From an uncultured Bacilli bacterium (GTDB taxonomy: Bacteria; Bacillota_I; Bacilli_A; RF39; UBA660), in assembly GCA_947623685.1 (NCBI GenBank), contig CANQHF010000006.1, positions 1 to 55,026 on the forward strand: a stretch of DNA of 55,026 nucleotides, given 5' to 3'. Of this stretch, positions 1 through 55,026 are shown in pieces. The position numbers and the translations under genes are program-made. Below the pieces are notes generated by a model. That model worked only from the letters and a program-made list of their open reading frames with translations. It was not told where the DNA came from and searched no databases. How positions within the stretch are numbered: the first letter of the stretch is position 1; every line of letters begins with the position of its first letter.

Positions 1-193
1 CGTCGTGCCAACTTTTACTATTTCATACTATATTTCAAAAATGTTCAATTTTTTATTGACACATTATAGTTGGTCTCTACATTAGTATATGATTTATTTA
101 CAAATGGTTTAATTAATTATAAAAAAATATTTATTTAATAGTAAAAATAATAATTATGTGATATAATACTTTATAGAATAGGAAGGTGTATTA

Positions 194-2029
194 ATGAAAG
201 CAATAGATATTATATTATTACCTTTTGTTTTTGTATATAAAGGTTTTATAACGATTTTACTTATGCCGTATTACTTAATTGTTTTAATTGGCAAAGCTTT
301 AGGAATTGGAAAGAAAAAAACAACTAATACCATCGCACAAACAAAAGATGCAAATGAAGTTAAAGTAATTAAAAATACTGGATTAGTTAATGCTAATATA
401 CCGGTTGGTAATTCTTCATCTAACGTAAATACTGCTCAAAATCCAGCTCAAAATCCAGCTCAAAAACAAGAAAACATTATTAAAAGACAAAAAGAATTTG
501 AAAGATTAGTTGCTAAGGCAAGGTTAGAAGAACAAAAAAGGGTTCAAGAACAAGAAAAAATCCAAATTGAAAATGAAAAAAGGGAAAAAGAAAGACAAGC
601 AAAAGAACTTGAAAGAAGAAAAAAAGAAGAAGCTTGGGATAGAAAAGAAGAAAAAAGAATCGAAGAGTTAAAAAAAAGGGGAGAACCAATTACCCTAACT
701 GATAAATTAAATCATTTTTATAAAAAATTAACCTATAATAAAAATGAAGAATTAGAGCTAGAAGCTAAAAAATCAGTGCTAGATGAACAATTTAAGGATA
801 AATCAAAGCAAACATCTAGATTTACTAAACCATTATTATTTGAATACGTTGCTAAAGCACCAAATGGGGAAATTGAAAAAAGTACCATTGAAGCACTATC
901 AAGGGTTGATGTTCACTCATTTTTAGAAGCTGAAGGTTATAAAGTGTATGATATAAAGGCTGCAAAAGCAAGATCAAGCATAATAACTTATCGTATGAAA
1001 AGAAGTAAGCTTATCTTTTATTTATCACAGCTATCAGCTTATTTAAAATCAGGTATTGCGCTTGCAGATTCGGTTAAAATTCTAGAAGATCAAGCAAAAA
1101 ATAGAAATGAAAAGAAAGCATGGCGAGCAATTTATTATGATTTATCGATGGGTGATGTTTTATCACTTGCCATGGAAAAAAGAAAAGATACGTTTCCAAA
1201 ACTTTTAATTAACATGATTAAAACGGCGGAAATGACTGGTAATTTACCAGAGACGATCGATGATATGGTAGATTATTATACTGAATCTGAAACAACTAAA
1301 AAACAAATGAAAACAGCTATGATGTATCCAATAGTAGTTACTTGTTTTGCAGCAATTGTTGTTACTTTCATTTTAATGTGGGTTGTACCACAATTCGTTG
1401 ATATATATGCTGATTTAGGTAGTGACCTTCCTGCAATTACCAAATTTGTTATACGAATAAGTGATTTTCTAAAAAATTATCTAATATTTATATTAATTGG
1501 CATAATAGTGTTAATATTAATATACTTATATATGTTTAGAAACGTAAAACCATTTAGAAAAACAATGCAAGAGTTTTATATGCATATACCTGTTTTTGGT
1601 AGTATCATAATCTATAACGAGGTAACCATATTTTCTAAAACGTTTGCAAACCTTATAAATCATAACGTATTTATAACTGATTCAATCGATGTATTAAGTA
1701 AAATAACTGATAATGAAATATATAAAAAATTAATATTCGATACTGCAAAAAACCTAACTAAGGGTGAGCCTATATCAAAGGCATTTAAAGACCATTGGGC
1801 TTTTCCTAACATAGCTTATCAAATGCTTATTACCGGTGAAAAAACTGGTAGGTTAGGACCTATGATGGAAAGGGTATCAAATTATTATCAAGAGCAACAT
1901 AGAACGTTAGTTAACCAAATGAAAACGTTAATTGAACCAGTAATGATTGTAACTTTAGCATTTTTAGTTGGTGGAATTTTACTAGCGGTTATAATTCCAA
2001 TGTATAGTATGTATGATGCTTTACAATAA
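194..2029 (+). CDS. pilC: Type IV pilus platform protein PilC (T2SSF family) with long N-terminal TM + coiled-coil extension
   Basis: T2SSF motifs (YLKSGIALADS, KTAEMTGNL, MMYP, TGEKTGRL, LIEP...IIPMY); RBS AGGAAGG upstream; adjacent to a prepilin peptidase. Confidence 0.9.
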   Translation: MKAIDIILLPFVFVYKGFITILLMPYYLIVLIGKALGIGKKKTTNTIAQTKDANEVKVIKNTGLVNANIPVGNSSSNVNTAQNPAQNPAQKQENIIKRQKEFERLVAKARLEEQKRVQEQEKIQIENEKREKERQAKELERRKKEEAWDRKEEKRIEELKKRGEPITLTDKLNHFYKKLTYNKNEELELEAKKSVLDEQFKDKSKQTSRFTKPLLFEYVAKAPNGEIEKSTIEALSRVDVHSFLEAEGYKVYDIKAAKARSSIITYRMKRSKLIFYLSQLSAYLKSGIALADSVKILEDQAKNRNEKKAWRAIYYDLSMGDVLSLAMEKRKDTFPKLLINMIKTAEMTGNLPETIDDMVDYYTESETTKKQMKTAMMYPIVVTCFAAIVVTFILMWVVPQFVDIYADLGSDLPAITKFVIRISDFLKNYLIFILIGIIVLILIYLYMFRNVKPFRKTMQEFYMHIPVFGSIIIYNEVTIFSKTFANLINHNVFITDSIDVLSKITDNEIYKKLIFDTAKNLTKGEPISKAFKDHWAFPNIAYQMLITGEKTGRLGPMMERVSNYYQEQHRTLVNQMKTLIEPVMIVTLAFLVGGILLAVIIPMYSMYDALQ

Positions 2030-2077
2030 TAATTGTATTTTATATAGTATTTTAAGGCTTTATAGAAAGGATTAATT

Positions 2078-2866
2078 ATGAGTTTAGAAGTTTTAAATGG
2101 AATCATGATATTTATTATTGGTACTATTTTTGGATCATTTTATAACGTCGTTGGGTACCGATTACCTAATAACATGTCCATTGTTTATCCATCTTCTCAT
2201 TGTCCAAATTGTAACCATAAATTAAGGTTTTATGAGTTAATACCTATATTATCTTACCTGTTTTTAAAAGGTAAGTGTAAGGTATGTAAAAAAAGGATAT
2301 CAATTTTCTATCCTTTTTTTGAACTTTTAACTGGAATTGTTTTTTTGCTTTCTTATTTATCATATGGTTTATCTTTGAAATTCATAATTTCAATAACGTT
2401 TATTTCTATATTGATAATAATAAGTATTAGTGACATTAAATATTACATTATTCCAGATGAAGTTTTAATAGTTGGTTTAGTTTTATTAATAATTGAGTTA
2501 TTAATAAATAATTATGTAAATAACATAGGTTTATATAAGGCAATAGTATTACCATTATTAAATGGCGCTGCTTCCTTTGCCGTTTTATACTTATTTAAAT
2601 GCTTTGGTGATTTATTATTTAAAAAAGAAAGCTTAGGAGGAGGAGACATTAAGTTATTATTTATAATAGGTTTAACATTAGGATTTGATATGTCTTTAGT
2701 TGTTATCTTTTTAGCGGCATTTATTGCCCTTCCTTTATCAGTTATTAACCTAATTAAAGATGATAACAACGTATTACCATTTGGACCTTATTTAGCTATT
2801 TCATCCGCCATAATAATGTTAAGTAAAGTAGATATAAATATGATATTAAACTTTTTCATTAAATAA
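2078..2866 (+). CDS. pilD: Prepilin peptidase (A24A, PilD/ComC)
   Basis: GSFYNV..YRLP, SHCPNC / CKVC zinc motif, catalytic Asp in ISDIK and GGGDIKL, LPFGPY. Confidence 0.95.
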   Translation: MSLEVLNGIMIFIIGTIFGSFYNVVGYRLPNNMSIVYPSSHCPNCNHKLRFYELIPILSYLFLKGKCKVCKKRISIFYPFFELLTGIVFLLSYLSYGLSLKFIISITFISILIIISISDIKYYIIPDEVLIVGLVLLIIELLINNYVNNIGLYKAIVLPLLNGAASFAVLYLFKCFGDLLFKKESLGGGDIKLLFIIGLTLGFDMSLVVIFLAAFIALPLSVINLIKDDNNVLPFGPYLAISSAIIMLSKVDINMILNFFIK

Positions 2867-2900
2867 AAAACGTTAACTTATTAATTAAGCTAACGTTTTT
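2865..2900. terminator. Bidirectional intrinsic terminator between pilD and pilB
   Basis: AAAAAACGTTAACTTA-TTAAT-TAAGCTAACGTTTTT hairpin with A/T tails between convergent genes. Confidence 0.7.
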
Positions 2901-4194
2901 ATATATCAAGAATTTCATCATCTTGATTACCATCATTAACATTACTATTATTGTTATTATTATTTGTATTTTCATTAGTCTCATCTTTTCCAGTTACTAT
3001 CTTAACTGCTTCATCATCTAATTCAACTAATCTTAATATTTCTTCAATCGTTGTAATGTTTTGTAAAACCTTTGTTAATCCATCTTGCAGTAAAGTAGTG
3101 GTATCTTTTGTATATACTAACTTTCTTAATTCTTCTTTTGGAATTCCATTAGCAATTGCATCCCTTATTTCTTGAGATATTACTAATACTTCGTGAATAG
3201 CAATTCTTCCTTTATAACCACCAACACACTTATCACAACCTTCAGCATAAGAAAGTTCTTGTATATCTACTCCTAAATTTGCTTTAATTAATTTCTTTTC
3301 ATATTCAATTGCAGGTCTTTTTTTCATGCAATATGGGCAAAGCCTTCTTGCTAATTTTTGAGATACAATACCATTTAAAGAACTTGCTAGCAAATAAGTT
3401 TCAACGTCCATATCAGTTAAACGTTCAATCGTGTTTAAAGCATTATTAGTATGGATTGTAGATAATACTAAGTGTCCAGTAATAGATGCCCTAACGGCTA
3501 TTTTGGCGGTTTCATCATCACGAATCTCACCAATCATTATTATGTCTGGGTCTTGACGTAAGATAGAACGTAATACGTTAGCAAAGGTAAGACCTATTTC
3601 ACTATTAACTTGAATTTGGTTAATTCCTGCAATATTCATTTCTACTGGATCTTCTACCGTAACTAAGTTAACTTGCGGGGTATTTAAAAGTTGTAATAAT
3701 GAATAAACCGTTGTAGATTTACCAGATCCTGTTGCACCAGTTACTAATATTATTCCGTTAGGCTCTTTTATTAATGCTTTCATTTTAGCTAAATTACTAG
3801 GAGAAAATCCTAAACTTTCCAGACCATTTAAAGATGCAGAATAATCCAAAATACGAATAACTATTTTTTCTCCTTCATTTGTAGGTAAAGAAGAAACACG
3901 CATATCAAGATTAATATCTTTAATTGTCGTTTTAATTGCACCATCTTGTGGTAATCTAGCTTCCGTTATATCCATTCCAGAAATAATTTTAACCCTTGCA
4001 ATTAAGTTCTTGCGAATACTTTCAGGGATCATCGTATAATCTAATAAAACACCATCAATTCTAAATCTTACTTTAATTGATGTTTCAGTAGGATCAAAAT
4101 GAATGTCACTTGCTCCAGCTTGGGCAGCAATATATATAATTTCATCTACTATTTCAGTAATTGGTAACTTTGTAAAATCAATTTGTCTTAACAT
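2899..4194 (-). CDS. pilB: Type IV pilus assembly ATPase PilB/GspE
   Basis: ASDIHF, RFRIDG, RLPQDG, Walker A GATGSGKS, EDPVE, LRQDPD, GEIRD, TGHLVLSTIH, tetracysteine CPYC...CDKC. Confidence 0.93.
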   Translation of the reverse strand: MLRQIDFTKLPITEIVDEIIYIAAQAGASDIHFDPTETSIKVRFRIDGVLLDYTMIPESIRKNLIARVKIISGMDITEARLPQDGAIKTTIKDINLDMRVSSLPTNEGEKIVIRILDYSASLNGLESLGFSPSNLAKMKALIKEPNGIILVTGATGSGKSTTVYSLLQLLNTPQVNLVTVEDPVEMNIAGINQIQVNSEIGLTFANVLRSILRQDPDIIMIGEIRDDETAKIAVRASITGHLVLSTIHTNNALNTIERLTDMDVETYLLASSLNGIVSQKLARRLCPYCMKKRPAIEYEKKLIKANLGVDIQELSYAEGCDKCVGGYKGRIAIHEVLVISQEIRDAIANGIPKEELRKLVYTKDTTTLLQDGLTKVLQNITTIEEILRLVELDDEAVKIVTGKDETNENTNNNNNNSNVNDGNQDDEILDI

Positions 4195-4312
4195 ATTCTT
4201 CTCCCCTTAGTATTCTTTTATTCTTTAATCTATGTACACTCTGCATTTTAATACTAGATTTTATTATAATAATATTATATAATATATTTTAGAATATGGC
4301 AATAAAGAAAAG

Positions 4313-4873
4313 GTGATAAATTTGAAAAAGAATGTTAAAGGTTTCTTTTTAGCGGAAACTATTATAATGATAGCATTAGTTACAACCGTAATGGCATTTG
4401 TTTATCCAAACTTAACAAAATTATACGATAACTTTAACAATCGAACTAAATATTATGATCAACCAGAAGATTTATATGTTTTAAAAATGTATAGTGAACT
4501 TTTAACAAGAATAAATAACGAAAATTCTATTAATTCTAAAACAAATAATGGTTGTAAAATATTTAATGATGGAAAATTAACTAGTGGAAATGAAATATCA
4601 ATATCATACGGAAGTATTAAAATCAATAGTTATACTATTAGTCCACTAGGAGGTATTAGTAACTTATACATAACTGGATATATGACAGAAGTAAGTGATA
4701 ATAATTACAACTTTAATAAATATCTTAAACGTATGAAGAAAACTACATATGATAGTGCGTCTTATAGATTAATTGGGAAATTTGGAACTGGAAATAATAT
4801 AAGATATGCCTCAATAAAAATAGAAAATCCAGATCCTAATAGAAATTGTAATTTAGGAGGTAAAAATGAATAA
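4313..4873 (+). CDS. Type IV pilin-like protein
   Basis: Class III signal KG|FFLAE followed by a hydrophobic helix; two Cys. Confidence 0.75.
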   Translation: MINLKKNVKGFFLAETIIMIALVTTVMAFVYPNLTKLYDNFNNRTKYYDQPEDLYVLKMYSELLTRINNENSINSKTNNGCKIFNDGKLTSGNEISISYGSIKINSYTISPLGGISNLYITGYMTEVSDNNYNFNKYLKRMKKTTYDSASYRLIGKFGTGNNIRYASIKIENPDPNRNCNLGGKNE

Positions 4874-5237
4874 ACTAAATAAAAAAGGTGTTACGTTAGT
4901 TGAGTTAATCGTTAGTTTTGCCTTAGTTGCCGTTGCAGTTGCTTACTTTTTTCAAACCTTATACACCGTTAAAAAAATATATTCAAAGGCAACTAAACAA
5001 TCCCAAGAATTCGTTGATAAAACTTATGCTTTAAGAATAGCTGATGCTTATATTGATAAAAATGGTTGCTCGAATATATCTACAATATGCAATACATATT
5101 TTAATAAAACTTATTTTGATTGCAATAGTAAAGAAACAAAAGCAGAACCTAATAATGGTATGTGCGTAGTTACACTAAAAACTAAAAACGGGAAAGAAGT
5201 TAAGTTATACAAAAATAAATATCTCTGGTATAATTAA
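4866..5237 (+). CDS. Type IV pilin-like protein (prepilin N-methylation motif)
   Basis: KKG|VTLVELIV motif; RBS AGGAGG; overlaps the previous ORF; 4 Cys. Confidence 0.85.
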   Translation: MNKLNKKGVTLVELIVSFALVAVAVAYFFQTLYTVKKIYSKATKQSQEFVDKTYALRIADAYIDKNGCSNISTICNTYFNKTYFDCNSKETKAEPNNGMCVVTLKTKNGKEVKLYKNKYLWYN

Positions 5238-5238
5238 G

Positions 5239-6111
5239 TTAAAAAAGCCTAAAGATAAGATATTTTAAGTATCTTATTTTTTTATTTTCTATCATTGATA
5301 GTGTTTGCATTTGGATGCATAAACCACCAAAGTTTAAAAAAAAGTAGGCTAATATAAATTTTATTGCGGGATTAATTGATAAATTACCAAGTAAAATAAC
5401 GCCGCCAGTCATTTCTAATATACCGTTAATGATGGTACTTAAAATTATGTTTAAGTTAAATATGTTTTTTATTAAAGATACTAAAACGTTAAACATTATA
5501 ACTATTCCAAAGATAAGTAGGCAAGAGTTTATTGATTTTTTAATCGAGCTTGTTAAGGTGCTTGTAAATTGTTCATTATTAAGATTTAGTTTTTCACTAG
5601 TACTACTAATTTTAGTTTTTAGAACGTAAGCTTTAAAAAGATTACTAATTAACATCATAAAAATTAGTAAGAATCCTGCTTTAGCACTATTAAATACACC
5701 AAGCCCAACTCCTCCAATAATAAATAATGGATTAATAAAATGAGTTGTTAAAAGTAGCCTTTGCGCATCATTTACATTTAATTTACCACTATTTAGACAT
5801 TCATTTATGTAAACCGCATTGCTTGGAGAACCAGTAAAAATTGATATGATAAATATGCTTGTCATTACGTTGTTAAAGTTAAATAATTTATTAAATATTT
5901 TTTTTATAAAATTTGGGATAATTAGTTGTACGTTATTTTTAACAAGTAAATTACCAATTACCATAGAAGGAAAAAGGTAGGGAAATATTTTTAATATGAA
6001 CATTAAAGATGAGGATGTTACGCCTTCCATTACGGTTTTTGATTTATATAAAATTATTAATTCAAATAAAATTAATGCATAAAGTAAGAAGATGTTTTTT
6101 TTATTTATCAT
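5239..6111 (-). CDS. ylbJ: Sporulation integral membrane protein YlbJ-like
   Basis: IFPYLFP, GSPS, NPLFIIGGVG, GILEMTGG, FGGLCIQMQ motifs typical of YlbJ; multiple TM segments. Confidence 0.8.
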   Translation of the reverse strand: MINKKNIFLLYALILFELIILYKSKTVMEGVTSSSLMFILKIFPYLFPSMVIGNLLVKNNVQLIIPNFIKKIFNKLFNFNNVMTSIFIISIFTGSPSNAVYINECLNSGKLNVNDAQRLLLTTHFINPLFIIGGVGLGVFNSAKAGFLLIFMMLISNLFKAYVLKTKISSTSEKLNLNNEQFTSTLTSSIKKSINSCLLIFGIVIMFNVLVSLIKNIFNLNIILSTIINGILEMTGGVILLGNLSINPAIKFILAYFFLNFGGLCIQMQTLSMIENKKIRYLKYLIFRLF

Positions 6112-6262
6112 TATTTGTATCCTTTTAATTAAAATTTATTATTAATTAACACTTATTATGTATGATAAAGTTAAAAATTTCTAATATTATAAACTTATTA
6201 AACAATATTTACTAAATATTATAAAATGTGTTATAATAATAAGGATAATAGGAGTTGTGTAT

Positions 6263-9200
6263 ATGAAAAAGGAAGAAAAAAACAAGGTTGGAAGACCAAA
6301 ACTTGCTGATAAAAAGCAAAAAAAGATTGCAATTGGTTATATTGCTTCTTGCATTTTATTAACTATATTTATATTTGTATATGGAATATTTACTTTATTT
6401 AATGTAAATGATGTATTAAATAAAATTAGGGCTGATGTTTTAGAAACAGGAAATATTCAAACTTATTCAGTTGTAAATAGCAATAGTGAACCTAATAAAT
6501 GTAAGGTAAGATTAATTAGTTTAAGTGGTAAAAATTTAAAATACCAAGTAATATGTGGTGCTAATGCAAAACCAGTATATAGCATAAAATTAGTAAATAA
6601 AGGAAAAACCAAAAAAATTGGTTTATTATCTAACGTTAATAAAGGTTATGTAAAAACAAGAACTTATAAAATTAAAGAAGAGTTATCTAAAGATGCTTAT
6701 TTATCTGTTACTTATAGAAAATACACTGCAGATAATAAAATGGTAAAAAAATATTATATAAATAAATATAATTTATATAAAAATGGTGCATTAAATACAC
6801 AATCTGAAGTAAAAACAAGTGATAGTAAATTAATTAGTAATAATAAGTGTAAATTAGTAGTAAGTGATACTTATAAAGAAAACGTCAAATTTAAAGTTTC
6901 GTGTACTGATAATGCTAAAGTAAATAGTATAAGGTTAGTAAAAACTAACGGAACACTTGATGGTAGTGAAGTAGGTATTATTAATAATAGTAAAATAAAT
7001 AAATTTGGTGTAAGTTTTGAAGATGATATTAAAAAAGAATTAGATCCAAATACAAAATACAGATTAGTACTATATTATGGAATAAAAAATAAAAATTATT
7101 ATAGGACTGTTGTAGATTTTAATCCAACGGAAAATCATATTACAAATGATGCAAAAACTACAACTACCACAACTACTAAAACAACAACAAAAAAACCTGT
7201 GACACCTACAACAACAAGTAAAAAAACTACAACTACGAGTAAAAAAACAACTACAAAAATTAGAGTTTCATCTGTTAAATTAAATAAAACAAGTATAACG
7301 ATAAATAAAGGAAAAACGGCATCATTAACTGCAATGGTATTACCAAGTAATGCAAATAATAAAAAAGTAACTTATAAAAGTAGTGATACATCAGTTGCAA
7401 CGGTAGATAAAAATGGTAAAATAAAGGCAATAAAAAGAGGTACTGCGACAATAACGGTAACGACAGAAGATGGTAAAAAAACAGCAACTTGCAAAGTTAC
7501 GGTTAACGTACCAGTAAGTAGCGTTATGTTAGATAAATCAACCCTTAGTTTATCTAAAGGAAGTAGCTATACTCTTAAGGTTGGTGTGTCACCAGGTGAT
7601 GCAAACAATAAAACAGTAACTTATAAAAGTAGCAATACTTCTATTGCAACGGTAGATAATAAAGGAAAAGTAACGGCAATAAATAAAGGTACTGCAACGA
7701 TAACGGTAACAACAAATGATGGAAATAAAACGGCAACTTGTAAAGTTACGGTTAATAATTCCGTAAGCAGCGTTAAATTAGATAAAACAAGTATAACGAT
7801 AAATATAGGAACAACAGAAACTTTAACTGCAACGGTATCACCAAGTGATGCAAATAATAAAAAAGTAACTTATAAAAGTAGTGATACATCGGTTGCAACA
7901 GTAGATAATAAAGGTGTAGTAACGGCAATAAAAAGAGGTACTGCAACAATAACGGTAACAACGGATGATGGTAAAAAAACGGCAACTTGTAAGGTTACGG
8001 TTAACGTACCGGTAAAAAGCGTTATGTTAGATAAATCAACCCTTAGTTTATCTAAAGGAAGTAGTTATACTCTTAAGTCTGCTGTATTACCAGTTATTGC
8101 AAATAATCAAAACGTAACTTATAAAAGTAGTGATACATCGGTTGCAACAGTTGATAATAACGGTAAAGTAACGGCAATAAATAATGGTACTGCAACGATA
8201 ACGGTAACAACAAATGATGGAGGTAAAACAGCAACTTGTAAAGTTACGGTTAATAATAATTCTGTAAGTAGCGTCAAATTAAATAAAACAAGTGTAACGA
8301 TAAATAAAGGAAAAACTGAAACTTTAACTGCAACGGTATCTCCAAGTGATGCTAATAATAAAAAAGTAACTTATAAAAGTAGTGATACATCCGTTGCAAC
8401 GGTTGATAATAACGGAAAAGTAACAGCAATAAAAAAAGGTACTGCAACGATAACCGTAACAACAGAAGATGGAAATAAAACGGCAACTTGCAAAGTTACG
8501 GTTAACGTACCAGTAAGTAGCGTTAAATTAAATAAAACAAGCGTAAATATAAAAAAGGGAAAAACAGCAACGTTAAGCGCAACAGTATCACCAAGTGATG
8601 CAAATAATAAAAAAGTAACTTATAAAAGTAGTAATACATCGGTTGCAACGGTAGACAAAAGCGGAAAAATAACTGCCAAAGCTCGTGGCAGTGCAAAGAT
8701 AACGGTAACAACAGAAGATGGTAAAAAAACAGCAACTGCAACAGTAAAGGTTTTACAAGAAGGAACTTGTAATTTATTAAAAACAAGCGGTAAACTTAAG
8801 ATTACGTCAAGCACTATTACTTATAATACTTCATGCACTAATGATGCGGTAATTAAAGAGTTATATTATAAAATAGGTGATGGAAGCTATACCAAACTTT
8901 CTAATGTTAAAACCGGAACAATTAAATATACTCCGCCTTCTGTTTATTCTAGAACAATTACTTTTAAACTAAAAATAACTAGAACAACAATTGATACAAA
9001 AATAGTTGAATTAACAACTAATATAGGTTCATCTGCTAAAATGAGTGCTGGTAAAGGTGTTACAACTGGTTACTTAAAAAGTCCAGTAGATCCTGAAGAT
9101 ACAAATAAACAAGCAATCGCAAGAGTTGGTGATAATTCTAAAACATTATATTATAAAAGTGGTAAATATCACGGTGGAACGGATTTCAAAGTTAAAACTG

Positions 9201-9568
9201 GTACAAAAGTTTACGCAATGGATGGCGGTGTTGTTTATAGAGTAAGCGATAAAGGTAAATCTGGTTATGGAAAAAGCGTCATAATTAAACACTCTAAAGG
9301 TGGTAAAAATTATTATTCAATTTATGGCCATTTAAGTAAAAACGATGTTGTAAAAAAAGGTGATAAAGTATCACAAGGCCAATACATCGGATTATCTGGA
9401 AACACTGGTAACTCATCAGGACCTCACTTACATGTAGAATTAGAGATAAGAAGTGGTAATCCAGAAACCTTTGGAAGCTCTTATTCTGGAGTACATTATT
9501 TAGTACTTAAATACATAGGAAAAGATGTAACATATGTTGGTAAAAAGTGTGATGGAAGAGGTTGCTAA
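6263..9568 (+). CDS. Membrane-anchored surface protein with six Big_2 Ig-like repeats and a C-terminal M23 peptidase
   Basis: N-terminal TM, Thr/Lys linker, 6 Big_2 repeats, M23 motifs HGGTD, YGHL and GPHLH; start moved to ATG 6263 behind AGGAG. Confidence 0.88.
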   Translation: MKKEEKNKVGRPKLADKKQKKIAIGYIASCILLTIFIFVYGIFTLFNVNDVLNKIRADVLETGNIQTYSVVNSNSEPNKCKVRLISLSGKNLKYQVICGANAKPVYSIKLVNKGKTKKIGLLSNVNKGYVKTRTYKIKEELSKDAYLSVTYRKYTADNKMVKKYYINKYNLYKNGALNTQSEVKTSDSKLISNNKCKLVVSDTYKENVKFKVSCTDNAKVNSIRLVKTNGTLDGSEVGIINNSKINKFGVSFEDDIKKELDPNTKYRLVLYYGIKNKNYYRTVVDFNPTENHITNDAKTTTTTTTKTTTKKPVTPTTTSKKTTTTSKKTTTKIRVSSVKLNKTSITINKGKTASLTAMVLPSNANNKKVTYKSSDTSVATVDKNGKIKAIKRGTATITVTTEDGKKTATCKVTVNVPVSSVMLDKSTLSLSKGSSYTLKVGVSPGDANNKTVTYKSSNTSIATVDNKGKVTAINKGTATITVTTNDGNKTATCKVTVNNSVSSVKLDKTSITINIGTTETLTATVSPSDANNKKVTYKSSDTSVATVDNKGVVTAIKRGTATITVTTDDGKKTATCKVTVNVPVKSVMLDKSTLSLSKGSSYTLKSAVLPVIANNQNVTYKSSDTSVATVDNNGKVTAINNGTATITVTTNDGGKTATCKVTVNNNSVSSVKLNKTSVTINKGKTETLTATVSPSDANNKKVTYKSSDTSVATVDNNGKVTAIKKGTATITVTTEDGNKTATCKVTVNVPVSSVKLNKTSVNIKKGKTATLSATVSPSDANNKKVTYKSSNTSVATVDKSGKITAKARGSAKITVTTEDGKKTATATVKVLQEGTCNLLKTSGKLKITSSTITYNTSCTNDAVIKELYYKIGDGSYTKLSNVKTGTIKYTPPSVYSRTITFKLKITRTTIDTKIVELTTNIGSSAKMSAGKGVTTGYLKSPVDPEDTNKQAIARVGDNSKTLYYKSGKYHGGTDFKVKTGTKVYAMDGGVVYRVSDKGKSGYGKSVIIKHSKGGKNYYSIYGHLSKNDVVKKGDKVSQGQYIGLSGNTGNSSGPHLHVELEIRSGNPETFGSSYSGVHYLVLKYIGKDVTYVGKKCDGRGC
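7265..8750 (+). repeat. Six ~249-bp intragenic repeats encoding Big_2 domains
   Basis: Recurring GTAACTTATAAAAGTAG / VTYKSS..T..ATVD..G units in A-B-A-B-A-A order; boundaries approximate. Confidence 0.9.
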
Positions 9569-9598
9569 AAAAATAGTAATTTAGATTACTATTTTTTT
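9567..9598 (+). terminator. Intrinsic terminator
   Basis: AAAAAATAGTAAT-TTAG-ATTACTATTTTTTT. Confidence 0.75.
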
Positions 9599-9665
9599 AA
9601 TACTTTATTATTGACAAAATAATCGTTATAAATATAATAATATTATTAAAAAAGGAAGCGATTAA

Positions 9666-10610
9666 ATGTTGATTATTAAAAAATTTATTGATGCGATTGA
9701 TAAGAAAAATGCTATAGAAATTTATGAATTTGCTTATCGCTATCAAAATAGGTTAAGTACTAATCAAATTAATGTTTTAGTAGATAAGTTAGTTTCATTT
9801 AAAGATACTAATTATGCTAATTTGTTTTTAAAAGATATTGATGATATTTCAACAGGTAGTATAAGCAAACTAATAAATGTTTGTTTAGAATCTCCAAATG
9901 ATATAATTAACGTTATAAAAAACGTTGATAAAAAGAAATTATCCATAATCAATGCCGCAGATAAATTTGTTTGCAAAATGGTTAAATTTAATGATGTGTA
10001 TGAAACAATTTCTTTTGCGCAGGTAGCAAACGAAAAAGAATTATTAAATAAGACTCATTTAGATAAGCTAACCGAAATGGTTTGTTTATCAAAAGATGCT
10101 TATGCTATTTCAAGATATGCGTGTGATATTGAAACTTTAGATGAAGATAATTTATTTAAATTATGTACATCACTAATTAAATTAAACAATCCAGAACGTA
10201 TGTTTATATTTGCTAAAAATGCAAAAAACGTTAATACAAAAATGATTATTATGTTATATATTGCAATAATATCTACTAAAAACTTAAAATACATTGATAA
10301 ATATGAACGCAACTGCTTAAAAAGATTTGATATTATAACTTTAAGTGATTTTAAGAAACAAATTTTTGAAACTAACGATAAAAACGTAATTGCGTGGTAT
10401 TTAGTAAAAACAAATGATAAAAATTTAATTAACCAAATATATGGTAATGTAGATAACTTTATTATTTATTGTTTAGTTAATATAAATAATTTATTTATTA
10501 AAACTGATGATTTACTTAATTTAGTAGATATTGATCATTTTAATTTTATTGATGATAATATTAAAAAATATAACAATTCAAAACTATTAGATAAAAAAGG
10601 CCTTGTATAA
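9666..10610 (+). CDS. Hypothetical protein, probably helical repeats
   Basis: 314-aa ORF with RBS AAGGAAG and TTGACA-16-TATAAT promoter at 9611-9638; no family recognised. Confidence 0.7.
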   Translation: MLIIKKFIDAIDKKNAIEIYEFAYRYQNRLSTNQINVLVDKLVSFKDTNYANLFLKDIDDISTGSISKLINVCLESPNDIINVIKNVDKKKLSIINAADKFVCKMVKFNDVYETISFAQVANEKELLNKTHLDKLTEMVCLSKDAYAISRYACDIETLDEDNLFKLCTSLIKLNNPERMFIFAKNAKNVNTKMIIMLYIAIISTKNLKYIDKYERNCLKRFDIITLSDFKKQIFETNDKNVIAWYLVKTNDKNLINQIYGNVDNFIIYCLVNINNLFIKTDDLLNLVDIDHFNFIDDNIKKYNNSKLLDKKGLV

Positions 10611-10657
10611 AGACTTTTTTTTAATTATTTGATATAATTATATATAGGTGATTTAAG

Positions 10658-13213
10658 TTGAAACGTAGTGAAGTAGATAGACAAAAAGTAAGTCCTATGA
10701 TGAGACAATATTTAGAAACTAAAGATAATTATGAAGACGTAATTCTTTTTTATAGAATTGGGGATTTTTATGAGATGTTTTTTGAAGACGCCATAAATGT
10801 CTCAAAAGAACTAGAACTTACCTTAACTGGAAAAAACGCTGGTTTAAGTGAAAGAATACCGATGTGCGGGGTTCCACATCATGCGGTTAATATTTACTTA
10901 GATAAATTGATTGAAAAAGGTTATAAAGTAGCAATATGTGATCAAGTAGAAGATCCAAAAGATGCTAAAGGTATTGTAAAAAGAAGCGTTGTAAGAATAG
11001 TATCTAAAGGTACGGTTATGTCCGATGATTTATTAGATTCTAAATCAAATAATTTCATTGGAGCCATAAAGGATATGGGTCATTGTTTTTCACTATCATA
11101 CGTTGATTTATCAACGGGTGAGTTTTATGCAGTATTAGTTGAATATGAATTAGATAAAATAATTAACGAAATAGTAAATGATAACATTACTGAATTAGTG
11201 GTAAATGGATCCATTGACGCTAGAATAACTAATGCGATTAAGAATAAATATAACGTTGTAATTTCTTATGAAGATGAGACAAATGAATTATCAGAGTATA
11301 AAAATCTTTATAAAGATATATCAGACGTAAGATTAATTGCAAGTATTGTAACATTATTAAATTATTTATCAAAAACACAAAAACGTAGTTTAGAACATTT
11401 ACAAAAAGTAATAAAAAAGGATTATAATACTTATTTAAAAATGGATATTCATACTAAAAGAAACCTTGAATTAATTGAAAATTTAAGATTAAAAGATAGA
11501 ACTTATTCACTATTATGGGTTTTGGATAAAACAAAAACCGCAATGGGATCAAGAATGTTAAAAAGTATGATTGAAAACCCATTAGTTGATAAAAAAGAAA
11601 TAGAAAAAAGACACGATATGGTATCTAAATTATTAGAACAATTCTTAATAAAGGACGAAATAAAGGATTTATTAAACGAAGTATATGATTTAGAAAGACT
11701 TGCTGGTAGAATTTCCTTTGGTAATGCTAATGCAAGAGATTTATTACAATTAAAATCATCTTTAAAAATTCTTCCTAGATTAAAAGAAATAGTAAGTGAT
11801 TTAAAATTTGATTTATTAATTGATGATTTAAAAGAAGGCTATGACTTATTAGATAAAAGTATTTATGAAAATCCACCAATTACTTTAAAAGAAGGATATT
11901 TAATTAAAGAAGGTTATAATAAAGAGCTTGATGAATTGAAATTAGCAAGAAGTGGTGGTAAGGATTTTATTGCAAAACTAGAAGAAGAAGAGAAAAAAAG
12001 AACTGGAATTAAAAACTTAAAAGTAGGTTATAACAGGGTATTTGGTTATTATATTGAAGTATCGAAGGCAAATAGCAAACAAGTAAAAGAAGAATTTGGA
12101 TGGGAAAGAAGACAAACGCTTGCCAATAACGAAAGGTTTATTACTCCAGAATTAAAAGAAAAAGAATCTTTGGTTTTATCATCCGAAGAAAAAATAATTA
12201 ATTTGGAATATGCTTTGTTTACTAAGGTAAGATGTGAAATTAAAAAATTAATTCCGTCCATTCAGTTAACCGCTAAGTCACTTGCTAAATTAGATGTTAT
12301 GCAATCATTTGCAACCGTTAGTGAAACAAATAATTACGTAAGACCTATTTTTACGGATAACAAAGAAGTAAGAATAATAAACGCAAGACACCCAGTTGTT
12401 GAAAAGGTACTAGATAATGATTTTGTTTCAAATGATATTATATTTAATAAAGATGTTTATTTGCAAATAATAACTGGTCCTAATATGGCTGGTAAATCTA
12501 CTTATTTAAGACAAATGGCAATGATTGTTATTATGGCTCAAATTGGGTGTTTTGTTCCGGCGGATGAGGCTATTTTACCAATTTTTGATAAAATATTTAC
12601 AAGAATTGGGGCATCAGATGATTTAGTATCTGGCGAATCCACTTTTATGGTTGAAATGAAAGAAGCAAATCGTGCAATTTGTGATGCAACCGAAAATAGT
12701 TTAATATTATTTGATGAATTAGGCCGTGGTACCGCAACTTATGATGGTATTTCGCTTGCTCAATCAATAATTGAATACATTCACGATAATATAAAAGCAA
12801 TAACACTTTTTTCAACTCATTATCATGAACTTACCGCCCTTGAAAACACTAAAAAGCATATTAGAAATTTACATGTTTCAGCACACGAAGAAAATGGTGT
12901 AATTACATTTTTGCATAAGGTAAAAGAAGGAAGTATTGATAAAAGTTATGGTATACATGTTGCTAAACTTGCTAATTTACCTGATTCATTAATAAAAAGA
13001 GCAAGTGAAATATTAAATACGTATGAAAACGCTTTTAATAAACACGAAGTTGTAAGTCAAATAAGTATGAATTTTGAAGATAATGAACAAAAGGATAGTA
13101 AATATGATATAATTAAAAAGAAGCTTGATTGTATAAATCCGCTTGAAATATCTCCGATGGATGCATTAAACGTAATTTATGATTTAAAAAAAGATTTGGA
13201 TAAAAAGGATTAG
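10658..13213 (+). CDS. mutS: DNA mismatch repair protein MutS
   Basis: SPMMRQY, GDFYEMF, PMCGVPHH, TGPNMAGKS, STFMVEM, DELGRGT, THYHEL, SYGIHVA. Confidence 0.98.
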   Translation: MKRSEVDRQKVSPMMRQYLETKDNYEDVILFYRIGDFYEMFFEDAINVSKELELTLTGKNAGLSERIPMCGVPHHAVNIYLDKLIEKGYKVAICDQVEDPKDAKGIVKRSVVRIVSKGTVMSDDLLDSKSNNFIGAIKDMGHCFSLSYVDLSTGEFYAVLVEYELDKIINEIVNDNITELVVNGSIDARITNAIKNKYNVVISYEDETNELSEYKNLYKDISDVRLIASIVTLLNYLSKTQKRSLEHLQKVIKKDYNTYLKMDIHTKRNLELIENLRLKDRTYSLLWVLDKTKTAMGSRMLKSMIENPLVDKKEIEKRHDMVSKLLEQFLIKDEIKDLLNEVYDLERLAGRISFGNANARDLLQLKSSLKILPRLKEIVSDLKFDLLIDDLKEGYDLLDKSIYENPPITLKEGYLIKEGYNKELDELKLARSGGKDFIAKLEEEEKKRTGIKNLKVGYNRVFGYYIEVSKANSKQVKEEFGWERRQTLANNERFITPELKEKESLVLSSEEKIINLEYALFTKVRCEIKKLIPSIQLTAKSLAKLDVMQSFATVSETNNYVRPIFTDNKEVRIINARHPVVEKVLDNDFVSNDIIFNKDVYLQIITGPNMAGKSTYLRQMAMIVIMAQIGCFVPADEAILPIFDKIFTRIGASDDLVSGESTFMVEMKEANRAICDATENSLILFDELGRGTATYDGISLAQSIIEYIHDNIKAITLFSTHYHELTALENTKKHIRNLHVSAHEENGVITFLHKVKEGSIDKSYGIHVAKLANLPDSLIKRASEILNTYENAFNKHEVVSQISMNFEDNEQKDSKYDIIKKKLDCINPLEISPMDALNVIYDLKKDLDKKD

Positions 13214-14083
13214 GTGATGATAATGGATAATGAACAAGATTCAAAAGATATTAAAATTCCTATAAAGGCAATTGTTGAAAACGCTGTTATAACTAATGGT
13301 GCAAGATATGAAGAAGATGAATTTAATCTTTTAAGAAAATACTTTATTGCTTGTTTAAATTTAGGTTTTATGGAACCTAAAGATTTAGTTCCAATGGTTA
13401 ATAAATTTGCTTCAAAAATAAAATTAATCGTTCTTAATTATGGTAATGTTAACAAAATGGACTATTATGTTATAAATAATGGTGTTTTGTATATTAATGG
13501 AGCATTAAAAGACCATAATCCTATGTTTTACGAAATAAATTATTATAAAGCGGTTACCGAAGTGATTTTTCAAGCTAATGATACACACATATCAATTGCA
13601 AACGCTCTTTGCAATATGGCGGCCGAAAAAATATATAACATGGATACGTTAGCATCTAGAATAGTTATGCCAAAAACTGATACTGAAATGTTAAATAATA
13701 CTCAAATTCAAATAAGAGCAGGATATAATAATTATAATTTAATTATATCTTTATTAAAACAATTATTTATATGCAAAAAAATAAATGAAAACATAGTTTT
13801 ACATGATATGTATTTTGAAGGTTATGATAACGTTATAAATGGTTTATTTAAGGATGATAATTGTAAATTATTAATTGAAGTGTTAGATAAATTATGCATA
13901 ATGTACATTCAAAGAAAAGTTATGAATAAACCAAATCCTAATGAAAAAGCTTTACTTGATAAGTATCAAATAATAATAAATGATATGTTTACTAAAATGG
14001 ATCAAAATTATTTCGCATTTTGTGCCCTTATTACAACTGATGAATTAAGAGAAAAATGTATGATGAAATTTGATGGTAAATAA
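13214..14083 (+). CDS. Hypothetical protein
   Basis: 289-aa ORF abutting the mutS stop, apparently operonic with nusB. Confidence 0.7.
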   Translation: MMIMDNEQDSKDIKIPIKAIVENAVITNGARYEEDEFNLLRKYFIACLNLGFMEPKDLVPMVNKFASKIKLIVLNYGNVNKMDYYVINNGVLYINGALKDHNPMFYEINYYKAVTEVIFQANDTHISIANALCNMAAEKIYNMDTLASRIVMPKTDTEMLNNTQIQIRAGYNNYNLIISLLKQLFICKKINENIVLHDMYFEGYDNVINGLFKDDNCKLLIEVLDKLCIMYIQRKVMNKPNPNEKALLDKYQIIINDMFTKMDQNYFAFCALITTDELREKCMMKFDGK

Positions 14084-14107
14084 TAATATAAACGGTGGTG
14101 ATTTTTC

Positions 14108-14506
14108 GTGAACAGAAATGAATCAAGAGTGGTTATTATGACCATTTTATATCAAATATTTATGTATGATAAAAGTAAAATTAAGTATAACATCGATGAT
14201 GTAATAAACGAAAATTTAAAAATAGATAATGACTTTGTAAAAGAAATGGTAAAAGGTGTTATAAATAAAAAAAAGGACATCGAAAAATATGCCAATAATC
14301 TTTTAAAAGATTGGAAAATGTCAAGGTTAGGACTTACTGACCAAGCAATATTATCGCTTGGATTATATGAGCTTTTATACACTGATACACCTGATGTTGT
14401 AGCGATTAATGAAGCAATTGAACTTGCTAAAAAATATTCAGATGAAAAAGTTAAAAACATAATAAACGGAGTACTTGATAAAGTATACCACGAAAAAATA
14501 GATTAA
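14108..14506 (+). CDS. nusB: Transcription antitermination factor NusB
   Basis: R..SR...LYQ, WKMSRL, INEAIELAKKYS, INGVLD. Confidence 0.95.
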   Translation: MNRNESRVVIMTILYQIFMYDKSKIKYNIDDVINENLKIDNDFVKEMVKGVINKKKDIEKYANNLLKDWKMSRLGLTDQAILSLGLYELLYTDTPDVVAINEAIELAKKYSDEKVKNIINGVLDKVYHEKID

Positions 14507-14542
14507 AGTGCAAGAACACTTTTTCTTTTTTTGGGAGGAGTT

Positions 14543-15196
14543 ATGAATAATAAAAAACTTGTTATATTTGATTGGGGCGGAGTAATAGAAAGTCATTATG
14601 ATAGAAATTACCCCGTTAGTAAAGCGATTGTAAGTCTAATTCGAAAGTATACAAATAAATACGATAATGATGAAATAATTAAAATATATTCTTCTTGTGC
14701 ATTTGATGAAAATAATATAGAAATAGGAACAATAAATAAAATTGATGGCATATATGCGTGGATAGATAGATTAAAAGAGGCTTTTGATTTTGAAACTACC
14801 TATGACGATTTTTTAGAAAATTATAAGCGAGAACACAATAAAATTTACTCATATCAAAACGTTGTTAGTTTTATTAAATCCATTAAAGTTAAATGTAAAA
14901 TAGCGATTTTATCTAATCTTATGCTTATTGATAAGGAAAGAATAGATAAACATGTAAAATTATCTGATTTTGATTATGTATGGCTTTCGTTTGAGTTAGA
15001 ACTTAAAAAACCAGATTATAAAATATATAAAAAGGTTGAAGAAGATTGTGGTTATGAGCCTAAAAACATTTTATTTATTGATGATACAAAAGAAAACATA
15101 GAAGAAGCTAAAAAAAGAGGATGGAATACATGTATGGCAACTGGAAATGACCTAAATAAAATAAAACAAGCAGTTGATAATTTCCTAAATATGTGA
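14543..15196 (+). CDS. HAD-superfamily hydrolase (subfamily IA)
   Basis: IFDWGGV, ILSN, KPD, FIDD motifs; start moved to ATG behind GGAGGAG. Confidence 0.88.
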   Translation: MNNKKLVIFDWGGVIESHYDRNYPVSKAIVSLIRKYTNKYDNDEIIKIYSSCAFDENNIEIGTINKIDGIYAWIDRLKEAFDFETTYDDFLENYKREHNKIYSYQNVVSFIKSIKVKCKIAILSNLMLIDKERIDKHVKLSDFDYVWLSFELELKKPDYKIYKKVEEDCGYEPKNILFIDDTKENIEEAKKRGWNTCMATGNDLNKIKQAVDNFLNM

Positions 15197-15228
15197 TACA
15201 GTACTCACTACAAATGAGGTGAATTTAT

Positions 15229-15870
15229 ATGAAATTAAAAATCGATTATGACTTAATGAATAAAATAAGACATTCTAAAGAAGGAATTAAGGCAAGTGAA
15301 TTTTTTTTAAGTACATTAAAAAAGTCTTTTCCACCAACACATATATTTAATTTTTCTGTTTTTGTTTATGATTTATTTGATATTATTAAATATAGTATTG
15401 ATAAAAATGTAAATATAAAACGTTCTGTAATATTAGTAGATTTTTTTGTAACTCTTCTTACGTTTTCAGGCTATTCTTTCATTTATATGTTCTGTTCTTT
15501 ATGTATGAAAAAATATAAAGATATAATAATAAATGAGGCCACAATTGATTTGCAACAACTTGCAAGCCAATTAATAGCCTTAGAGGTTAAAACATCAGCT
15601 GAGTTATTGCAAGAAAGTAAGATTAATCAAATAAATTATAAAATTAAATTTGTTGATGAAGATATAAATAGTAAACAAATGAAAAAAATTTTGAATCGTG
15701 ATAAAATTAAAATACCAATATTAAAACAATATAAATATATTGATATTCCATTAGATAATGGATATGAAGAAACATTATTACAAGAGCATACATTTGGAGA
15801 TAAATATTATGAATTATCTGTTAATGAACCAGATAAAAAGGTTAATATGAGACTAGTAAAACAAATGTAA
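15229..15870 (+). CDS. Hypothetical membrane-associated protein
   Basis: 213-aa ORF, RBS GAGGTGA, hydrophobic segment in the middle. Confidence 0.65.
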   Translation: MKLKIDYDLMNKIRHSKEGIKASEFFLSTLKKSFPPTHIFNFSVFVYDLFDIIKYSIDKNVNIKRSVILVDFFVTLLTFSGYSFIYMFCSLCMKKYKDIIINEATIDLQQLASQLIALEVKTSAELLQESKINQINYKIKFVDEDINSKQMKKILNRDKIKIPILKQYKYIDIPLDNGYEETLLQEHTFGDKYYELSVNEPDKKVNMRLVKQM

Positions 15871-15974
15871 AAGATCTTATATATTTTTTATTTTAAAAAA
15901 AATTATACTATATATGCTAATAATTATTATGAAAGACTTAATTCTTGGATAATTACTTTCCATCAAATATAAAA

Positions 15975-16006
15975 GAAAAGGCATGCCTTAGTGGTATGCC
16001 TTTTTC
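15975..16006. terminator. Bidirectional intrinsic terminator
   Basis: GAAAAGGCATGCC-TTAGT-GGTATGCCTTTTTC between convergent genes. Confidence 0.75.
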
Positions 16007-16091
16007 ATTAAAGATTAATAAAAAGCGTGCTAATCTTAATTTAGGTTCTTTCGTTAATTAAATTTTATAATAATATTTATTATATGTAAAC

Positions 16092-16868
16092 TTATTTTTT
16101 TACTATGTCTAAAACGTGGCTTGATGCTCCTAACAATTCTTTTTTTTCACAAGTTGATAAGTGATATTTAATATATATATCAAATGTTTCTTGATCCATT
16201 TTATTTATTATTTTTCTAATGTAATCAGATGGACCATCTTGAGAAAGTATTTTAATTCTTTTTAAATTAGTAATATCATTTAATTCATCAATATCTTCTA
16301 ATCTTACCATACTATATAAATCAGTTTCTTTAGGTGTTATATGGAAATTTTTATCAACCTCATTATTTTTAATAGCATCTTTTATATTATTATCTTTAAA
16401 TCCATGAGTGATAATTGCGTATTCATTCATATAATAACTAATTAATATATACCCGTTAGGTTTAACGATTCTTTTAGCTTCCATTAAAGCCTTTAGTTTA
16501 TCTTCCTTACTAATTAAATGATATAATGGTCCAAATAAAAGTACCATATCAAATGAATTATCACTAAATAAGGAAAGACTAGTGGCATTACCTAAATAAG
16601 CCTTAACAGAGCTATTTTTAGCTTTTAAAGTCATTAAATTATGTTTTACAAGCTCAATTGCAGTAACATCATATCCTTCATTAGCAAGAGCTACCGAATA
16701 GGCCCCAGTACCTGCTCCTATATCTATAATTTTAGGATTTTTAAAATTATTTAAATAATGATGAATATATTTCATCGCGGTTATAAATTCCACCATACCA
16801 TGCCTATGAGTTAGTCTTTTATCTTCATTAAACTTATTATAATAATTAATTAAATTTTTCTCGTTCAT
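16092..16868 (-). CDS. Class I SAM-dependent methyltransferase
   Basis: IIDIGAGTG motif I, FDMVLLFGPLYHL, RIVKPNG. Confidence 0.9.
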   Translation of the reverse strand: MNEKNLINYYNKFNEDKRLTHRHGMVEFITAMKYIHHYLNNFKNPKIIDIGAGTGAYSVALANEGYDVTAIELVKHNLMTLKAKNSSVKAYLGNATSLSLFSDNSFDMVLLFGPLYHLISKEDKLKALMEAKRIVKPNGYILISYYMNEYAIITHGFKDNNIKDAIKNNEVDKNFHITPKETDLYSMVRLEDIDELNDITNLKRIKILSQDGPSDYIRKIINKMDQETFDIYIKYHLSTCEKKELLGASSHVLDIVKK

Positions 16869-16922
16869 AATACCACCAAATATATAATATATTATTATTT
16901 AAAATTTATCAAATTTGAAACA

Positions 16923-16951
16923 TTGACATTGATATATAGTTAAAATATAAT
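16923..16951 (+). promoter_or_regulatory. Consensus sigma-A promoter
   Basis: TTGACA(16923)-17 nt-TATAAT(16946). Confidence 0.75.
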
Positions 16952-16982
16952 ATTTATATATATTTAAAAGGAGATTTTGGTA

Positions 16983-17549
16983 ATGGAAACTGTTATAAGT
17001 TGTAGCACAATAATAAAAAATAAAATAGATATATCAAAGTATGATGAAATTTCTAAATTTCACGAAGGATTATCAGCAGTTAGTTTAAATGGAAAATGGG
17101 GCTATATCAATAAAGAAGGGAAAGAAATAATAAAACCAATTTATGATGAGATAGATGATTTTCAAGATGATTTAATAGTAGTTAAATCATATAGAAAAAG
17201 AAAATATCGTGTAATATATGATGTAATAGATAAAGAAGGAAATCAAATAATAGATAATTGCACATTTGATTCAATTTCTATTAGTGATGGAATGATTATT
17301 TTTGATAATAAATATATGGTAGAAATAAAAACAATGGAATTGGCATATCTATTTAAATTATCATTAAATAACAAAACAATAGAAAAGGAATTTAATGATA
17401 AAAATAAAAGAGATAGATATATAAAGGAAATTGAAAAATATTTAAAAGAGATGGAAACAGAAAAAGAAAAGCAAATAACAAAGATTGAAAACTTTTACGT
17501 AGATAATGCACTAGAAAAAGTAAATAGTTATTATAAAAAGTATCAATAA
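16983..17549 (+). CDS. WG-repeat-containing protein
   Basis: FHEGLSAV..NGKWGYINKEGKEIIKPIYD repeat plus one degenerate copy; charged C-terminal helix. Confidence 0.75.
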   Translation: METVISCSTIIKNKIDISKYDEISKFHEGLSAVSLNGKWGYINKEGKEIIKPIYDEIDDFQDDLIVVKSYRKRKYRVIYDVIDKEGNQIIDNCTFDSISISDGMIIFDNKYMVEIKTMELAYLFKLSLNNKTIEKEFNDKNKRDRYIKEIEKYLKEMETEKEKQITKIENFYVDNALEKVNSYYKKYQ

Positions 17550-17804
17550 AGTATTTTAATTTGATGTACACTAATTATTAAACATTAATAAAAAATACGT
17601 ATATAAAAAGAGAAAAGTTATTTTTCTTTTTTTATTGACTTTTGTCTTCAATCTTGTTGTATTATAAAATAAAGTTCATTTATTTACAAGATGAATATAT
17701 CTTTGTAAAGATGTAATATTATTGCTGCATAATGTTTCTTTAATAAGTTTCTTGACATATTATGATAAAAAAATATATAATTGTAACAGTTTAGGAAATA
17801 TGTT

Positions 17805-18338
17805 ATGAAAAATTTTAGAAAAATGAAAATTATGAGAATGTTACTTAATATTTTTGGTATTTTTGTTGGAGCTTTAGTTTTATACGGAATATTATATTTT
17901 ATAATAACATTTATTTTTTGGAAACCTTTACGTGAACATAATAAAAATGAATTATTAAAAAAATTTATTGAAAACAAAGAGTATTTTTTAAATTGTACAA
18001 AAGAACTTAAAGACCATGAAGTAATTATAGATAAAAATTTATTAAATATTTCTGGTAGAATTCATAAAGAAAATAGTTCATCACCTAATGGAGTTTCAAT
18101 AATTGATATTAAAAGGAAAGATTTTAATAAATATAAAAATACTATTAAATTAATGAAGAAGATTAACTTACTAGAAATTACTAAAGATGGTGATAATATA
18201 GAATTTATGTATAAAACATCACATGGCCAAGGATTATGCATCGTATATATGAAAGATAAAAAACATTATATGCTTAATCATTATATTATACAAATGAAAC
18301 AAATAGAAAACGATTGGTACTATGTTGAGATAGAGTAA
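17805..18338 (+). CDS. Hypothetical single-pass membrane protein
   Basis: N-terminal TM; C-terminal ENDWYY; TTGACA-18-TATAAT upstream (17752-17781). Confidence 0.65.
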   Translation: MKNFRKMKIMRMLLNIFGIFVGALVLYGILYFIITFIFWKPLREHNKNELLKKFIENKEYFLNCTKELKDHEVIIDKNLLNISGRIHKENSSSPNGVSIIDIKRKDFNKYKNTIKLMKKINLLEITKDGDNIEFMYKTSHGQGLCIVYMKDKKHYMLNHYIIQMKQIENDWYYVEIE

Positions 18339-18486
18339 TTAACCACGTCTTTTAGGCGTGTTTTTTAATATGCTTATTTTTATTAATGGAACCTAGTTAG
18401 AACCCGCTTCATAATCTTAATACTTTTTTATTTGATTAACATATATAAAAATGGTACAATATACTTATGGAAAATAGGAGAAAAAA

Positions 18487-19755
18487 ATGGATGATAAATA
18501 TATTAGTGTAACAGCTTTAACTAGATATATTAAATATAAAATAGATAATGATAACCATTTACAGGAAGTTTATTTAAAGGGTGAAATATCTAATTTTAAA
18601 GCACATACTAGGGGTCATTATTATTTTACTATTAAGGATGAAAACGCTAGAATAAACGCCATTATGTTTAGTTTTAATGCATCAAAGTTAAAGTTTTTGC
18701 CGGAAGATGGAATGAAAGTGCTTGTTAAAGGAAAAATAAGTGTTTTTGAAGCTACTGGAAATTATCAAATATACGTTGAGCAAATGCAAGAAGATGGATT
18801 AGGAAATCTACATATTGCGTTTGAACAATTAAAGAAAAAGTTAGGAGATGAAGGATTATTTGATCCTAAGTATAAAAAAGAAATACCTAAAATACCAATG
18901 AGAGTAGGTATTATAACAGCTCCAACGGGAGCGGCGGTAAAGGATATATTATCAACCATTAAAAGAAGGTTTCCAATATGTAAAACGATTTTATTTCCTT
19001 GCTTAGTTCAAGGAGAACTTGCCAAGGATGACATCGTTAAAAAACTAGATATCGCTGATAATTATGATTTAGACGTAATAATACTTGGTCGTGGTGGTGG
19101 TTCTATTGAAGATTTATGGCCGTTTAATGAAGAAGCGGTTGCTCGTAAAATATTTTCTTGTAAAACACCAATAATAAGTGGGGTAGGCCATCAAATAGAT
19201 TTTACGATATGTGATTTTGTATCAGACGTAAGAGCGGAAACTCCAACGGGAGCAGCCGAAAGAGCAGTGCCAAAGTTAAGTGATTTAATGCTTGAAATAG
19301 AAAATTATAAGATAAGACTTACTAATAACATTAAGATGGTATTAGATAATAATAAATTAAGACTTAAAAAATTAAAAGAAAGTTATGTATTAAAAAATCC
19401 ACTTAGTTTGTATGAAATAAAAGAACAAAAACTAGATAACGTAATTGATAAATTAAATACTATGATTAATACTATATTATATACTAATAGATCAAAGCTA
19501 GAAATTATTGAAAATAGTATCATTTTTAAAGATCCAAGTATTTTATATGAAAATAAATTAAAAAGAACTAATCACTTAATTGAAAAACTAGAAATATTAA
19601 ATCCCTTAAGTGCTTTAAAAAGAGGTTATTCAATAGTAAAAAAGGGTAATAAATGTATTAGTAGTGTTGAAAATGTAAAAGTAAAAGATGAAATAGATAT
19701 AAATATAAAAGATGGAAATATAAAGGCTATGGTAATGGAGGTTAAAAATGGCTAA
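18487..19755 (+). CDS. xseA: Exodeoxyribonuclease VII large subunit
   Basis: GEISNF, GHYYF, TAPTGAA..D, RGGGSIEDLW.FN.E, LKRGYS. Confidence 0.96.
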   Translation: MDDKYISVTALTRYIKYKIDNDNHLQEVYLKGEISNFKAHTRGHYYFTIKDENARINAIMFSFNASKLKFLPEDGMKVLVKGKISVFEATGNYQIYVEQMQEDGLGNLHIAFEQLKKKLGDEGLFDPKYKKEIPKIPMRVGIITAPTGAAVKDILSTIKRRFPICKTILFPCLVQGELAKDDIVKKLDIADNYDLDVIILGRGGGSIEDLWPFNEEAVARKIFSCKTPIISGVGHQIDFTICDFVSDVRAETPTGAAERAVPKLSDLMLEIENYKIRLTNNIKMVLDNNKLRLKKLKESYVLKNPLSLYEIKEQKLDNVIDKLNTMINTILYTNRSKLEIIENSIIFKDPSILYENKLKRTNHLIEKLEILNPLSALKRGYSIVKKGNKCISSVENVKVKDEIDINIKDGNIKAMVMEVKNG

Positions 19756-19984
19756 AGAAGAAATAAAATTTGAAGATAAGTTAAATGAATTAGAAAAAAT
19801 GGTTTTAGAACTAGAAAAAGGAGATGTTAATTTAGATGATGCAATAGAAAAATATACAAAAGCAATGAAGCTTGCTAAAGAATGCTCAGAAAAATTAAAA
19901 ACGGCTGAAGAAAACGTAAATAAAATATTAACTGATGCTGGCAAAGAACTCGATTTTAAAGTGGAGGAAACAAATGAAGGGTAA
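19748..19984 (+). CDS. xseB: Exodeoxyribonuclease VII small subunit
   Basis: FE...ELE..V..LEKG...LDDA...Y; overlaps xseA. Confidence 0.93.
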   Translation: MAKEEIKFEDKLNELEKMVLELEKGDVNLDDAIEKYTKAMKLAKECSEKLKTAEENVNKILTDAGKELDFKVEETNEG

Positions 19985-20348
19985 ACACATACTTATTTTT
20001 ACGGTAATAGCTTTAATTATTGTTGCTATTTTATTATTAAAGGGTTTTGGTATAATAGGAAGTAAATTTAATTATGATAATTTAAGAATATACAAAAATA
20101 ATTCAATTATTTTATTAGCAAATCATGAAGATGAAAAGATAGTTAATTATTTAAAAAAAGAAAATTTTAAAAAAGTAGAAAGTAGTTGTACGTTAAAAAA
20201 TACTTATAAAATTAGTTTTGATAACGTTGAGCTATCATTTGATGATAATGATTGCGCTAGTTATTATAAAAATAATAAGACCAAGGAAAATCATTACACA
20301 AACATATCAAGTGAATTTAAAAATTATATAATTAATTTAGCAAATTAA
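19974..20348 (+). CDS. Hypothetical exported/membrane-anchored protein
   Basis: ATG 19974 behind GGAGG; N-terminal hydrophobic helix. Confidence 0.65.
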   Translation: MKGKHILIFTVIALIIVAILLLKGFGIIGSKFNYDNLRIYKNNSIILLANHEDEKIVNYLKKENFKKVESSCTLKNTYKISFDNVELSFDDNDCASYYKNNKTKENHYTNISSEFKNYIINLAN

Positions 20349-20360
20349 AAGGAGAAAATT

Positions 20361-21263
20361 ATGACATTAGTAATTATGGCGGCCGGAATGGGCTCTAGAT
20401 TCGGCGGTTTAAAACAAGTAGAGCCAGTAGGACCAAATGGAGAGTTTATTTTAGATTATTCTATATATGATGCAATTAAAGCAGGATATAACAAAGTCGT
20501 ATTTATAATTAAAGAAGAAAATTACGATTTATTTAGAGAAACGATTGGAAAAAGAATTGAAAAGAAAATAAAAGTAGAATATGCTTTTCAAAAAATAGAA
20601 GATGTGCCAAGTGGCGTTATTGTACCTAAAGATAGAGTAAAACCATGGGGAACATCACATGCTATATTATCCGCTAAAAAGTATGTTAATGAAGCTTTTA
20701 CGGTTATTAATGCTGATGATTTTTATGGATATGAACCATTTAAAATAATAAAGGATTTTTTTGATAATAATCATGATGAAAAATTATACGCAATGATTGG
20801 ATATAACGTTAAAAATACCATGACTTTAAACGGAGCAGTAAAACGTGGAATTTGCTATAAAAATGAAAATAATATGCTAACGAAATTAATCGAATCATCA
20901 ATTAAAAAAAAGGATGATAAAATTGTTGCAACACCACTTGAAGATAAAAATCACCCATTTATAGTTGATGGTAATACACTTGTTTCAATGAATTTTTTTG
21001 GATTTCATCCTAACATATTTAATTATTTAGATGATGAGATGATTGAGTTTTTTAATAATCATAAAAATGATTTAGATTCATGTGAATTTTTAATTCCAAC
21101 AAGTGTGTTTAAAAGAATTGATGAAGGGAAAATATCTGTTAAGGTTTTAGATACTAAAGAAAAGTGGTATGGTGTAACTTATAAAGAAGACAAAAAAGAT
21201 TTAGTTGATGCAATTAATAAAATGATAGAAGATAAAAAATATCCTAAAAATTTATGGAACTAG
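20361..21263 (+). CDS. Sugar-phosphate nucleotidyltransferase family protein
   Basis: MAAGMGSRFGGLKQ, KPWGT, INADDFYG, WYGVTY. Confidence 0.9.
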   Translation: MTLVIMAAGMGSRFGGLKQVEPVGPNGEFILDYSIYDAIKAGYNKVVFIIKEENYDLFRETIGKRIEKKIKVEYAFQKIEDVPSGVIVPKDRVKPWGTSHAILSAKKYVNEAFTVINADDFYGYEPFKIIKDFFDNNHDEKLYAMIGYNVKNTMTLNGAVKRGICYKNENNMLTKLIESSIKKKDDKIVATPLEDKNHPFIVDGNTLVSMNFFGFHPNIFNYLDDEMIEFFNNHKNDLDSCEFLIPTSVFKRIDEGKISVKVLDTKEKWYGVTYKEDKKDLVDAINKMIEDKKYPKNLWN

Positions 21264-21362
21264 CTTTTTAGCTAGTTTTTTATTTCCAATTTTTATCACT
21301 TATTATTAAGATTATTATTCACATAATAATAATGTAATTCGGATTACAAAAGGAGCATAAAA

Positions 21363-22352
21363 ATGTTTTTTAAAAAATTAAAAAGTTTTATAGCGATTAT
21401 GTTTGTCGCTACATTTATTATGCCACAAAGTGTATTTGCTTATTCTAAATATATAGTAGCAGGTGGAGAAAACATAGGACTCCAAATTAATAATAACGGA
21501 ATAATAATTGCTGGTTTTTATAAAGTAAAAGAAAGCTATCCTGGACATGATGCTAATTTAAAACAAGGAGATACCATAGTAAAAGTTGATGGTAATGAGG
21601 TAAAAACAATCGATGATTTTATAACATCAATTAAAAATAGTAATCAAAAATATTTAAAAATAGAGTACCTAAGAAATAATAAAAAACAATCAACTAATTT
21701 AAATTTAATAAACGAAGATGGTGTTGTAAAAACTGGTCTTTATGTTAAAGATATGGTATCAGGAATAGGAACCTTGACCTTTATTGATCCTAACACTAGA
21801 CTTTATGGTGCTTTAGGACATGAAGTGGTTGAATCATCTTCTGGTGTTATGTTAAATGTAAAAGATGGTAAAATATATAATTCTTTAGTAACCGGAATAG
21901 AAAAATCGGCCAGGGGAGAGCCAGGTGCTAAAAACGCTAATACTAATTCAAATGATGTATATGGTACCATAAAAGAAAATACAATATCAGGAATCTTTGG
22001 TAATTATGATAAAAAAATAGATGATACAAAGTTATACAAAGTATCAGATTATAAAGAAATAAAATTAGGTGAAGCAAAGATAATTACCGTTTTAGATAAA
22101 GATGTAAAAAAAGAATATAGTATAAATATCATAAAAGTAAATAATGAAAAAAATAATAATAAAAATATTTTATTTGAAGTAACTGATCAAGAGTTACTTG
22201 AAAAAACCGGTGGAATTGTTCAAGGAATGAGTGGATCGCCAATTATACAAAATGATAATATAATTGGTGCAGTTACAAACGTGGTAGTTAATAATCCAAA
22301 AAAAGGATACGGGATTTTAATAACCTCGATGTTAGAAGAAGCAGAAAATTAG
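21363..22352 (+). CDS. spoIVB: SpoIVB peptidase (S55) with PDZ domain
   Basis: GIGTLTF, GALGH, LLEKTGGIVQGMSGSPIIQ...IGAVT catalytic region. Confidence 0.93.
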   Translation: MFFKKLKSFIAIMFVATFIMPQSVFAYSKYIVAGGENIGLQINNNGIIIAGFYKVKESYPGHDANLKQGDTIVKVDGNEVKTIDDFITSIKNSNQKYLKIEYLRNNKKQSTNLNLINEDGVVKTGLYVKDMVSGIGTLTFIDPNTRLYGALGHEVVESSSGVMLNVKDGKIYNSLVTGIEKSARGEPGAKNANTNSNDVYGTIKENTISGIFGNYDKKIDDTKLYKVSDYKEIKLGEAKIITVLDKDVKKEYSINIIKVNNEKNNNKNILFEVTDQELLEKTGGIVQGMSGSPIIQNDNIIGAVTNVVVNNPKKGYGILITSMLEEAEN

Positions 22353-22376
22353 GGATATTTGAGTCCCTAATTTTCT
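22343..22376. terminator. Bidirectional terminator
   Basis: AGAAAATTAGGGA-loop-TCCCTAATTTTCT. Confidence 0.75.
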
Positions 22377-22380
22377 ATTT

Positions 22381-22791
22381 TTAAAAAAGCTCCGTCTCAG
22401 AAATAGCAAGAAAGTTACGTTTATAATTTTTATATACGATGTAAAGTCCTATTAAGGAAGATATTATTCCAAATAATGCTGTTTCAACTTGCAAAAATAA
22501 GTCGGTAGAATCACTGTCATTAACTATTTTAGCAAGCTTATACTGATTATGATTAATATATAAAAAAATAAATGAGATAATAAGAATTAAAATATTTTGA
22601 AAAAGCGCTAAATTTTGTGCGGTATCATTTTTAAATATACCTTTATTATTTTTAAGCGTTAATTCTTTATCATATGTTAAGCTGTATGATATAACTAATG
22701 CAATAATAAAACCAATCGTTGCAATACGTTGGATTTCTAAAAACTTTATTTTTTGATTATTAACGTATGAGTTTTGACTGTTATACATCAT
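22381..22791 (-). CDS. Hypothetical membrane protein (about 3 TM)
   Basis: 136-aa ORF with three hydrophobic segments; no RBS seen. Confidence 0.6.
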   Translation of the reverse strand: MMYNSQNSYVNNQKIKFLEIQRIATIGFIIALVISYSLTYDKELTLKNNKGIFKNDTAQNLALFQNILILIISFIFLYINHNQYKLAKIVNDSDSTDLFLQVETALFGIISSLIGLYIVYKNYKRNFLAISETELF

Positions 22792-22834
22792 ATTAAATTA
22801 TATGATAATAAAAAAAGAATACCATAATGTATTC

Positions 22835-22966
22835 TTATTTATAAAATAATGGCGATATAATTGCAGCAAAAGCAGAACCTATCATTGCAATTAGTGCAAT
22901 CCATACAAATAATTTAGTCCAATTTATTTTTAATTTTCGTTTTTTTCTTTTTGTATCTTTAGCCAA
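22835..22966 (-). CDS. Small basic-TM protein (DUF4044/Prli42-like)
   Basis: TTG start at 22966 behind GAGGTGA; 43 aa with a Lys/Arg-rich N-terminus and one TM (KLFVWIALIAMIGS). Confidence 0.65.
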   Translation of the reverse strand: MAKDTKRKKRKLKINWTKLFVWIALIAMIGSAFAAIISPLFYK

Positions 22967-23061
22967 GTTATTCACCTCTATAGCAATTATAATATAAAAT
23001 ACAAAAAAATAAAAGTAATAAAATAATTTTTTAATAATATAGTTAATTAAGGAGAACAAAA

Positions 23062-23694
23062 ATGAAGCAGATAATTAACTATTTAAATGGAACAATAAAA
23101 AAACAAAAATTTTTAGTCACTTTTATAATCATTATATTTATCATTGGATTAATAATGGGTTCTTTATTTATAAATTTTATTAATAACGAAGATAAAATGA
23201 TGTTAGTAGATCAAATTACTGGCTTTTTTTCAAGTATAAAAAAATTATCAAGTGACGTATTTGGATTTGGAGTATTTACTGATAATATAATAAATAACAT
23301 ATTACAATTATTTATTATATTCATATTAGGTATTTCAATGATTGGTGTTTTCGCGGTAATAATAATTATATTTTTTAAAGGATTTACTTTAGGTGTTACT
23401 TTATCAACCATAATCTTTAAATATCAATTAAAAGGTGTAATAGGGGCATTTTTATATTTATTTCCTAGTTACTTATTAAATATATTAATATATATATTCA
23501 TTTGTTTTTTTGCAACTAATGCATCAATAAAATTTTTAAGAGCTTTATTAAAAAAAGATAATTTAAATTTTAAAAGTTTTTTAGGAAAATATTTATTATC
23601 ATTTATTATATCCATAATATTAATTACTTTATATTGTCTTTTAGATGCGTTTTTAACACCACTTTTACTTAAATTATTTACGTTTATTGTATAA
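23062..23694 (+). CDS. spoIIM: Stage II sporulation protein M
   Basis: Multi-TM, LGISMIG...FFKGFTLG motif; near xerD as in Bacillus. Confidence 0.82.
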   Translation: MKQIINYLNGTIKKQKFLVTFIIIIFIIGLIMGSLFINFINNEDKMMLVDQITGFFSSIKKLSSDVFGFGVFTDNIINNILQLFIIFILGISMIGVFAVIIIIFFKGFTLGVTLSTIIFKYQLKGVIGAFLYLFPSYLLNILIYIFICFFATNASIKFLRALLKKDNLNFKSFLGKYLLSFIISIILITLYCLLDAFLTPLLLKLFTFIV

Positions 23695-23718
23695 AGATAG
23701 GAAATTGTCCTATCTTTT
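23693..23718 (+). terminator. Intrinsic terminator
   Basis: AAAGATAGGA-AATTG-TCCTATCTTTT. Confidence 0.75.
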
Positions 23719-23801
23719 ATATTTATGTAATATTATTGACAAAATTGTAAAAAAGTGTAAAATAATAATTAGAGTAGACAATATTAAAGGAGTGATTATT
23801 A

Positions 23802-24569
23802 ATGGATAAACTTAACGAAATTTTACAAGAAGTTGGAATTTCAAAAGTAAAGTTAGCCAAATATTTAGGAGTATCAAGACAAATGATATATAATTATTTA
23901 GAAATGAATGATATATCTAAATGGCCAAAAGATAAAAAAATGAAACTATTTAATTTATTAGATATTAAAGAAGCATCAGAAATAAATGATATTAAAGTTG
24001 ATACTGAATTTATTAATAAAGTAGATCAAGTATTAAATGGTGATTGTTCAAACTTGTTTGTATCACATAATGAATCAATTGAATTTAAGGAATTAAAACC
24101 AAGAGAACAAGAATTATTAAACGATATTATATTCATGATTAAAGAACGTTTTATTGAAGGCACTAATGATGCTTATGTTACATATAAATATTTACTTAAT
24201 TTTATTCAAGGTTTAGAAAACGTTAAAGAATTAAAATATATGATGGGATACATTGATAAATTATTAGGATTTATTAACCCAGATGAATATGCATTTAATG
24301 AAGAAGAACAATTTATTTTTGAAAGTATTATGCATTCTGCAATGGTATTATATAGAAGTGGTGGCGCTTCAAAAACAAAATTAGCTGAACAACATAAAAA
24401 ATTTGTAGCGGAAATAGAACATAAAAAAGAAGAAAAACTTGGTCGTACAGAAGAAATAAACACTGCTAAAGTCCAAGCTCTTCATGAGTTAGGTTATAAT
24501 GAAATAACAAGGGAAAACGCATCCGAAGTATTAGCCAAAATAGCTGAAATACAATCAAGAGATGTTTAA
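23802..24569 (+). CDS. XRE-type HTH protein with large C-terminal domain of unknown function
   Basis: SKVKLAKYLGVSRQMIYNYL HTH; own TTGACA/TAAAAT promoter; ends 18 bp before dif. Confidence 0.75.
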   Translation: MDKLNEILQEVGISKVKLAKYLGVSRQMIYNYLEMNDISKWPKDKKMKLFNLLDIKEASEINDIKVDTEFINKVDQVLNGDCSNLFVSHNESIEFKELKPREQELLNDIIFMIKERFIEGTNDAYVTYKYLLNFIQGLENVKELKYMMGYIDKLLGFINPDEYAFNEEEQFIFESIMHSAMVLYRSGGASKTKLAEQHKKFVAEIEHKKEEKLGRTEEINTAKVQALHELGYNEITRENASEVLAKIAEIQSRDV

Positions 24570-24587
24570 TATATACTACTATATCCT

Positions 24588-24615
24588 AGTTCGTATAATA
24601 CATATTATGTTAACA
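24588..24615 (+). other. dif site (Xer chromosome dimer resolution site)
   Basis: AGTTCGTATAA-TACATA-TTATGTTAACA: 11-6-11 layout resembling known dif sites (E. coli GGTGCGCATAA-TGTATA-TTATGTTAAAT); intergenic; coincides with the gene-strand switch. Confidence 0.88.
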
Positions 24616-24935
24616 TTTGTTTTTTTAAAACATAAGTTCTCTATATGATGGATACTTATGTTTCTTATTTTGCATCCCTACTTTTATTGTAAAAGTTTAT
24701 TTCTTACACTATATTTATATTTAACTAAAATTTATATTTTTAAATATATTTACTTTACTTTTTTATTAAATATTAATTTATTACTACGTTATTAATGCAT
24801 AATTATCATTAATGATGGATTAATATTTATTAAAATCTAATTTTAGTTAATAAATATATTCTCCCCTATTTTAAGTCAAAATAATAGGGTATATAACCAT
24901 ATTTTATTTCTATTTTATTATTATAAAACGATTTT

Positions 24936-25772
24936 TTACACTGCCACTAGTGTTATTATTTTAGTAATTTTTTCAATACATTGTATTATTTCTTCATAAT
25001 TAATGTTATTTGCATAATCATATTTTTTCCTATATAAATACCAACGTTTTTTAAGGATTTTACTATTTTTTAATATTGCAATTGTCTCATTAATATTACC
25101 ATTATAATTTCTTTTTTTAAATGTTTTATTTATTGCCCTACGCAAATCTTCAAAATTTATATCATTCCATCCCTTTGTATATATTAAATATAAATCATAG
25201 TAATCCCTAATTCTACTATTAGCCTCGGCTCTTTTTAGTATTGTTTCTAACTTTTCAGCTATTACAGTTTCTATATTGTATGACCATATGTTTATATAAT
25301 TATCACCTAATATTGGATGATATTTATATACAATTGGTTTTGGTGTAATTGGATCTCCTGTAGCTACATCAATTTGAAAACTTTCTTTAATTGTATCAAA
25401 TTTAATATTTAGAATAATTCTAAAACCACCATATTTATCTTCTTCTCGTATATTGTCAATTTTAACAAAGTCTATTAAAGCTCCATCATTTATATCAATC
25501 GAAATAATTGATTTAATCATCATTTCAACATTTTCCATAGTAAAATTAGCATCTTTAATTGCTGTATCTATGTCTTTTGTAGAACGATTTTCTAACCCAA
25601 ATAATGTACTCAAATAGAATCCACCCTTTAAAATAAAATTATCACGATATTTACTTACTGCTAATCTTTCTATAAACCTATCATACATATATAAACGAAG
25701 TAATATATTAAAATCTAAATTACGTTTTATTGCTACATTTTTTAATTTATCTTTAACTTGCATACTATTCAT
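24936..25772 (-). CDS. abiEii: AbiEii nucleotidyltransferase toxin (type IV TA)
   Basis: FILKGG, R.T.DID, IDVATGD, AEKLE, SRIRDYYDLY. Confidence 0.92.
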   Translation of the reverse strand: MNSMQVKDKLKNVAIKRNLDFNILLRLYMYDRFIERLAVSKYRDNFILKGGFYLSTLFGLENRSTKDIDTAIKDANFTMENVEMMIKSIISIDINDGALIDFVKIDNIREEDKYGGFRIILNIKFDTIKESFQIDVATGDPITPKPIVYKYHPILGDNYINIWSYNIETVIAEKLETILKRAEANSRIRDYYDLYLIYTKGWNDINFEDLRRAINKTFKKRNYNGNINETIAILKNSKILKKRWYLYRKKYDYANNINYEEIIQCIEKITKIITLVAV

Positions 25773-26391
25773 ACATCATACTTACAAAATCCATAACTTC
25801 TTCTTTTATACCAAATATATCAGCATACTTTGAAAGTTTAATTAGATTATTGTCCTTTCTTTTAAGATATTCTTTAACTGCGTATTTAATATGCTCTATA
25901 TCCATTCTTTTTCTTGAACGAATTATATCACAAATACATCTTTCTATATCATAAGCTTTTACTTTATTTCCATATGGAGTTTCAACTTCAGTAAGACCAA
26001 TATCATAGTATTTATTATCAACATAAAACACATTATGTCTTTTTAGCTTTGAATTATTATATTTTTTTGTAACTGTTATATCAAAAGAACTGTCTGGTGC
26101 TTTAATTGAAAGGTTATGAAAATATAGTGCTGTCATATGAGAATAAATTAATTTTGGAGTACTAATGCTAAGTACAAAATAAACATCTTTAATTTTGGTT
26201 GCGTCTATATATATGCCCTTACCTACTTTTTCTATCATATTTTTCTTTTTCATAATGGATAAATAATTTCTACTTATGCCAAAATTTTCAATATCTTTTA
26301 CTCTGATGTATCCATTATTAATTTTAATAAGTTTTTTAATAATTTCTACATTACTTTCATTGATAAAATCTTCTTTTGTCATATAATTCAT
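25765..26391 (-). CDS. abiEi: AbiEi antitoxin / transcriptional regulator (type IV TA)
   Basis: GKGIY, SHMTALYFHNL, YDIERCICD; start moved to ATG 26391 behind GAGGTG; overlaps abiEii. Confidence 0.9.
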   Translation of the reverse strand: MNYMTKEDFINESNVEIIKKLIKINNGYIRVKDIENFGISRNYLSIMKKKNMIEKVGKGIYIDATKIKDVYFVLSISTPKLIYSHMTALYFHNLSIKAPDSSFDITVTKKYNNSKLKRHNVFYVDNKYYDIGLTEVETPYGNKVKAYDIERCICDIIRSRKRMDIEHIKYAVKEYLKRKDNNLIKLSKYADIFGIKEEVMDFVSMMYE

Positions 26392-26408
26392 AAACACACC
26401 TCTTTGTT

Positions 26409-26450
26409 CAATGGTACGGATATTATATAATTTATCCGTACCATTGTCAA
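26409..26450 (-). promoter_or_regulatory. abiE promoter with overlapping 14-bp inverted-repeat operator
   Basis: Minus strand TTGACA-17-TATAAT; perfect IR CAATGGTACGGATA (26409-26422) / TATCCGTACCATTG (26433-26446). Confidence 0.85.
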
Positions 26451-26475
26451 TATACATTTAAAACACATTCAATTA

Positions 26476-27240
26476 TCACTTCATAAGCAAATGTGATAAT
26501 ATCATTATAATTGCACCAATTAAAAAGTATTTAATAATCTTTTTTAAAGTACTATCTTTATACGCCCCTGGAATTAGTTCATAAACTGATATGTGAATCA
26601 TAATACCGCCAATTATTGCGTATAAGGCTGCCATAATGTGGTCATTAATATATGGTGCTAAAAATAAAAATGCTAAGATGCTACCTACTACTTCACTCAT
26701 TCCAGATAATAAAGCATATAATATAGCTTTTTTCTTATTATTTGTAGAGTGATATATTGGAACGGCAATTGATATACCTTCTGGTATGTTATGAAGTGCT
26801 ATTGCAATGGTAAGGGTTAATCCTAATTTAAAATTATTAGAACTTGTTATAAACGTTGCAATTCCTTCAGGTATGTTATGAAGTGCGATTGCGACCATAC
26901 TTATTATTCCTATTTTATATAGTCCGTTTTCATCCTTATTTTCATACTGGCTTGGTAAATATTTATCGATTAGCATTGATATTATTATTCCAAATACCAT
27001 AAAAATTAATGTTAATATTATCTTTGGAAACGAATTAGAACTATCTAATATCATATTATAGCAATTAGGTAATAAATCAGTTAATGATACACATATCATA
27101 ACACCTGCCGCAAATGAAAGTGATATTGTAACTATTTTATTATTTTTATCTTTATCTAAAAATATTACTAATGATCCAATAACGGTTGAAATACCTGCTA
27201 AAAAGGATAAAATAAAAGCATATAAAGTACTATTTGGCAT
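26476..27240 (-). CDS. zupT: ZIP family metal transporter
   Basis: FAAGVM, two HNIPEG motifs. Confidence 0.9.
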   Translation of the reverse strand: MPNSTLYAFILSFLAGISTVIGSLVIFLDKDKNNKIVTISLSFAAGVMICVSLTDLLPNCYNMILDSSNSFPKIILTLIFMVFGIIISMLIDKYLPSQYENKDENGLYKIGIISMVAIALHNIPEGIATFITSSNNFKLGLTLTIAIALHNIPEGISIAVPIYHSTNNKKKAILYALLSGMSEVVGSILAFLFLAPYINDHIMAALYAIIGGIMIHISVYELIPGAYKDSTLKKIIKYFLIGAIIMILSHLLMK

Positions 27241-27280
27241 AGGCTCCTCCTAGATAAATTATATGTCTTTAAAAACGTAA

Positions 27281-28165
27281 TTATATTTTTTTATTTCTTG
27301 GATGATATTTATCGTAATCTTTTTTTAATTTGTTATTTGATAAATGAGTATATATTTGTGTAGTTTTAATATTTTCATGGCCCAACATCTCCCCTATTGA
27401 CCTTAAATCAGCCCCATAGTAAAGCAAATGAGTTGCAAACGAATGTCTTAACGTATGTGGCGATAAATCCTTTGTTATGCCCTTTTCTTTGGCTATTTTT
27501 TTAATTATTTTAAAAAACGCTTGTCTTGTTATACCTTTTCCGTAGCTACTGATAAATAATTTATCTGTTAAATAACCCTTTAATAAAGAATCTCTATATA
27601 CGGTTATATACTCCTTTATTATTTCGGTTGTAACATCAGCCATTGGAACAATTCTTTCTTTTTTACCTTTTCCAAATACTCTTACGTAATTATCCTTTAA
27701 ATTAACATCGTTTACTTCTAAATTAACAAGCTCTGATACCCTAAGTCCAGTAGCATACATAAGCTCTATCATTGCTTTGTTTCGGTAATCATTTGGCGTT
27801 TTAGTTTTTATATCTAGTAATTTATTTATTTCGTCTAAATTTAAAGTATTTGGTAAAGTCTTTTTTAGTTTTGGTGATTCTATTTTTTCACAAGGATTTA
27901 TTGTTATTATTTTCTCTTTCATTAAATAATTAAAAAAAGTTCTTATGCTTACTATTTTTCTTGCGATTGTTTTATCTTTTTCTTTCATATTATAAAGATG
28001 CTTTATATATGATTTAATATCATTACTGTCGATTTGTTTTACACTTTTTTTATTAATGTAATTTAAAAAACCATTTAAGTCATTTTCATAAGCCATTTTT
28101 GTATTATTACTAAGTTTTTTTTCAATGAAAACGTAATTTATATAATCATTTACCAAATTCTTCAT
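27281..28165 (-). CDS. xerD: Tyrosine recombinase XerD
   Basis: ATGLRVSEL, GKGKKER, SPHTLRHSFATH, LGH, TQIYTH, YHPR. Confidence 0.9.
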   Translation of the reverse strand: MKNLVNDYINYVFIEKKLSNNTKMAYENDLNGFLNYINKKSVKQIDSNDIKSYIKHLYNMKEKDKTIARKIVSIRTFFNYLMKEKIITINPCEKIESPKLKKTLPNTLNLDEINKLLDIKTKTPNDYRNKAMIELMYATGLRVSELVNLEVNDVNLKDNYVRVFGKGKKERIVPMADVTTEIIKEYITVYRDSLLKGYLTDKLFISSYGKGITRQAFFKIIKKIAKEKGITKDLSPHTLRHSFATHLLYYGADLRSIGEMLGHENIKTTQIYTHLSNNKLKKDYDKYHPRNKKI

Positions 28166-28214
28166 CAGTATCACCAGTTTAATTATATCGATTAATTAAA
28201 AAAATAACAAGTTT

Positions 28215-28826
28215 CTACTTGCTACTTTTATTAATTTTGTCAGCGTCTTTTTGATCATCTAAATAATTACTAGTAACTTTATAATTTGAATTACTATATT
28301 TATATTCCAAAAGAACATTATATATTTTATCAATATATATTACCAATAATCTTACTGGACAACTTAAGGATACTATAACATAAGGACTAATATTATTATC
28401 TATCATTTTCAATATTTTTTCTTCATGATAATTAATTAATGGTAAAAAAGTATCAATTTTATATTGATTTAAAATATTTTTAATTGTTCTTATTTTTTCA
28501 TCGCAAACGCTAAAATCATATTCATTAAAGGCATGTTTTCTATATGATTTATATACTAATCTGCAATCATAAATTCTTTCTATGGTATTTAATTTTTTCT
28601 TCCAGTAATCATCAATTGCTTTAATCACATCATTAACGTTAGTATAATTTGACGTAATCTTTGTTACCCACTGTTTAACAGTTAACATATCAATTAACAA
28701 TTTATCATTAAATCTTGAATCAATTTCTAGGTTTTTTACATCTTTACTAAGAATAATCATAACGTCATTAACAAATTCTAATTCATTATCATAAAATTTT
28801 TGTTTTGTTTTATCATTTATTAACAT
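28215..28826 (-). CDS. Hypothetical protein
   Basis: 203-aa ORF with RBS AAGGGG and TTGACA-17-TATAGT promoter. Confidence 0.6.
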   Translation of the reverse strand: MLINDKTKQKFYDNELEFVNDVMIILSKDVKNLEIDSRFNDKLLIDMLTVKQWVTKITSNYTNVNDVIKAIDDYWKKKLNTIERIYDCRLVYKSYRKHAFNEYDFSVCDEKIRTIKNILNQYKIDTFLPLINYHEEKILKMIDNNISPYVIVSLSCPVRLLVIYIDKIYNVLLEYKYSNSNYKVTSNYLDDQKDADKINKSSK

Positions 28827-28930
28827 AATTTTATTCCCCTTACAAGTTTTTACGGTAATATACTATATCAAATATGCTTTTATTTGTCAAAAAAAACGGA
28901 AATTGATATAATTATAAAGAGGTGTTAATT

Positions 28931-30148
28931 ATGATAAATGAGCCTTTAGCAAACGCATTAAGACCAACTAAATTAAAAGATGTTATTGGTCAAACGCATT
29001 TAATTGGCGATGATAAAGTACTAACTAATATGGTTAAAAATAAAAAAATTTTTTCAATGATTTTATATGGCCCACCAGGAACTGGTAAAACTTCAATTGC
29101 TAATGCAATGGTAAATGAACTAAACATAAAACATAGATTTTTAAATGCAGTTATAAATAATAAAAAAGACTTTGAAATAGTTTTTGAAGAAACTAAAATA
29201 TATGGCAACATCGTATTAGTAGTAGATGAAATACATCGTTTAAACAAAGATAAGCAAGACTTATTACTTCCTTTATTAGAAAATGGTCTAATAACTTTAA
29301 TAGGACTAACCACTTCTAATCCATATCATAAGATTAATCCTGCAATAAGAAGTAGATGTCAAATATTTGAGCTATTACCACTTAGTAAAAGTGAGATAGA
29401 AATTGGAATATTAAAAGCGTCTAAATCATTAAAAGGAATTAAAATAGATGATGATGCTGTAAAATTAATTGCATCAATGAGTAATGGTGATTTTAGGTTT
29501 GCTCTTAATTTGTTAGAAGTAGCATATTATAGTACTTCTAACAAAAAGGTTACAACTGATATTATAAAAGTAATTAATAGTAAAGCAAGTAATCCAATGG
29601 ATGAGGATGAGGCCGGACATTATGATGTATTATCTGCTTTTCAAAAATCAATTAGGGGTTCTGATTGTAACGCTGCCCTTCACTATCTAGCAAGATTAAT
29701 ATCAAGTGGTGATTTAGATAGTATATATAGGCGTATGAGTGTTATTGCGTATGAAGATATAGGACTTGCTAATCCATTAATGGGTGTTAAGGTATCAGCT
29801 TGTATTGATGTTTGTGAAAGATTAGGACTTCCAGAAGCTAGAATACCACTTAGCACAATGGTAATTGATCTTTGCCTTGCACCTAAATCAAACAGTGCGG
29901 TAAAAGCAATTGATTTAGCGCTAGAAGATATTGAAAAGGGAAACATAGGAAAAGTACCACCACATATTAATGCACAAGCATTTGGGTATAAATATCCGCA
30001 TAACTACCCTAATAATTACGTCGTACAACAATATTTACCTGATGAATTAAAAAATAGAGTTTATTATAAACCAAAGAAGAATAAATATGAAAATATGCTT
30101 TCAACAACTTTAAATAACATTGAAAAACTAAAAGAAAAAGAGCGTTAA
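28931..30148 (+). CDS. rarA: Replication-associated recombination protein A (AAA+)
   Basis: PLA..LRP, GPPGTGKT, DEIHR, SAFQKSIRGSD, EDIGLA, YKYPH. Confidence 0.95.
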   Translation: MINEPLANALRPTKLKDVIGQTHLIGDDKVLTNMVKNKKIFSMILYGPPGTGKTSIANAMVNELNIKHRFLNAVINNKKDFEIVFEETKIYGNIVLVVDEIHRLNKDKQDLLLPLLENGLITLIGLTTSNPYHKINPAIRSRCQIFELLPLSKSEIEIGILKASKSLKGIKIDDDAVKLIASMSNGDFRFALNLLEVAYYSTSNKKVTTDIIKVINSKASNPMDEDEAGHYDVLSAFQKSIRGSDCNAALHYLARLISSGDLDSIYRRMSVIAYEDIGLANPLMGVKVSACIDVCERLGLPEARIPLSTMVIDLCLAPKSNSAVKAIDLALEDIEKGNIGKVPPHINAQAFGYKYPHNYPNNYVVQQYLPDELKNRVYYKPKKNKYENMLSTTLNNIEKLKEKER

Positions 30149-30157
30149 GCTCTTTTT

Positions 30158-31399
30158 CTAGTCATTATCATTAAAATACGTATTATCAAACTCATCAATT
30201 GCTTTTTTAAGTTCTTCGTTAACACTTTTTTCTTTTAACTCTTCTTCTTCAGCGTATGATAACATAACCGTCTTTTCTTCTTCATCATTATCTACTTTGG
30301 TATAATAATCTTCATCTTGATCATCATCTAACTTATCTGTTTCATTTAATACGTTATCAGTTATCTTTGGAGCTTCAATCGTTGTTTCGTTTTCAATGTT
30401 ATTTTTTTCTTCTTTTTTATTTATGTTATTTTTATTTTTTCTTTTTCTAATTACTATAAATATTATTAAGCATATAATTAATAATAAAGCAATTAAACCA
30501 TAAACATAAGGCATATTATTCGTTTCGTTTTTCCTTATTATTATTCTATATAAATCAGTACTTCCGTCTTCAGCGGTAACGGTGATTTTTATTATGCTAT
30601 CATTTTTTAAATTTTTGTTACCTTCTATTTCATAAGTGGCTTTAGATGATGATGGAACAACTTTTAAATTAAGTTTGTTATCATCTTTTTTAATGGTTAA
30701 ATAAAAGGTTTTAGATGCATCATCAAAGTTTAAATTATAATTTGATACATTAAGACTTTTAAGTGATGTATCACTTGATTTTAATTCATCTTTTCTTATT
30801 ATTAATAACTTATATACCTTCGTTGTTTCATCTTGAGCTGTAACCGTTATTTTATACTCATTTTCGCCAACTGAAAGTTCATCTGGACCAGTTATTTCAT
30901 ATTTTGCGTTTGAATCATTTAGTTCAACCGTAATATTCGGATAAATAACATCATTATTAAGTTCAATGGTATAATCAGTTTTGCTTTTAATAAAATTCTT
31001 TATTTTTACCCCATCAACTTTTATCCAAGATAAATAACAATCACTTGATTTTTCTTTAGTAGTTGTTGTTGTGGTTGTTGTTTTTTCTTTTACGTTAATA
31101 ATTATCTTATCAACGTATTTAGCATCAGTTGATAATGTTTGTAATACTATTTCATATTCCCCTTTTTCTTGTGCCTTATACACTATATTACCATCTGATT
31201 CTAAAATAGTATTTCCTGCTACTAAATTTAGTTTGGTAGTAACTTCTACTTTTTCTTCCGTTTTAACAGAACAAGTTATGTTTTCACCTACAAATACGCT
31301 TGTTGGATTGCAAGTAATCATTGGAACTTTTGCCTTAACATTTGTTATTAAAAAAAACATACTTATGATAAACAAGGATAAAACTTTAAATTTCTTCAT
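30158..31399 (-). CDS. Surface protein with two cadherin-like beta-sandwich domains, TM and acidic tail
   Basis: Signal peptide, poly-Thr linker, two ITVTA.D.....Y repeats, TM followed by KRK, acidic C-terminus. Confidence 0.8.
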   Translation of the reverse strand: MKKFKVLSLFIISMFFLITNVKAKVPMITCNPTSVFVGENITCSVKTEEKVEVTTKLNLVAGNTILESDGNIVYKAQEKGEYEIVLQTLSTDAKYVDKIIINVKEKTTTTTTTTKEKSSDCYLSWIKVDGVKIKNFIKSKTDYTIELNNDVIYPNITVELNDSNAKYEITGPDELSVGENEYKITVTAQDETTKVYKLLIIRKDELKSSDTSLKSLNVSNYNLNFDDASKTFYLTIKKDDNKLNLKVVPSSSKATYEIEGNKNLKNDSIIKITVTAEDGSTDLYRIIIRKNETNNMPYVYGLIALLLIICLIIFIVIRKRKNKNNINKKEEKNNIENETTIEAPKITDNVLNETDKLDDDQDEDYYTKVDNDEEEKTVMLSYAEEEELKEKSVNEELKKAIDEFDNTYFNDND

Positions 31400-31461
31400 T
31401 TTTTCAACTCCTATTTTACATAAATAATTGTATCATTTAATTTCCTTAAACACAATAGTAT

Positions 31462-32145
31462 TTAATCATCCATTAATACGTTATTTATTACGTAACTTGC
31501 TAATAAAATGCCCGCAGCATTTGGTACGGTTGCAATTGATCCAACCGATTCATTTGTTTTTAATAATGGTAATTCATTAGAACATACAACGGGTAATTTA
31601 TAACTTATTTTTTCCTTTTTTAATTCATGTCTTACTTTTTTTGCTAAAGGATCATTTTTTGTTTTCCAAATGTTTGTTATTTCAAGTTTATCCGGTTTTA
31701 TTCTATTACCCATACCGCAACTGGATATTATTTTTATATTATTACGTAAAGCATATTTAACCATTTCTATTTTAGCTTTAACATCGTCACAGGCATCTAT
31801 TATATAATCGACATTATAATTAATGTCATTAAGTATTTTTACACTTAATTTATCATTAATTATTGTTACGTTACAATTAGGATTAATATCTAGAATCCTT
31901 GTTTTTGCTACTTCTACTTTACTTTCATTTAAGTTACTTCTTAAACTTAAGATTTGTCTATTTAAATTACTTTCTTCAAACGTATCATAATCAACTATTA
32001 TTATGTTATTAACACCAGTTCTAACTAACATTTCAAGGGCTGATGCTCCAACCCCACCAATACCAACGATTAAAACCCTTAAATTACGAATTTTATTAAA
32101 TTTATCATCACTAATAATCTTTGTTATCCTTGAATACTCATTCAT
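31462..32145 (-). CDS. tcdA: ThiF-family tRNA threonylcarbamoyladenosine dehydratase
   Basis: GIGGVG, SNLNRQ, IIDACD, DPLAK. Confidence 0.88.
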   Translation of the reverse strand: MNEYSRITKIISDDKFNKIRNLRVLIVGIGGVGASALEMLVRTGVNNIIIVDYDTFEESNLNRQILSLRSNLNESKVEVAKTRILDINPNCNVTIINDKLSVKILNDINYNVDYIIDACDDVKAKIEMVKYALRNNIKIISSCGMGNRIKPDKLEITNIWKTKNDPLAKKVRHELKKEKISYKLPVVCSNELPLLKTNESVGSIATVPNAAGILLASYVINNVLMDD

Positions 32146-32199
32146 ATAATCACCTAATAAAATTATATATTTTTTAATAAATTATTGCAATAAAAAAGA

Positions 32200-32364
32200 C
32201 CCAATGGGTCGATTACTAGCAAAATAAACCTGCAGTTTTGCAGGTGGGCATCCCACAATGATTTTAGACTTCTTAATATAATTAAGCATGAACACCATCA
32301 CTGATTCTGATTCCCTTTAATAAGTTAGCGGGTTAAATATGCTAGCTTTCGATACCACCAGGCA
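32200..32364 (-). ncRNA. ssrS: 6S RNA
   Basis: Minus strand has Firmicute 6S-like long pairing (GCUAGC..UUUAACCCGC / CCCACCUGC..GCAGGUUUA..GCUAGU); extended -10 TGGTATAAT upstream; GACCCA/TGGGTC + T-run terminator; lies between aspS and tcdA as does B. subtilis bsrA; ends approximate. Confidence 0.85.
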
Positions 32365-32422
32365 ATTATATTATACCATTACAGATGATATTTATACAAT
32401 ATTTAAAACAAATGGTTTACAC

Positions 32423-33070
32423 TTATTCACCAAAACTTGATATAAAATCTTGTATTACTTTAATTATTTTTATAAAACTACTTTCATCATTTAAAATGTC
32501 TAGTTTTTTATCATTTATAACGATTCTAATTGCTGGAATATTACACAAAAGCGATGAAACAGTTATTATTTCATTTTCTTTTTCTTTATTTGGAACGTTA
32601 TTTTCATCTATTTTAACATTATAGCTTAATCCTATCTTTTTTATTTTGTCAATTAATACATCATTACCCCTTAAAGTTTGTCTATTATTTGTTACGATAT
32701 CAATATCCGTATCATCTTTAAAAGTACTAGAATGAATGTCAATTAATACTTTTATGTTATATGCGTTAATTAAGTTAATAACTGCGTTTTTATAATCATT
32801 TTCTAAATCAGTATTAGGGTCAGCGTGGGTAAATAACTCAAATATTGCATATGAGCTCGTTACGTTTGCTAAATATCTAACAACTGCACCAGTGTATTTT
32901 TCAGCATCCCTTACGTCATCACCACGAATTTGATTTACAGAATGAGGAGAAGATAATAAAACTGGAAGATTACCACTTAATACACGGTATTTTTCCTCCG
33001 TCCATACGTTGGTACCAAAATACTCATTATTAGCAAAATCAGATTCTAAAGCTAATATTAAGTCTTTCAT
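32423..33070 (-). CDS. N-formylglutamate amidohydrolase-like / Zn-dependent hydrolase fold protein
   Basis: LLSSPHS and LIDIHS motifs; RBS AGGAAGTG. Confidence 0.55.
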   Translation of the reverse strand: MKDLILALESDFANNEYFGTNVWTEEKYRVLSGNLPVLLSSPHSVNQIRGDDVRDAEKYTGAVVRYLANVTSSYAIFELFTHADPNTDLENDYKNAVINLINAYNIKVLIDIHSSTFKDDTDIDIVTNNRQTLRGNDVLIDKIKKIGLSYNVKIDENNVPNKEKENEIITVSSLLCNIPAIRIVINDKKLDILNDESSFIKIIKVIQDFISSFGE

Positions 33071-33096
33071 ATTATCACTTCCTCGTATAATATATT

Positions 33097-33385
33097 TTGT
33101 AAGTTATTTTAACTTACAATTTAATATTCTTTCTAGTTAGTTTTTTAACTAACAAATTTATTTATTGGCTAGGATACTCTAGTGTTAAAATATTATTGAA
33201 ATATTTTTGACTTAGACTTATTCATTCACATCCTGTAACCCTTTATGGTGTTTACTCAGAAAGACTGTTTCTCTTCTTATTAGTCATATTTCTTCTAACT
33301 CAGATGCTGTTTCTATTTTCTTATTAGTTCGCAGTATCCAAATCCCTAATAGAAAATATGTATTCTAATAACGAGGTTGTCGTAA
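33097..33385 (+). ncRNA. Predicted IS110 bridge RNA
   Basis: LTG TCACATCCT (33226-33234) vs target TCACTTCCT; RTG AAAG (33260-33263) = rc of CTTT; LDG CAGATG(CT) (33301-33308) vs donor CAGATGTCT; RDG ACGAG (33371-33375) = rc of donor CTCGT; each guide pair brackets an internal stem; RNA ends approximate. Confidence 0.8.
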
Positions 33386-33453
33386 GCTAGTAAGCTAGAG
33401 TTGTCGTTGCCAATTTTATTTCACAAAATTTAATTTGAAAGGTGGTGTTATTT

Positions 33454-34734
33454 ATGATTAATTCTTTGTTTATTGGTGTTGATGTTTCACTCCAATCTAA
33501 TCAAATTTGTGTTATGAATTTTGATCAACATAAGTTCTTTAATTTGAAATTTCCTAATACTCCGGATGGTTGTGAAGATGCAATTAATAGAATTAAAAAT
33601 ATTCATGATAAATTCTATTTTGATAAACTTGTGGTTGTTTGTGAAGCCACTGGCATGTATTCTTTTCATTTAGCTTGTTATTTTTCATCACATGAATATC
33701 TTAATAACTTCAATACTGAAGTTTATCAAATTAATGCTCATGACTTTGCTAAATATAAAGATTCATTTAACAATCTTGAAAAGACTGATCATTCTGATGC
33801 TTATATTCTTGCCGACTTTGCGAGAGTCGGTAGAACTAAACCTCTTCATCCTTTTCGTGGTTCTCAATACATTGCTCTTCAACGTTTAACCAGACAAAGA
33901 TATCATATTTCTAAAAATCTTGTTAAAGAAAAACTTTATGTTATGAATAACATTTATTTATCTTTTTCAGGATTGATTATTGCTGACAAGAAGAATAAAC
34001 CTTTTTCTAATATGTTCGGGGCTTCTTCTTGCGCTATTTTTGATAACTTTGACTCTCCAGATCAAATTGCTGAAACCTCTGTTGATGATTTGTTGGATTT
34101 AATTTCTAAAGTTGGGAAAAATCGAACTAAAAACCCAAATGAGAAGATTGTTTTACTTAAAAAAGCTATCAATTCTTCTTATCGATTAGATCAAACTGCC
34201 TATAACGGTATTAATATTGCTGTCGCTTCTTCTTTAAGTACTATTAGATTTTTAGAAAATGAACTTAAACAAGTTGATAAAGCTATTTTAGATACTGTTA
34301 GAGGGTTAAATTCTAATGCTTATAATTCTTTACTTTCTATTCGTGGTATTGGTAAAGTTTATGCTGCTGGTATTTTAGCTGAAATTGGTAATATTAATTA
34401 TTTTAAACATAATTCCAATTTGGCTAAATATGCAGGTCTTTACTGGAATAGAACTCAATCAGGTAAATTTGAAAAAGAAGATAAAAAGTTTTCTCAACAT
34501 GCAAACAAATATCTTCGTTATTACCTAATTGAAGCCACTGCTTCTTGTGTTAGAATGAATTTTCCTTTTATCAAGAATTTTTATGATTCTAAATTTAAGG
34601 AAGTTACTAAACATCAACATAAACGTGCACTCGTTTTATCTGCTCGTAAACTTGTTCGATTGATTTTTGGATTACTGCGAAAAAATCAATATTACAGTCC
34701 TATAAACTCGAATACTCAATCTTTAATAAACTGA
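33454..34734 (+). CDS. IS110 family DEDD transposase/recombinase
   Basis: RuvC-like DEDD (IGVDVS, CEATG, KTDHSDA) and Transposase_20 domain (GIG, AEIG, YAGL, QSG catalytic Ser); ATG 33454 behind GAAAGGTGG. Confidence 0.95.
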   Translation: MINSLFIGVDVSLQSNQICVMNFDQHKFFNLKFPNTPDGCEDAINRIKNIHDKFYFDKLVVVCEATGMYSFHLACYFSSHEYLNNFNTEVYQINAHDFAKYKDSFNNLEKTDHSDAYILADFARVGRTKPLHPFRGSQYIALQRLTRQRYHISKNLVKEKLYVMNNIYLSFSGLIIADKKNKPFSNMFGASSCAIFDNFDSPDQIAETSVDDLLDLISKVGKNRTKNPNEKIVLLKKAINSSYRLDQTAYNGINIAVASSLSTIRFLENELKQVDKAILDTVRGLNSNAYNSLLSIRGIGKVYAAGILAEIGNINYFKHNSNLAKYAGLYWNRTQSGKFEKEDKKFSQHANKYLRYYLIEATASCVRMNFPFIKNFYDSKFKEVTKHQHKRALVLSARKLVRLIFGLLRKNQYYSPINSNTQSLIN

Positions 34735-34878
34735 GTTCGTTGTTATAGCGAACTAATGTTTAGTTTCTAACTAAGCACTTTTTAGCATGCAATAATTTAT
34801 TTGATAAGGGAGAAATTATTTAAAAACTTCCATAACCTTTATCTTGACATATTACCAGATGTCTTTTATTCTAAAATA

Positions 34879-34907
34879 ATTATATATTATTTTAAAGCAA
34901 AACACAA
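34879..34907 (-). promoter_or_regulatory. Orphaned sigma-A promoter of gene 32423-33070, now pointing into the IS110 right end
   Basis: Minus strand TTGTGT(34902-34907)-17-TATAAT(34879-34884), downstream of the aspS terminator. Confidence 0.65.
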
Positions 34908-34914
34908 TAGAATA

Positions 34915-34943
34915 AAAAAGCATATTTTTTAAAATATGCTTTT
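34915..34943 (-). terminator. aspS terminator
   Basis: AAAAAGCATATTT-TTTA-AAATATGCTTTT. Confidence 0.7.
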
Positions 34944-36243
34944 AAGGAGTAATTCTATTTGGTCCCCTAAATATAAACATTGTTTCTTTAAGTGATGGAA
35001 GACCTAGTAATAACATGGTTAATCTATCTATTCCAAGACCAAATCCACCGTGTGGTGGGCAACCATATTTAAAAAAGTTTTTATAAAACTTAATGTCATC
35101 ACCTAAGTTTTTCTCTTTAGCTTGCTTTTCTAAAACATCATATCTATGTTCTCTTTGAGCTCCTGTTGTTAATTCAGTTCCCTTCCATATTAAATCATAA
35201 CCCTGTGGGATATCATCCTTTCTCATATGATAAAATGCCCTTTTTGTTTTATTAAAATCAGTTACAAATATAAATTCATGACCATACTTTTCCATTGCAA
35301 AACGACTAGTAAGCTTTTCGGTTTCAGCGTTCATATCACCAACGTCATGACTAGGTATTTCATAGCCGTATCTTTCATTTAACTCTTTATATAAATCTTG
35401 TAATTTAATTTTTGGGAAAGGTGTTTTTGGAACTACTACGTCTACACCATATAATTTTTTTATTAAATCCCCATATTTTTCTTTAACAGCAGTAAGTCCT
35501 GCAACTAAAAGTTCTTCTTCTAATTTCATAACGTCTTCATAAGAATTAATATTTGCAAACTCTACGTCAAAAGATGTAAATTCAGTTGCATGTCTATTAG
35601 TATTTGAATTTTCCGCACGAAACGCAGGCGCTACTTCAAATACTTTTTCATATCCCGCTGCAATTGCCATTTGCTTATAAAATTGTGGTGACTGTGCTAA
35701 ATATGCTTTATTATTAAAATAGTTTACTTCAAATACTTCACTACCTGATTCTGATGCGGTACCAATTAATTTTGGAGTATGAATTTCAACAAAATCATTA
35801 TCATATAAATACTTTCTCATTGCTCTTACAAATTCACTTTGGATCTTAAATATATAAAAATTAAAATCATTTCTTAAATCAATAAATCTATTATCCATTC
35901 TAGTATCGATTAAAGCAGCATCTTTATCGGTAATACTAATAGGTAATTCTGGTGCGGATAAACTAGTTACTTCAATTTTACTAGGAATTATTTCAATTCC
36001 ACCCATTTTAACTTTGTCATTTTCTTTTAATACACCAGTTACCTTAATCGTTGACTCATTAGTTAAATTATTAACTAATTCAATCATTTCCTTATTTTTT
36101 TCATAAGATTTTTCTATTGTTATTTGAACTCTATTTGCATCATTTCTAAGGACAATAAACTGTACCCATTGAAGGTTTCTTACTTTTTCTGCAAAACCAG
36201 ATATTGTTATTTCCTTATTAACGCATTTTTTAAAATCTATCAT
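34942..36243 (-). CDS. aspS: Aspartyl-tRNA synthetase, short archaeal-type (probably non-discriminating Asp/Asn)
   Basis: 433 aa with no GAD insertion; LAQSPQFYKQ, FRAENSNTNRH, GAQREH, YGCPPHGGFGLG. Confidence 0.9.
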   Translation of the reverse strand: MIDFKKCVNKEITISGFAEKVRNLQWVQFIVLRNDANRVQITIEKSYEKNKEMIELVNNLTNESTIKVTGVLKENDKVKMGGIEIIPSKIEVTSLSAPELPISITDKDAALIDTRMDNRFIDLRNDFNFYIFKIQSEFVRAMRKYLYDNDFVEIHTPKLIGTASESGSEVFEVNYFNNKAYLAQSPQFYKQMAIAAGYEKVFEVAPAFRAENSNTNRHATEFTSFDVEFANINSYEDVMKLEEELLVAGLTAVKEKYGDLIKKLYGVDVVVPKTPFPKIKLQDLYKELNERYGYEIPSHDVGDMNAETEKLTSRFAMEKYGHEFIFVTDFNKTKRAFYHMRKDDIPQGYDLIWKGTELTTGAQREHRYDVLEKQAKEKNLGDDIKFYKNFFKYGCPPHGGFGLGIDRLTMLLLGLPSLKETMFIFRGPNRITP

Positions 36244-36264
36244 TATAATCCTCCATTATTATTT

Positions 36265-37593
36265 TTAATCATTATTCATATGATTTTTTTCATTTATATT
36301 TAATTCGTTTTCATCATATATTTCTTCATTTAAATTTTCATCTAAATAATATATTAATGCATCTAGTGAAATTATGTCTTCATCTTTTGTTTTGGTATTT
36401 TTAATTTTAACTTCATTTTGTTTTAAATCTTCAGAATTTAAAACCATAGTATATTTACAATTTAACCTATCTGCTTGTTTAAATTGAGCCTTTAGACTAC
36501 GATTTAAATAATCAGTTTCAACAATAAAACCATTCATTCTAAGTTCATTCGTTAAATGCATAGCATATTTTTTTTCTTCTTCATTAACGTATAATATAAA
36601 TAAATCAACTGAATTATTAACAGGAATGTTTACGTTTTCATACTCTAAAGCAAGCATTAATCTATCTAGGCCAGATGCAAATCCAATAGCAGCAGTTTCA
36701 GGACCATCTAATTGCTTTACCATACCATTATACCTTCCACCAGCTCCAATAACGTTTTGAGACCCAAATCCTTCTACCTTTGCTTCTATTTCAAAGACGG
36801 TATGATTGTAATAATCAAGTCCTCTTACAACGCTTGGATCAACAACGTATTCAACGCCCATAACTTCTAGATACTCTTTTACTTTTTCAAATCTTTGTTT
36901 AGATTCTTCATTTAAATAATCAATCGTTTTAGGAGCGGTTTTCATAACTTCTTTATCCGAATCTACCTTACAATCAATTATTCTAAGTGGATTCATTTCT
37001 AATCTTTCTTTACAATCATCACATAACTCATTAATATGTGGCTTAAAGTGCTTTATTAATGCCTTACGATAATTATTTCTTGATTCGGTATCTCCAAGTG
37101 AGTTAATATTAACTTTAATTTGTTTTAAACCTAATATCTTATATATATTAACCGCTAGTGATATTATTTCTGCATCAGACATTGGGTCATCTGTTCCTAT
37201 TATTTCACATCCAAACTGGGTAAGTTCTCTTAAACGTCCAGCTTGAGGCCTTTCATAACGATACATTGGCATATTATAATAAAGTTTAGTTGGTTTATCA
37301 TCATTACCATACATTTTATTTTCAATATAACTTCTTACAACTCCTGCGGTTCCTTCTGGCCTTAACGTCATATTTCTTCCACCACGATCAGTAAAATCGT
37401 ACGTTTCTTTAGTTACGATATCAGTGGTTTGTCCAACTCCCCTATGAAATAGTTCGCTAGCTTCGAAAACAGGTACCCGTATAAAATTATAATTATACTT
37501 TTCCATTACTTCATCAATTACTTTAGATACATACTGCCATTTTTTAGCTTCCATTCCATATAAATCTTTAGTTCCCTTTGGTTTTGTTATCAT
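36265..37593 (-). CDS. hisS: Histidyl-tRNA synthetase
   Basis: PKGTKD, LRPEGTA, RYERPQAGR, VRGLDYY, GGRY. Confidence 0.97.
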   Translation of the reverse strand: MITKPKGTKDLYGMEAKKWQYVSKVIDEVMEKYNYNFIRVPVFEASELFHRGVGQTTDIVTKETYDFTDRGGRNMTLRPEGTAGVVRSYIENKMYGNDDKPTKLYYNMPMYRYERPQAGRLRELTQFGCEIIGTDDPMSDAEIISLAVNIYKILGLKQIKVNINSLGDTESRNNYRKALIKHFKPHINELCDDCKERLEMNPLRIIDCKVDSDKEVMKTAPKTIDYLNEESKQRFEKVKEYLEVMGVEYVVDPSVVRGLDYYNHTVFEIEAKVEGFGSQNVIGAGGRYNGMVKQLDGPETAAIGFASGLDRLMLALEYENVNIPVNNSVDLFILYVNEEEKKYAMHLTNELRMNGFIVETDYLNRSLKAQFKQADRLNCKYTMVLNSEDLKQNEVKIKNTKTKDEDIISLDALIYYLDENLNEEIYDENELNINEKNHMNND

Positions 37594-37611
37594 AAAAACT
37601 TTCCTTTCTAT

Positions 37612-37746
37612 AGAAAAAGAGCCTTATTCGTAGGGATGAAGAAAACTCCACGGTGCCACCCTACTTCACTAAGTGCTCTTAATTTAAATAAATAAATTGC
37701 CATGTTTTATTTTAAATGTAAGCTGTCACTTCTTACTAAAACACAT
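37612..37746 (-). promoter_or_regulatory. T-box riboswitch leader of hisS-aspS (unusually short)
   Basis: T-box AGGG-UGGCACC-GUGG at 37648-37662; antiterminator closes with UUCAU-CCCU; alternative terminator GAGUUUU..AAGGCUC + U-run; promoter TTGACT-17-TAAAAT at 37751-37779. Confidence 0.8.
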
Positions 37747-37787
37747 CTATATTTTAATATATTTTTAATGATTAGTCAACTTATCTT

Positions 37788-39500
37788 TTAGCGGAAACCG
37801 CCACCGCCTCCTCCACCACCGAAGGAGCCGCCACCACCTCCGCCAGAAGAAAATCCTCCGCCGCCAGATGAATAATTTTGGGCTTTTCGATAAGAATCAT
37901 TTACGGTTTTCATTGCATTATAACTAATCGAATGAATAAATATAATATCACTATAATTGTACCCATAATAATTACTTTCAACTATTTCAGGATATAACTT
38001 TTCAAATTGTTTTGCAACCTTATCTGCAATACCAAGTATTTGAGCGTATATTAAGTAATATTCCCACATATTTACTTCGATTGCTTCTTTATCATCCATT
38101 CTTGAAAATTCTTCTAAAAAGTTTTTTAAACCTTTTAATTTGATTGCATCATCTTTTAATGATCGATCTACTTTATACACTTTTGAACTAAATATTTTAA
38201 AAGTTTTTTTAATGGTAAAAATAATTTTTCCTTCATCTATAAATTTATTACTTTGATAGTCTAATACTTCATCAAACCATGAAAGAATCTCATCATAATT
38301 ATCTTTACACCACTTTTCAAACTCTTTTGATTCTAACATTCCATCTTTACTTGCAATTTTCATCATTTTATATAGTTTTAATTCTAGTATGTTATCAAAT
38401 ACTTCATTTTTTCCTAAATCAATTACTGTTTCTTCTTTATTTTTAAACAATCCCGCTGGAGCTTTAGTTATAGATATTTTCTTTTGCATAAGCCATTTTA
38501 ATAATATAGCTCCAAAAAAATCCGTTTTATTTTTATTTAATTTATAGGACTGTGCAATCCAGAAAGTTTTATAAATATCTTTATCAAATGGTATTTCACG
38601 TATGTTAGGTATATCTTTTGGTAACTTTTTACCATCATATGCAAATTCAAGTATTTTACTACCAACTTTATTATTAGAGTTCTTAAATGCTTTTGCAAAT
38701 ATAAATAACATTACTGTCCAAAACGCAAATTGAAAAAACATAAAAATATATGCTAAAATTGATTCGCTTTCATCGTTTTCTTTATACTTGGTAGCTCCTT
38801 CATTTGCCATATCTTGATAATATTTAAAATCATTATTTAATGTATTATATGTATTAAAAGTATTCTTATCAAACTTAACAAGAATCGTCATATATTCATT
38901 ACTTTCTAAAATACCTTCAGAATTCATCTCAATATATCCATCATATACGTAAGCAGTCCCACCATAATTTCCATAACCCCAAACAGGAAGCTCATCACTA
39001 AAATTATTATCTGAATATATCTTAATATGGACGTTATCTGGTTTAGATGATAATTCATATGGTATTAAAGTCCAATATATCATATCAGCATCATTTACCG
39101 TTGCAACAAAGCCTTCAATATCATAAGTAAGAACATAATCATGATATCCATATGATGATATACCCCAGCATAACTCAATACCATCTGATATGTAATTTAT
39201 TCCGTTTTTATAAGCTTTACTTTTAAAATCTGCATTCGTATTCCAATAATCGTTATATTCATATGTTTTATTATTTTCTTTAACTTTAAAATTAGTTATT
39301 TTAGCATTACCTAAGTTATAATATGGTTTATATCCTTCAGTACCTTCATTTAAATTAACACTCCAAACTTCCGTTATATGGGCTGTTCCATTATTATCTA
39401 AGTATATGTCCATATCAATGTTTGATATACTATTTGCTCTAACGGATATTGGTATTAATAGAAGAATTAATAAAATTATATAATTTAATAATCGTCTCAC
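37788..39500 (-). CDS. DUF2207 family membrane protein
   Basis: Signal peptide, WEYYLIYA..LG motif, C-terminal SSGGGG...GGGFR tail; paired with lemA. Confidence 0.88.
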   Translation of the reverse strand: MRRLLNYIILLILLLIPISVRANSISNIDMDIYLDNNGTAHITEVWSVNLNEGTEGYKPYYNLGNAKITNFKVKENNKTYEYNDYWNTNADFKSKAYKNGINYISDGIELCWGISSYGYHDYVLTYDIEGFVATVNDADMIYWTLIPYELSSKPDNVHIKIYSDNNFSDELPVWGYGNYGGTAYVYDGYIEMNSEGILESNEYMTILVKFDKNTFNTYNTLNNDFKYYQDMANEGATKYKENDESESILAYIFMFFQFAFWTVMLFIFAKAFKNSNNKVGSKILEFAYDGKKLPKDIPNIREIPFDKDIYKTFWIAQSYKLNKNKTDFFGAILLKWLMQKKISITKAPAGLFKNKEETVIDLGKNEVFDNILELKLYKMMKIASKDGMLESKEFEKWCKDNYDEILSWFDEVLDYQSNKFIDEGKIIFTIKKTFKIFSSKVYKVDRSLKDDAIKLKGLKNFLEEFSRMDDKEAIEVNMWEYYLIYAQILGIADKVAKQFEKLYPEIVESNYYGYNYSDIIFIHSISYNAMKTVNDSYRKAQNYSSGGGGFSSGGGGGGSFGGGGGGGGFR

Positions 39501-39541
39501 ATTAACCTCCTAAAATAAAAAAGTCTACCATTTATAGCAGA

Positions 39542-40093
39542 CTAAAACTTAACTTGTACGTTTTTTCTTTCATCATCAGTTGCTTCAAAAAACGCTTCAG
39601 GTTTAAATCCAAAAATATTAGCTACTATGTTTGATGGAAACATTTCAAGCTTGTTTTTATAACTTAATACGCAATCATTATAGAATTGTCTTGCAAAACG
39701 AATTTTTTCTTCTACTTCGTTTAATTTGTTTTGTAAATCTATAAAATTAGCGTTAGCCTTTAAATCTGGATAGCTTTCAGCTAGAGCAAATAATTTTCCT
39801 AAAGCATTACTAATTTCTCCAGCAGCTTTTATTTCTTCTTCCCTATTTGTTGCTGATACTGCCTTATTTCTTGCGTTTATAACTTCATTTAACGTTTCTT
39901 TTTCATGCTTGGCATATCCTTTTACCGTTTCAACGATATTAGGTATTAAATCATTACGATTTTTTAACGCAACGTCGATTTGAGCCCACTCATTTTTTAC
40001 CTTGTTTCTTAAATTTACTAAATTATTGTATGTAGCTGTTATATATAATAAAATTAACACTACAACCACTATGATTATAATTAATGCTGTCAT
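39542..40093 (-). CDS. lemA: LemA family protein
   Basis: YNNLV.LRN, DLIPN, VKGYAKHE, E.YPDLKAN.NF, FPSN. Confidence 0.95.
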   Translation of the reverse strand: MTALIIIIVVVVLILLYITATYNNLVNLRNKVKNEWAQIDVALKNRNDLIPNIVETVKGYAKHEKETLNEVINARNKAVSATNREEEIKAAGEISNALGKLFALAESYPDLKANANFIDLQNKLNEVEEKIRFARQFYNDCVLSYKNKLEMFPSNIVANIFGFKPEAFFEATDDERKNVQVKF

Positions 40094-40147
40094 TTTATAT
40101 CCTCCTATATTTATAATATAATATGAAAATAAAAAAGTAAAGAAATT

Positions 40148-41203
40148 CTATTTATTTTTTTTAATTTTGTTTATTTTAAGCATTATTTCACTTTTATAGG
40201 ATCTTATAATAGCAATTATAATAATGGTTAATGGAACCGCTAATACAATACCAGTAAATCCAAATAACGCACCACCTGCAAAAACCGAAAAAATGGTAAG
40301 TAATGCTGGAATTTGATTAGTTTTATCATATATCTTAGGAGATATTATATAACCATCTATATTTGGGAAAACAATCGTTATAATAAGTGTCAAAATAAAT
40401 AATTTTTTTGATATAACAGATGCAATTAAAAGTGCTAAAAGATTCGTAAAAATTCCCCCAAAATAAGGAATAATAGTTGTAATACACGCAAGCGTGCCAA
40501 TAAGTAAAAAGTTTGGGTGACCAATTATAAAAAACAAAAAGGTATATTCAAAAAACTGGATTATCATAAAAATACCAAGACCTTTTAAATAAGCGTATAT
40601 TTCATGATCAAGGGTTTTTAATAATTCATACTTTCTTTTGTTTTTCTTAAATAAATATTCTTTTATTTTTTTTCTTATCGCTTGCATATAATTTAAAAAA
40701 TATATCGATACAATTGATACTATGATTGTATTAGTAAGATAACTTATTGAGGTATTTAAAAAATTAAATATTGTACCATTATCCAAAGCCATTTCAACGT
40801 ACTTAAATATTTTTGATGAGTATTTATTAATATATTCATTTATTACGTTTGTATTTACCCCATAATCTTTTGCAATGTTAGTGGTAAATTTAGTTAGGTT
40901 TGAAAATAAATTTATTAATTGATTAACAAATATTGGTAAAACAAAATATGAGATGGCCGTTATGGTTAAAATAAGTACGCTAACAACAATGATAATTGAT
41001 AACCACTTAGGAATTTTTCTTTTCGTTAAAAATTTCACAAATGGATATAAAACATACGCAATTAAAAACGAAATAATAAATGGAAGTAAGATGTTTATTA
41101 TCTTAACTAAAGCATTAACCCATAATGATCGCATTAAAAATAGCAAGTAAGCGATTGCTAATAATAAGAGTATGTTTATGTATTTGTAATTAACACTCTT
41201 CAT
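40148..41203 (-). CDS. AI-2E family transporter
   Basis: PF.I..LIAYVL.P, IPYFG, ISPKI, GFTGIVLAVP. Confidence 0.88.
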   Translation of the reverse strand: MKSVNYKYINILLLLAIAYLLFLMRSLWVNALVKIINILLPFIISFLIAYVLYPFVKFLTKRKIPKWLSIIIVVSVLILTITAISYFVLPIFVNQLINLFSNLTKFTTNIAKDYGVNTNVINEYINKYSSKIFKYVEMALDNGTIFNFLNTSISYLTNTIIVSIVSIYFLNYMQAIRKKIKEYLFKKNKRKYELLKTLDHEIYAYLKGLGIFMIIQFFEYTFLFFIIGHPNFLLIGTLACITTIIPYFGGIFTNLLALLIASVISKKLFILTLIITIVFPNIDGYIISPKIYDKTNQIPALLTIFSVFAGGALFGFTGIVLAVPLTIIIIAIIRSYKSEIMLKINKIKKNK

Positions 41204-41649
41204 TAGAAATCCTCCTTGCTATCTATTATTATGGTAATTGGCCCATCATTTACTAAACTTACCATCATGTCCGCACCAAATATTCCGGTTTGAACATTAA
41301 TATCTTCATTAATTAGTTTATGATTAAAATACTCATATAATTCTTTAGCATCATCATAATTTAAGGCATTAGTAAACGATGGCCTTCTTCCATTTAATTT
41401 TGAATACAAAGTAAACTGTGATATTGATAAAATCTTACCATTAACATCTTTTATACTTAAATTAAGTTTAGAATTAGAATCAGAAAAAATTCTTAAGTTT
41501 ACTATTTTATTTACCATTTTATCCACGATTTGTTTATCATCATCATTTGTAAATCCAACTAAAATAACATAACCATAATCAATTTTCCCAATTACTTTAT
41601 CATCAACTTTAACGGACGCATTTTTGCTTCTTTGAATTACTACCCGCAT
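41203..41649 (-). CDS. dtd: D-aminoacyl-tRNA deacylase
   Basis: MRVVIQR, SQFTL, RPSF, NDGP. Confidence 0.96.
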   Translation of the reverse strand: MRVVIQRSKNASVKVDDKVIGKIDYGYVILVGFTNDDDKQIVDKMVNKIVNLRIFSDSNSKLNLSIKDVNGKILSISQFTLYSKLNGRRPSFTNALNYDDAKELYEYFNHKLINEDINVQTGIFGADMMVSLVNDGPITIIIDSKEDF

Positions 41650-43805
41650 TATTTATTACCTCTTTCAACTGACGTTACGTATTCAATTTGACCAATTATA
41701 TTCATATAATTATCTAATTTTTCTTTATCTTCAACTAAAATTTCTAAATCATAAGCGTTATAATCAACGTTTGATATCGTATTTACACTTTTTACACCAA
41801 CGTTCATTGATGTTGTTTTAGAAATTATATCAAGCAAGATATTATCTTTTTTTTCAGTGTATATTATAACGTTAGTAACGTACTTTTTATTTGATAAAGG
41901 ATTCCATGAAACATTTATAATTCGTTCGTTTAAATCACAAATGTTATGGCATGTTTTAAGGTGAATCGTAATTCCATTACCCTTTGAGATATAACCTACG
42001 ATATCATCTCCTTTAACAGGCATACAACATCCACCAAAGGATACTTTTAAATCACTCATTCCATCAATAATAACATCTCCATTAGCTTCTAAAACCTTTG
42101 ATGAATACTTAAGAACTTTATCTAATGAATTATCATTATTTTCTTTTTCATTATTAGTTAATAATTTTAAAATACTAGTTGGATTATGTTTCCCAATACC
42201 TATTTCATAATATAAATCATTTTCACTTGATAAATTAAGTTCATTTAAAACAGATTTTATTTTTTTATCATCAAGTACTTCATTAATAGATAATTTTTTT
42301 CTTCTTATTAACTTTAATAACATATCCTTACCTGTTAATGTGGTCTGTTGTTTATCATTTTTAGCAAAAAAACTCTTGATTTTATTTTTGGCACTTGTTG
42401 TAAAGGCAATGTTTATCCATTCTTGGGATGGACCTTTGCTATTTTTATTAGTATTTATTTTAACTATGTCACCATCTTTTAGTTTATAATCTAATGGGAC
42501 AATATTATCATTAACGATTGCACCAACCATTTGATGACCAACGGAAGTATGAACGCGATACGCAAAATCAATTGGGGTTGAACCAACTGGTAGTTCAAAA
42601 ACGTCCCCTTTTGGTGTATAAACGTATATGTGGTCTGATGTAAACACTTCATTTTTAACGGTGTTAACAAAATCTTCTCCTTCAACTTGTTGCTCATTTA
42701 ACTCAATAACTGATCTAAACGCTAATAATTTTTTTTCTAAATCGCTTGATTTACCATGTTCTTTATAAGACCAATGTGATGCAAAACCATACTCTGCAAC
42801 CTTATCCATTTCATAGGTTCTTATTTGAATTTCAAAAAGCTTTCCGTCAACGCCAAAAACAGTTGTGTGTAATGATTGATAACCATTCGGCTTAGGTCTT
42901 GCAATATAATCTTTAAACCTTTTTGGAACCGGCTTAAACTTTGCGTGAATAGCACCAAGTGCTAAATAACACTCTGCTTCCGTGTTAACAAAATACCTAA
43001 GTGCTAAAATATCATAAATTTGATTAAATGTTTTACCTTTTTGAAGCTTATTATAAATACTATAAACGCTTTTACTTCTTCCTTTTGCTTCGTGTGGGAT
43101 ATTATTATCATTTAATATTTTAGATACGCTTTTCATCATTTTGTTAACAGATTGATCTAATTCTCCCCTTGATTGACTTAATTTTTCTAAAATATCATTA
43201 TAAACATCTGGTTTATAATATTTTAGACTTAAATCTTCAAGCTCACTTTTAATATGATTAATTCCAAGCCCATGCGCAATCGGAACTAATATTTCTAATG
43301 TTTCCTTTGCTTTTTCTTTTCTTTTTTCAGCTGGAATAGCCCATAAAGTTCTCATGTTATGAAGACGATCCGCAACTTTTAAAATAATTATTCTTACGTC
43401 ACCAGATAAACCAACTAATATTTTCTTATGATATGAAATTAAAGCTTCGTTATCAGTAGAAAGTGATAGTTTATTAATTTTGGTTATTCCATCTACTAAA
43501 TCTTTTATTTCTTTTCCAAATTCTTTTTCTACCATATCAATTGTTGTATTAGTAAAATTAATAACATCATGCAATAAAGCGGTTGCTAAAGTTTGTGCAT
43601 CTGCATAAACTTCGGTTAAAATCATTGCAACATTTAATGGATGAAGCATGTATTCGTCACCAGTTAATCTTAGTTGCCCAGCGTGCGCTTTACTTGCAAA
43701 AAGATATGCGTTTTTAATTAAATCTAATTCATCTTGCTTTTTTATATAAGTTTTTGCTTTATTAAGTAAATCATCGATGCTATATGCTTTTTCTTTTTGT
43801 TTCAC
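41649..43805 (-). CDS. relA: Long RSH (p)ppGpp synthetase Rel (HD-SYN-TGS-ZFD-ACT)
   Basis: ADRLHNMRTL, RFKDYI, YQSLHT, EIQIRT, TGS TP.DFAY.VH, CCMP. Confidence 0.95.
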   Translation of the reverse strand: MKQKEKAYSIDDLLNKAKTYIKKQDELDLIKNAYLFASKAHAGQLRLTGDEYMLHPLNVAMILTEVYADAQTLATALLHDVINFTNTTIDMVEKEFGKEIKDLVDGITKINKLSLSTDNEALISYHKKILVGLSGDVRIIILKVADRLHNMRTLWAIPAEKRKEKAKETLEILVPIAHGLGINHIKSELEDLSLKYYKPDVYNDILEKLSQSRGELDQSVNKMMKSVSKILNDNNIPHEAKGRSKSVYSIYNKLQKGKTFNQIYDILALRYFVNTEAECYLALGAIHAKFKPVPKRFKDYIARPKPNGYQSLHTTVFGVDGKLFEIQIRTYEMDKVAEYGFASHWSYKEHGKSSDLEKKLLAFRSVIELNEQQVEGEDFVNTVKNEVFTSDHIYVYTPKGDVFELPVGSTPIDFAYRVHTSVGHQMVGAIVNDNIVPLDYKLKDGDIVKINTNKNSKGPSQEWINIAFTTSAKNKIKSFFAKNDKQQTTLTGKDMLLKLIRRKKLSINEVLDDKKIKSVLNELNLSSENDLYYEIGIGKHNPTSILKLLTNNEKENNDNSLDKVLKYSSKVLEANGDVIIDGMSDLKVSFGGCCMPVKGDDIVGYISKGNGITIHLKTCHNICDLNERIINVSWNPLSNKKYVTNVIIYTEKKDNILLDIISKTTSMNVGVKSVNTISNVDYNAYDLEILVEDKEKLDNYMNIIGQIEYVTSVERGNK

Positions 43806-43819
43806 TTATCATACCCTCT

Positions 43820-45979
43820 TTATTTTTTACAATTTTTCTTTTCAATTAAATACCAAATTTGTCCTGCTAGTAAAATTGATGAATAGCAACCTGCAATAAG
43901 ACCAAAAATCAATGCAATGTTAAATGGTAATATTCCTTTAGAACCAAGAATAATTAAACATACTACTGGAATTAGCGTTGTAATAGTTGTGTATATAGCA
44001 CGTTTAAACGTTTCAGTTATACTTTTATTTACTACATATTTAAGTTCGTCTTTAGTAATTTTATTTTTATATAATCGCATATTTTCTCTTATTCTATCAA
44101 ATACAACAATCGTATTGTTAATTGAATAACCAACAATTGTTAAAATTGCTGCGATGAAAATAACATTTACTTCTATTTTTAATATAGAAAATAATATTAT
44201 TACAAATAATACATCGTGAATAAGCGCTAAAATAGATGATATTGCGTAGCTAAATTTAAATCTAATTGATATGTAAATTATTATCGCAATTGCCGCGATT
44301 AAAACAGAATAAAAGGCGTTTTTAATAAGTTCTTGCTTAACAATGTTAGTAACAACGTTTATTTCTGTTTTAGCATCATACTTTTTGGCAAAATAATTAT
44401 TTACTTTATTTATACCATTTTCTTTTAATTCAGTATTTAGTTTTATGTATATTTCATTATTTTCTTGCTTATTTATTGAAACAACATCATAACCTAATTT
44501 CTTCATATCATTTCTTACTTCTTTTACGCTAATTTTATCAGCGCTTAAGGTAATATCTGATCCTGATCTAAAATCAATTCCTAAATTAAGACCATTAACT
44601 ATCAAAAATACGATACCTAAAACAAGATATATTAATGTTACTGCAATATTTTTCTTAATTAGTCCAATTGAATTTATCGTTATTTTCTTTTTTTCATTTT
44701 TATTTTTAGAATTATATCTTATGAATTTATTAGGATTATTATCAAATACTTTTGAATTAACAAACCATTTTAATAATTTTCGGTTAATAAATACCATAAT
44801 AAACATCGTTGCAAAGATAGTAATAATAAGCATAGTAGCAAAACCTTTTACCTGGCTTTCACCAAAGATAAATAAAACGATTGCAACAATAAGAGTTGTT
44901 ACGTTTGCATCAAAAATGCTACTCCATGATTCACTATTACCAGCTTCATAAGCCGTCTTTAAGCTCTTACCAGAAATTAATTCTTCTTTAATTCTTTCGT
45001 TTGTTACAACGCACGAATCAACAGCCATACCAATACCTAATACCAAAGCAGCAATACCAGGAAGAGTTAAAACACCACCTATTAACCAGAAAATACCCAT
45101 TACCAAAAGCATATACAATAAAAGATTGATTCCTGAAATAAATCCAGAAAATTTATATATTAAACTCATAAATAATATAACGATTATCATACCAATTAAA
45201 CCAGCGGTAAAAGTCTTTGATAAAACACCTTTACCGTAAGATGCGTTTACGTTTTGTGATGAAATTTCGGTTAATTTAGTTGAAATTGAACCAGCATTAA
45301 TACTTGTTGCTAAACTTTCAGCTTCTTCTTTTTCAAAATTGCCAGTAATTATAACATCACTTGAAAAACCTTGAGATACGGTGGCAGCAGATAAACATAC
45401 GCTTCCTTCATCACCACAAGTTTCACCATCTTTTTCATATGAGTTAACACCATTTTCAAAGTTATACCAAATAACCATAATGTTTTTACCTGATTCTTTA
45501 GAACTTACCTTCGTTGTTACATCTAAAAATTTTTCTTTATCTTGAACTTGTAAAGATATTGCAGGTTTACCTTTTTCATCATATGAAAGTTTGGCGCTAC
45601 TAATAACACTTGAGTCCATTAAAAGCTTATCATCAACGTCTCTAAAAGATATGTTAGCAACGTTAGATAAAGTTTTTCTAGCGCCTTCAATATCTGTTAC
45701 GCCAGCTAATTTAACCCTTATTCGATCAGAACCTTCCATGGTTATTTCTGGTTCTGATACTCCAAGAGCATCAACGTTTCTTTTTAAAACGTCATAAGTA
45801 CTATTCATATCAGTTTGTTTAAGTTTTTTGCCATCACTTCTTTTAACTTGATATAAAACCTCAAATCCACCTTTTAAATCAAGGCCAAACTTCATATCTT
45901 TAAATAGTGGAATAAATAATAAACTAAATAAAATTACCACCATAAAAAAAGTAAGCAATCTCTTAATAAATTTCTTCAT
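43820..45979 (-). CDS. secDF: Protein translocase SecDF fusion
   Basis: GLDLKGG, LGVSEP, TLPGIA, GMAVD, LGIDF, GYSIN..IVVFDRIRE; start moved to ATG 45979. Confidence 0.95.
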   Translation of the reverse strand: MKKFIKRLLTFFMVVILFSLLFIPLFKDMKFGLDLKGGFEVLYQVKRSDGKKLKQTDMNSTYDVLKRNVDALGVSEPEITMEGSDRIRVKLAGVTDIEGARKTLSNVANISFRDVDDKLLMDSSVISSAKLSYDEKGKPAISLQVQDKEKFLDVTTKVSSKESGKNIMVIWYNFENGVNSYEKDGETCGDEGSVCLSAATVSQGFSSDVIITGNFEKEEAESLATSINAGSISTKLTEISSQNVNASYGKGVLSKTFTAGLIGMIIVILFMSLIYKFSGFISGINLLLYMLLVMGIFWLIGGVLTLPGIAALVLGIGMAVDSCVVTNERIKEELISGKSLKTAYEAGNSESWSSIFDANVTTLIVAIVLFIFGESQVKGFATMLIITIFATMFIMVFINRKLLKWFVNSKVFDNNPNKFIRYNSKNKNEKKKITINSIGLIKKNIAVTLIYLVLGIVFLIVNGLNLGIDFRSGSDITLSADKISVKEVRNDMKKLGYDVVSINKQENNEIYIKLNTELKENGINKVNNYFAKKYDAKTEINVVTNIVKQELIKNAFYSVLIAAIAIIIYISIRFKFSYAISSILALIHDVLFVIILFSILKIEVNVIFIAAILTIVGYSINNTIVVFDRIRENMRLYKNKITKDELKYVVNKSITETFKRAIYTTITTLIPVVCLIILGSKGILPFNIALIFGLIAGCYSSILLAGQIWYLIEKKNCKK

Positions 45980-46160
45980 ATTTTTTACCATCCTTATAAA
46001 TATATTTCTAGCAAAATAAATAACTTTTACTAACACTAAATATTATATAACATATGTTATATAAAATCAAAGATAAAAAGACATAAATTAATGTTTTTAT
46101 CTTTTTTTAATATTAAAAGATAATTATAGTAATACCAAAATAATTTACATATACTTTAAT

Positions 46161-47465
46161 ATGATTAAATTTAAAAATAATTTACTTATAAAAAATATTA
46201 TAATTTTATTAATATCTGGAGCGGTTGCTAAAGTACTTGGTATGATTGGTAAAATAATATACACAAGAATTGCCGGAATTAACGTAGTTGGTTTATACAC
46301 CATGATAACCCCTACCCTAATGTTAATAATTAGTTTAACACAATTTAGTTTTCCAATATCAATTAGCAAGCTAAGTGCCGAAGAAAAATATAAGGATAAT
46401 GACCTTTTAAAAAGTGCTTATTTTATTGGTTTTATAATTAACGTAGTAATTATCATAACCGTTGTTTTAGCAGCATCATTAATTGCAAAAATGCTTCATA
46501 ACAAATTACTTGCAGGCCCAATTATGTCCATATCATTAATTATTCCGTTTGTTATGATAAGTAGTATTCAAAGAGGATTTTTGCATGGTAAAGAAGATAT
46601 GCTTTTTCCATCAATTACTAACGTTACCGAAGAAATCATTAAAATAATATTAATTATCATATTACTTCCAATAGCAATTTTAAAATCTTCTATTTTAGCA
46701 GTTACTTTTATCATATTATTTAACGTAATTACTGAATTTACTAGTATTATGATAATGCAAAAATGCATAAATAAAAAATACAATATAAAGCAAAAAGGAA
46801 AAATAAGTTTAGTAATCATAAAAGATATTTTAAAAATATCTTTTCCAACCACGATGGTTAGATTAATATCTTCATTAGGATTCTTTTTAGAACCTATTAT
46901 TCTTACAAACACCCTTTTATCAACTGGATTTTCTTCTAACTACATAACTTTAGAATATGGAGTTATTAACTCATACATAATTCCATTACTATCAATTCCA
47001 AGCTTTTTTTCTATTTCAATAGCATCAGCCCTACTTCCTAACATAACAAAAGAATACGCAAATAAAAAATATAAAACATTTAATAAAAAGTTACTAAAAT
47101 TAATGTTTTTATCAATGCTTGTTGGTCTTGTTTGCTTAAGTATTATTTTAATTTTCCCAGATGAAATATTAAAACTAATTTATAACGTTAATTTTGGTAT
47201 TAACTACATATATTTAATCGGACCATTTTTCTTAATTTTATATATGCAGCCTACATTATCAGTTGCTCTTCAAGCAATGGGAAAAACAAATAAATTATTT
47301 TTAACATCAACTATTTCCATGATTTTAAAGTATGTTGTATTATATATATTTGGTAAATTAGGTTTTGGGATGAACTGTCTTATTTTTTCAATAATTACCG
47401 GTATAATCGTAACGACATCTTTAGTTTTATTTATTGTATTAAAAGAATTAAATAAAAAAATCTAA
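46161..47465 (+). CDS. spoVB: SpoVB-like MOP flippase (spore cortex)
   Basis: MOP motifs (FPISISKL.AE, RGFLHG, EPII, LQAMG); divergent from secDF, in the tgt-secDF block as in Bacillus. Confidence 0.8.
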   Translation: MIKFKNNLLIKNIIILLISGAVAKVLGMIGKIIYTRIAGINVVGLYTMITPTLMLIISLTQFSFPISISKLSAEEKYKDNDLLKSAYFIGFIINVVIIITVVLAASLIAKMLHNKLLAGPIMSISLIIPFVMISSIQRGFLHGKEDMLFPSITNVTEEIIKIILIIILLPIAILKSSILAVTFIILFNVITEFTSIMIMQKCINKKYNIKQKGKISLVIIKDILKISFPTTMVRLISSLGFFLEPIILTNTLLSTGFSSNYITLEYGVINSYIIPLLSIPSFFSISIASALLPNITKEYANKKYKTFNKKLLKLMFLSMLVGLVCLSIILIFPDEILKLIYNVNFGINYIYLIGPFFLILYMQPTLSVALQAMGKTNKLFLTSTISMILKYVVLYIFGKLGFGMNCLIFSIITGIIVTTSLVLFIVLKELNKKI

Positions 47466-47668
47466 CGCTTACTGTTAGATTTTTTAACCTTTATATAAAT
47501 AAATATAAAAATGTTAAATAATATTAAGATTATGTGCAATGGATAAGTAATATCCCTTATTATAATTTGAATAATTAAAAGTATTATTGCAAAAATATCA
47601 AGTGCTATTACACTTTTAATTAGATATTGAAATTCATTTTTTTTATTTATTTCGTTACTATTCTTCAT
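47462..47668 (-). CDS. Small hypothetical membrane protein
   Basis: ATG 47668 behind GAGG, overlapping the upstream stop; two hydrophobic segments. Confidence 0.5.
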   Translation of the reverse strand: MKNSNEINKKNEFQYLIKSVIALDIFAIILLIIQIIIRDITYPLHIILILFNIFIFIYIKVKKSNSKR

Positions 47669-48431
47669 AATTAGCCTCATTGTTACTCGTAAGTGAGCAT
47701 ACAAAACCTTTTTTAGTATAAACATCTTGAATTAATGATACCGTATCGTTAGCATTTGGTTTTTCAAATAAAATCGTTTGGTTATCTATTAAAACTAGAT
47801 TTTCATAAGCTTTTTTTTCATAATCAATTACCGCGCTAAAATTAAAACCAGTTTCGGTTTTTTCGTAGCTAACGTTATTTAAAAGTATGGATGCATTATT
47901 TATAAAAAACGTTTCGTACTGTTTTTTTAAATCTTCAATGATTGCGGATGAAGTATCAGAATTAGACATTGCAACATAATTAAAAGTAGATTTAAGTATT
48001 TTTTCATTTTCATAATTAGCGGTGTATGTTACACTTTGATTTTCAGCATCAGATTTAGATGAATAAGTACAAGTTAATGTACCAACTTCATTTTTCTTCG
48101 TAGTAAATGGCCTTATCGTGGTTGTTTTAGGAGCAACGTCTTTTGTTGTTCTACCAAAATCAGATTTATTATTAACATAATATAATATAAGTAATACGAT
48201 AACTGCAATTAAAACTCCAATAATAGTATAATTAGGCTTTTTATTAGACATAAGTATTTCATCGTTAGTAACCGGATCAATTACCACCGTGTTATTAACC
48301 GCACCATCATATAAATCGTCTAAGTTAATTTCCCGAGTAACATTATCTACTTCTTCTGGAATTCTATCAGTATTTTCCATATCATCATTAGTTAATTTAA
48401 CTTCATCGTCTTTTCTATTTTGATTTTCCAT
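47658..48431 (-). CDS. Hypothetical single-pass membrane protein
   Basis: Acidic N-terminus, TM, external domain bounded by LTCTY...GFVC. Confidence 0.7.
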   Translation of the reverse strand: MENQNRKDDEVKLTNDDMENTDRIPEEVDNVTREINLDDLYDGAVNNTVVIDPVTNDEILMSNKKPNYTIIGVLIAVIVLLILYYVNNKSDFGRTTKDVAPKTTTIRPFTTKKNEVGTLTCTYSSKSDAENQSVTYTANYENEKILKSTFNYVAMSNSDTSSAIIEDLKKQYETFFINNASILLNNVSYEKTETGFNFSAVIDYEKKAYENLVLIDNQTILFEKPNANDTVSLIQDVYTKKGFVCSLTSNNEANYEE

Positions 48432-48483
48432 TTAAACACCACCTACATTAACATAATAACATATTATTTTTTAATTTTTATTA

Positions 48484-49329
48484 TCAAAATGGTTTTTTGC
48501 CTATTTTTTCTCCTAGCTTTACATATGTTTCATAACCGTTTTTAGAATTTTTTAATATTTCATCATTAATTTTTACTTTGTTTTTCTGAATGATCAATAC
48601 AACCGTTGAGCCACCATACATAAAATACCCTTTTTCTTCACCTTTTATGAATTTATTCTTATTTTTTAAATTATTTATTTTTCCAACTAATAATGCACCA
48701 ACTTCAACATACATTACCTTGCCGAAGTTTTTTGTTTTTAAAAGCGTACATTCTCTTTTATTTTCTTTAAAAACCTTATGTGTTTTATATACAATAGGAT
48801 TAACTGAGTGATATACTCCGTCTATTTTATAATTATTAATTATAGTTCCATCATCACAAAATACATAATGATGATAATCTTCAACAGAAAGTCTAAAAAC
48901 AAGGACAATACCATCTTTAAAAACTTCATCTTTAGAATTATCGTTTAAAATTGATGATAAAGAATAAGTACTGTTTTTGATTTTAAAAGTCAAGTCTTTA
49001 GTTATTTTATAACAAGTTAATCTTGAATCACAAGGTGCGATAAAAGATGAATCATCATGGTTAATTATTCTTGCATCTTTTTTTATCCTTCTTATAAAAA
49101 AGTCATTAAAGCATCTGTATTTTTCATTTTCAAAACAAGACATATTAATATTGTGTTTTTTTATAAATGGTTTAATTAATATTTTTGATAATTTTGTATC
49201 CATAAACTTACCAATTACAACTGATATAAATTTATTTTTAACAATTGGTGATAACAATATTCTTCCAACGTAAGTATTATATAAAAAACATAATCCTTTA
49301 TTGGGATTATTTTTTATTATTTTCATCAT
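48484..49329 (-). CDS. psd: Phosphatidylserine decarboxylase
   Basis: FNDFF.R, APCD, RL...DYH, KG.EKG.F.YGGST autocleavage site. Confidence 0.93.
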   Translation of the reverse strand: MMKIIKNNPNKGLCFLYNTYVGRILLSPIVKNKFISVVIGKFMDTKLSKILIKPFIKKHNINMSCFENEKYRCFNDFFIRRIKKDARIINHDDSSFIAPCDSRLTCYKITKDLTFKIKNSTYSLSSILNDNSKDEVFKDGIVLVFRLSVEDYHHYVFCDDGTIINNYKIDGVYHSVNPIVYKTHKVFKENKRECTLLKTKNFGKVMYVEVGALLVGKINNLKNKNKFIKGEEKGYFMYGGSTVVLIIQKNKVKINDEILKNSKNGYETYVKLGEKIGKKPF

Positions 49330-49952
49330 TATTTACCTGCCGTTAAAATGATAGCAATTTCAATTGCTGCTAAAATAGAACAAATTACAAACCAAAGACC
49401 AGCTGGTTTTTTTATCTTAATATTTAACACGAAAAGGAAGGCTACCACAAGCATCACAAGTGGATATGCTTTAATAAACACCATAGGCATAAAAAAGTTA
49501 ATATTATAAATAAATGGTAAAATTATTGCGATGCTAGTTACTGGTAAACCATGATAATATGATGCCTTATCCTTATTTTTCTTGCTTCTAGACTCTTCTG
49601 CAATAACGTTAAAATATGCTAATCTAACAACCGCTGTTAGAGCATATAAAATATAAATTATAATATTAATTCTAGAGGTAAATCCCATACAAATGCCTAA
49701 AACAATTGGAAAAATACCAAAACTTACCGTATCTACTAAAGAATCAATTTGAATACCAAATTTCTTTTCATCATCACTTCTTTTGCATGCTCTTGCTATC
49801 GTACCGTCAAACATATCACATATGCCAGATAAAATAAGACACATAATTGCAATTGAAATATTACCTTGAAAAGCCATTGCCATACCAACGACTGAAAAAG
49901 CAAGTCCAATGTAAGTTAAAACAACTGATAAACCATAATATCCTATAAACAT
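49329..49952 (-). CDS. pssA: CDP-diacylglycerol--serine O-phosphatidyltransferase
   Basis: CDP-alcohol motif D.FDG..AR...FG..DSL.D; operonic with psd. Confidence 0.88.
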   Translation of the reverse strand: MFIGYYGLSVVLTYIGLAFSVVGMAMAFQGNISIAIMCLILSGICDMFDGTIARACKRSDDEKKFGIQIDSLVDTVSFGIFPIVLGICMGFTSRINIIIYILYALTAVVRLAYFNVIAEESRSKKNKDKASYYHGLPVTSIAIILPFIYNINFFMPMVFIKAYPLVMLVVAFLFVLNIKIKKPAGLWFVICSILAAIEIAIILTAGK

Positions 49953-50028
49953 ATAAATACTCCTTAACACATATATTACAAACTAATTATATCATAATTA
50001 GTTTGTAATACCAACAAAAAAAGAAGAA

Positions 50029-51531
50029 TTAATCTTCTTTTTTAATATCAGCTTCTGGTTTCATAAGTGGAAATAATAGTACGTCCCTTATTGATGGTTG
50101 TTCTGCAAATAACATTATCATTCGATCAATACCATAACCTATACCACCTGCTGGAGGCATACCATACTCTAATGCTTCAACAAAATCCATATCAATGTCA
50201 TTAGCTTCTTCATTTCCTAACTCTTTTTCTTTTAATTGTGATTCAAATCTTTCTAATTGATCAATTGGATCATTTAATTCAGTATAAGCGTTTGCACACT
50301 CATGACCTGATATAAACAATTCAAACCTATCAACAAACCTTGGGTCACTAGGATTTTTTTTGGTAAGCGGAGATATTTCTATTGGGTGTCCATATAAAAA
50401 CGTTGGTTGTATAAGTGTTTGTTCAACATACTTTTCAAAAAATAAATTAATAATATGTCCAACCGTTTTCTCGTGTTCTTGAACTTCTATTTGATGTTCA
50501 TCAGCAAGTTTTAAAGCTTCATCTATGGACATTTCTTTCTTAAAATCAATTCCAGTTTGTTCTTTTATGGCATCAACCATCGAAACTCTTTTCCACTTGC
50601 CATCTAAATTTATTTCGTGTCCTAAGTAATTAAACGTTGTTTTGCCACATACTTCTTTAGCAATGGTTTGGTACATTTCTTCTGTTAAATCCATCATACC
50701 ATTTAAATCAGAATAAGCCTCATATATTTCCATCATCGTAAACTCAGGATTATGCTGTGGATCCATTCCCTCGTTTCTAAAGGTTCTTCCAATTTCATAT
50801 ACTTTTTCCATCCCACCAACTAATAATCTTTTCAAATTAAGCTCTAAGGCGATTCTTAAATACATATCTAAATCTTGAGTGTTATGATGGGTTATAAAAG
50901 GTCTTGCAGATGCTCCTGTTAAAAGCGTTGTTAAAATTGGTGTTTCAACTTCGCAAAATCCTTTTTTATCTAGAAAATTTTGAATACATCTAATAATTTT
51001 TGGCCTTATAAAAGCAACTTTTCTTGCTTCATCGTTCATTATTAAGTCAACATAACGTCTTCTATATCTTTCTTCTTTATCAGTTAAACCATGAAATTTT
51101 TCTGGAAGTGGTCTTAAAGCTTTTACTAAATGAGTATATTCTAAACATTTTATGGTTATTTCACCAGTTTTAGTTTTCATTACTTTTCCTTTAACACCAA
51201 CAATATCACCTACGTCAGCACTTTTAAATAAATTATAACATTCTTCACCAACATCATTTATTGATATATATATTTGAATTAATCCAGTTTTATCTTTTAT
51301 GGTAAAAAACGATGCTTTTCCCATTTTTCTTATAAACATTATTCTTCCAGCAACCGTATATTCATCATTTATATTTTCAAATTCATCATGATCTACATCT
51401 TGATATTTTTCTTTTATTGAAATGGCATAACCAGTTCTTTTAAAAGAATGACCAAAGGGATCTATTCCAAGTTCTTTTAACTTTTCAAGTTTTCCTCTTC
51501 TTACTTGTTCTTGTTCAGTTAGTTCTCTCAA
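50029..51531 (-). CDS. lysS: Lysyl-tRNA synthetase (class II)
   Basis: PLPEKFHGL, RYRRRYVDL, FRNEG, HNPEFT, YGMPP.GG. Confidence 0.98.
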   Translation of the reverse strand: MRELTEQEQVRRGKLEKLKELGIDPFGHSFKRTGYAISIKEKYQDVDHDEFENINDEYTVAGRIMFIRKMGKASFFTIKDKTGLIQIYISINDVGEECYNLFKSADVGDIVGVKGKVMKTKTGEITIKCLEYTHLVKALRPLPEKFHGLTDKEERYRRRYVDLIMNDEARKVAFIRPKIIRCIQNFLDKKGFCEVETPILTTLLTGASARPFITHHNTQDLDMYLRIALELNLKRLLVGGMEKVYEIGRTFRNEGMDPQHNPEFTMMEIYEAYSDLNGMMDLTEEMYQTIAKEVCGKTTFNYLGHEINLDGKWKRVSMVDAIKEQTGIDFKKEMSIDEALKLADEHQIEVQEHEKTVGHIINLFFEKYVEQTLIQPTFLYGHPIEISPLTKKNPSDPRFVDRFELFISGHECANAYTELNDPIDQLERFESQLKEKELGNEEANDIDMDFVEALEYGMPPAGGIGYGIDRMIMLFAEQPSIRDVLLFPLMKPEADIKKED

Positions 51532-51577
51532 CTTTAATTCACTCCTTTACTTCGTATTATTATAACATATATTTATC

Positions 51578-52678
51578 TTAATTACACTTATAGTTATTCT
51601 TTTTTAATTCATTAATAAATGATTTATAAGTAGTTTTAGAATTTATCTTTACATAACTAATTGGCATCAAATCCTGATTTATTTTATCAATTTCTTTAAA
51701 ATTCATAAGTGCAAAATCCAAATAACCATCAACCTTAATATTATCATCACTTAATTCATAAATATAAGTAAAACCAGGCATACCATTACTATTAACTATC
51801 ACTGGAACTTTTTGTTCTTTAATTGAATTTATTTCATTTTTAAATTCATCATTAAGCGCATTATAATTATAATTAGACTCAACATATAAAATAGAATTCA
51901 TCTTATGAGTAATTATATATTTATCAGTATAATTAAAACCAGCATCTTTAACATTATATTCACAAGTTACTTTTTTAGGTGTTAAGGCATTTTTAATAAT
52001 TATTGCTGCCAAGATGATTACTAATAGGATAATTACAACAATTATAATAGTTTTTATTTTACCGTTATTTTTCTTGAAATTAGCTTTACTTTGTAAAGAA
52101 TTATTATTTGTATTATTATTTATATTATTGTTGTTATTGTTATTAGCATAACTACTATTTTGATATTCATTTATGTTGTTATTACCATAATTACTATTTT
52201 GATACTCATTTATATTGTTGTTGCCATAACTACTATTTTGATATTCATTTATATTGTTGTTACCATAACTACTACTTTGATATTCATTTATATTGTTGTT
52301 ACCATAACTACTATTTTGATATTCATTTATATTGTTATTAGCATAACTACTATTTTGATATTCATTTATATTGTTATTAGCATAACTACTATTTTGATAT
52401 TCATTTATATTATTGTCACTGTAATAATTATTTTGAATTGTATTTAAATTAGTATTTTGTTCATTTTTAGTATCAGAAGAATTATCATTTATTTTGATAA
52501 TATTGTCGTCATCGTCAAAGTCTAAAAATTCTTCTTCATCATCTATTTTGTTATTGTCATCTAATAAATAATTACTTTCTTTGGAAACATTATTACTATT
52601 TGAAATATCAATTTCAATGGAGTCAGTACCAAATATATCATCTAATGCATCTTTTAAATCTTTATCACTATCATGCAT
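51578..52678 (-). CDS. Single-pass membrane protein with Asn-rich tandem repeats
   Basis: Acidic N-terminus, 7 x 13-aa repeats, TM, external domain KVTCEY...NYKCN; RBS GGAGGGG. Confidence 0.75.
   Translation of the reverse strand: MHDSDKDLKDALDDIFGTDSIEIDISNSNNVSKESNYLLDDNNKIDDEEEFLDFDDDDNIIKINDNSSDTKNEQNTNLNTIQNNYYSDNNINEYQNSSYANNNINEYQNSSYANNNINEYQNSSYGNNNINEYQSSSYGNNNINEYQNSSYGNNNINEYQNSNYGNNNINEYQNSSYANNNNNNNINNNTNNNSLQSKANFKKNNGKIKTIIIVVIILLVIILAAIIIKNALTPKKVTCEYNVKDAGFNYTDKYIITHKMNSILYVESNYNYNALNDEFKNEINSIKEQKVPVIVNSNGMPGFTYIYELSDDNIKVDGYLDFALMNFKEIDKINQDLMPISYVKINSKTTYKSFINELKKNNYKCN
52145..52417 (-). repeat. 7 x 39-bp tandem repeat (NNNINEYQNSSY[A/G])
   Basis: Unit close to (A/G)(G/C)CATAACTACTATTTTGATATTCATTTATATTGTTRTT, contiguous and in frame. 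Confidence 0.92.
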
Positions 52679-52742
52679 TAAAACCCCTCCTTTTTAATCC
52701 TAATATAGTATAACACAAAATAAAAAGTAATACTAGTTAGTA

Positions 52743-53390
52743 TTACTTTTTAACATCATCATTTTTAATTATATATAATTGATTACTTTTAATAAAGGCA
52801 TAAAAAATTTCGTCCGCCTTAATATTTTTATCAAGTAATATATTAAGTAACCATTTTTTAGATTTTTTAAGACTATATAAATTATCAAATTGTACTTCTC
52901 CGTCTAAAATAATTGGCAATGGATATACATCTTTATCTTTCGAATCATCTTTTTTAAATACAGATAATTTTCCATTTATTTCTAATATTGCATAATCAAC
53001 TTCGTCAATGCTTCTTATATCCTTTTCCCTTAATTGTAATAACAAATCATCTAGCGTATATCTTTGTTCTACCATTGTTTTAAAATTAATTATTCCCTTT
53101 TTTATAATTACGACTGGTTTACCATCAATAAATCTTCTAAATTTAGAATTTTTTAATGATATTGTGGATATTAAAATTTGAAGCAAAACCAAGATAACTA
53201 CGGGAATTAAATTAAAAATAAAGTTTTCTTTGTGTTCAAGTGCCATTGCTACTAATTCAGCGATTAATATAAAAACTACCAAATCAAAAGTTCCTAATTG
53301 TCCTACTTCTCTTTTACCCATTATTCTAAAAATAAAAGCAACTAATAAATATATAAAAAACGTTCTTAAAATTATAATATATAATTGCAT
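52743..53390 (-). CDS. DUF421 (YetF/YrbG) membrane protein
   Basis: RIMGKRE.GQL..FDLV, LLQLRE, AILE.NG.LSV, PLPIILDG. Confidence 0.9.
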   Translation of the reverse strand: MQLYIIILRTFFIYLLVAFIFRIMGKREVGQLGTFDLVVFILIAELVAMALEHKENFIFNLIPVVILVLLQILISTISLKNSKFRRFIDGKPVVIIKKGIINFKTMVEQRYTLDDLLLQLREKDIRSIDEVDYAILEINGKLSVFKKDDSKDKDVYPLPIILDGEVQFDNLYSLKKSKKWLLNILLDKNIKADEIFYAFIKSNQLYIIKNDDVKK

Positions 53391-53462
53391 AATATCACCA
53401 TTATTATTATGTTATATATCATATTTTTATATACAAATAATATATTTAATTAGAGGTGACTT

Positions 53463-54955
<1,493 letters not shown>

Positions 54956-55026
54956 TCACATTCCTTTCACTTCGTTCAAGGCACACATAGTCATGAAAAA
55001 ATTGAATAAAATTTATTTTATATTTA

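Follow-up and report, generated by a model that had tools for sequence, protein, structure and literature searches.

A predicted consensus promoter split between the two ends of an IS110-group insertion sequence docked at a Shine-Dalgarno sequence in an uncultured Bacilli bacterium

Do the ends of an IS110-group insertion sequence in an uncultured Bacilli bacterium (GCA_947623685.1; RF39, UBA660) hold the two halves of a promoter that comes together when the element is joined into a circle, and what would such a promoter transcribe? The element lies within a stretch of 55,026 nt (26% GC; positions 1 to 55,026 of contig CANQHF010000006.1, forward strand), which is the DNA that we analyzed and is called the window below. 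The original prediction, made from the letters of the window, had drawn exact ends around a CT core and had proposed that circularization places TTGACA 17 nt upstream of TATAAT, reading into a bridge RNA and the transposase. We are highly confident that the element is an intact, bridge-RNA-guided insertion sequence (IS) of the IS110 group, integrated at a CT core, with a junction promoter that stays split until a circle forms. The split-promoter design is already known for IS110 elements and is here confirmed to the base, as far as sequence can do so. The position at which this clade docks at its target genes is, in our view, the less familiar part of the answer.

Two public collections, one of genomes and one of metagenomes, returned 17 loci for comparison, and 15 of these were used (12 at 88-94% protein identity, one at 67%, and two at 47-48%). 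Of 400 scored genomes from the class to which the bacterium belongs, 15 contained the family and gave 20 loci at 35-47% identity; complete genomes with 2-4 copies are among these carriers. In total, 34 loci were tabulated for their ends and promoter halves. We left out two partial protein matches at 26-28% identity (L044 and L045), a locus with both ends beyond its contig (L053), and a 5'-truncated copy beside other DNA (L057), the right end of which reads TTGACA-13 nt-CT and then CGTATTCA. The loci are partly non-independent, being in some cases the same insertion in two databases or copies within one genome, and the 13 versions of the promoter spacer described below are a fairer count of lineages than the loci themselves. 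Plasmid records matching at E <= 1e-40 numbered 523, all below 60% identity, and relatives are common on Enterococcus and Bacillus plasmids.

The IS occupies 33084-34864 on the forward strand (1781 bp, including the right-hand CT core), and its ends are common to independent copies in unrelated flanks. A left junction ...YCCT/CGTATAAT (the slash marks the boundary) together with a right end ...TTGAC(A/T)-13 nt-CT/ was present in 30 of the 34 related loci. All readable left junctions have this form, with the single exception of L054, which has CTCT. Three loci (L030, L032, and L038) carry TTGACA and an aberrant end, ...CCAGATG/CCAAAGACG, without T-CT, as does one contig of run X5, and the right end is missing from the locus in L060. 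CT is the right terminus in all 30 loci with a complete right end and closes all 30 listed left flanks. In the window, the left flank ends ...CACTTCCT, with its copy of the core at 33082-33083, and the right flank starts TTTATTCT; beyond the common CT, no target duplication is visible. CT is thus found once per junction with nothing else duplicated, as expected of a core common to donor and target, which is how the IS110 core is described (PMC11208160). Terminal inverted repeats are absent: CGTATAATAT, with which the left end opens, does not match AGACATCTGG, the first bases of the reverse-complemented right end. The predicted ends and CT core are therefore shared by copies that agree with one another and show no duplication beyond the CT, and we count the element with one CT, from 33084. 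Its layout, with a non-coding left end of 370 nt before the recombinase ATG and 130 nt after the stop codon, is of the IS110 type; members of the IS110 group have the long non-coding region upstream of the recombinase gene and those of the IS1111 group have it downstream (PMC11187229).

At its left side, the IS abuts the start of a gene for a 215-aa protein encoded on the minus strand (ATG at 33070-33068). The left target half (33071-33083, minus strand) spans the 13 nt from the IS boundary to this ATG and reads AGGAAGTGATAAT in gene sense, a Shine-Dalgarno sequence plus spacer. The right target half, TTTATTCT (34865-34872, forward strand), was once in the 5' UTR of the same gene. Beyond it lies a promoter-like site on the minus strand (34879-34907; TTGTGT at 34907-34902, 17 nt, and TATAAT at 34884-34879), recognized purely by its match to the consensus, and intergenic sequences of congeners carry a like arrangement (TTGTTT-17-TATAAT). 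The IS now parts the 215-aa gene from this promoter-like site, and the Shine-Dalgarno sequence and ATG remain with the gene. No intrinsic terminator was predicted on the minus strand inside the IS, and read-through into the 215-aa gene from its native promoter is possible.

Related genomes were consulted for the uninterrupted locus, a comparison that the original prediction had suggested as a check. The flanking DNA is present in all 24 congeners sampled. The 215-aa gene and the aspartyl-tRNA synthetase (AspRS) gene are adjacent in 18 congener loci, none of which holds the IS; the two genes are 77-258 nt apart in 11 of these loci, and in the other 7 the gap is 366-1257 nt long and contains other DNA. 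When the IS DNA was searched for in 38 genomes of the genus, the whole element was recovered from its own genome alone. In L015, the two flanks of the window abut at ...CTTCCT. Because the congeners are 75-80% identical to the window here, they locate the insertion behind ...CTTCCT with a tolerance of a few bases and not base-exactly. The empty-site string that had been proposed fits the congener loci with the same tolerance of a few bases, and its base-exact form does not follow from them.

The recombinase gene (33454-34734, forward strand) encodes 426 aa and ends in a TGA stop codon. A Shine-Dalgarno-like AGGTGGTG lies ahead of its ATG at 33440-33447, and a terminator-like hairpin (34734-34754, forward strand) lies directly 3' of the stop codon. 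The protein matches the Pfam families DEDD_Tnp_IS110 (PF01548; 1.4e-22, residues 7-160) and Transposase_20 (PF02371; 3e-19, residues 292-377), and scores 208.6 bits, against a cutoff of 140, with the NCBIfam model NF033542, "IS110 family RNA-guided transposase". Using an alignment against solved structures, we found that D10, E64, D112, D115, and S295 align with D11, E60, D102, D105, and S241 of IS621, the numbers and catalytic roles of which are given in PMC11208158. They sit in the motifs GVD10VS, CE64ATG, KTD112HSD115A, and S295IRGIG, to be compared with YIGIDTA, IEATG, KTDTVDA, and SIPGIG in IS621. The intact reading frame and the DEDD and serine residues noticed at first reading are borne out by these family matches and by all five catalytic residues.

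Four guides of a bridge RNA can all be placed in the left end, following the published rule that left guides have top-strand sense and right guides are the reverse complement (PMC11208160). The predicted RNA features lie on the forward strand, beginning with a 5' stem-loop (33098-33118) that shows compensatory changes at pairs 20-32, 21-31, and 22-30 of alignment A1. The left target guide, ATTCACATCCT (33224-33234), forms the 5' strand of the target-binding loop and ends in the core CU. It is the one hypervariable stretch among copies that are otherwise about 90% identical. Target guides match their own flank at a mean of 8.0 of 11 positions vs 6.3 for other flanks (12 pairs), with a permutation p of 2e-5, which becomes 2.8e-4 with wobble pairs and 0.004 within nine close copies. 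The distal stem-loop of the target-binding loop follows at 33235-33255 (GTAAC...GTTTAC; GCAC...GTGC in the 47% relatives). The next stretch, 33256-33265, holds the right target guide AAAG (33260-33263) and then the handshake dinucleotide AC (33264-33265), and the reverse complement of the two together, GTCTTT, is the right junction. The handshake dinucleotide co-varies with the last bases of the right end (donor positions 6-7), AC, UC, and CC being found with GT, GA, and GG, respectively. Handshake guides have been described for IS621 (PMC11208158).

The donor guides are placed further downstream in the left end. The left donor guide, CTCAGATGCTG (33299-33309), agrees in sense with the terminus of the right end, CCAGATG(T)CT, and tracks the right end in six variants (CAGATG, CGGATG, CAGAAG, CCGGTTG, CGGAAG, and CACAAG). 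The right donor guide with its handshake G, TAATAACGAGG (...ACGAGG; 33366-33376), has CCTCGT, the left junction, as its reverse complement. The invariant GG after ACGAG would read target positions 6-7, which fits the Y-C found before every core. Constrained folds of the GC-richer 47% relatives gave a basal stem, a guide-bearing internal loop, and a distal stem-loop, twice over, and the constrained fold of the AT-rich window copy is less clean than theirs. An unconstrained RNAalifold of 12 left ends paired the donor guide elsewhere, and the two-loop architecture was not obtained. In an Rfam scan of 32000-36000 at E <= 1, no family matched the left end. The single gathering-level Rfam match in the same interval is 6S RNA, which lies outside the IS.

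The copy is intact in every readable part and may be active. It could instead be dormant and fixed, immobile and intact by descent only, and this alternative is the one that survives best, although we consider it unlikely. The element is a single copy in a 65-contig assembly of 1.24 Mb, no identical second copy is known (its nearest relatives are 90-93% identical in DNA), and its target guide mismatches the flank at one of the nine positions beside the insertion point, core included. Among the pieces shown of contigs from runs X1, X5, X6, and X7, neither a joint of right end to left end nor an IS-skipping joint was present; these are assembled contigs from four of 20 listed runs, and contigs drop rare forms, so that this result carries little weight either way. 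The contigs of X5-X7 hold IS variants without flanks and hence provide no empty site of the same species. Under a requirement of 31 letters, none of the contigs spans either junction of the IS. Against dormancy stand the intact open reading frame, catalytic residues, four guides, and both promoter halves, as well as the presence of the same element type at at least 10 different genes in related bacteria, with target guides re-tuned. Moreover, the assembly graph of run X1 breaks 26 nt inside each IS end, as would be expected if the IS had more than one context in that sample.

The two halves of the proposed promoter are found at opposite ends of the IS, both on the forward strand. TTGACA, the -35 half (34844-34849), sits 15 nt from the right tip and is followed by the right terminus of the IS (34850-34864), which consists of the 13 nt of the left donor (TATTACCAGATGT, 34850-34862) and the CT core (34863-34864). 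At the left end, CT (33082-33083) and CG (33084-33085) precede TATAAT, the -10 half (33086-33091), which sits 2 nt from the left tip and inside the invariant right-donor sequence CGTATAATA. Joining the ends through one CT gives a spacer of 13+2+2 = 17 nt, and every base of the predicted TTGACA-17-TATAAT was confirmed. The window contains two perfect TTGACA-N17-TATAAT sites on both strands, vs 0.04 expected from 100 shuffles; since perfect sites are so rare in the window, one in a fixed register across the junction is very unlikely to be there by chance.

The arrangement is conserved throughout the family. All 34 related loci have TATAAT, and the -35 hexamer of the 30 loci with a complete right end is TTGACA in 24, TTGACT in 5, and TTGATT in one. 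The spacing through one CT is 17 nt in all 30, and the 13 nt between the -35 hexamer and the CT core occur in 13 versions among them. The junction promoter is kept down to 35% protein identity. Hexamers and length that hold while the intervening sequence drifts are the pattern expected of a promoter. Counting 7 nt downstream from the -10 hexamer leads to the beginning of the bridge RNA's 5' stem-loop, where the junction promoter would be predicted to initiate transcription. The predicted direction of the promoter agrees with the left-end RNA into which it points, whose guides match donor and target. Junction promoters had also been put forward as a known feature of IS110 circles, and this is in print: the circular form has been described as rebuilding a sigma-70 promoter across the core (PMC11208160), and activity of the junction promoter has been demonstrated for a small number of IS1111/IS110 elements (PMC11187229). 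For IS621 in its integrated state, only weak expression of the bridge RNA is reported (PMC13626964).

A promoter scan of the integrated state found no promoter match at the left junction and, at the right junction, only TTGACA-17-TATTCT (34844-34872; 10/12). This site raises the question of whether the right-end TTGACA serves mainly outward, as part of a hybrid promoter with a chance -10 of the flank that reads into neighboring DNA, and the T-rich right halves of the targets may often supply -10-like hexamers. We find it improbable that this is its main role. Other sites have TTATTA, CATTAT, GTATAT, CTTATA, CAATTT, or AATACA at that position, with no conserved -10, and in the window an outward transcript would meet the AspRS gene in antisense orientation, at its terminator and 3' end. 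An outward role would in any case be compatible with a junction promoter. Still less credible, and to us very improbable, is that the hexamers are conserved as donor ends recognized by recombinase or bridge RNA and resemble a promoter incidentally in AT-rich DNA: CGTATAATA is invariant, the right donor guide covers at least CTCGT, and TATTACC beside TTGACA is also conserved in the close group, but both hexamers are the perfect sigma-70 consensus and keep their 17 nt in 30 of 30 loci despite the 13 spacer versions, the guide-paired left donor spans 6-8 nt beside the core and falls short of TTGACA, the bridge RNA stem-loop begins 7 nt past the -10, and in IS621 a like arrangement drives a 177-nt RNA (PMC11208160). 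Conservation of TATAAT, inside the right donor, and of TTGACA, beside the left donor, could partly serve recombination and not transcription.

With a junction promoter as the preferred reading, the life of the element would proceed as follows. In the integrated state, a strong promoter would be split, with its -35 at the right end and its -10 at the left end. Excision as a circle would join the right end, one CT, and the left end to give TTGACA-17 nt-TATAAT. The transcript should begin where the 5' stem-loop of the bridge RNA does, at about 33098-33099, and traverse the bridge RNA, and transcription probably continues into the recombinase gene. One loop of the bridge RNA would pair with the joined ends, that is, the donor. 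The other would pair with the target N(5-7)YCCT/TTT, the complement of the Shine-Dalgarno sequence AAAGGRG. Because the target would be this complement, integration would take place at the 5' edge of a Shine-Dalgarno sequence and leave the recombinase gene divergent from the docked gene, which would retain its Shine-Dalgarno sequence and start codon. We infer that the circle forms here, that its promoter would fire, that the transcript would start and end as outlined, and that this copy may still be mobile.

The flanks of the related copies show what is targeted. The left flank is in every case the beginning of an oppositely encoded gene and reads AGG(A/G)(G/A)...ATG in gene sense. The docked genes are mutually unrelated and encode a class II aminoacyl-tRNA synthetase, BipA, an ABC transporter, a PAP2 phosphatase, NanE, LexA, a DUF2207 protein, and hypothetical proteins. 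Among the 28 sites with a callable open reading frame, the start codon lies 13 nt from the boundary in 19, 12 nt in 8, and 14 nt in one. This count omits L030, L038, and L040 (the same sites as L031 and L036), L033, L047, and L052 (flank too short), and L058 and L062 (CAT at 13 nt, with no open reading frame of at least 40 aa called). The start codon is ambiguous in L035 (TTG at 13, backed by the LexA profile from residue 1, and an in-frame ATG at 7), L049 (GTG at 12 or ATG at 9), L050 and L063 (an alternative at 10), and L039 and L056 (short open reading frames).

This register is much tighter than Shine-Dalgarno geometry alone predicts. In the genome that carries the element, AGGAG starts 10, 11, 12, 13, 14, and 15 nt from the ATG in 23, 34, 48, 56, 47, and 23 cases, respectively, and 27 of 28 sites at 12 or 13 nt have a binomial probability of 2e-10 against this geometry, the sites not being fully independent. 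Docking of the IS900 type, between the Shine-Dalgarno sequence and the start codon, was not seen, the insertion being on the far side of the Shine-Dalgarno sequence at 28 of 28 sites. The guides stop short of the start codon, so the register would imply a further determinant or strong selection. Recognition of the start codon through an extended target guide was considered and rejected, because the constant bases 5' of the variable guide mismatch the CAT region. Prediction of sites from the guide alone failed as well: 28 CT sites in the own genome, mostly away from gene starts, outscore the real site, and the present target guide is an imperfect match to the present site.

What is new here is the landing site of a Firmicutes clade of IS110 elements: the insertion abuts the 5' edge of the Shine-Dalgarno sequence of a divergent gene, and at 27 of 28 sites 12-13 nt separate it from the start codon. 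Among the papers listed by our literature searches on IS110 and IS900 elements and ribosome-binding sites, we came across no description of this target class. A wider reading is tentative, and we hold it as a possibility: a large Firmicutes IS110 clade may use an anti-Shine-Dalgarno-like target loop to insert at ribosome-binding sites, whatever the gene, and keep a constant distance of 12-13 nt to the start codon; at work would then be either a further, so far undescribed determinant that senses the translation-start region or strong selection, with the element taking over or preserving expression of the docked gene. As an example of what a takeover of expression could draw on, the complementary strand of the invariant terminal CGTATAATA carries TATTAT at 3 nt from the boundary. 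An outward promoter in the left end that could keep target genes expressed was looked for, and no minus-strand -35/-10 pair was seen to be conserved across the family.

The locus offers a base-exact natural example of the bridge-RNA split-promoter switch, from an uncultured low-GC gut bacterium, and the donor, target, handshake, and promoter coordinates are directly usable in a recombination assay. The copies that are about 90% identical and sit at different genes with re-tuned target guides represent natural reprogramming of a bridge RNA. The split promoter itself is a known design, and it is the fixed-register docking at ribosome-binding sites that deserves follow-up; if its strictness reflects recognition and not selection, it would add a layer of specificity beyond RNA-DNA pairing.

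IS621 of Escherichia coli targets a REP-type repeat, whereas the target here is a Shine-Dalgarno region. The two elements also differ in their proteins, which share weak similarity (phmmer E = 9e-9, in two aligned stretches) and have 426 aa here vs 326 in IS621, and in the left end, which is about 370 nt here and has additional hairpins, about 100 nt in all, that separate the 5' stem-loop from the target loop. What they share (PMC11208160, PMC11208158) is a DEDD RuvC-like domain and a Tnp domain with a catalytic serine, an upstream non-coding region, and a CT core. The likeness extends to an RNA with a 5' stem-loop, target- and donor-binding loops, the senses of the guides, and the handshake positions, and to a -35 in the right end and a -10 in the left end that are united only in the circle.

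ISEc21 (IS110 type) and ISEc11 (IS1111 type), the seekRNA elements, are similar in that their abutted ends generate the promoter Pjunc in the circle and that insertion is orientation-specific and without duplication (PMC11187229). An RNA from the non-coding region is needed for circle formation and insertion in these elements, and their activity is demonstrated by experiment, whereas the element here is known from its sequence; their targets differ from ours (an IS3-family transposase codon region; GTGAAAATACTG) (PMC11187229). IS900 and IS901 of Mycobacterium avium, also of the IS110 family, likewise dock at translation-initiation signals in a fixed orientation, and insert between the Shine-Dalgarno sequence and the start codon (PMC2942039). 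In our element, by contrast, the crossover lies outside the Shine-Dalgarno sequence, at its 5' edge and 12-13 nt away from the start codon, so that the Shine-Dalgarno sequence and ATG are not parted. There is also no long antisense open reading frame comparable to hed, the longest minus-strand open reading frame in the IS having 60 aa.

An IS110-family element on plasmid pEF-01 of Enterococcus faecalis, which we take to be ISEnfa5, differs in its -10 (TATTAT), in being plasmid-borne, and in having a cultured host. Its recombinase shares 39% protein identity with ours, and its ends (NC_014508.2) have the same plan, with CAT + 13 nt/CGTATTAT... on the left, ...TTGACT-13 nt-CT on the right, and 17 nt across the junction.

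One contig in each of four sequencing runs, from four different studies, skips the same 84 nt of the recombinase gene (window 33763-33846), with 93 nt on the shorter side of the skip. The missing segment is in frame and spans residues 104-131, including the catalytic residues D112 and D115. It would represent a recombinase variant that recurs across samples with a deletion in its catalytic site. An internal deletion is found in the copy at L036 and L040 (one insertion present in two collections), which lacks the equivalent of window 33275-33772. This defective copy keeps both ends intact but has no donor-binding loop and is missing roughly 106 codons from the start of the recombinase gene.

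A solo left-end fragment of 140 nt occurs in the congener G005 (contig C2; L025 2077-2234), with 89% identity to window 33084-33224 and no recombinase in its vicinity. It ends approximately 10 nt short of the target guide and lies 13 nt ahead of the ATG of a DUF2207 gene. The upstream gene takes its final two codons and its stop codon from this fragment.

Unusual right ends were detected at three loci (L030, L032, and L038), where the element halts at ...CCAGATG and continues into CCAAAGACGTGC in place of T-CT and the target. The same pattern occurs at a loose end at position 34861 in one sequencing run (X5). The same DNA on the right is seen with two different left flanks; it is GC-richer and carries an ORF that reads into the end of the element. 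Aberrant recombination, a nested element, or a chimeric assembly could each account for these right ends. In genome G168, a 5'-truncated relative has the right end TTGACA-13 nt-CT (L057 2820-2850), and directly after the CT lies CGTATTCATAAT. Because this sequence resembles a degenerate left-end start, the locus may preserve what is left of two abutted ends, or the relative may have inserted beside an old copy.

In the window itself, the integrated right end forms a promoter-like site on the plus strand (34844-34872), in which the TTGACA of the element and TATTCT of the flank match the consensus at 10/12 positions. It is directed outward from the element, antisense to the terminator region of the AspRS gene. 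A 6S RNA gene (window 32194-32367, minus strand; 75.9 bits vs. a gathering score of 46.4) is located just downstream of the 215-aa gene.

An IS110 element, 39% identical, is carried on the Enterococcus faecalis plasmid pEF-01 (NC_014508.2, 19.4-21.3 kb). The cfr gene is located ~1.6 kb away, and the annotated start of an adjacent methylase-domain gene falls inside the left end of the element. This plasmid element obeys the same rules, reading CAT + 13 nt, then CGTATTAT ... TTGACT-13 nt-CT.

Follow-up and report, generated by a model that had tools for sequence, protein, structure and literature searches.

The DNA described here contains a mobile element whose own guide RNA matches the ribosome-binding site (RBS) of the gene beside it, and dozens of relatives in Bacilli are likewise placed. 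The window, by which we mean the whole stretch of 55,026 nucleotides that was analyzed, comes from an uncultured Bacilli bacterium (contig CANQHF010000006.1, assembly GCA_947623685.1). We put at nearly nine in ten the probability that its positions 33084-34864 are an IS110-family insertion sequence working like IS621, with a bridge RNA that reads RBS targets. The anatomy and boundaries of the element, the covariation of its guides with target and with donor ends, and the RBS position of the insertion sites are established here; the mechanism belongs to a known family, and IS900 offers a precedent for the target class. That a bridge RNA is made, is bound by the recombinase and directs recombination is its predicted function.

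The transposase gene (33454-34734, plus strand, as are all features below unless stated) encodes 426 aa from the ATG at 33454, with an SD-like GAAAGGTGGTG upstream. Pfam places a DEDD (RuvC-like) domain at the N-terminus of this protein (DEDD_Tnp_IS110, PF01548, E = 1.4e-22) and Transposase_20 at the C-terminus (PF02371, E = 3e-19), and the NCBIfam model NF033542, "IS110 family RNA-guided transposase", scores 208.6 bits against a cut-off of 140. Among sequences of solved structures it matches IS621 (8wt6, E = 9e-9) and ISCro4 (9t56, E = 4e-8). The motifs GxD, EATG, KTDxxDA and SG align with 8wt6 as GVD/GID, EATG/EATG, KTDHSDA/KTDTVDA and QSG/ESG. These motifs correspond to the catalytic D, E, D, D and Ser of IS621.

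Homology to eight loci of species-representative genomes (91-94% protein identity) starts at about 33056-33081 and ends at about 34861-34894. All of these copies have a left junction reading CCT and then CGTATAAT, and most have a right end reading TTGACATATTACCAGATGTCT followed by unrelated DNA; the window's right junction ends in CCAGATGTCT. CT is found on both junctions (33082-33083 and 34863-34864), between a left flank that reads ATTATCACTTCCT up to 33083 and a right flank that reads TTTATTC from 34865, and there is no target duplication beyond this shared core dinucleotide. Two same-genus genomes without the element carry the two flanks, 76-79% identical to those of the window, only 18 nt apart, which shows that the element was inserted between gene 32423-33070 and the region upstream of it. 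With limits set by homology and by these adjacent flanks, its length is 1,781 bp counting one CT core, of which 370 nt at the left and 130 nt at the right are non-coding. No terminal inverted repeats were visible in the end sequences as read.

The gene next to the left end (32423-33070, minus strand) is a 215-aa ORF with no Pfam or NCBIfam family. Its start codon lies at 33068-33070, CAT on the plus strand, and the minus-strand flank, AGGAAGTGATAATATG, carries its Shine-Dalgarno (SD) sequence and start codon, which bears out the statement in the first-pass annotation of this DNA that the insertion site is the RBS of this gene. The occupied target site as a whole reads TCACTTCCTTTTA. Its left half, TCACTTCCT at 33075-33083, comprises the left target proper (LT, 33075-33081) and the core CT (33082-33083) and is the antisense of the SD AGGAAGTGA; its right half is TTTATTC at 34865-34871. 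The element would thus land exactly at the upstream edge of the SD, always in one orientation, with the transposase transcribed away from the gene. The SD and start codon remain with the gene, and all that lay upstream of the SD, promoter included, has been shifted by 1.8 kb.

The left non-coding end would encode a bridge RNA some 190 nt long that contains two internal loops. At the 5′ end of this left end is a hairpin (33097-33119, TTGTAAGTT with AACTTACAA) that is retained with other letters in other lineages, and directly upstream of the bridge RNA is a putative extended -10-like box, TGTTAAAAT (33183-33191), whose place is taken by TGTTATAAT and TGCTATAAT in distant lineages. The first loop module (33208-33286) folds into a basal stem (TGACT..AGA with TCT..AGTCA), a large internal loop holding both target guides, and a top hairpin. 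The left target guide (LTG), TCACATCCT at 33226-33234, has the top-strand sense of the target and would pair with the bottom strand; it agrees with its own flank at 8/9 positions, the mismatch being A at 33230 against T in the flank. The right target guide (RTG), AGAAAG at 33258-33263, would pair with top strand CT+TT(T), with four Watson-Crick pairs and one G:T at the window site; counted over the right flank only, 2/4 bases are Watson-Crick and 3/4 are paired if G:T is allowed. The loop as a whole would pair with both strands of a CT-centred target. Both guides had been named in the first-pass annotation, and their letters are confirmed; a hairpin lies between them (33235-33255, GTAACCCTTTATGGTGTTTAC). 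That hairpin is indicated by folding and by covariation, with four pairs kept and compensatory changes in three of the four in an alignment of 18 sequences, and single-sequence folds from several lineages place LTG and RTG on opposite sides of one internal loop bounded by the basal stem and the top hairpin. RNAalifold on the MAFFT alignment of these 18 diverse sequences recovered the 4-pair top hairpin and no other stem, because MAFFT could not align the others. The minimum free energy fold of the whole of 33150-33400 was not distinctive (z = -1.46), and Rfam at the E-value threshold over 32900-35000 gave no bridge-RNA family, with two chance-level matches only (a microRNA and a plant-virus pseudoknot).

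The second loop would recognize the joined ends of the element, CCAGATGT-CT-CGTATAA. Its left donor guide (LDG, 33300-33308, TCAGATGCT) matches the right end CCAGATG-T-CT with donor base T 34862 skipped, and its right donor guide (RDG, 33366-33375, UAAUA-A-CGAG) would pair discontiguously with the left-end top strand CT-CG-TATAA. Between them is a hairpin (33310-33355, TTTCTATT to AATAGAAA) that is present in all lineages and lineage-specific in sequence. The motif (U)UAUA-N1-2-CGAG stands 3′ of this long hairpin in all lineages and pairs with the invariant left-end CT-CG-TATAA. The LDG covaries with the right end in six states (CAGATG, CGGATG, CAGAAG, CCGGTTG, CACAAG and TCGGAAG). The guide reads TCGGATGCT with right end CCGGATGTCT in L016, TCAGAAGCT with CCAGAAGACT or CCAGAAGGCT in L017 and L018, ACCGGTTGTT with ACCGGTTGCT in the L037 group, and CACAAGCT with CACAAGTCT in L046 and L047. 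Two further lineages are in register with the CT core with no skipped base: L043, where TCAGATGCT faces CCAGATGCT at 8/9, and L044, where guide and right end both read TCGGAAGCT (9/9). In the window's own right end (34844-34864), TTGACA is followed by the left donor TATTACCAGATGT and then the core CT at 34863-34864.

Read from the sequence, this architecture agrees with that of the IS621 bridge RNA in each of its parts. Like IS621 and ISCro4, the element combines a DEDD and Ser-domain recombinase with a bridge RNA in the left end, upstream of the gene. Further likenesses to IS621 as described (Durrant et al. 2024, PMC11208160) are a 9-nt top-strand LTG with a CT core, a short RTG pairing with the top strand, donor guides for the joined ends (LDG and RDG) of which the RDG is discontiguous, and a -35 in the right end with a -10 in the left end. 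The differences are that the protein is only distantly similar (E = 9e-9), that the natural target is an RBS and not a REP element, that one half of the LTG stays constant throughout the clade, that donor base T 34862 has no LDG partner in the window's lineage, and that a conserved extended -10-like box lies within the left end.

Further copies of the clade came from nine metagenome loci, of which the two weakest (L019 and L020, 26-28% partial) were dropped, from two plasmid records, and from genome searches within the window's family (401 genomes), order (401) and class (400), which gave matches in 5, 7 and 15 genomes, the window's own being in each set. Among 46 places examined, window included, the left-end start CGTATAAT was found in 43, and three lacked a left end on the contig or a fitting one (the contigs of L032, L041 and L045 do not include it). 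All 33 distinct left flanks are SD-like on the minus strand, with AGG at the junction in 32 and AGAGG in one, over a range of 35-100% transposase identity. In 29 of the 33 an ORF of at least 50 aa, or one reaching the contig end, starts 7-14 nt from the junction, mostly 12-14; in the remaining four the reading frame has 44 aa (L014), 37 aa (L016, truncated where the contig stops), 4 aa (L046) or 16 aa (L050). Orientation is constant, the element always being directed away from the RBS-bearing gene. The whole Bacilli clade homes to SD sites. Across it the 3′ half of the LTG would be held at C(U/C)CCU and the RTG would end in (A/U)AAG, giving a joint reading CTCCT-TT, the antisense of AA-AGGAG, while the 5′ half of the LTG would be free to vary and would read the SD-to-start spacer of one particular gene.

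Variation among close relatives is concentrated in the guides. When nine close copies are aligned, the non-coding left end hardly varies outside the guide columns. Pairwise difference among seven non-redundant copies at 92-94% identity is 0.625 in 33224-33231 and 0.131 in 33256-33263 against 0.049 in the other 358 columns, and the ten most divergent 10-column windows of the 370-nt end all overlap 33219-33237. Guides and left flanks vary together, as may be read from TTCACATCCT against ATCACTTCCT in the window, TTCACTCCTT against ATCTCTCCCT in L004, AAATTCTCCT against AAATACTCCT in L005, TTTACTCCTT against AACACTCCCT in L007, AACACATCCT against TTCACGTCCT in L009, ACTCACTCCT against CATCACTCCT in L010, TACGTCTCCT against ATCATCCCCT in L011, and TAATTACTCCT against ACATACTCCT in L014. 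A guide identified by pattern and 24 nt of flank were available in 37 loci, which gave 32 unique guide-flank pairs; L015 and L044 yielded no guide by pattern and were left out. Over positions 3-10, core excluded, the LTG agrees with its own left flank at 182 positions against a shuffled mean of 140.6, a score reached in 0 of 20,000 shuffles (32 pairs), these counts not being strict probabilities as the shuffles keep host relatedness. The same holds at positions 6-12, outside CTCCT (111 against 84.1; 1/20,000), with one site per distinct guide (142 against 108.8; 0/20,000, 25 pairs), and in copies of at least 88% identity only (57 against 42.3; 2/20,000, 10 pairs). The last, within-group test speaks against a pure lineage effect. 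The RTG agrees with the first four right-flank bases at 63 of 108 positions against 51.4 (10/20,000, 27 pairs), and in L004 an RTG change of G to T accompanies a target change of T to A. Guide-target covariation across homologs, proposed in the first-pass annotation as a check, is present, and the guides are real beyond chance on three grounds: their hypervariable columns, the advantage of own over shuffled flanks, and the adjacent flanks in same-genus genomes without the element. The agreement is not uniform. Several guide-flank mismatches are of RNA:DNA wobble type, with U in the guide against C, or G in the guide against A, of the top strand, and the match beyond CTCCT is poor in some copies (L036 5/8, L038 4/8). 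L015 sits at the same site as L011, yet has a different, poorly fitting guide. For guides ending in CCTT the register is ambiguous between a U:G pair on the core C and one bulged target base.

One alternative takes the 16S rRNA gene, at its 3′ end (GATCACCTCCTTTCT), as the natural or primary target, with RBS insertions as near-cognate off-targets. The first-pass annotation had reported a 12/13 match of the guides to this end, which holds against GGATCACCTCCTTTCTA in nine rrs copies from three genomes of the class (TCACaTCCT+TTCT against TCACCTCCT+TTCT) and which equals or beats the match to the occupied site (LTG 8/9, RT 2/4). The window genome's own 16S is assembled only at model positions 9-873 and 1058-1097, the 3′ end being absent from the assembly. 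Against this, none of the 33 distinct sites is an rrs end. In three complete genomes with nine clade copies between them (G622, G669 and G838, with 3, 2 and 4), all nine rrs copies match the full-length model and run uninterrupted into the spacer, GGATCACCTCCTTT followed by CTA, and the guides of these genomes match rrs at 7/9 or worse by eye. The variable half of the LTG, moreover, tracks gene-specific spacers and would be needless for an rrs target. We regard the rrs reading as highly improbable, and the suggestion in the first-pass annotation that the rrs 3′ end serves as a landing pad finds no support in these nine intact ends. The rrs-type target sequence is TCACCTCCTTTCT. The main proposal of that annotation, an RNA-guided recombinase that uses RBSs as landing pads, is supported for this copy and for the whole clade by 33/33 SD-like flanks, 29/33 with an ORF, and guides that covary with flanks.

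A different possibility is that the RBS position is set by the recombinase itself, by a host factor such as the ribosome or RNA polymerase at initiation regions, or by selection, with guide similarity as a by-product. The window's assembly (1.24 Mb, 27% G+C) bears on this. It holds eight other perfect 9-nt LTG matches, four of them RBS-like, and 191 one-mismatch LTG sites of which 25 (13%) are RBS-like, compared with 1,486 of 32,056 random CT positions and with the 29 of 33 real sites that are at RBSs. Matches to the 9-mer being only partly RBS-like, the 9-nt LTG alone does not account for the near-exclusive RBS location, which needs the RTG, further contacts, or selection; several guides, too, match little beyond CTCCT. 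What makes a by-product quite improbable is that own flanks beat shuffled ones within copies 92-94% identical (2/20,000) and at positions outside CTCCT (0/20,000 with one site per distinct guide), that the L004 change in the RTG goes with one in its target, and that the junction falls at the same SD base in 33/33 sites, as it should if base pairing fixes the CT core. In the IS621 experiments, too, the target follows the guide (PMC11208160). The guide-directed reading remains the preferred one, and to it a further, non-exclusive function might be added, in which the anti-SD-like LTG also pairs with mRNA SD regions, of the target gene or of the transposase, and regulates translation. By its sequence the LTG has the sense of the 16S anti-SD and would be complementary to mRNA of the very RBS targeted. 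By eye, about 6/9 LTG positions fit the RBS of the transposase itself (AAAGGTGGTGT), and the loop would be expected to be held by the recombinase in a ribonucleoprotein; such a role appears unlikely.

The mismatch at 33230 in the window's LTG may be considered together with an empty site in the same genome. One of the other perfect LTG matches in the assembly also has the full right target. This 13/13 cognate site, TCACATCCT-TTCT, lies unoccupied at G000 C2:3420-3432 within the sequence TCACATCCTTTCT, and a 460-aa ORF begins 16 nt from it. Logan contigs from four sequencing runs, DNA like all 20 runs listed, contain the element, in three of them without the window's flanks. The guide in X5 and X7 differs from the window's only at 33230, where T replaces A, and reads TCACTTCCT, which fits the site occupied in the window perfectly; the guide in X1 and X6 is of the L005 type. 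None of the four runs has A at 33230, so that the window's letter is either a rare variant or assembly-derived. Guides of the A type do exist, as L009 carries CACATCCT. No contig from the four runs joined both flanks across the element to give the exact empty site of the window's strain, parts not covered being uninformative. The window assembly has a single full copy, which in an assembly of 65 contigs is not a copy number.

Targeting of RBSs by an IS110-family element has a precedent in IS900, and the novelty of SD targeting was overrated in the first-pass annotation, an RBS motif, CATGNNNNNNTCTCCTT, having already been published for IS900 (PMC8141618). The motif found here, CAT-N6-9-CTCCT-TT, is nearly the same. 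Like IS900 and IS901/IS902, all of Mycobacterium avium, the window element's clade inserts in an orientation-specific manner at translation initiation signals, its sites being of the CAT(G)-N6-TCTCCTT type; the title of a 1997 paper, as given in the reference list of PMC2942039, states that IS900 "targets translation initiation signals". PMC8141618, recounting Doran et al. 1997, also describes hed, a long antisense ORF of IS900 expressed from host signals. In the window element the longest antisense ORF is 60 aa. The host of IS900 is a high-G+C actinobacterium, unlike that of the window element. The older literature places the insertion point of IS900 between the start codon and the SD, whereas the window element lies on the distal side of the SD, at its edge. 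ISPpu9/ISPpu10, other REP-targeting IS110 elements and IS1111-group seekRNA elements (attC or transposon ends) likewise use a landing pad that is abundant, conserved and for the most part intergenic, and recognize it through an RNA of their own (PMC12288879, PMC11187229 and PMC1525189). The clade differs from all of these in that its class is SD sites and in that a variable guide part singles out individual members. A full-text literature search, supplements aside, found no report linking IS110-family RBS targeting to bridge RNA or describing it in Bacilli; the seekRNA paper mentions RBSs only in a cloning context, and two recent IS110 preprints contain none of the RBS terms looked for in them.

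Recombination would proceed through a circular form. Joining right end to left end would give the junction CCAGATGTCT-CGTATAAT, in which TTGACA (34844-34849) stands 17 nt from TATAAT (33086-33091), and this TTGACA-17-TATAAT would act as a junction promoter. The bridge RNA would have an internal promoter of its own at the extended -10-like box. The promoters named here are readings of the sequence only, and a two-hexamer scan, which did not call the extended -10-like box, found 13 promoters against 12.3 expected from shuffles. A -35 for TATAAT in the integrated state was considered and rejected, the flank offering TCTTTC at 17-nt spacing. By eye, no convincing promoter was seen in the left end that would point outward into the target gene. 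As to expression of the target gene after insertion, we infer that its native promoter may read through the element antisense to the transposase.

What sets the element apart is a guide in two parts, one half constant and anti-SD-like, the other hypervariable and reading the spacer. How far this extends is, in our estimate, evenly poised: that throughout a Bacilli clade including Enterococcus and Bacillus plasmids the constant half finds any RBS and the hypervariable half, turning over about 13 times as fast as the rest of the RNA, addresses one gene; that A/T variants at 33230 switch the perfect match between the occupied RBS and the empty site at C2:3420; that SD and start codon are kept under antisense read-through; and that IS900 is thereby linked to a bridge RNA and natural reprogramming is seen in the act. 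SD sites would add a second class of natural target for bridge recombinases to the REP elements and attC sites, and base pairing would account for why members of the IS110 family, IS900 among them, lie at translation start signals. In the close copies, naturally reprogrammed guides stand on a scaffold that hardly changes, a series useful for learning which positions tolerate mismatch, wobble or bulge. For annotation, an IS110 element head-to-head with a gene start in Bacilli could be read as a targeted event, one that leaves the SD intact and separates the gene from its promoter.

Relatives at 38-40% identity are common on plasmids, with 386 records in Enterococcus and 109 in Bacillus. In a B. 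thuringiensis plasmid copy the LTG, ATCACTCCT, equals the flank at 9/9, at the RBS of an annotated TTG-start gene. The copy on E. faecalis pCPPF5, with left end CGTATTAT, has a weaker left match and a good right match.

A perfect 13/13 match to the target guides of the element's bridge RNA (33226-33234 and 33258-33263), TCACATCCT-TTCT, lies outside the window in the same genome assembly, at positions 3420-3432 of contig C2, where the site is empty and stands 16 nt from the start codon (ATG) of an opposite-strand ORF of 460 aa. Whether guide position 33230 is A or T decides which of two sites is matched perfectly, this empty one or the occupied one. Guides differ within one deletion derivative, found at one and the same RBS in two assemblies (L011:2798-4148 and L015:1318-2601), from which the donor loop and ~101 codons at the start of the gene are missing; the target guides of the two copies are TACGTCTCCT and TAATCACTACT, a difference reflecting either a guide change after insertion or exchange between copies. 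The habit of homing to RBSs may extend to plasmid relatives, of which two copies were read. Transposases 38-40% identical to that of the window are carried by 523 plasmid records (386 from Enterococcus and 109 from Bacillus), many of them conjugative.

In the left non-coding end, an extended -10-like box, TGnTAnAAT, is present at 33183-33191, is conserved at the same place in four related loci (L017, L037, L038, and L043), and falls ~15-20 nt upstream of the basal stem of the bridge RNA. Conservation of this motif upstream of the stem suggests that the bridge RNA would have its own promoter when the element is integrated. A 27-nt stretch of the same end (33139-33165) recurs on the opposite strand of contig C47 of the same assembly (1180-1206, locus L002) with 96% identity, possibly as a remnant of another copy.

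An unusual right junction, CCAGATG joined to sequence beginning CCAAAGACGTGCTAC, recurred among the other loci (L005:4409-4482, L007:4409-4480, L013, and L029), and a loose end at window position 34861 in sequencing run X5 was grouped with it. This junction is a right end without its final three bases (TCT) and is followed by the same foreign DNA in several assemblies. The left flank of L007 is unlike that of the other loci with this junction. The junction may represent a single inherited adjacent deletion together with assembly chimeras, or an off-target joint. Within the transposase gene, one contig per run in all four runs compared skipped 84 nt (28 codons) at 33762-33847, a stretch containing the KTDHSDA motif; such contigs come either from a variant with an in-frame deletion or from a related element.

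Elsewhere in the window, a 413-aa ORF on the minus strand (30158-31399) has an N-terminus resembling a signal sequence, eight consecutive threonines, repeated segments of ~70 aa, a putative membrane anchor, and a tail of acidic residues.

Follow-up and report, generated by a model that had tools for sequence, protein, structure and literature searches.

An AT-rich IS110-family element of an uncultured gut Bacilli bacterium with a probable bridge RNA in its left non-coding end

Results

The element, its ends and its recombinase

The window analysed here, a stretch of 55,026 nt of a contig from an uncultured Bacilli bacterium, carries on the plus strand an intact IS110-family element of 1,781 bp (33084-34864, counting one copy of its CT core), consisting of a left non-coding end of 370 nt (33084-33453), a recombinase gene (33454-34734) and a right non-coding end of 130 nt (34735-34864). 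The element starts with CGTATAAT and finishes with CAGATGTCT, ends that are identical in eight copies (91-94% amino acid identity) at unrelated sites, and its insertion site is unoccupied in 11/11 congener loci. The close copies elsewhere and the empty sites demonstrate the boundaries and fix the CT core, CT being present at both junctions. As in the IS110 group, there are no terminal inverted repeats and no target duplication beyond the core dinucleotide, insertion is site- and orientation-specific, and the left end exceeds the right one and holds the predicted non-coding RNA. The long RNA-bearing right end that, along with subterminal inverted repeats of 7-17 bp, characterises the IS1111 group is absent, the guides described below lying in the left end. 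One copy of the element is assembled in the host genome, which is gene-packed and has a size of 1.24 Mb and a GC content of 27%.

The encoded protein of 426 aa combines an N-terminal RuvC-like DEDD domain with a C-terminal Tnp domain containing the catalytic serine, and matches Pfam families PF01548 (E 1.4e-22) and PF02371 (E 3e-19). It scores 208.6 bits with the NCBIfam model NF033542 'IS110 family RNA-guided transposase' (cutoff 140), and full-length comparison with IS621 by phmmer gives an E-value of 9.2e-09. Residues D10, E64, D112, D115 and S336 align to D11, E60, D102, D105 and S241 of IS621 (chain 8wt6_A) and are invariant across 19 homologues. Searching at the protein level brought up 3,345 homologues at E up to 0.001. 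Judged by these matches the protein is an IS110-family RNA-guided transposase, which bears out the recombinase of about 426 aa proposed in a preliminary description of this DNA. Inside the element, the opposite strand has a single ORF of at least 60 aa (60 aa; 33487-33669).

A predicted promoter across the circle junction

Joining of the right end (RE) to the left end (LE) would place a -35 box TTGACA (34844-34849) exactly 17 nt upstream of a -10 box TATAAT (33086-33091), predicting the sigma-70 promoter across the RE-LE junction that is characteristic of the IS110 group. This arrangement is conserved, the spacer being exactly 17 nt in all 23 loci having both ends, and clade B retains it despite a donor that is 1 nt longer. 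The left ends of relatives are in part covered by contigs from four RNA-library runs (3 studies), which hold no information on strand, ends or expression level and may stem from DNA carry-over; no circle-junction joint was seen in these contigs. Scanning the left end for an outward promoter able to drive the displaced target gene yielded 12 promoter-like sites vs 11.2 expected, the best on the minus strand matching at only 9/12 positions (33135-33106), and thus gave no support for such a promoter.

Fold of the predicted RNA

The predicted transcript would begin at about 33098 with the 5' stem-loop H1, a perfect helix of 10 bp (33097-33119) that covaries among relatives, 88% of alignment cells being paired and both sides having changed in 6/8 pairs. 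It is followed by H2, a perfect 7-bp hairpin (33136-33153) that differs in sequence and length among relatives; in alignment A2 other hairpins stand in its place, or it is absent (L043, L049, L051, L053). Both hairpins had been read correctly in the preliminary description. A long-range helix, P0, encloses hairpin H3 and both guide-bearing loops by pairing ACTCTAG (33176-33182) with CTAGAGT (33395-33401); on its 3' side the structured RNA extends at least to the latter. P0 occurs in the covarying forms ACCCTTG/CAAGGGT and AGCTTAAT/ATTAGGCT, with 89% of cells paired and changes on both sides in 5/7 pairs. Since this covarying helix reaches 33395-33401, the RNA probably ends near 33401 and not at 33385; the earlier suggestion of a longer RNA variant holds, but its extent of about 290 nt has to be corrected, about 304 nt (~33098-33401) being most likely for the structured RNA.

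Within P0, H3 (33184-33211) folds in every clade despite altered sequence, its column counts being noisy (68% paired), and its outer 3 bp overlap the basal stem of the target-binding loop (TBL). The TBL module (33208-33286) is closed by TGACT (33208-33212) and AGTCA (33282-33286), a helix with 87% of cells paired and with AU/GC and CG/UA swaps. Its inner hairpin (33235-33255), in which GTAACC(C) (33235-33241) pairs with GGTGTTTAC (33247-33255), has 94-100% of cells paired and the compensatory forms GTAGC/GTCTAC, GCAG/CTGC and TC/GA. The donor-binding loop (DBL) module (33296-33379) is formed by a basal stem of TAAC (33296-33299) and GTTG (33376-33379) and by an inner hairpin (33314-33358; 33314-33327 pairing with 33346-33358) that folds in all clades, both sides having changed in 10/13 pairs. 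In the basal stem 3/4 pairs never vary and the fourth departs by one unpaired cell only; being nearly invariant, this stem yields covariation neither for nor against it. Bases 33208-33211 can enter either H3 or the TBL closing stem, both pairings being conserved, and this competition, together with the enclosing helix P0, could act as a conformational switch gating the target loop.

Over the whole hand-built structure 84.3% of cells are paired, compared to 75.9% in shuffles (0/500 reaching this value) and 37-58% with the partners slid, and 27 of the 49 pairs show changes on both sides, demonstrating stem covariation among homologous left ends. The enclosing helix and two extra hairpins go beyond the IS110-group scheme. 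RNAalifold applied to a 430-column alignment recovered H1, P0 and part of H3; the long-range pairings it also proposed (columns 197-201/341-345 and 213-218/325-330) were rejected because they would destroy both loops and show no both-sided changes. The single-sequence MFE fold of the left end (z = -2.9) lacks the two-loop architecture, and an Rfam search of 32900-35000 at E up to 10 returned chance-level hits only and no family.

Target guides match the flanks of each copy

The element lies between a left target (LT) TCACTTC, followed by the target-derived core CT (33075-33083), and a right target (RT) TTTATTC (34865-34871), which is defined by the sequence, the close copies and the empty sites. 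Within the TBL, the target guide LTG TCACATCCT (33226-33234, plus strand) matches left target and core TCACTTCCT (33075-33083) at 8/9 positions, the exception being an A/T mismatch at LTG position 5. The 10-nt loop containing it is a hypervariable block among otherwise ~92%-identical copies, 9/10 columns (33224-33233) varying among the eight close copies. The second target guide, RTG CAGAAAG (33257-33263), was delimited by per-position pairing across 18 sites; its last four nucleotides AAAG (33260-33263) are the reverse complement of the core CT plus TT, G33259 might form a wobble pair with the third right-target T, and AC (33264-33265) comes next. The target loop had been described with this LTG match, inner stem and TGACT/AGTCA closure and with AAAG followed by A, all of which stands, except that the RTG spans about 7 nt and not 4 nt.

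For the LTG, 26 of 36 rows with a left end were kept as independent sites. Four were dropped for less than 14 nt of left flank (L035, L044, L060, L065), and others for sharing the last 12 nt of the flank: L033, L063 and L064 with L032, L061 with L058, L066 with L050 and L054 with the window copy. The wider flank of L054 is unlike that of the window, and its guide matches at 9/9 positions. Across the 26 sites the LTG matches its cognate flank at 7.12/9 positions on average vs 5.98 for non-cognate flanks, or 7.73 vs 6.85 when G-U wobble is allowed, and at 18 sites the RTG pairs on average with 3.78 vs 2.83 of right-target positions 1-6, permutation giving 0/20,000 in each case, figures that overstate independence because the sequences are related. 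A 9/9 match is found at four of the 26 sites, L048 and L050 among them, and at most 6/9 Watson-Crick matches at eight. In L049 and L065 the pattern misplaced the RTG and in L055 and L068 the LDG, so these were left out of the RTG count or read by eye. As in the IS110 group, the first internal loop thus pairs with the target and covaries with it, the LTG with the bottom strand of LT and core and the RTG with the top strand of core and RT. Covariation with each copy's own flanks supports LTG and RTG functioning as target guides.

Predicted donor guides and handshake

On the donor side, the left donor CAGATGT and the donor core CT (34856-34864) are defined by the sequence and by close copies. The predicted guide LDG CAGATG (33301-33306) exactly matches 34856-34861; the CTG that continues the guide differs from TCT in the donor, and across loci this triplet (CTG or ATG) shows no canonical pairing with donor position 7 and core, indicating an LDG that pairs over 6-7 nt, core pairing not being evident. 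An A-to-G change (CAGATG to CGGATG) is found in guide and donor alike in L043 and L053, which possibly represent one lineage, and a distance of 2 nt and not 1 nt between donor 6-mer and core is seen in clade B. The second donor guide, the RDG, includes ACGAG (33371-33375), the reverse complement of CTCGT, with G following, and as read from the sequence extends to AT(A)ACGAG (33368-33375) by discontiguous pairing with CT-CGTAT. Among the relatives, for which alignment A2 served to read the RDG, the position opposite donor T is A or G, either of which can pair. In every locus LDG positions 1-6 and the RDG pair with the donor, the latter covering core and RD; the RDG is nearly invariant, and CUG/AUG stands opposite TCT at the LDG-core. 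The preliminary description was right about the exact 6-nt LDG match, the RDG ACGAG followed by G, the TAAC/GTTG closure and the inner stem, but missed the discontiguous RDG and described as weaker a core at which the LDG shows no pairing.

According to the handshake rule established for IS621, the target and donor guides are each followed by a guide that complements the non-cognate DNA at positions 6-7 (PMC11208158). The candidate TBL handshake guide AC (33264-33265) is complementary to donor positions 6-7 (GT, 34861-34862), and full complementarity is observed in 21/23 loci across the three states GT/AC, TT/AA and GA/TC, demonstrating covariation of guide and donor. In the DBL, the G of the candidate handshake guide GT (33376-33377) is the complement of the C found in target position 7 at 26/26 independent sites. 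The complementarity expected for the IS110-group handshake is thus seen on both sides. The distant relatives L058, L061 and L062 (40-46% amino acid identity) have LDG AAGACG and RDG ACGAA; no convincing right end was located for these three loci and they therefore add nothing to the donor test.

All four guides are readable in the left end at the positions originally given and in the order of IS621. Shuffling the 370-nt left end 5,000 times with dinucleotides preserved never gave all four in the right order and spacing (0 shuffles), single guides arising by chance in 265 (LTG of at least 8/9), 101 (exact LDG 6-mer) and 290 (exact RDG 5-mer) shuffles. The resemblance noted earlier between this donor and that of IS621 is also confirmed, T at position 7 and RD xGTAT being common to both.

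Insertion sites coincide with Shine-Dalgarno sequences

The reverse complement of the left target and core contains the Shine-Dalgarno sequence AGGAAG of a minus-strand gene (32423-33070), the ATG of which is 13 nt from the insertion point. All 26 independent insertions lie at the 5' edge of a Shine-Dalgarno sequence, compared to 8-22% of comparable host-genome motifs, with the insertion point 11-14 nt from the start codon and with the same orientation relative to the target gene at every site. Guide positions 5-6 remain CT in most copies, though they are free to vary. Among the genome sites with at most two mismatches to the predicted 11-nt target, 72/871 are Shine-Dalgarno-like, so that a restriction of insertion to such sites cannot come from the guides alone.

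Discussion

We consider it very probable that the interval belongs to an intact IS110-group insertion sequence, forming its left non-coding end, and that it encodes a bridge RNA. Relatives from other genomes and metagenomes support this through the agreement of the target guides with the flanks of each copy, the handshake states and the covarying stems; the preliminary description had named missing guide/site covariation among homologs as a ground for refutation, and both this covariation (permutations 0/20,000) and covarying stems (27/49 pairs both-sided) were found. In the model that we favour, which follows IS621, excision would generate a circle in which TTGACA of the RE and TATAAT of the LE form a sigma-70 promoter with a 17-nt spacer, and transcription from about 33098 would yield an RNA of about 300 nt. 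This RNA would present a 5' stem-loop, a variable hairpin, a conserved hairpin, the loop binding the target and that binding the donor in this order, the long-range helix enclosing both loops. The DEDD/Ser recombinase would bind the bridge RNA, LDG (33301-33306) and RDG (33368-33375) would pair with the RE-LE junction, and the dinucleotides following RTG and RDG would pair with the non-cognate DNA once the top strands have been exchanged. We infer only by analogy that this RNA exists, that it associates with the recombinase and that recombination depends on it.

The left end might instead be an ordinary 5' UTR and promoter region in which matches between end and flank act in DNA as subterminal recognition repeats, or go back to flank sequence that entered the element by copying once it had inserted, no guide RNA being involved. 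The contigs from RNA libraries, which show the presence of relatives' left ends and not their transcription, would fit this reading, as would the correlation between LTG and flank, which taken alone gives no direction of causation, and the donor-side guides, which hardly vary. Compensatory changes in five helices, on the other hand, point to selection on an RNA fold, the guides follow the polarity of IS621 (LTG in top-strand sense, RTG as reverse complement, handshake dinucleotide reading the other DNA), and the NCBIfam model assigns the protein to the RNA-guided IS110 family, which together make a guide-free left end very improbable. Only slightly less improbable is that the window copy is a stranded relic that has kept the bridge RNA architecture and no longer transposes, with the mismatch at LTG position 5 reflecting post-insertion decay. 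One copy being assembled in the genome would be compatible with this, and so would a perfect 11-nt guide match on contig C2 that sits unoccupied while the LTG matches its own site at 8/9. Yet the ORF is intact with all catalytic residues kept, both ends and the junction promoter are intact, one LTG mismatch is usual among natural copies, and none of the 11 congener loci is occupied at this site, so that the insertion is recent at species scale. An intact element encoding a bridge RNA thus remains our preferred reading.

How the association with Shine-Dalgarno sequences arises is a separate question, and for an explanation by survivorship we regard the chances as evenly balanced. According to it, guides ending in C-CT act in a gene-dense 1.24-Mb genome, and the intergenic matches in which insertions survive are mostly ribosome-binding sites; the handshake G and the core determine both target position 7 and the core, and the near-cognate genome sites with their 72/871 Shine-Dalgarno-like members agree with this. 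The retention of CT at guide positions 5-6 in most copies despite their freedom to vary and the identical insertion point, 11-14 nt from the start codon at 26/26 sites, argue against survivorship, and for IS900, which likewise belongs to IS110, targeting of translation initiation signals has been reported (Doran et al. 1997, as cited in PMC8141618). A tentative and in our view rather doubtful alternative is that the lineage constitutes a ribosome-binding-site-homing bridge element in which the 3' half of the target guide (CUCCU) is held as an anti-Shine-Dalgarno mimic and the 5' half alone is reprogrammed. Insertion of each copy would in that case be directed precisely to the 5' Shine-Dalgarno edge of a chosen gene, between its promoter and its translation signals. 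If this reflects a targeting preference and not survivorship, it would amount to a natural RNA-guided way of uncoupling or re-wiring how single genes are expressed, with no damage to their coding and translation signals.

The description of IS110 bridge RNAs dates from 2024, and mining has meanwhile reached tens of thousands of them. A 2026 preprint (10.64898/2026.10.21.760802) gives predicted guides for 32,190 bridge RNAs, and the earlier wording of a candidate new programmable recombinase, which applies here only as it does to any intact IS110 element, is overstated. The system in the window is of an already known kind and opens no new category. Its contribution is a compact IS110 system of very high AT content, found in uncultured gut Bacilli, in which nature has reprogrammed many target loops. 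These provide a series for the study of guide rules: an LTG of 9 nt in which G-U wobble is tolerated, an RTG of some 7 nt, a handshake that covaries in three states and a donor guide that does not pair with the core. Such strict placement at ribosome-binding sites as is seen here could in addition bear on the persistence of such elements in small, gene-dense genomes.

Comparison with known systems

The closest described parallel is IS621 of E. coli with its 177-nt bridge RNA (PMC11208160, PMC11208158), which shares with the window element the RuvC-like DEDD and Tnp domains, the catalytic Ser and the CT core, a non-coding RNA in the left end and a promoter formed across the RE-LE junction, predicted in our case. 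Also common to both are a 5' stem-loop followed by TBL and DBL, the guide order LTG-RTG-LDG-RDG, an LTG of 9 nt, a discontiguous RDG (in IS621 A157-U158/C162-G165, where bases are flipped) and handshake guides, the RDG being followed by G and the RTG by A. The distance from LTG to LDG is nearly the same (75 nt vs 73 nt in IS621).

Several features set the window element apart. Its protein has 426 aa vs 328 residues in the IS621 PDB chain, and its predicted RNA of about 300 nt, with the extra 5' hairpins H2 and H3, exceeds the 177 nt of IS621. The covarying long-range helix P0 closing the two-loop region is without counterpart in the IS621 description, and LDG and RDG are 67 nt apart, owing to a longer DBL inner hairpin, vs 34 nt. 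The RTG has about 7 nt vs 4 nt, and the LDG 6-7 nt, with core pairing not evident, vs 8 nt. The targets are ribosome-binding sites and not REP elements, and the host genome has 27% GC, unlike that of IS621.

IS900 takes up a position between ribosome-binding site and start codon, and its hed ORF lies on the opposite strand. The window element, unlike IS900, lies upstream of an intact Shine-Dalgarno sequence and start codon. The targeting of translation initiation signals reported for IS900 of Mycobacterium avium subsp. paratuberculosis, an IS110-family member, resembles the sites found here (Doran et al. 1997, as cited in PMC8141618). The transposase of ISCro4 (PDB 9t56) matches in the Tnp domain (E 4e-08), significant alignment being confined to the C-terminal domain. 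IS1111-type seekRNA elements (ISEc11 and others), as described in PMC11187229, likewise combine a DEDD transposase with a short RNA matching both target strands, and natural reprogramming among such relatives is reported there. In these elements PMC11187229 places the non-coding region downstream of the transposase gene and gives the two target-matching regions in reversed order, whereas the window element shows the order of the IS110 group.

Recombinase and boundaries of the element

By its sequence, the insertion at 33084-34864 is an IS110-group bridge-RNA element. Its recombinase ORF (33454-34734, forward strand) encodes a protein of 426 aa that matches Pfam DEDD_Tnp_IS110 (E 1.4e-22) and Transposase_20 (E 3e-19) and reaches 208.6 bits (cutoff 140) on the NCBIfam model 'IS110 family RNA-guided transposase', the IS621 transposase (8wt6) being the nearest solved structure. 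Residues D10, E64, D112, D115 and S336, unvarying across 19 aligned homologues of 68-94% identity, align with D11, E60, D102, D105 and S241 of IS621 (the numbering of chain 8wt6 is offset by two), which are given as the catalytic residues in PMC11208158. The protein family is large, with 3,345 matches at E <= 0.001 among 8,000 scored candidates. Another contig of the same genome carries a second IS110-family transposase gene (G000:C4:63724-64872), 27% identical to the window's recombinase and with relatives of ~29% identity in several congeners (G001, G017, G032). Directly 3' of the recombinase stop codon lies a 9-bp hairpin (34734-34754) that is terminator-like by scan, its tail having only five T in eight, the scan's minimum.

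Scanning species-representative genomes yielded eight loci with 91-94% identical proteins. All eight copies start with CGTATAAT immediately 3' of ...CCT and end with ...TTGACATATTACCAGATGTCT, except that the right junction differs at two loci, and their flanks are unrelated to one another; shared ends within unrelated flanks therefore define the element as 33084-34864 with CT at both junctions. In other species of the genus, the left-flank and right-flank orthologues directly adjoin without the element at 11 of 11 loci; the window's own genome holds one full copy. The non-coding ends measure 370 nt (left) and 130 nt (right), a longer left end being the IS110-group arrangement according to PMC11208160.

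In two loci from metagenome-assembled genomes (L032:3880-3982, = L063, and L034:3880-4402) and in one RNA-library contig (run X4), ...CAGATG (window 34861) is followed by the unrelated sequence CCAAAGACG... and not by TCT and flank. This flank is more GC-rich in L034 and contains a match to group II intron D1-D4 on the minus strand (RF02001, 146 bits, L034:4063-4259); L033 shares its left flank with L032, yet has a normal right end. The odd junction in L032, L034 and the X4 contig may represent a second copy, an aberrant product of recombination, or copies joined during assembly. In a 65%-identity relative (L054:2480-3680) the right end seems to contain fragments of a right end in duplicate, with 'GATATGGCAG...AAATTAT' blocks recurring and no clean terminus within the stretch read.

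Target guides match their insertion sites

All segments listed in the preliminary description are found at the positions given there. The guides, readable on the forward strand of the left end, are the left target guide (LTG) TCACATCCT at 33226-33234, matching the target TCACTTCCT at 8/9 positions, the right target guide (RTG) AAAG at 33260-33263, followed by AC, the left donor guide (LDG) CAGATG at 33301-33306, the same as the donor at 34856-34861, and the right donor guide (RDG) ACGAG at 33371-33375, followed by G. Their order and polarity, described as those of IS621, agree with how the loop that binds the target (TBL) and the loop that binds the donor (DBL) are laid out in the IS621 bridge RNA (TBL nt 34-98 with LTG 50-58 and RTG 77-80; DBL nt 110-177 with LDG 123-130 and RDG 157-165). 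When the left end was shuffled 5,000 times with dinucleotides preserved, matches to one guide were not rare, arising in 265 (LTG), 101 (LDG) and 290 (RDG) shuffles; all four guides in order arose in none.

The relatives' DNA came from 24 metagenome loci (40-92% identity) and a few loci in genomes of the same order, where 7 of 401 genomes have a match at E <= 1e-60; 36 loci with a recognisable left end, less four with short flanks and six duplicates, left 26 independent insertion sites. Among the eight closest copies, nine of the ten loop positions 33224-33233 vary, as do the three bases 5' of AAAG, and the structured region outside the variable guide positions is largely conserved. Across the 26 sites the LTG agrees with the left target of its own copy at 7.12 of nine positions on average, versus 5.98 for the targets of other copies (7.73 versus 6.85 with G-U wobble allowed), a sum reached by 0 of 20,000 permutations with or without wobble; individual matches are 9/9 at four sites and <= 6/9 Watson-Crick at eight. 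Pairing of the RTG region with right-target positions 1-6 amounts to 3.78 for own versus 2.83 for permuted flanks (18 sites; 0 of 20,000 permutations). Both target guides of the homologues fit their own flanks above permuted ones; the guide-flank counts, like the guide-donor counts, overstate independence because the sequences are related. Five relatives (L051, L069, L050, L042, L052) have seven or eight contiguous pairs with the right target, and the RTG of the family is therefore ~7 nt long, not the 4 nt (AAAG) first proposed.

Donor guides and handshake dinucleotides

In the IS621 model the bases right after the RTG or RDG pair with the non-cognate DNA. In 21 of 23 loci, the dinucleotide that follows the RTG and donor positions 6-7 are complementary, with three states seen (GT/AC, TT/AA and GA/TC); this fits the handshake prediction of PMC11208158. 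The G that follows the RDG faces target position 7, a C at all 26 sites. LDG and donor both read CGGATG in L043 and L053 and both CAGATG elsewhere; the CTG or ATG after the LDG 6-mer forms no canonical pairs with the core and donor position 7. One clade has its donor 6-mer at a distance of 2 nt, not 1 nt, from the core, guide length being unchanged. Near-invariance puts both the RDG and the basal stem of the DBL beyond test by covariation; A/G variation at the RDG base facing the donor T leaves pairing possible. The RDG is also readable as AT(A)ACGAG against CT-CGTAT with one base bulged, a reading of the window's copy that resembles the discontiguous RDG of IS621.

Structure and expression of the predicted RNA

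A hand-built structure model, scored on a 28-sequence alignment, has 84.3% of its cells paired compared to 75.9% in column shuffles (0/500) and to 37-58% once the partners are slid by 1-3 columns. The stems of homologous left ends covary, with both-sided changes in 27 of 49 pairs; the best-supported helices include the first hairpin (33097-33119; 6/8 pairs), the DBL inner hairpin (10/13) and the TBL inner stem. Both perfect 5' hairpins of the preliminary description are present, the second (33136-33153) being variable and missing in four loci. Also among the best supported is a long-range helix (33176-33182/33395-33401), which has both-sided changes in five of seven pairs, taking the forms ACTCTAG/CTAGAGT, ACCCTTG/CAAGGGT and AGCTTAAT/ATTAGGCT, and encloses the third hairpin (33184-33211), the TBL and the DBL; with it, the structured RNA probably extends to 33401 or beyond, at least 16 nt further than the end at 33385 set before. 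Positions 33208-33211 can pair either with 33184-33186 (the outer 3 bp of the third hairpin) or with 33282-33286 in the TBL closing stem TGACT/AGTCA (87% paired, two compensatory pairs); conservation of both pairings across the family may indicate alternative conformations.

With its right and left ends joined via one CT, the element would form a predicted promoter, TTGACA, 17 nt, TATAAT, the same kind of junction promoter as in IS621 (PMC11208160). Its spacing is 17 nt in 23 of 23 loci, being kept in the clade with the 1-nt longer donor because that clade lost 1 nt upstream. In the integrated state (34844-34872), the right-end TTGACA, 17 nt and TATTCT of the flank are promoter-like at 10/12 positions, reading out into the right flank. 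Relatives of ~90-95% identity, parts of the left end included, are covered by contigs of three studies (four RNA-library runs; spans e.g. 33145-33500, 33242-33402 and 33080-33839); blind to transcription, strand and ends, the contigs are compatible with expression and no more.

Insertion at ribosome-binding sites

The left flank, read as its reverse complement, starts with AGG(A/G)(A/G/C/T) at all 26 sites, and a start codon follows 11-14 nt beyond, opening at 24 sites an ORF that spans at least 50 aa or runs to the contig end. Such a start is rare beside comparable motifs in the genome that the window comes from (1.24 Mb, 27% GC), accompanying 557 of 5,545 AGGRR sites, 310 of 1,385 AGGAG sites and 72 of 871 sites with at most two mismatches from the copy's predicted 11-nt target. 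Either the lineage prefers Shine-Dalgarno sites, or insertions elsewhere do not survive where genes are so densely packed. Here, the element separates the probable promoter region of the gene at 32423-33070 (minus strand) from its intact Shine-Dalgarno sequence and ATG. The gene encodes a 215-aa protein without Pfam match. Of 37 other genomes searched in the genus, 35 contain similar DNA (70-79% nucleotide identity); the AT-rich upstream region now cut off from the gene is conserved in empty sites.

Comparison with known systems

A full-text literature search found no paper linking IS110 elements or bridge RNAs to Shine-Dalgarno targets. Judging by the title of Doran et al. in the reference list of PMC8141618, the IS110-family element IS900 targets translation initiation signals, so that translation-signal targeting has precedent in the family. 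Compared to IS621, protein and RNA differ in size, the RNA has extra 5' hairpins and an enclosing helix, the RTG is longer, the LDG is shorter and lacks core pairing, and the targets differ. Bridge RNAs have been predicted for 85.7% of ISfinder IS110s, with longer RTGs noted (PMC11208160), and a 2026 preprint used 86 covariance models, many of which differ from the IS621 fold, to call guides for 32,190 bridge RNAs (10.64898/2026.10.21.760802). Departures from IS621 of the sort seen here are diversity already reported.
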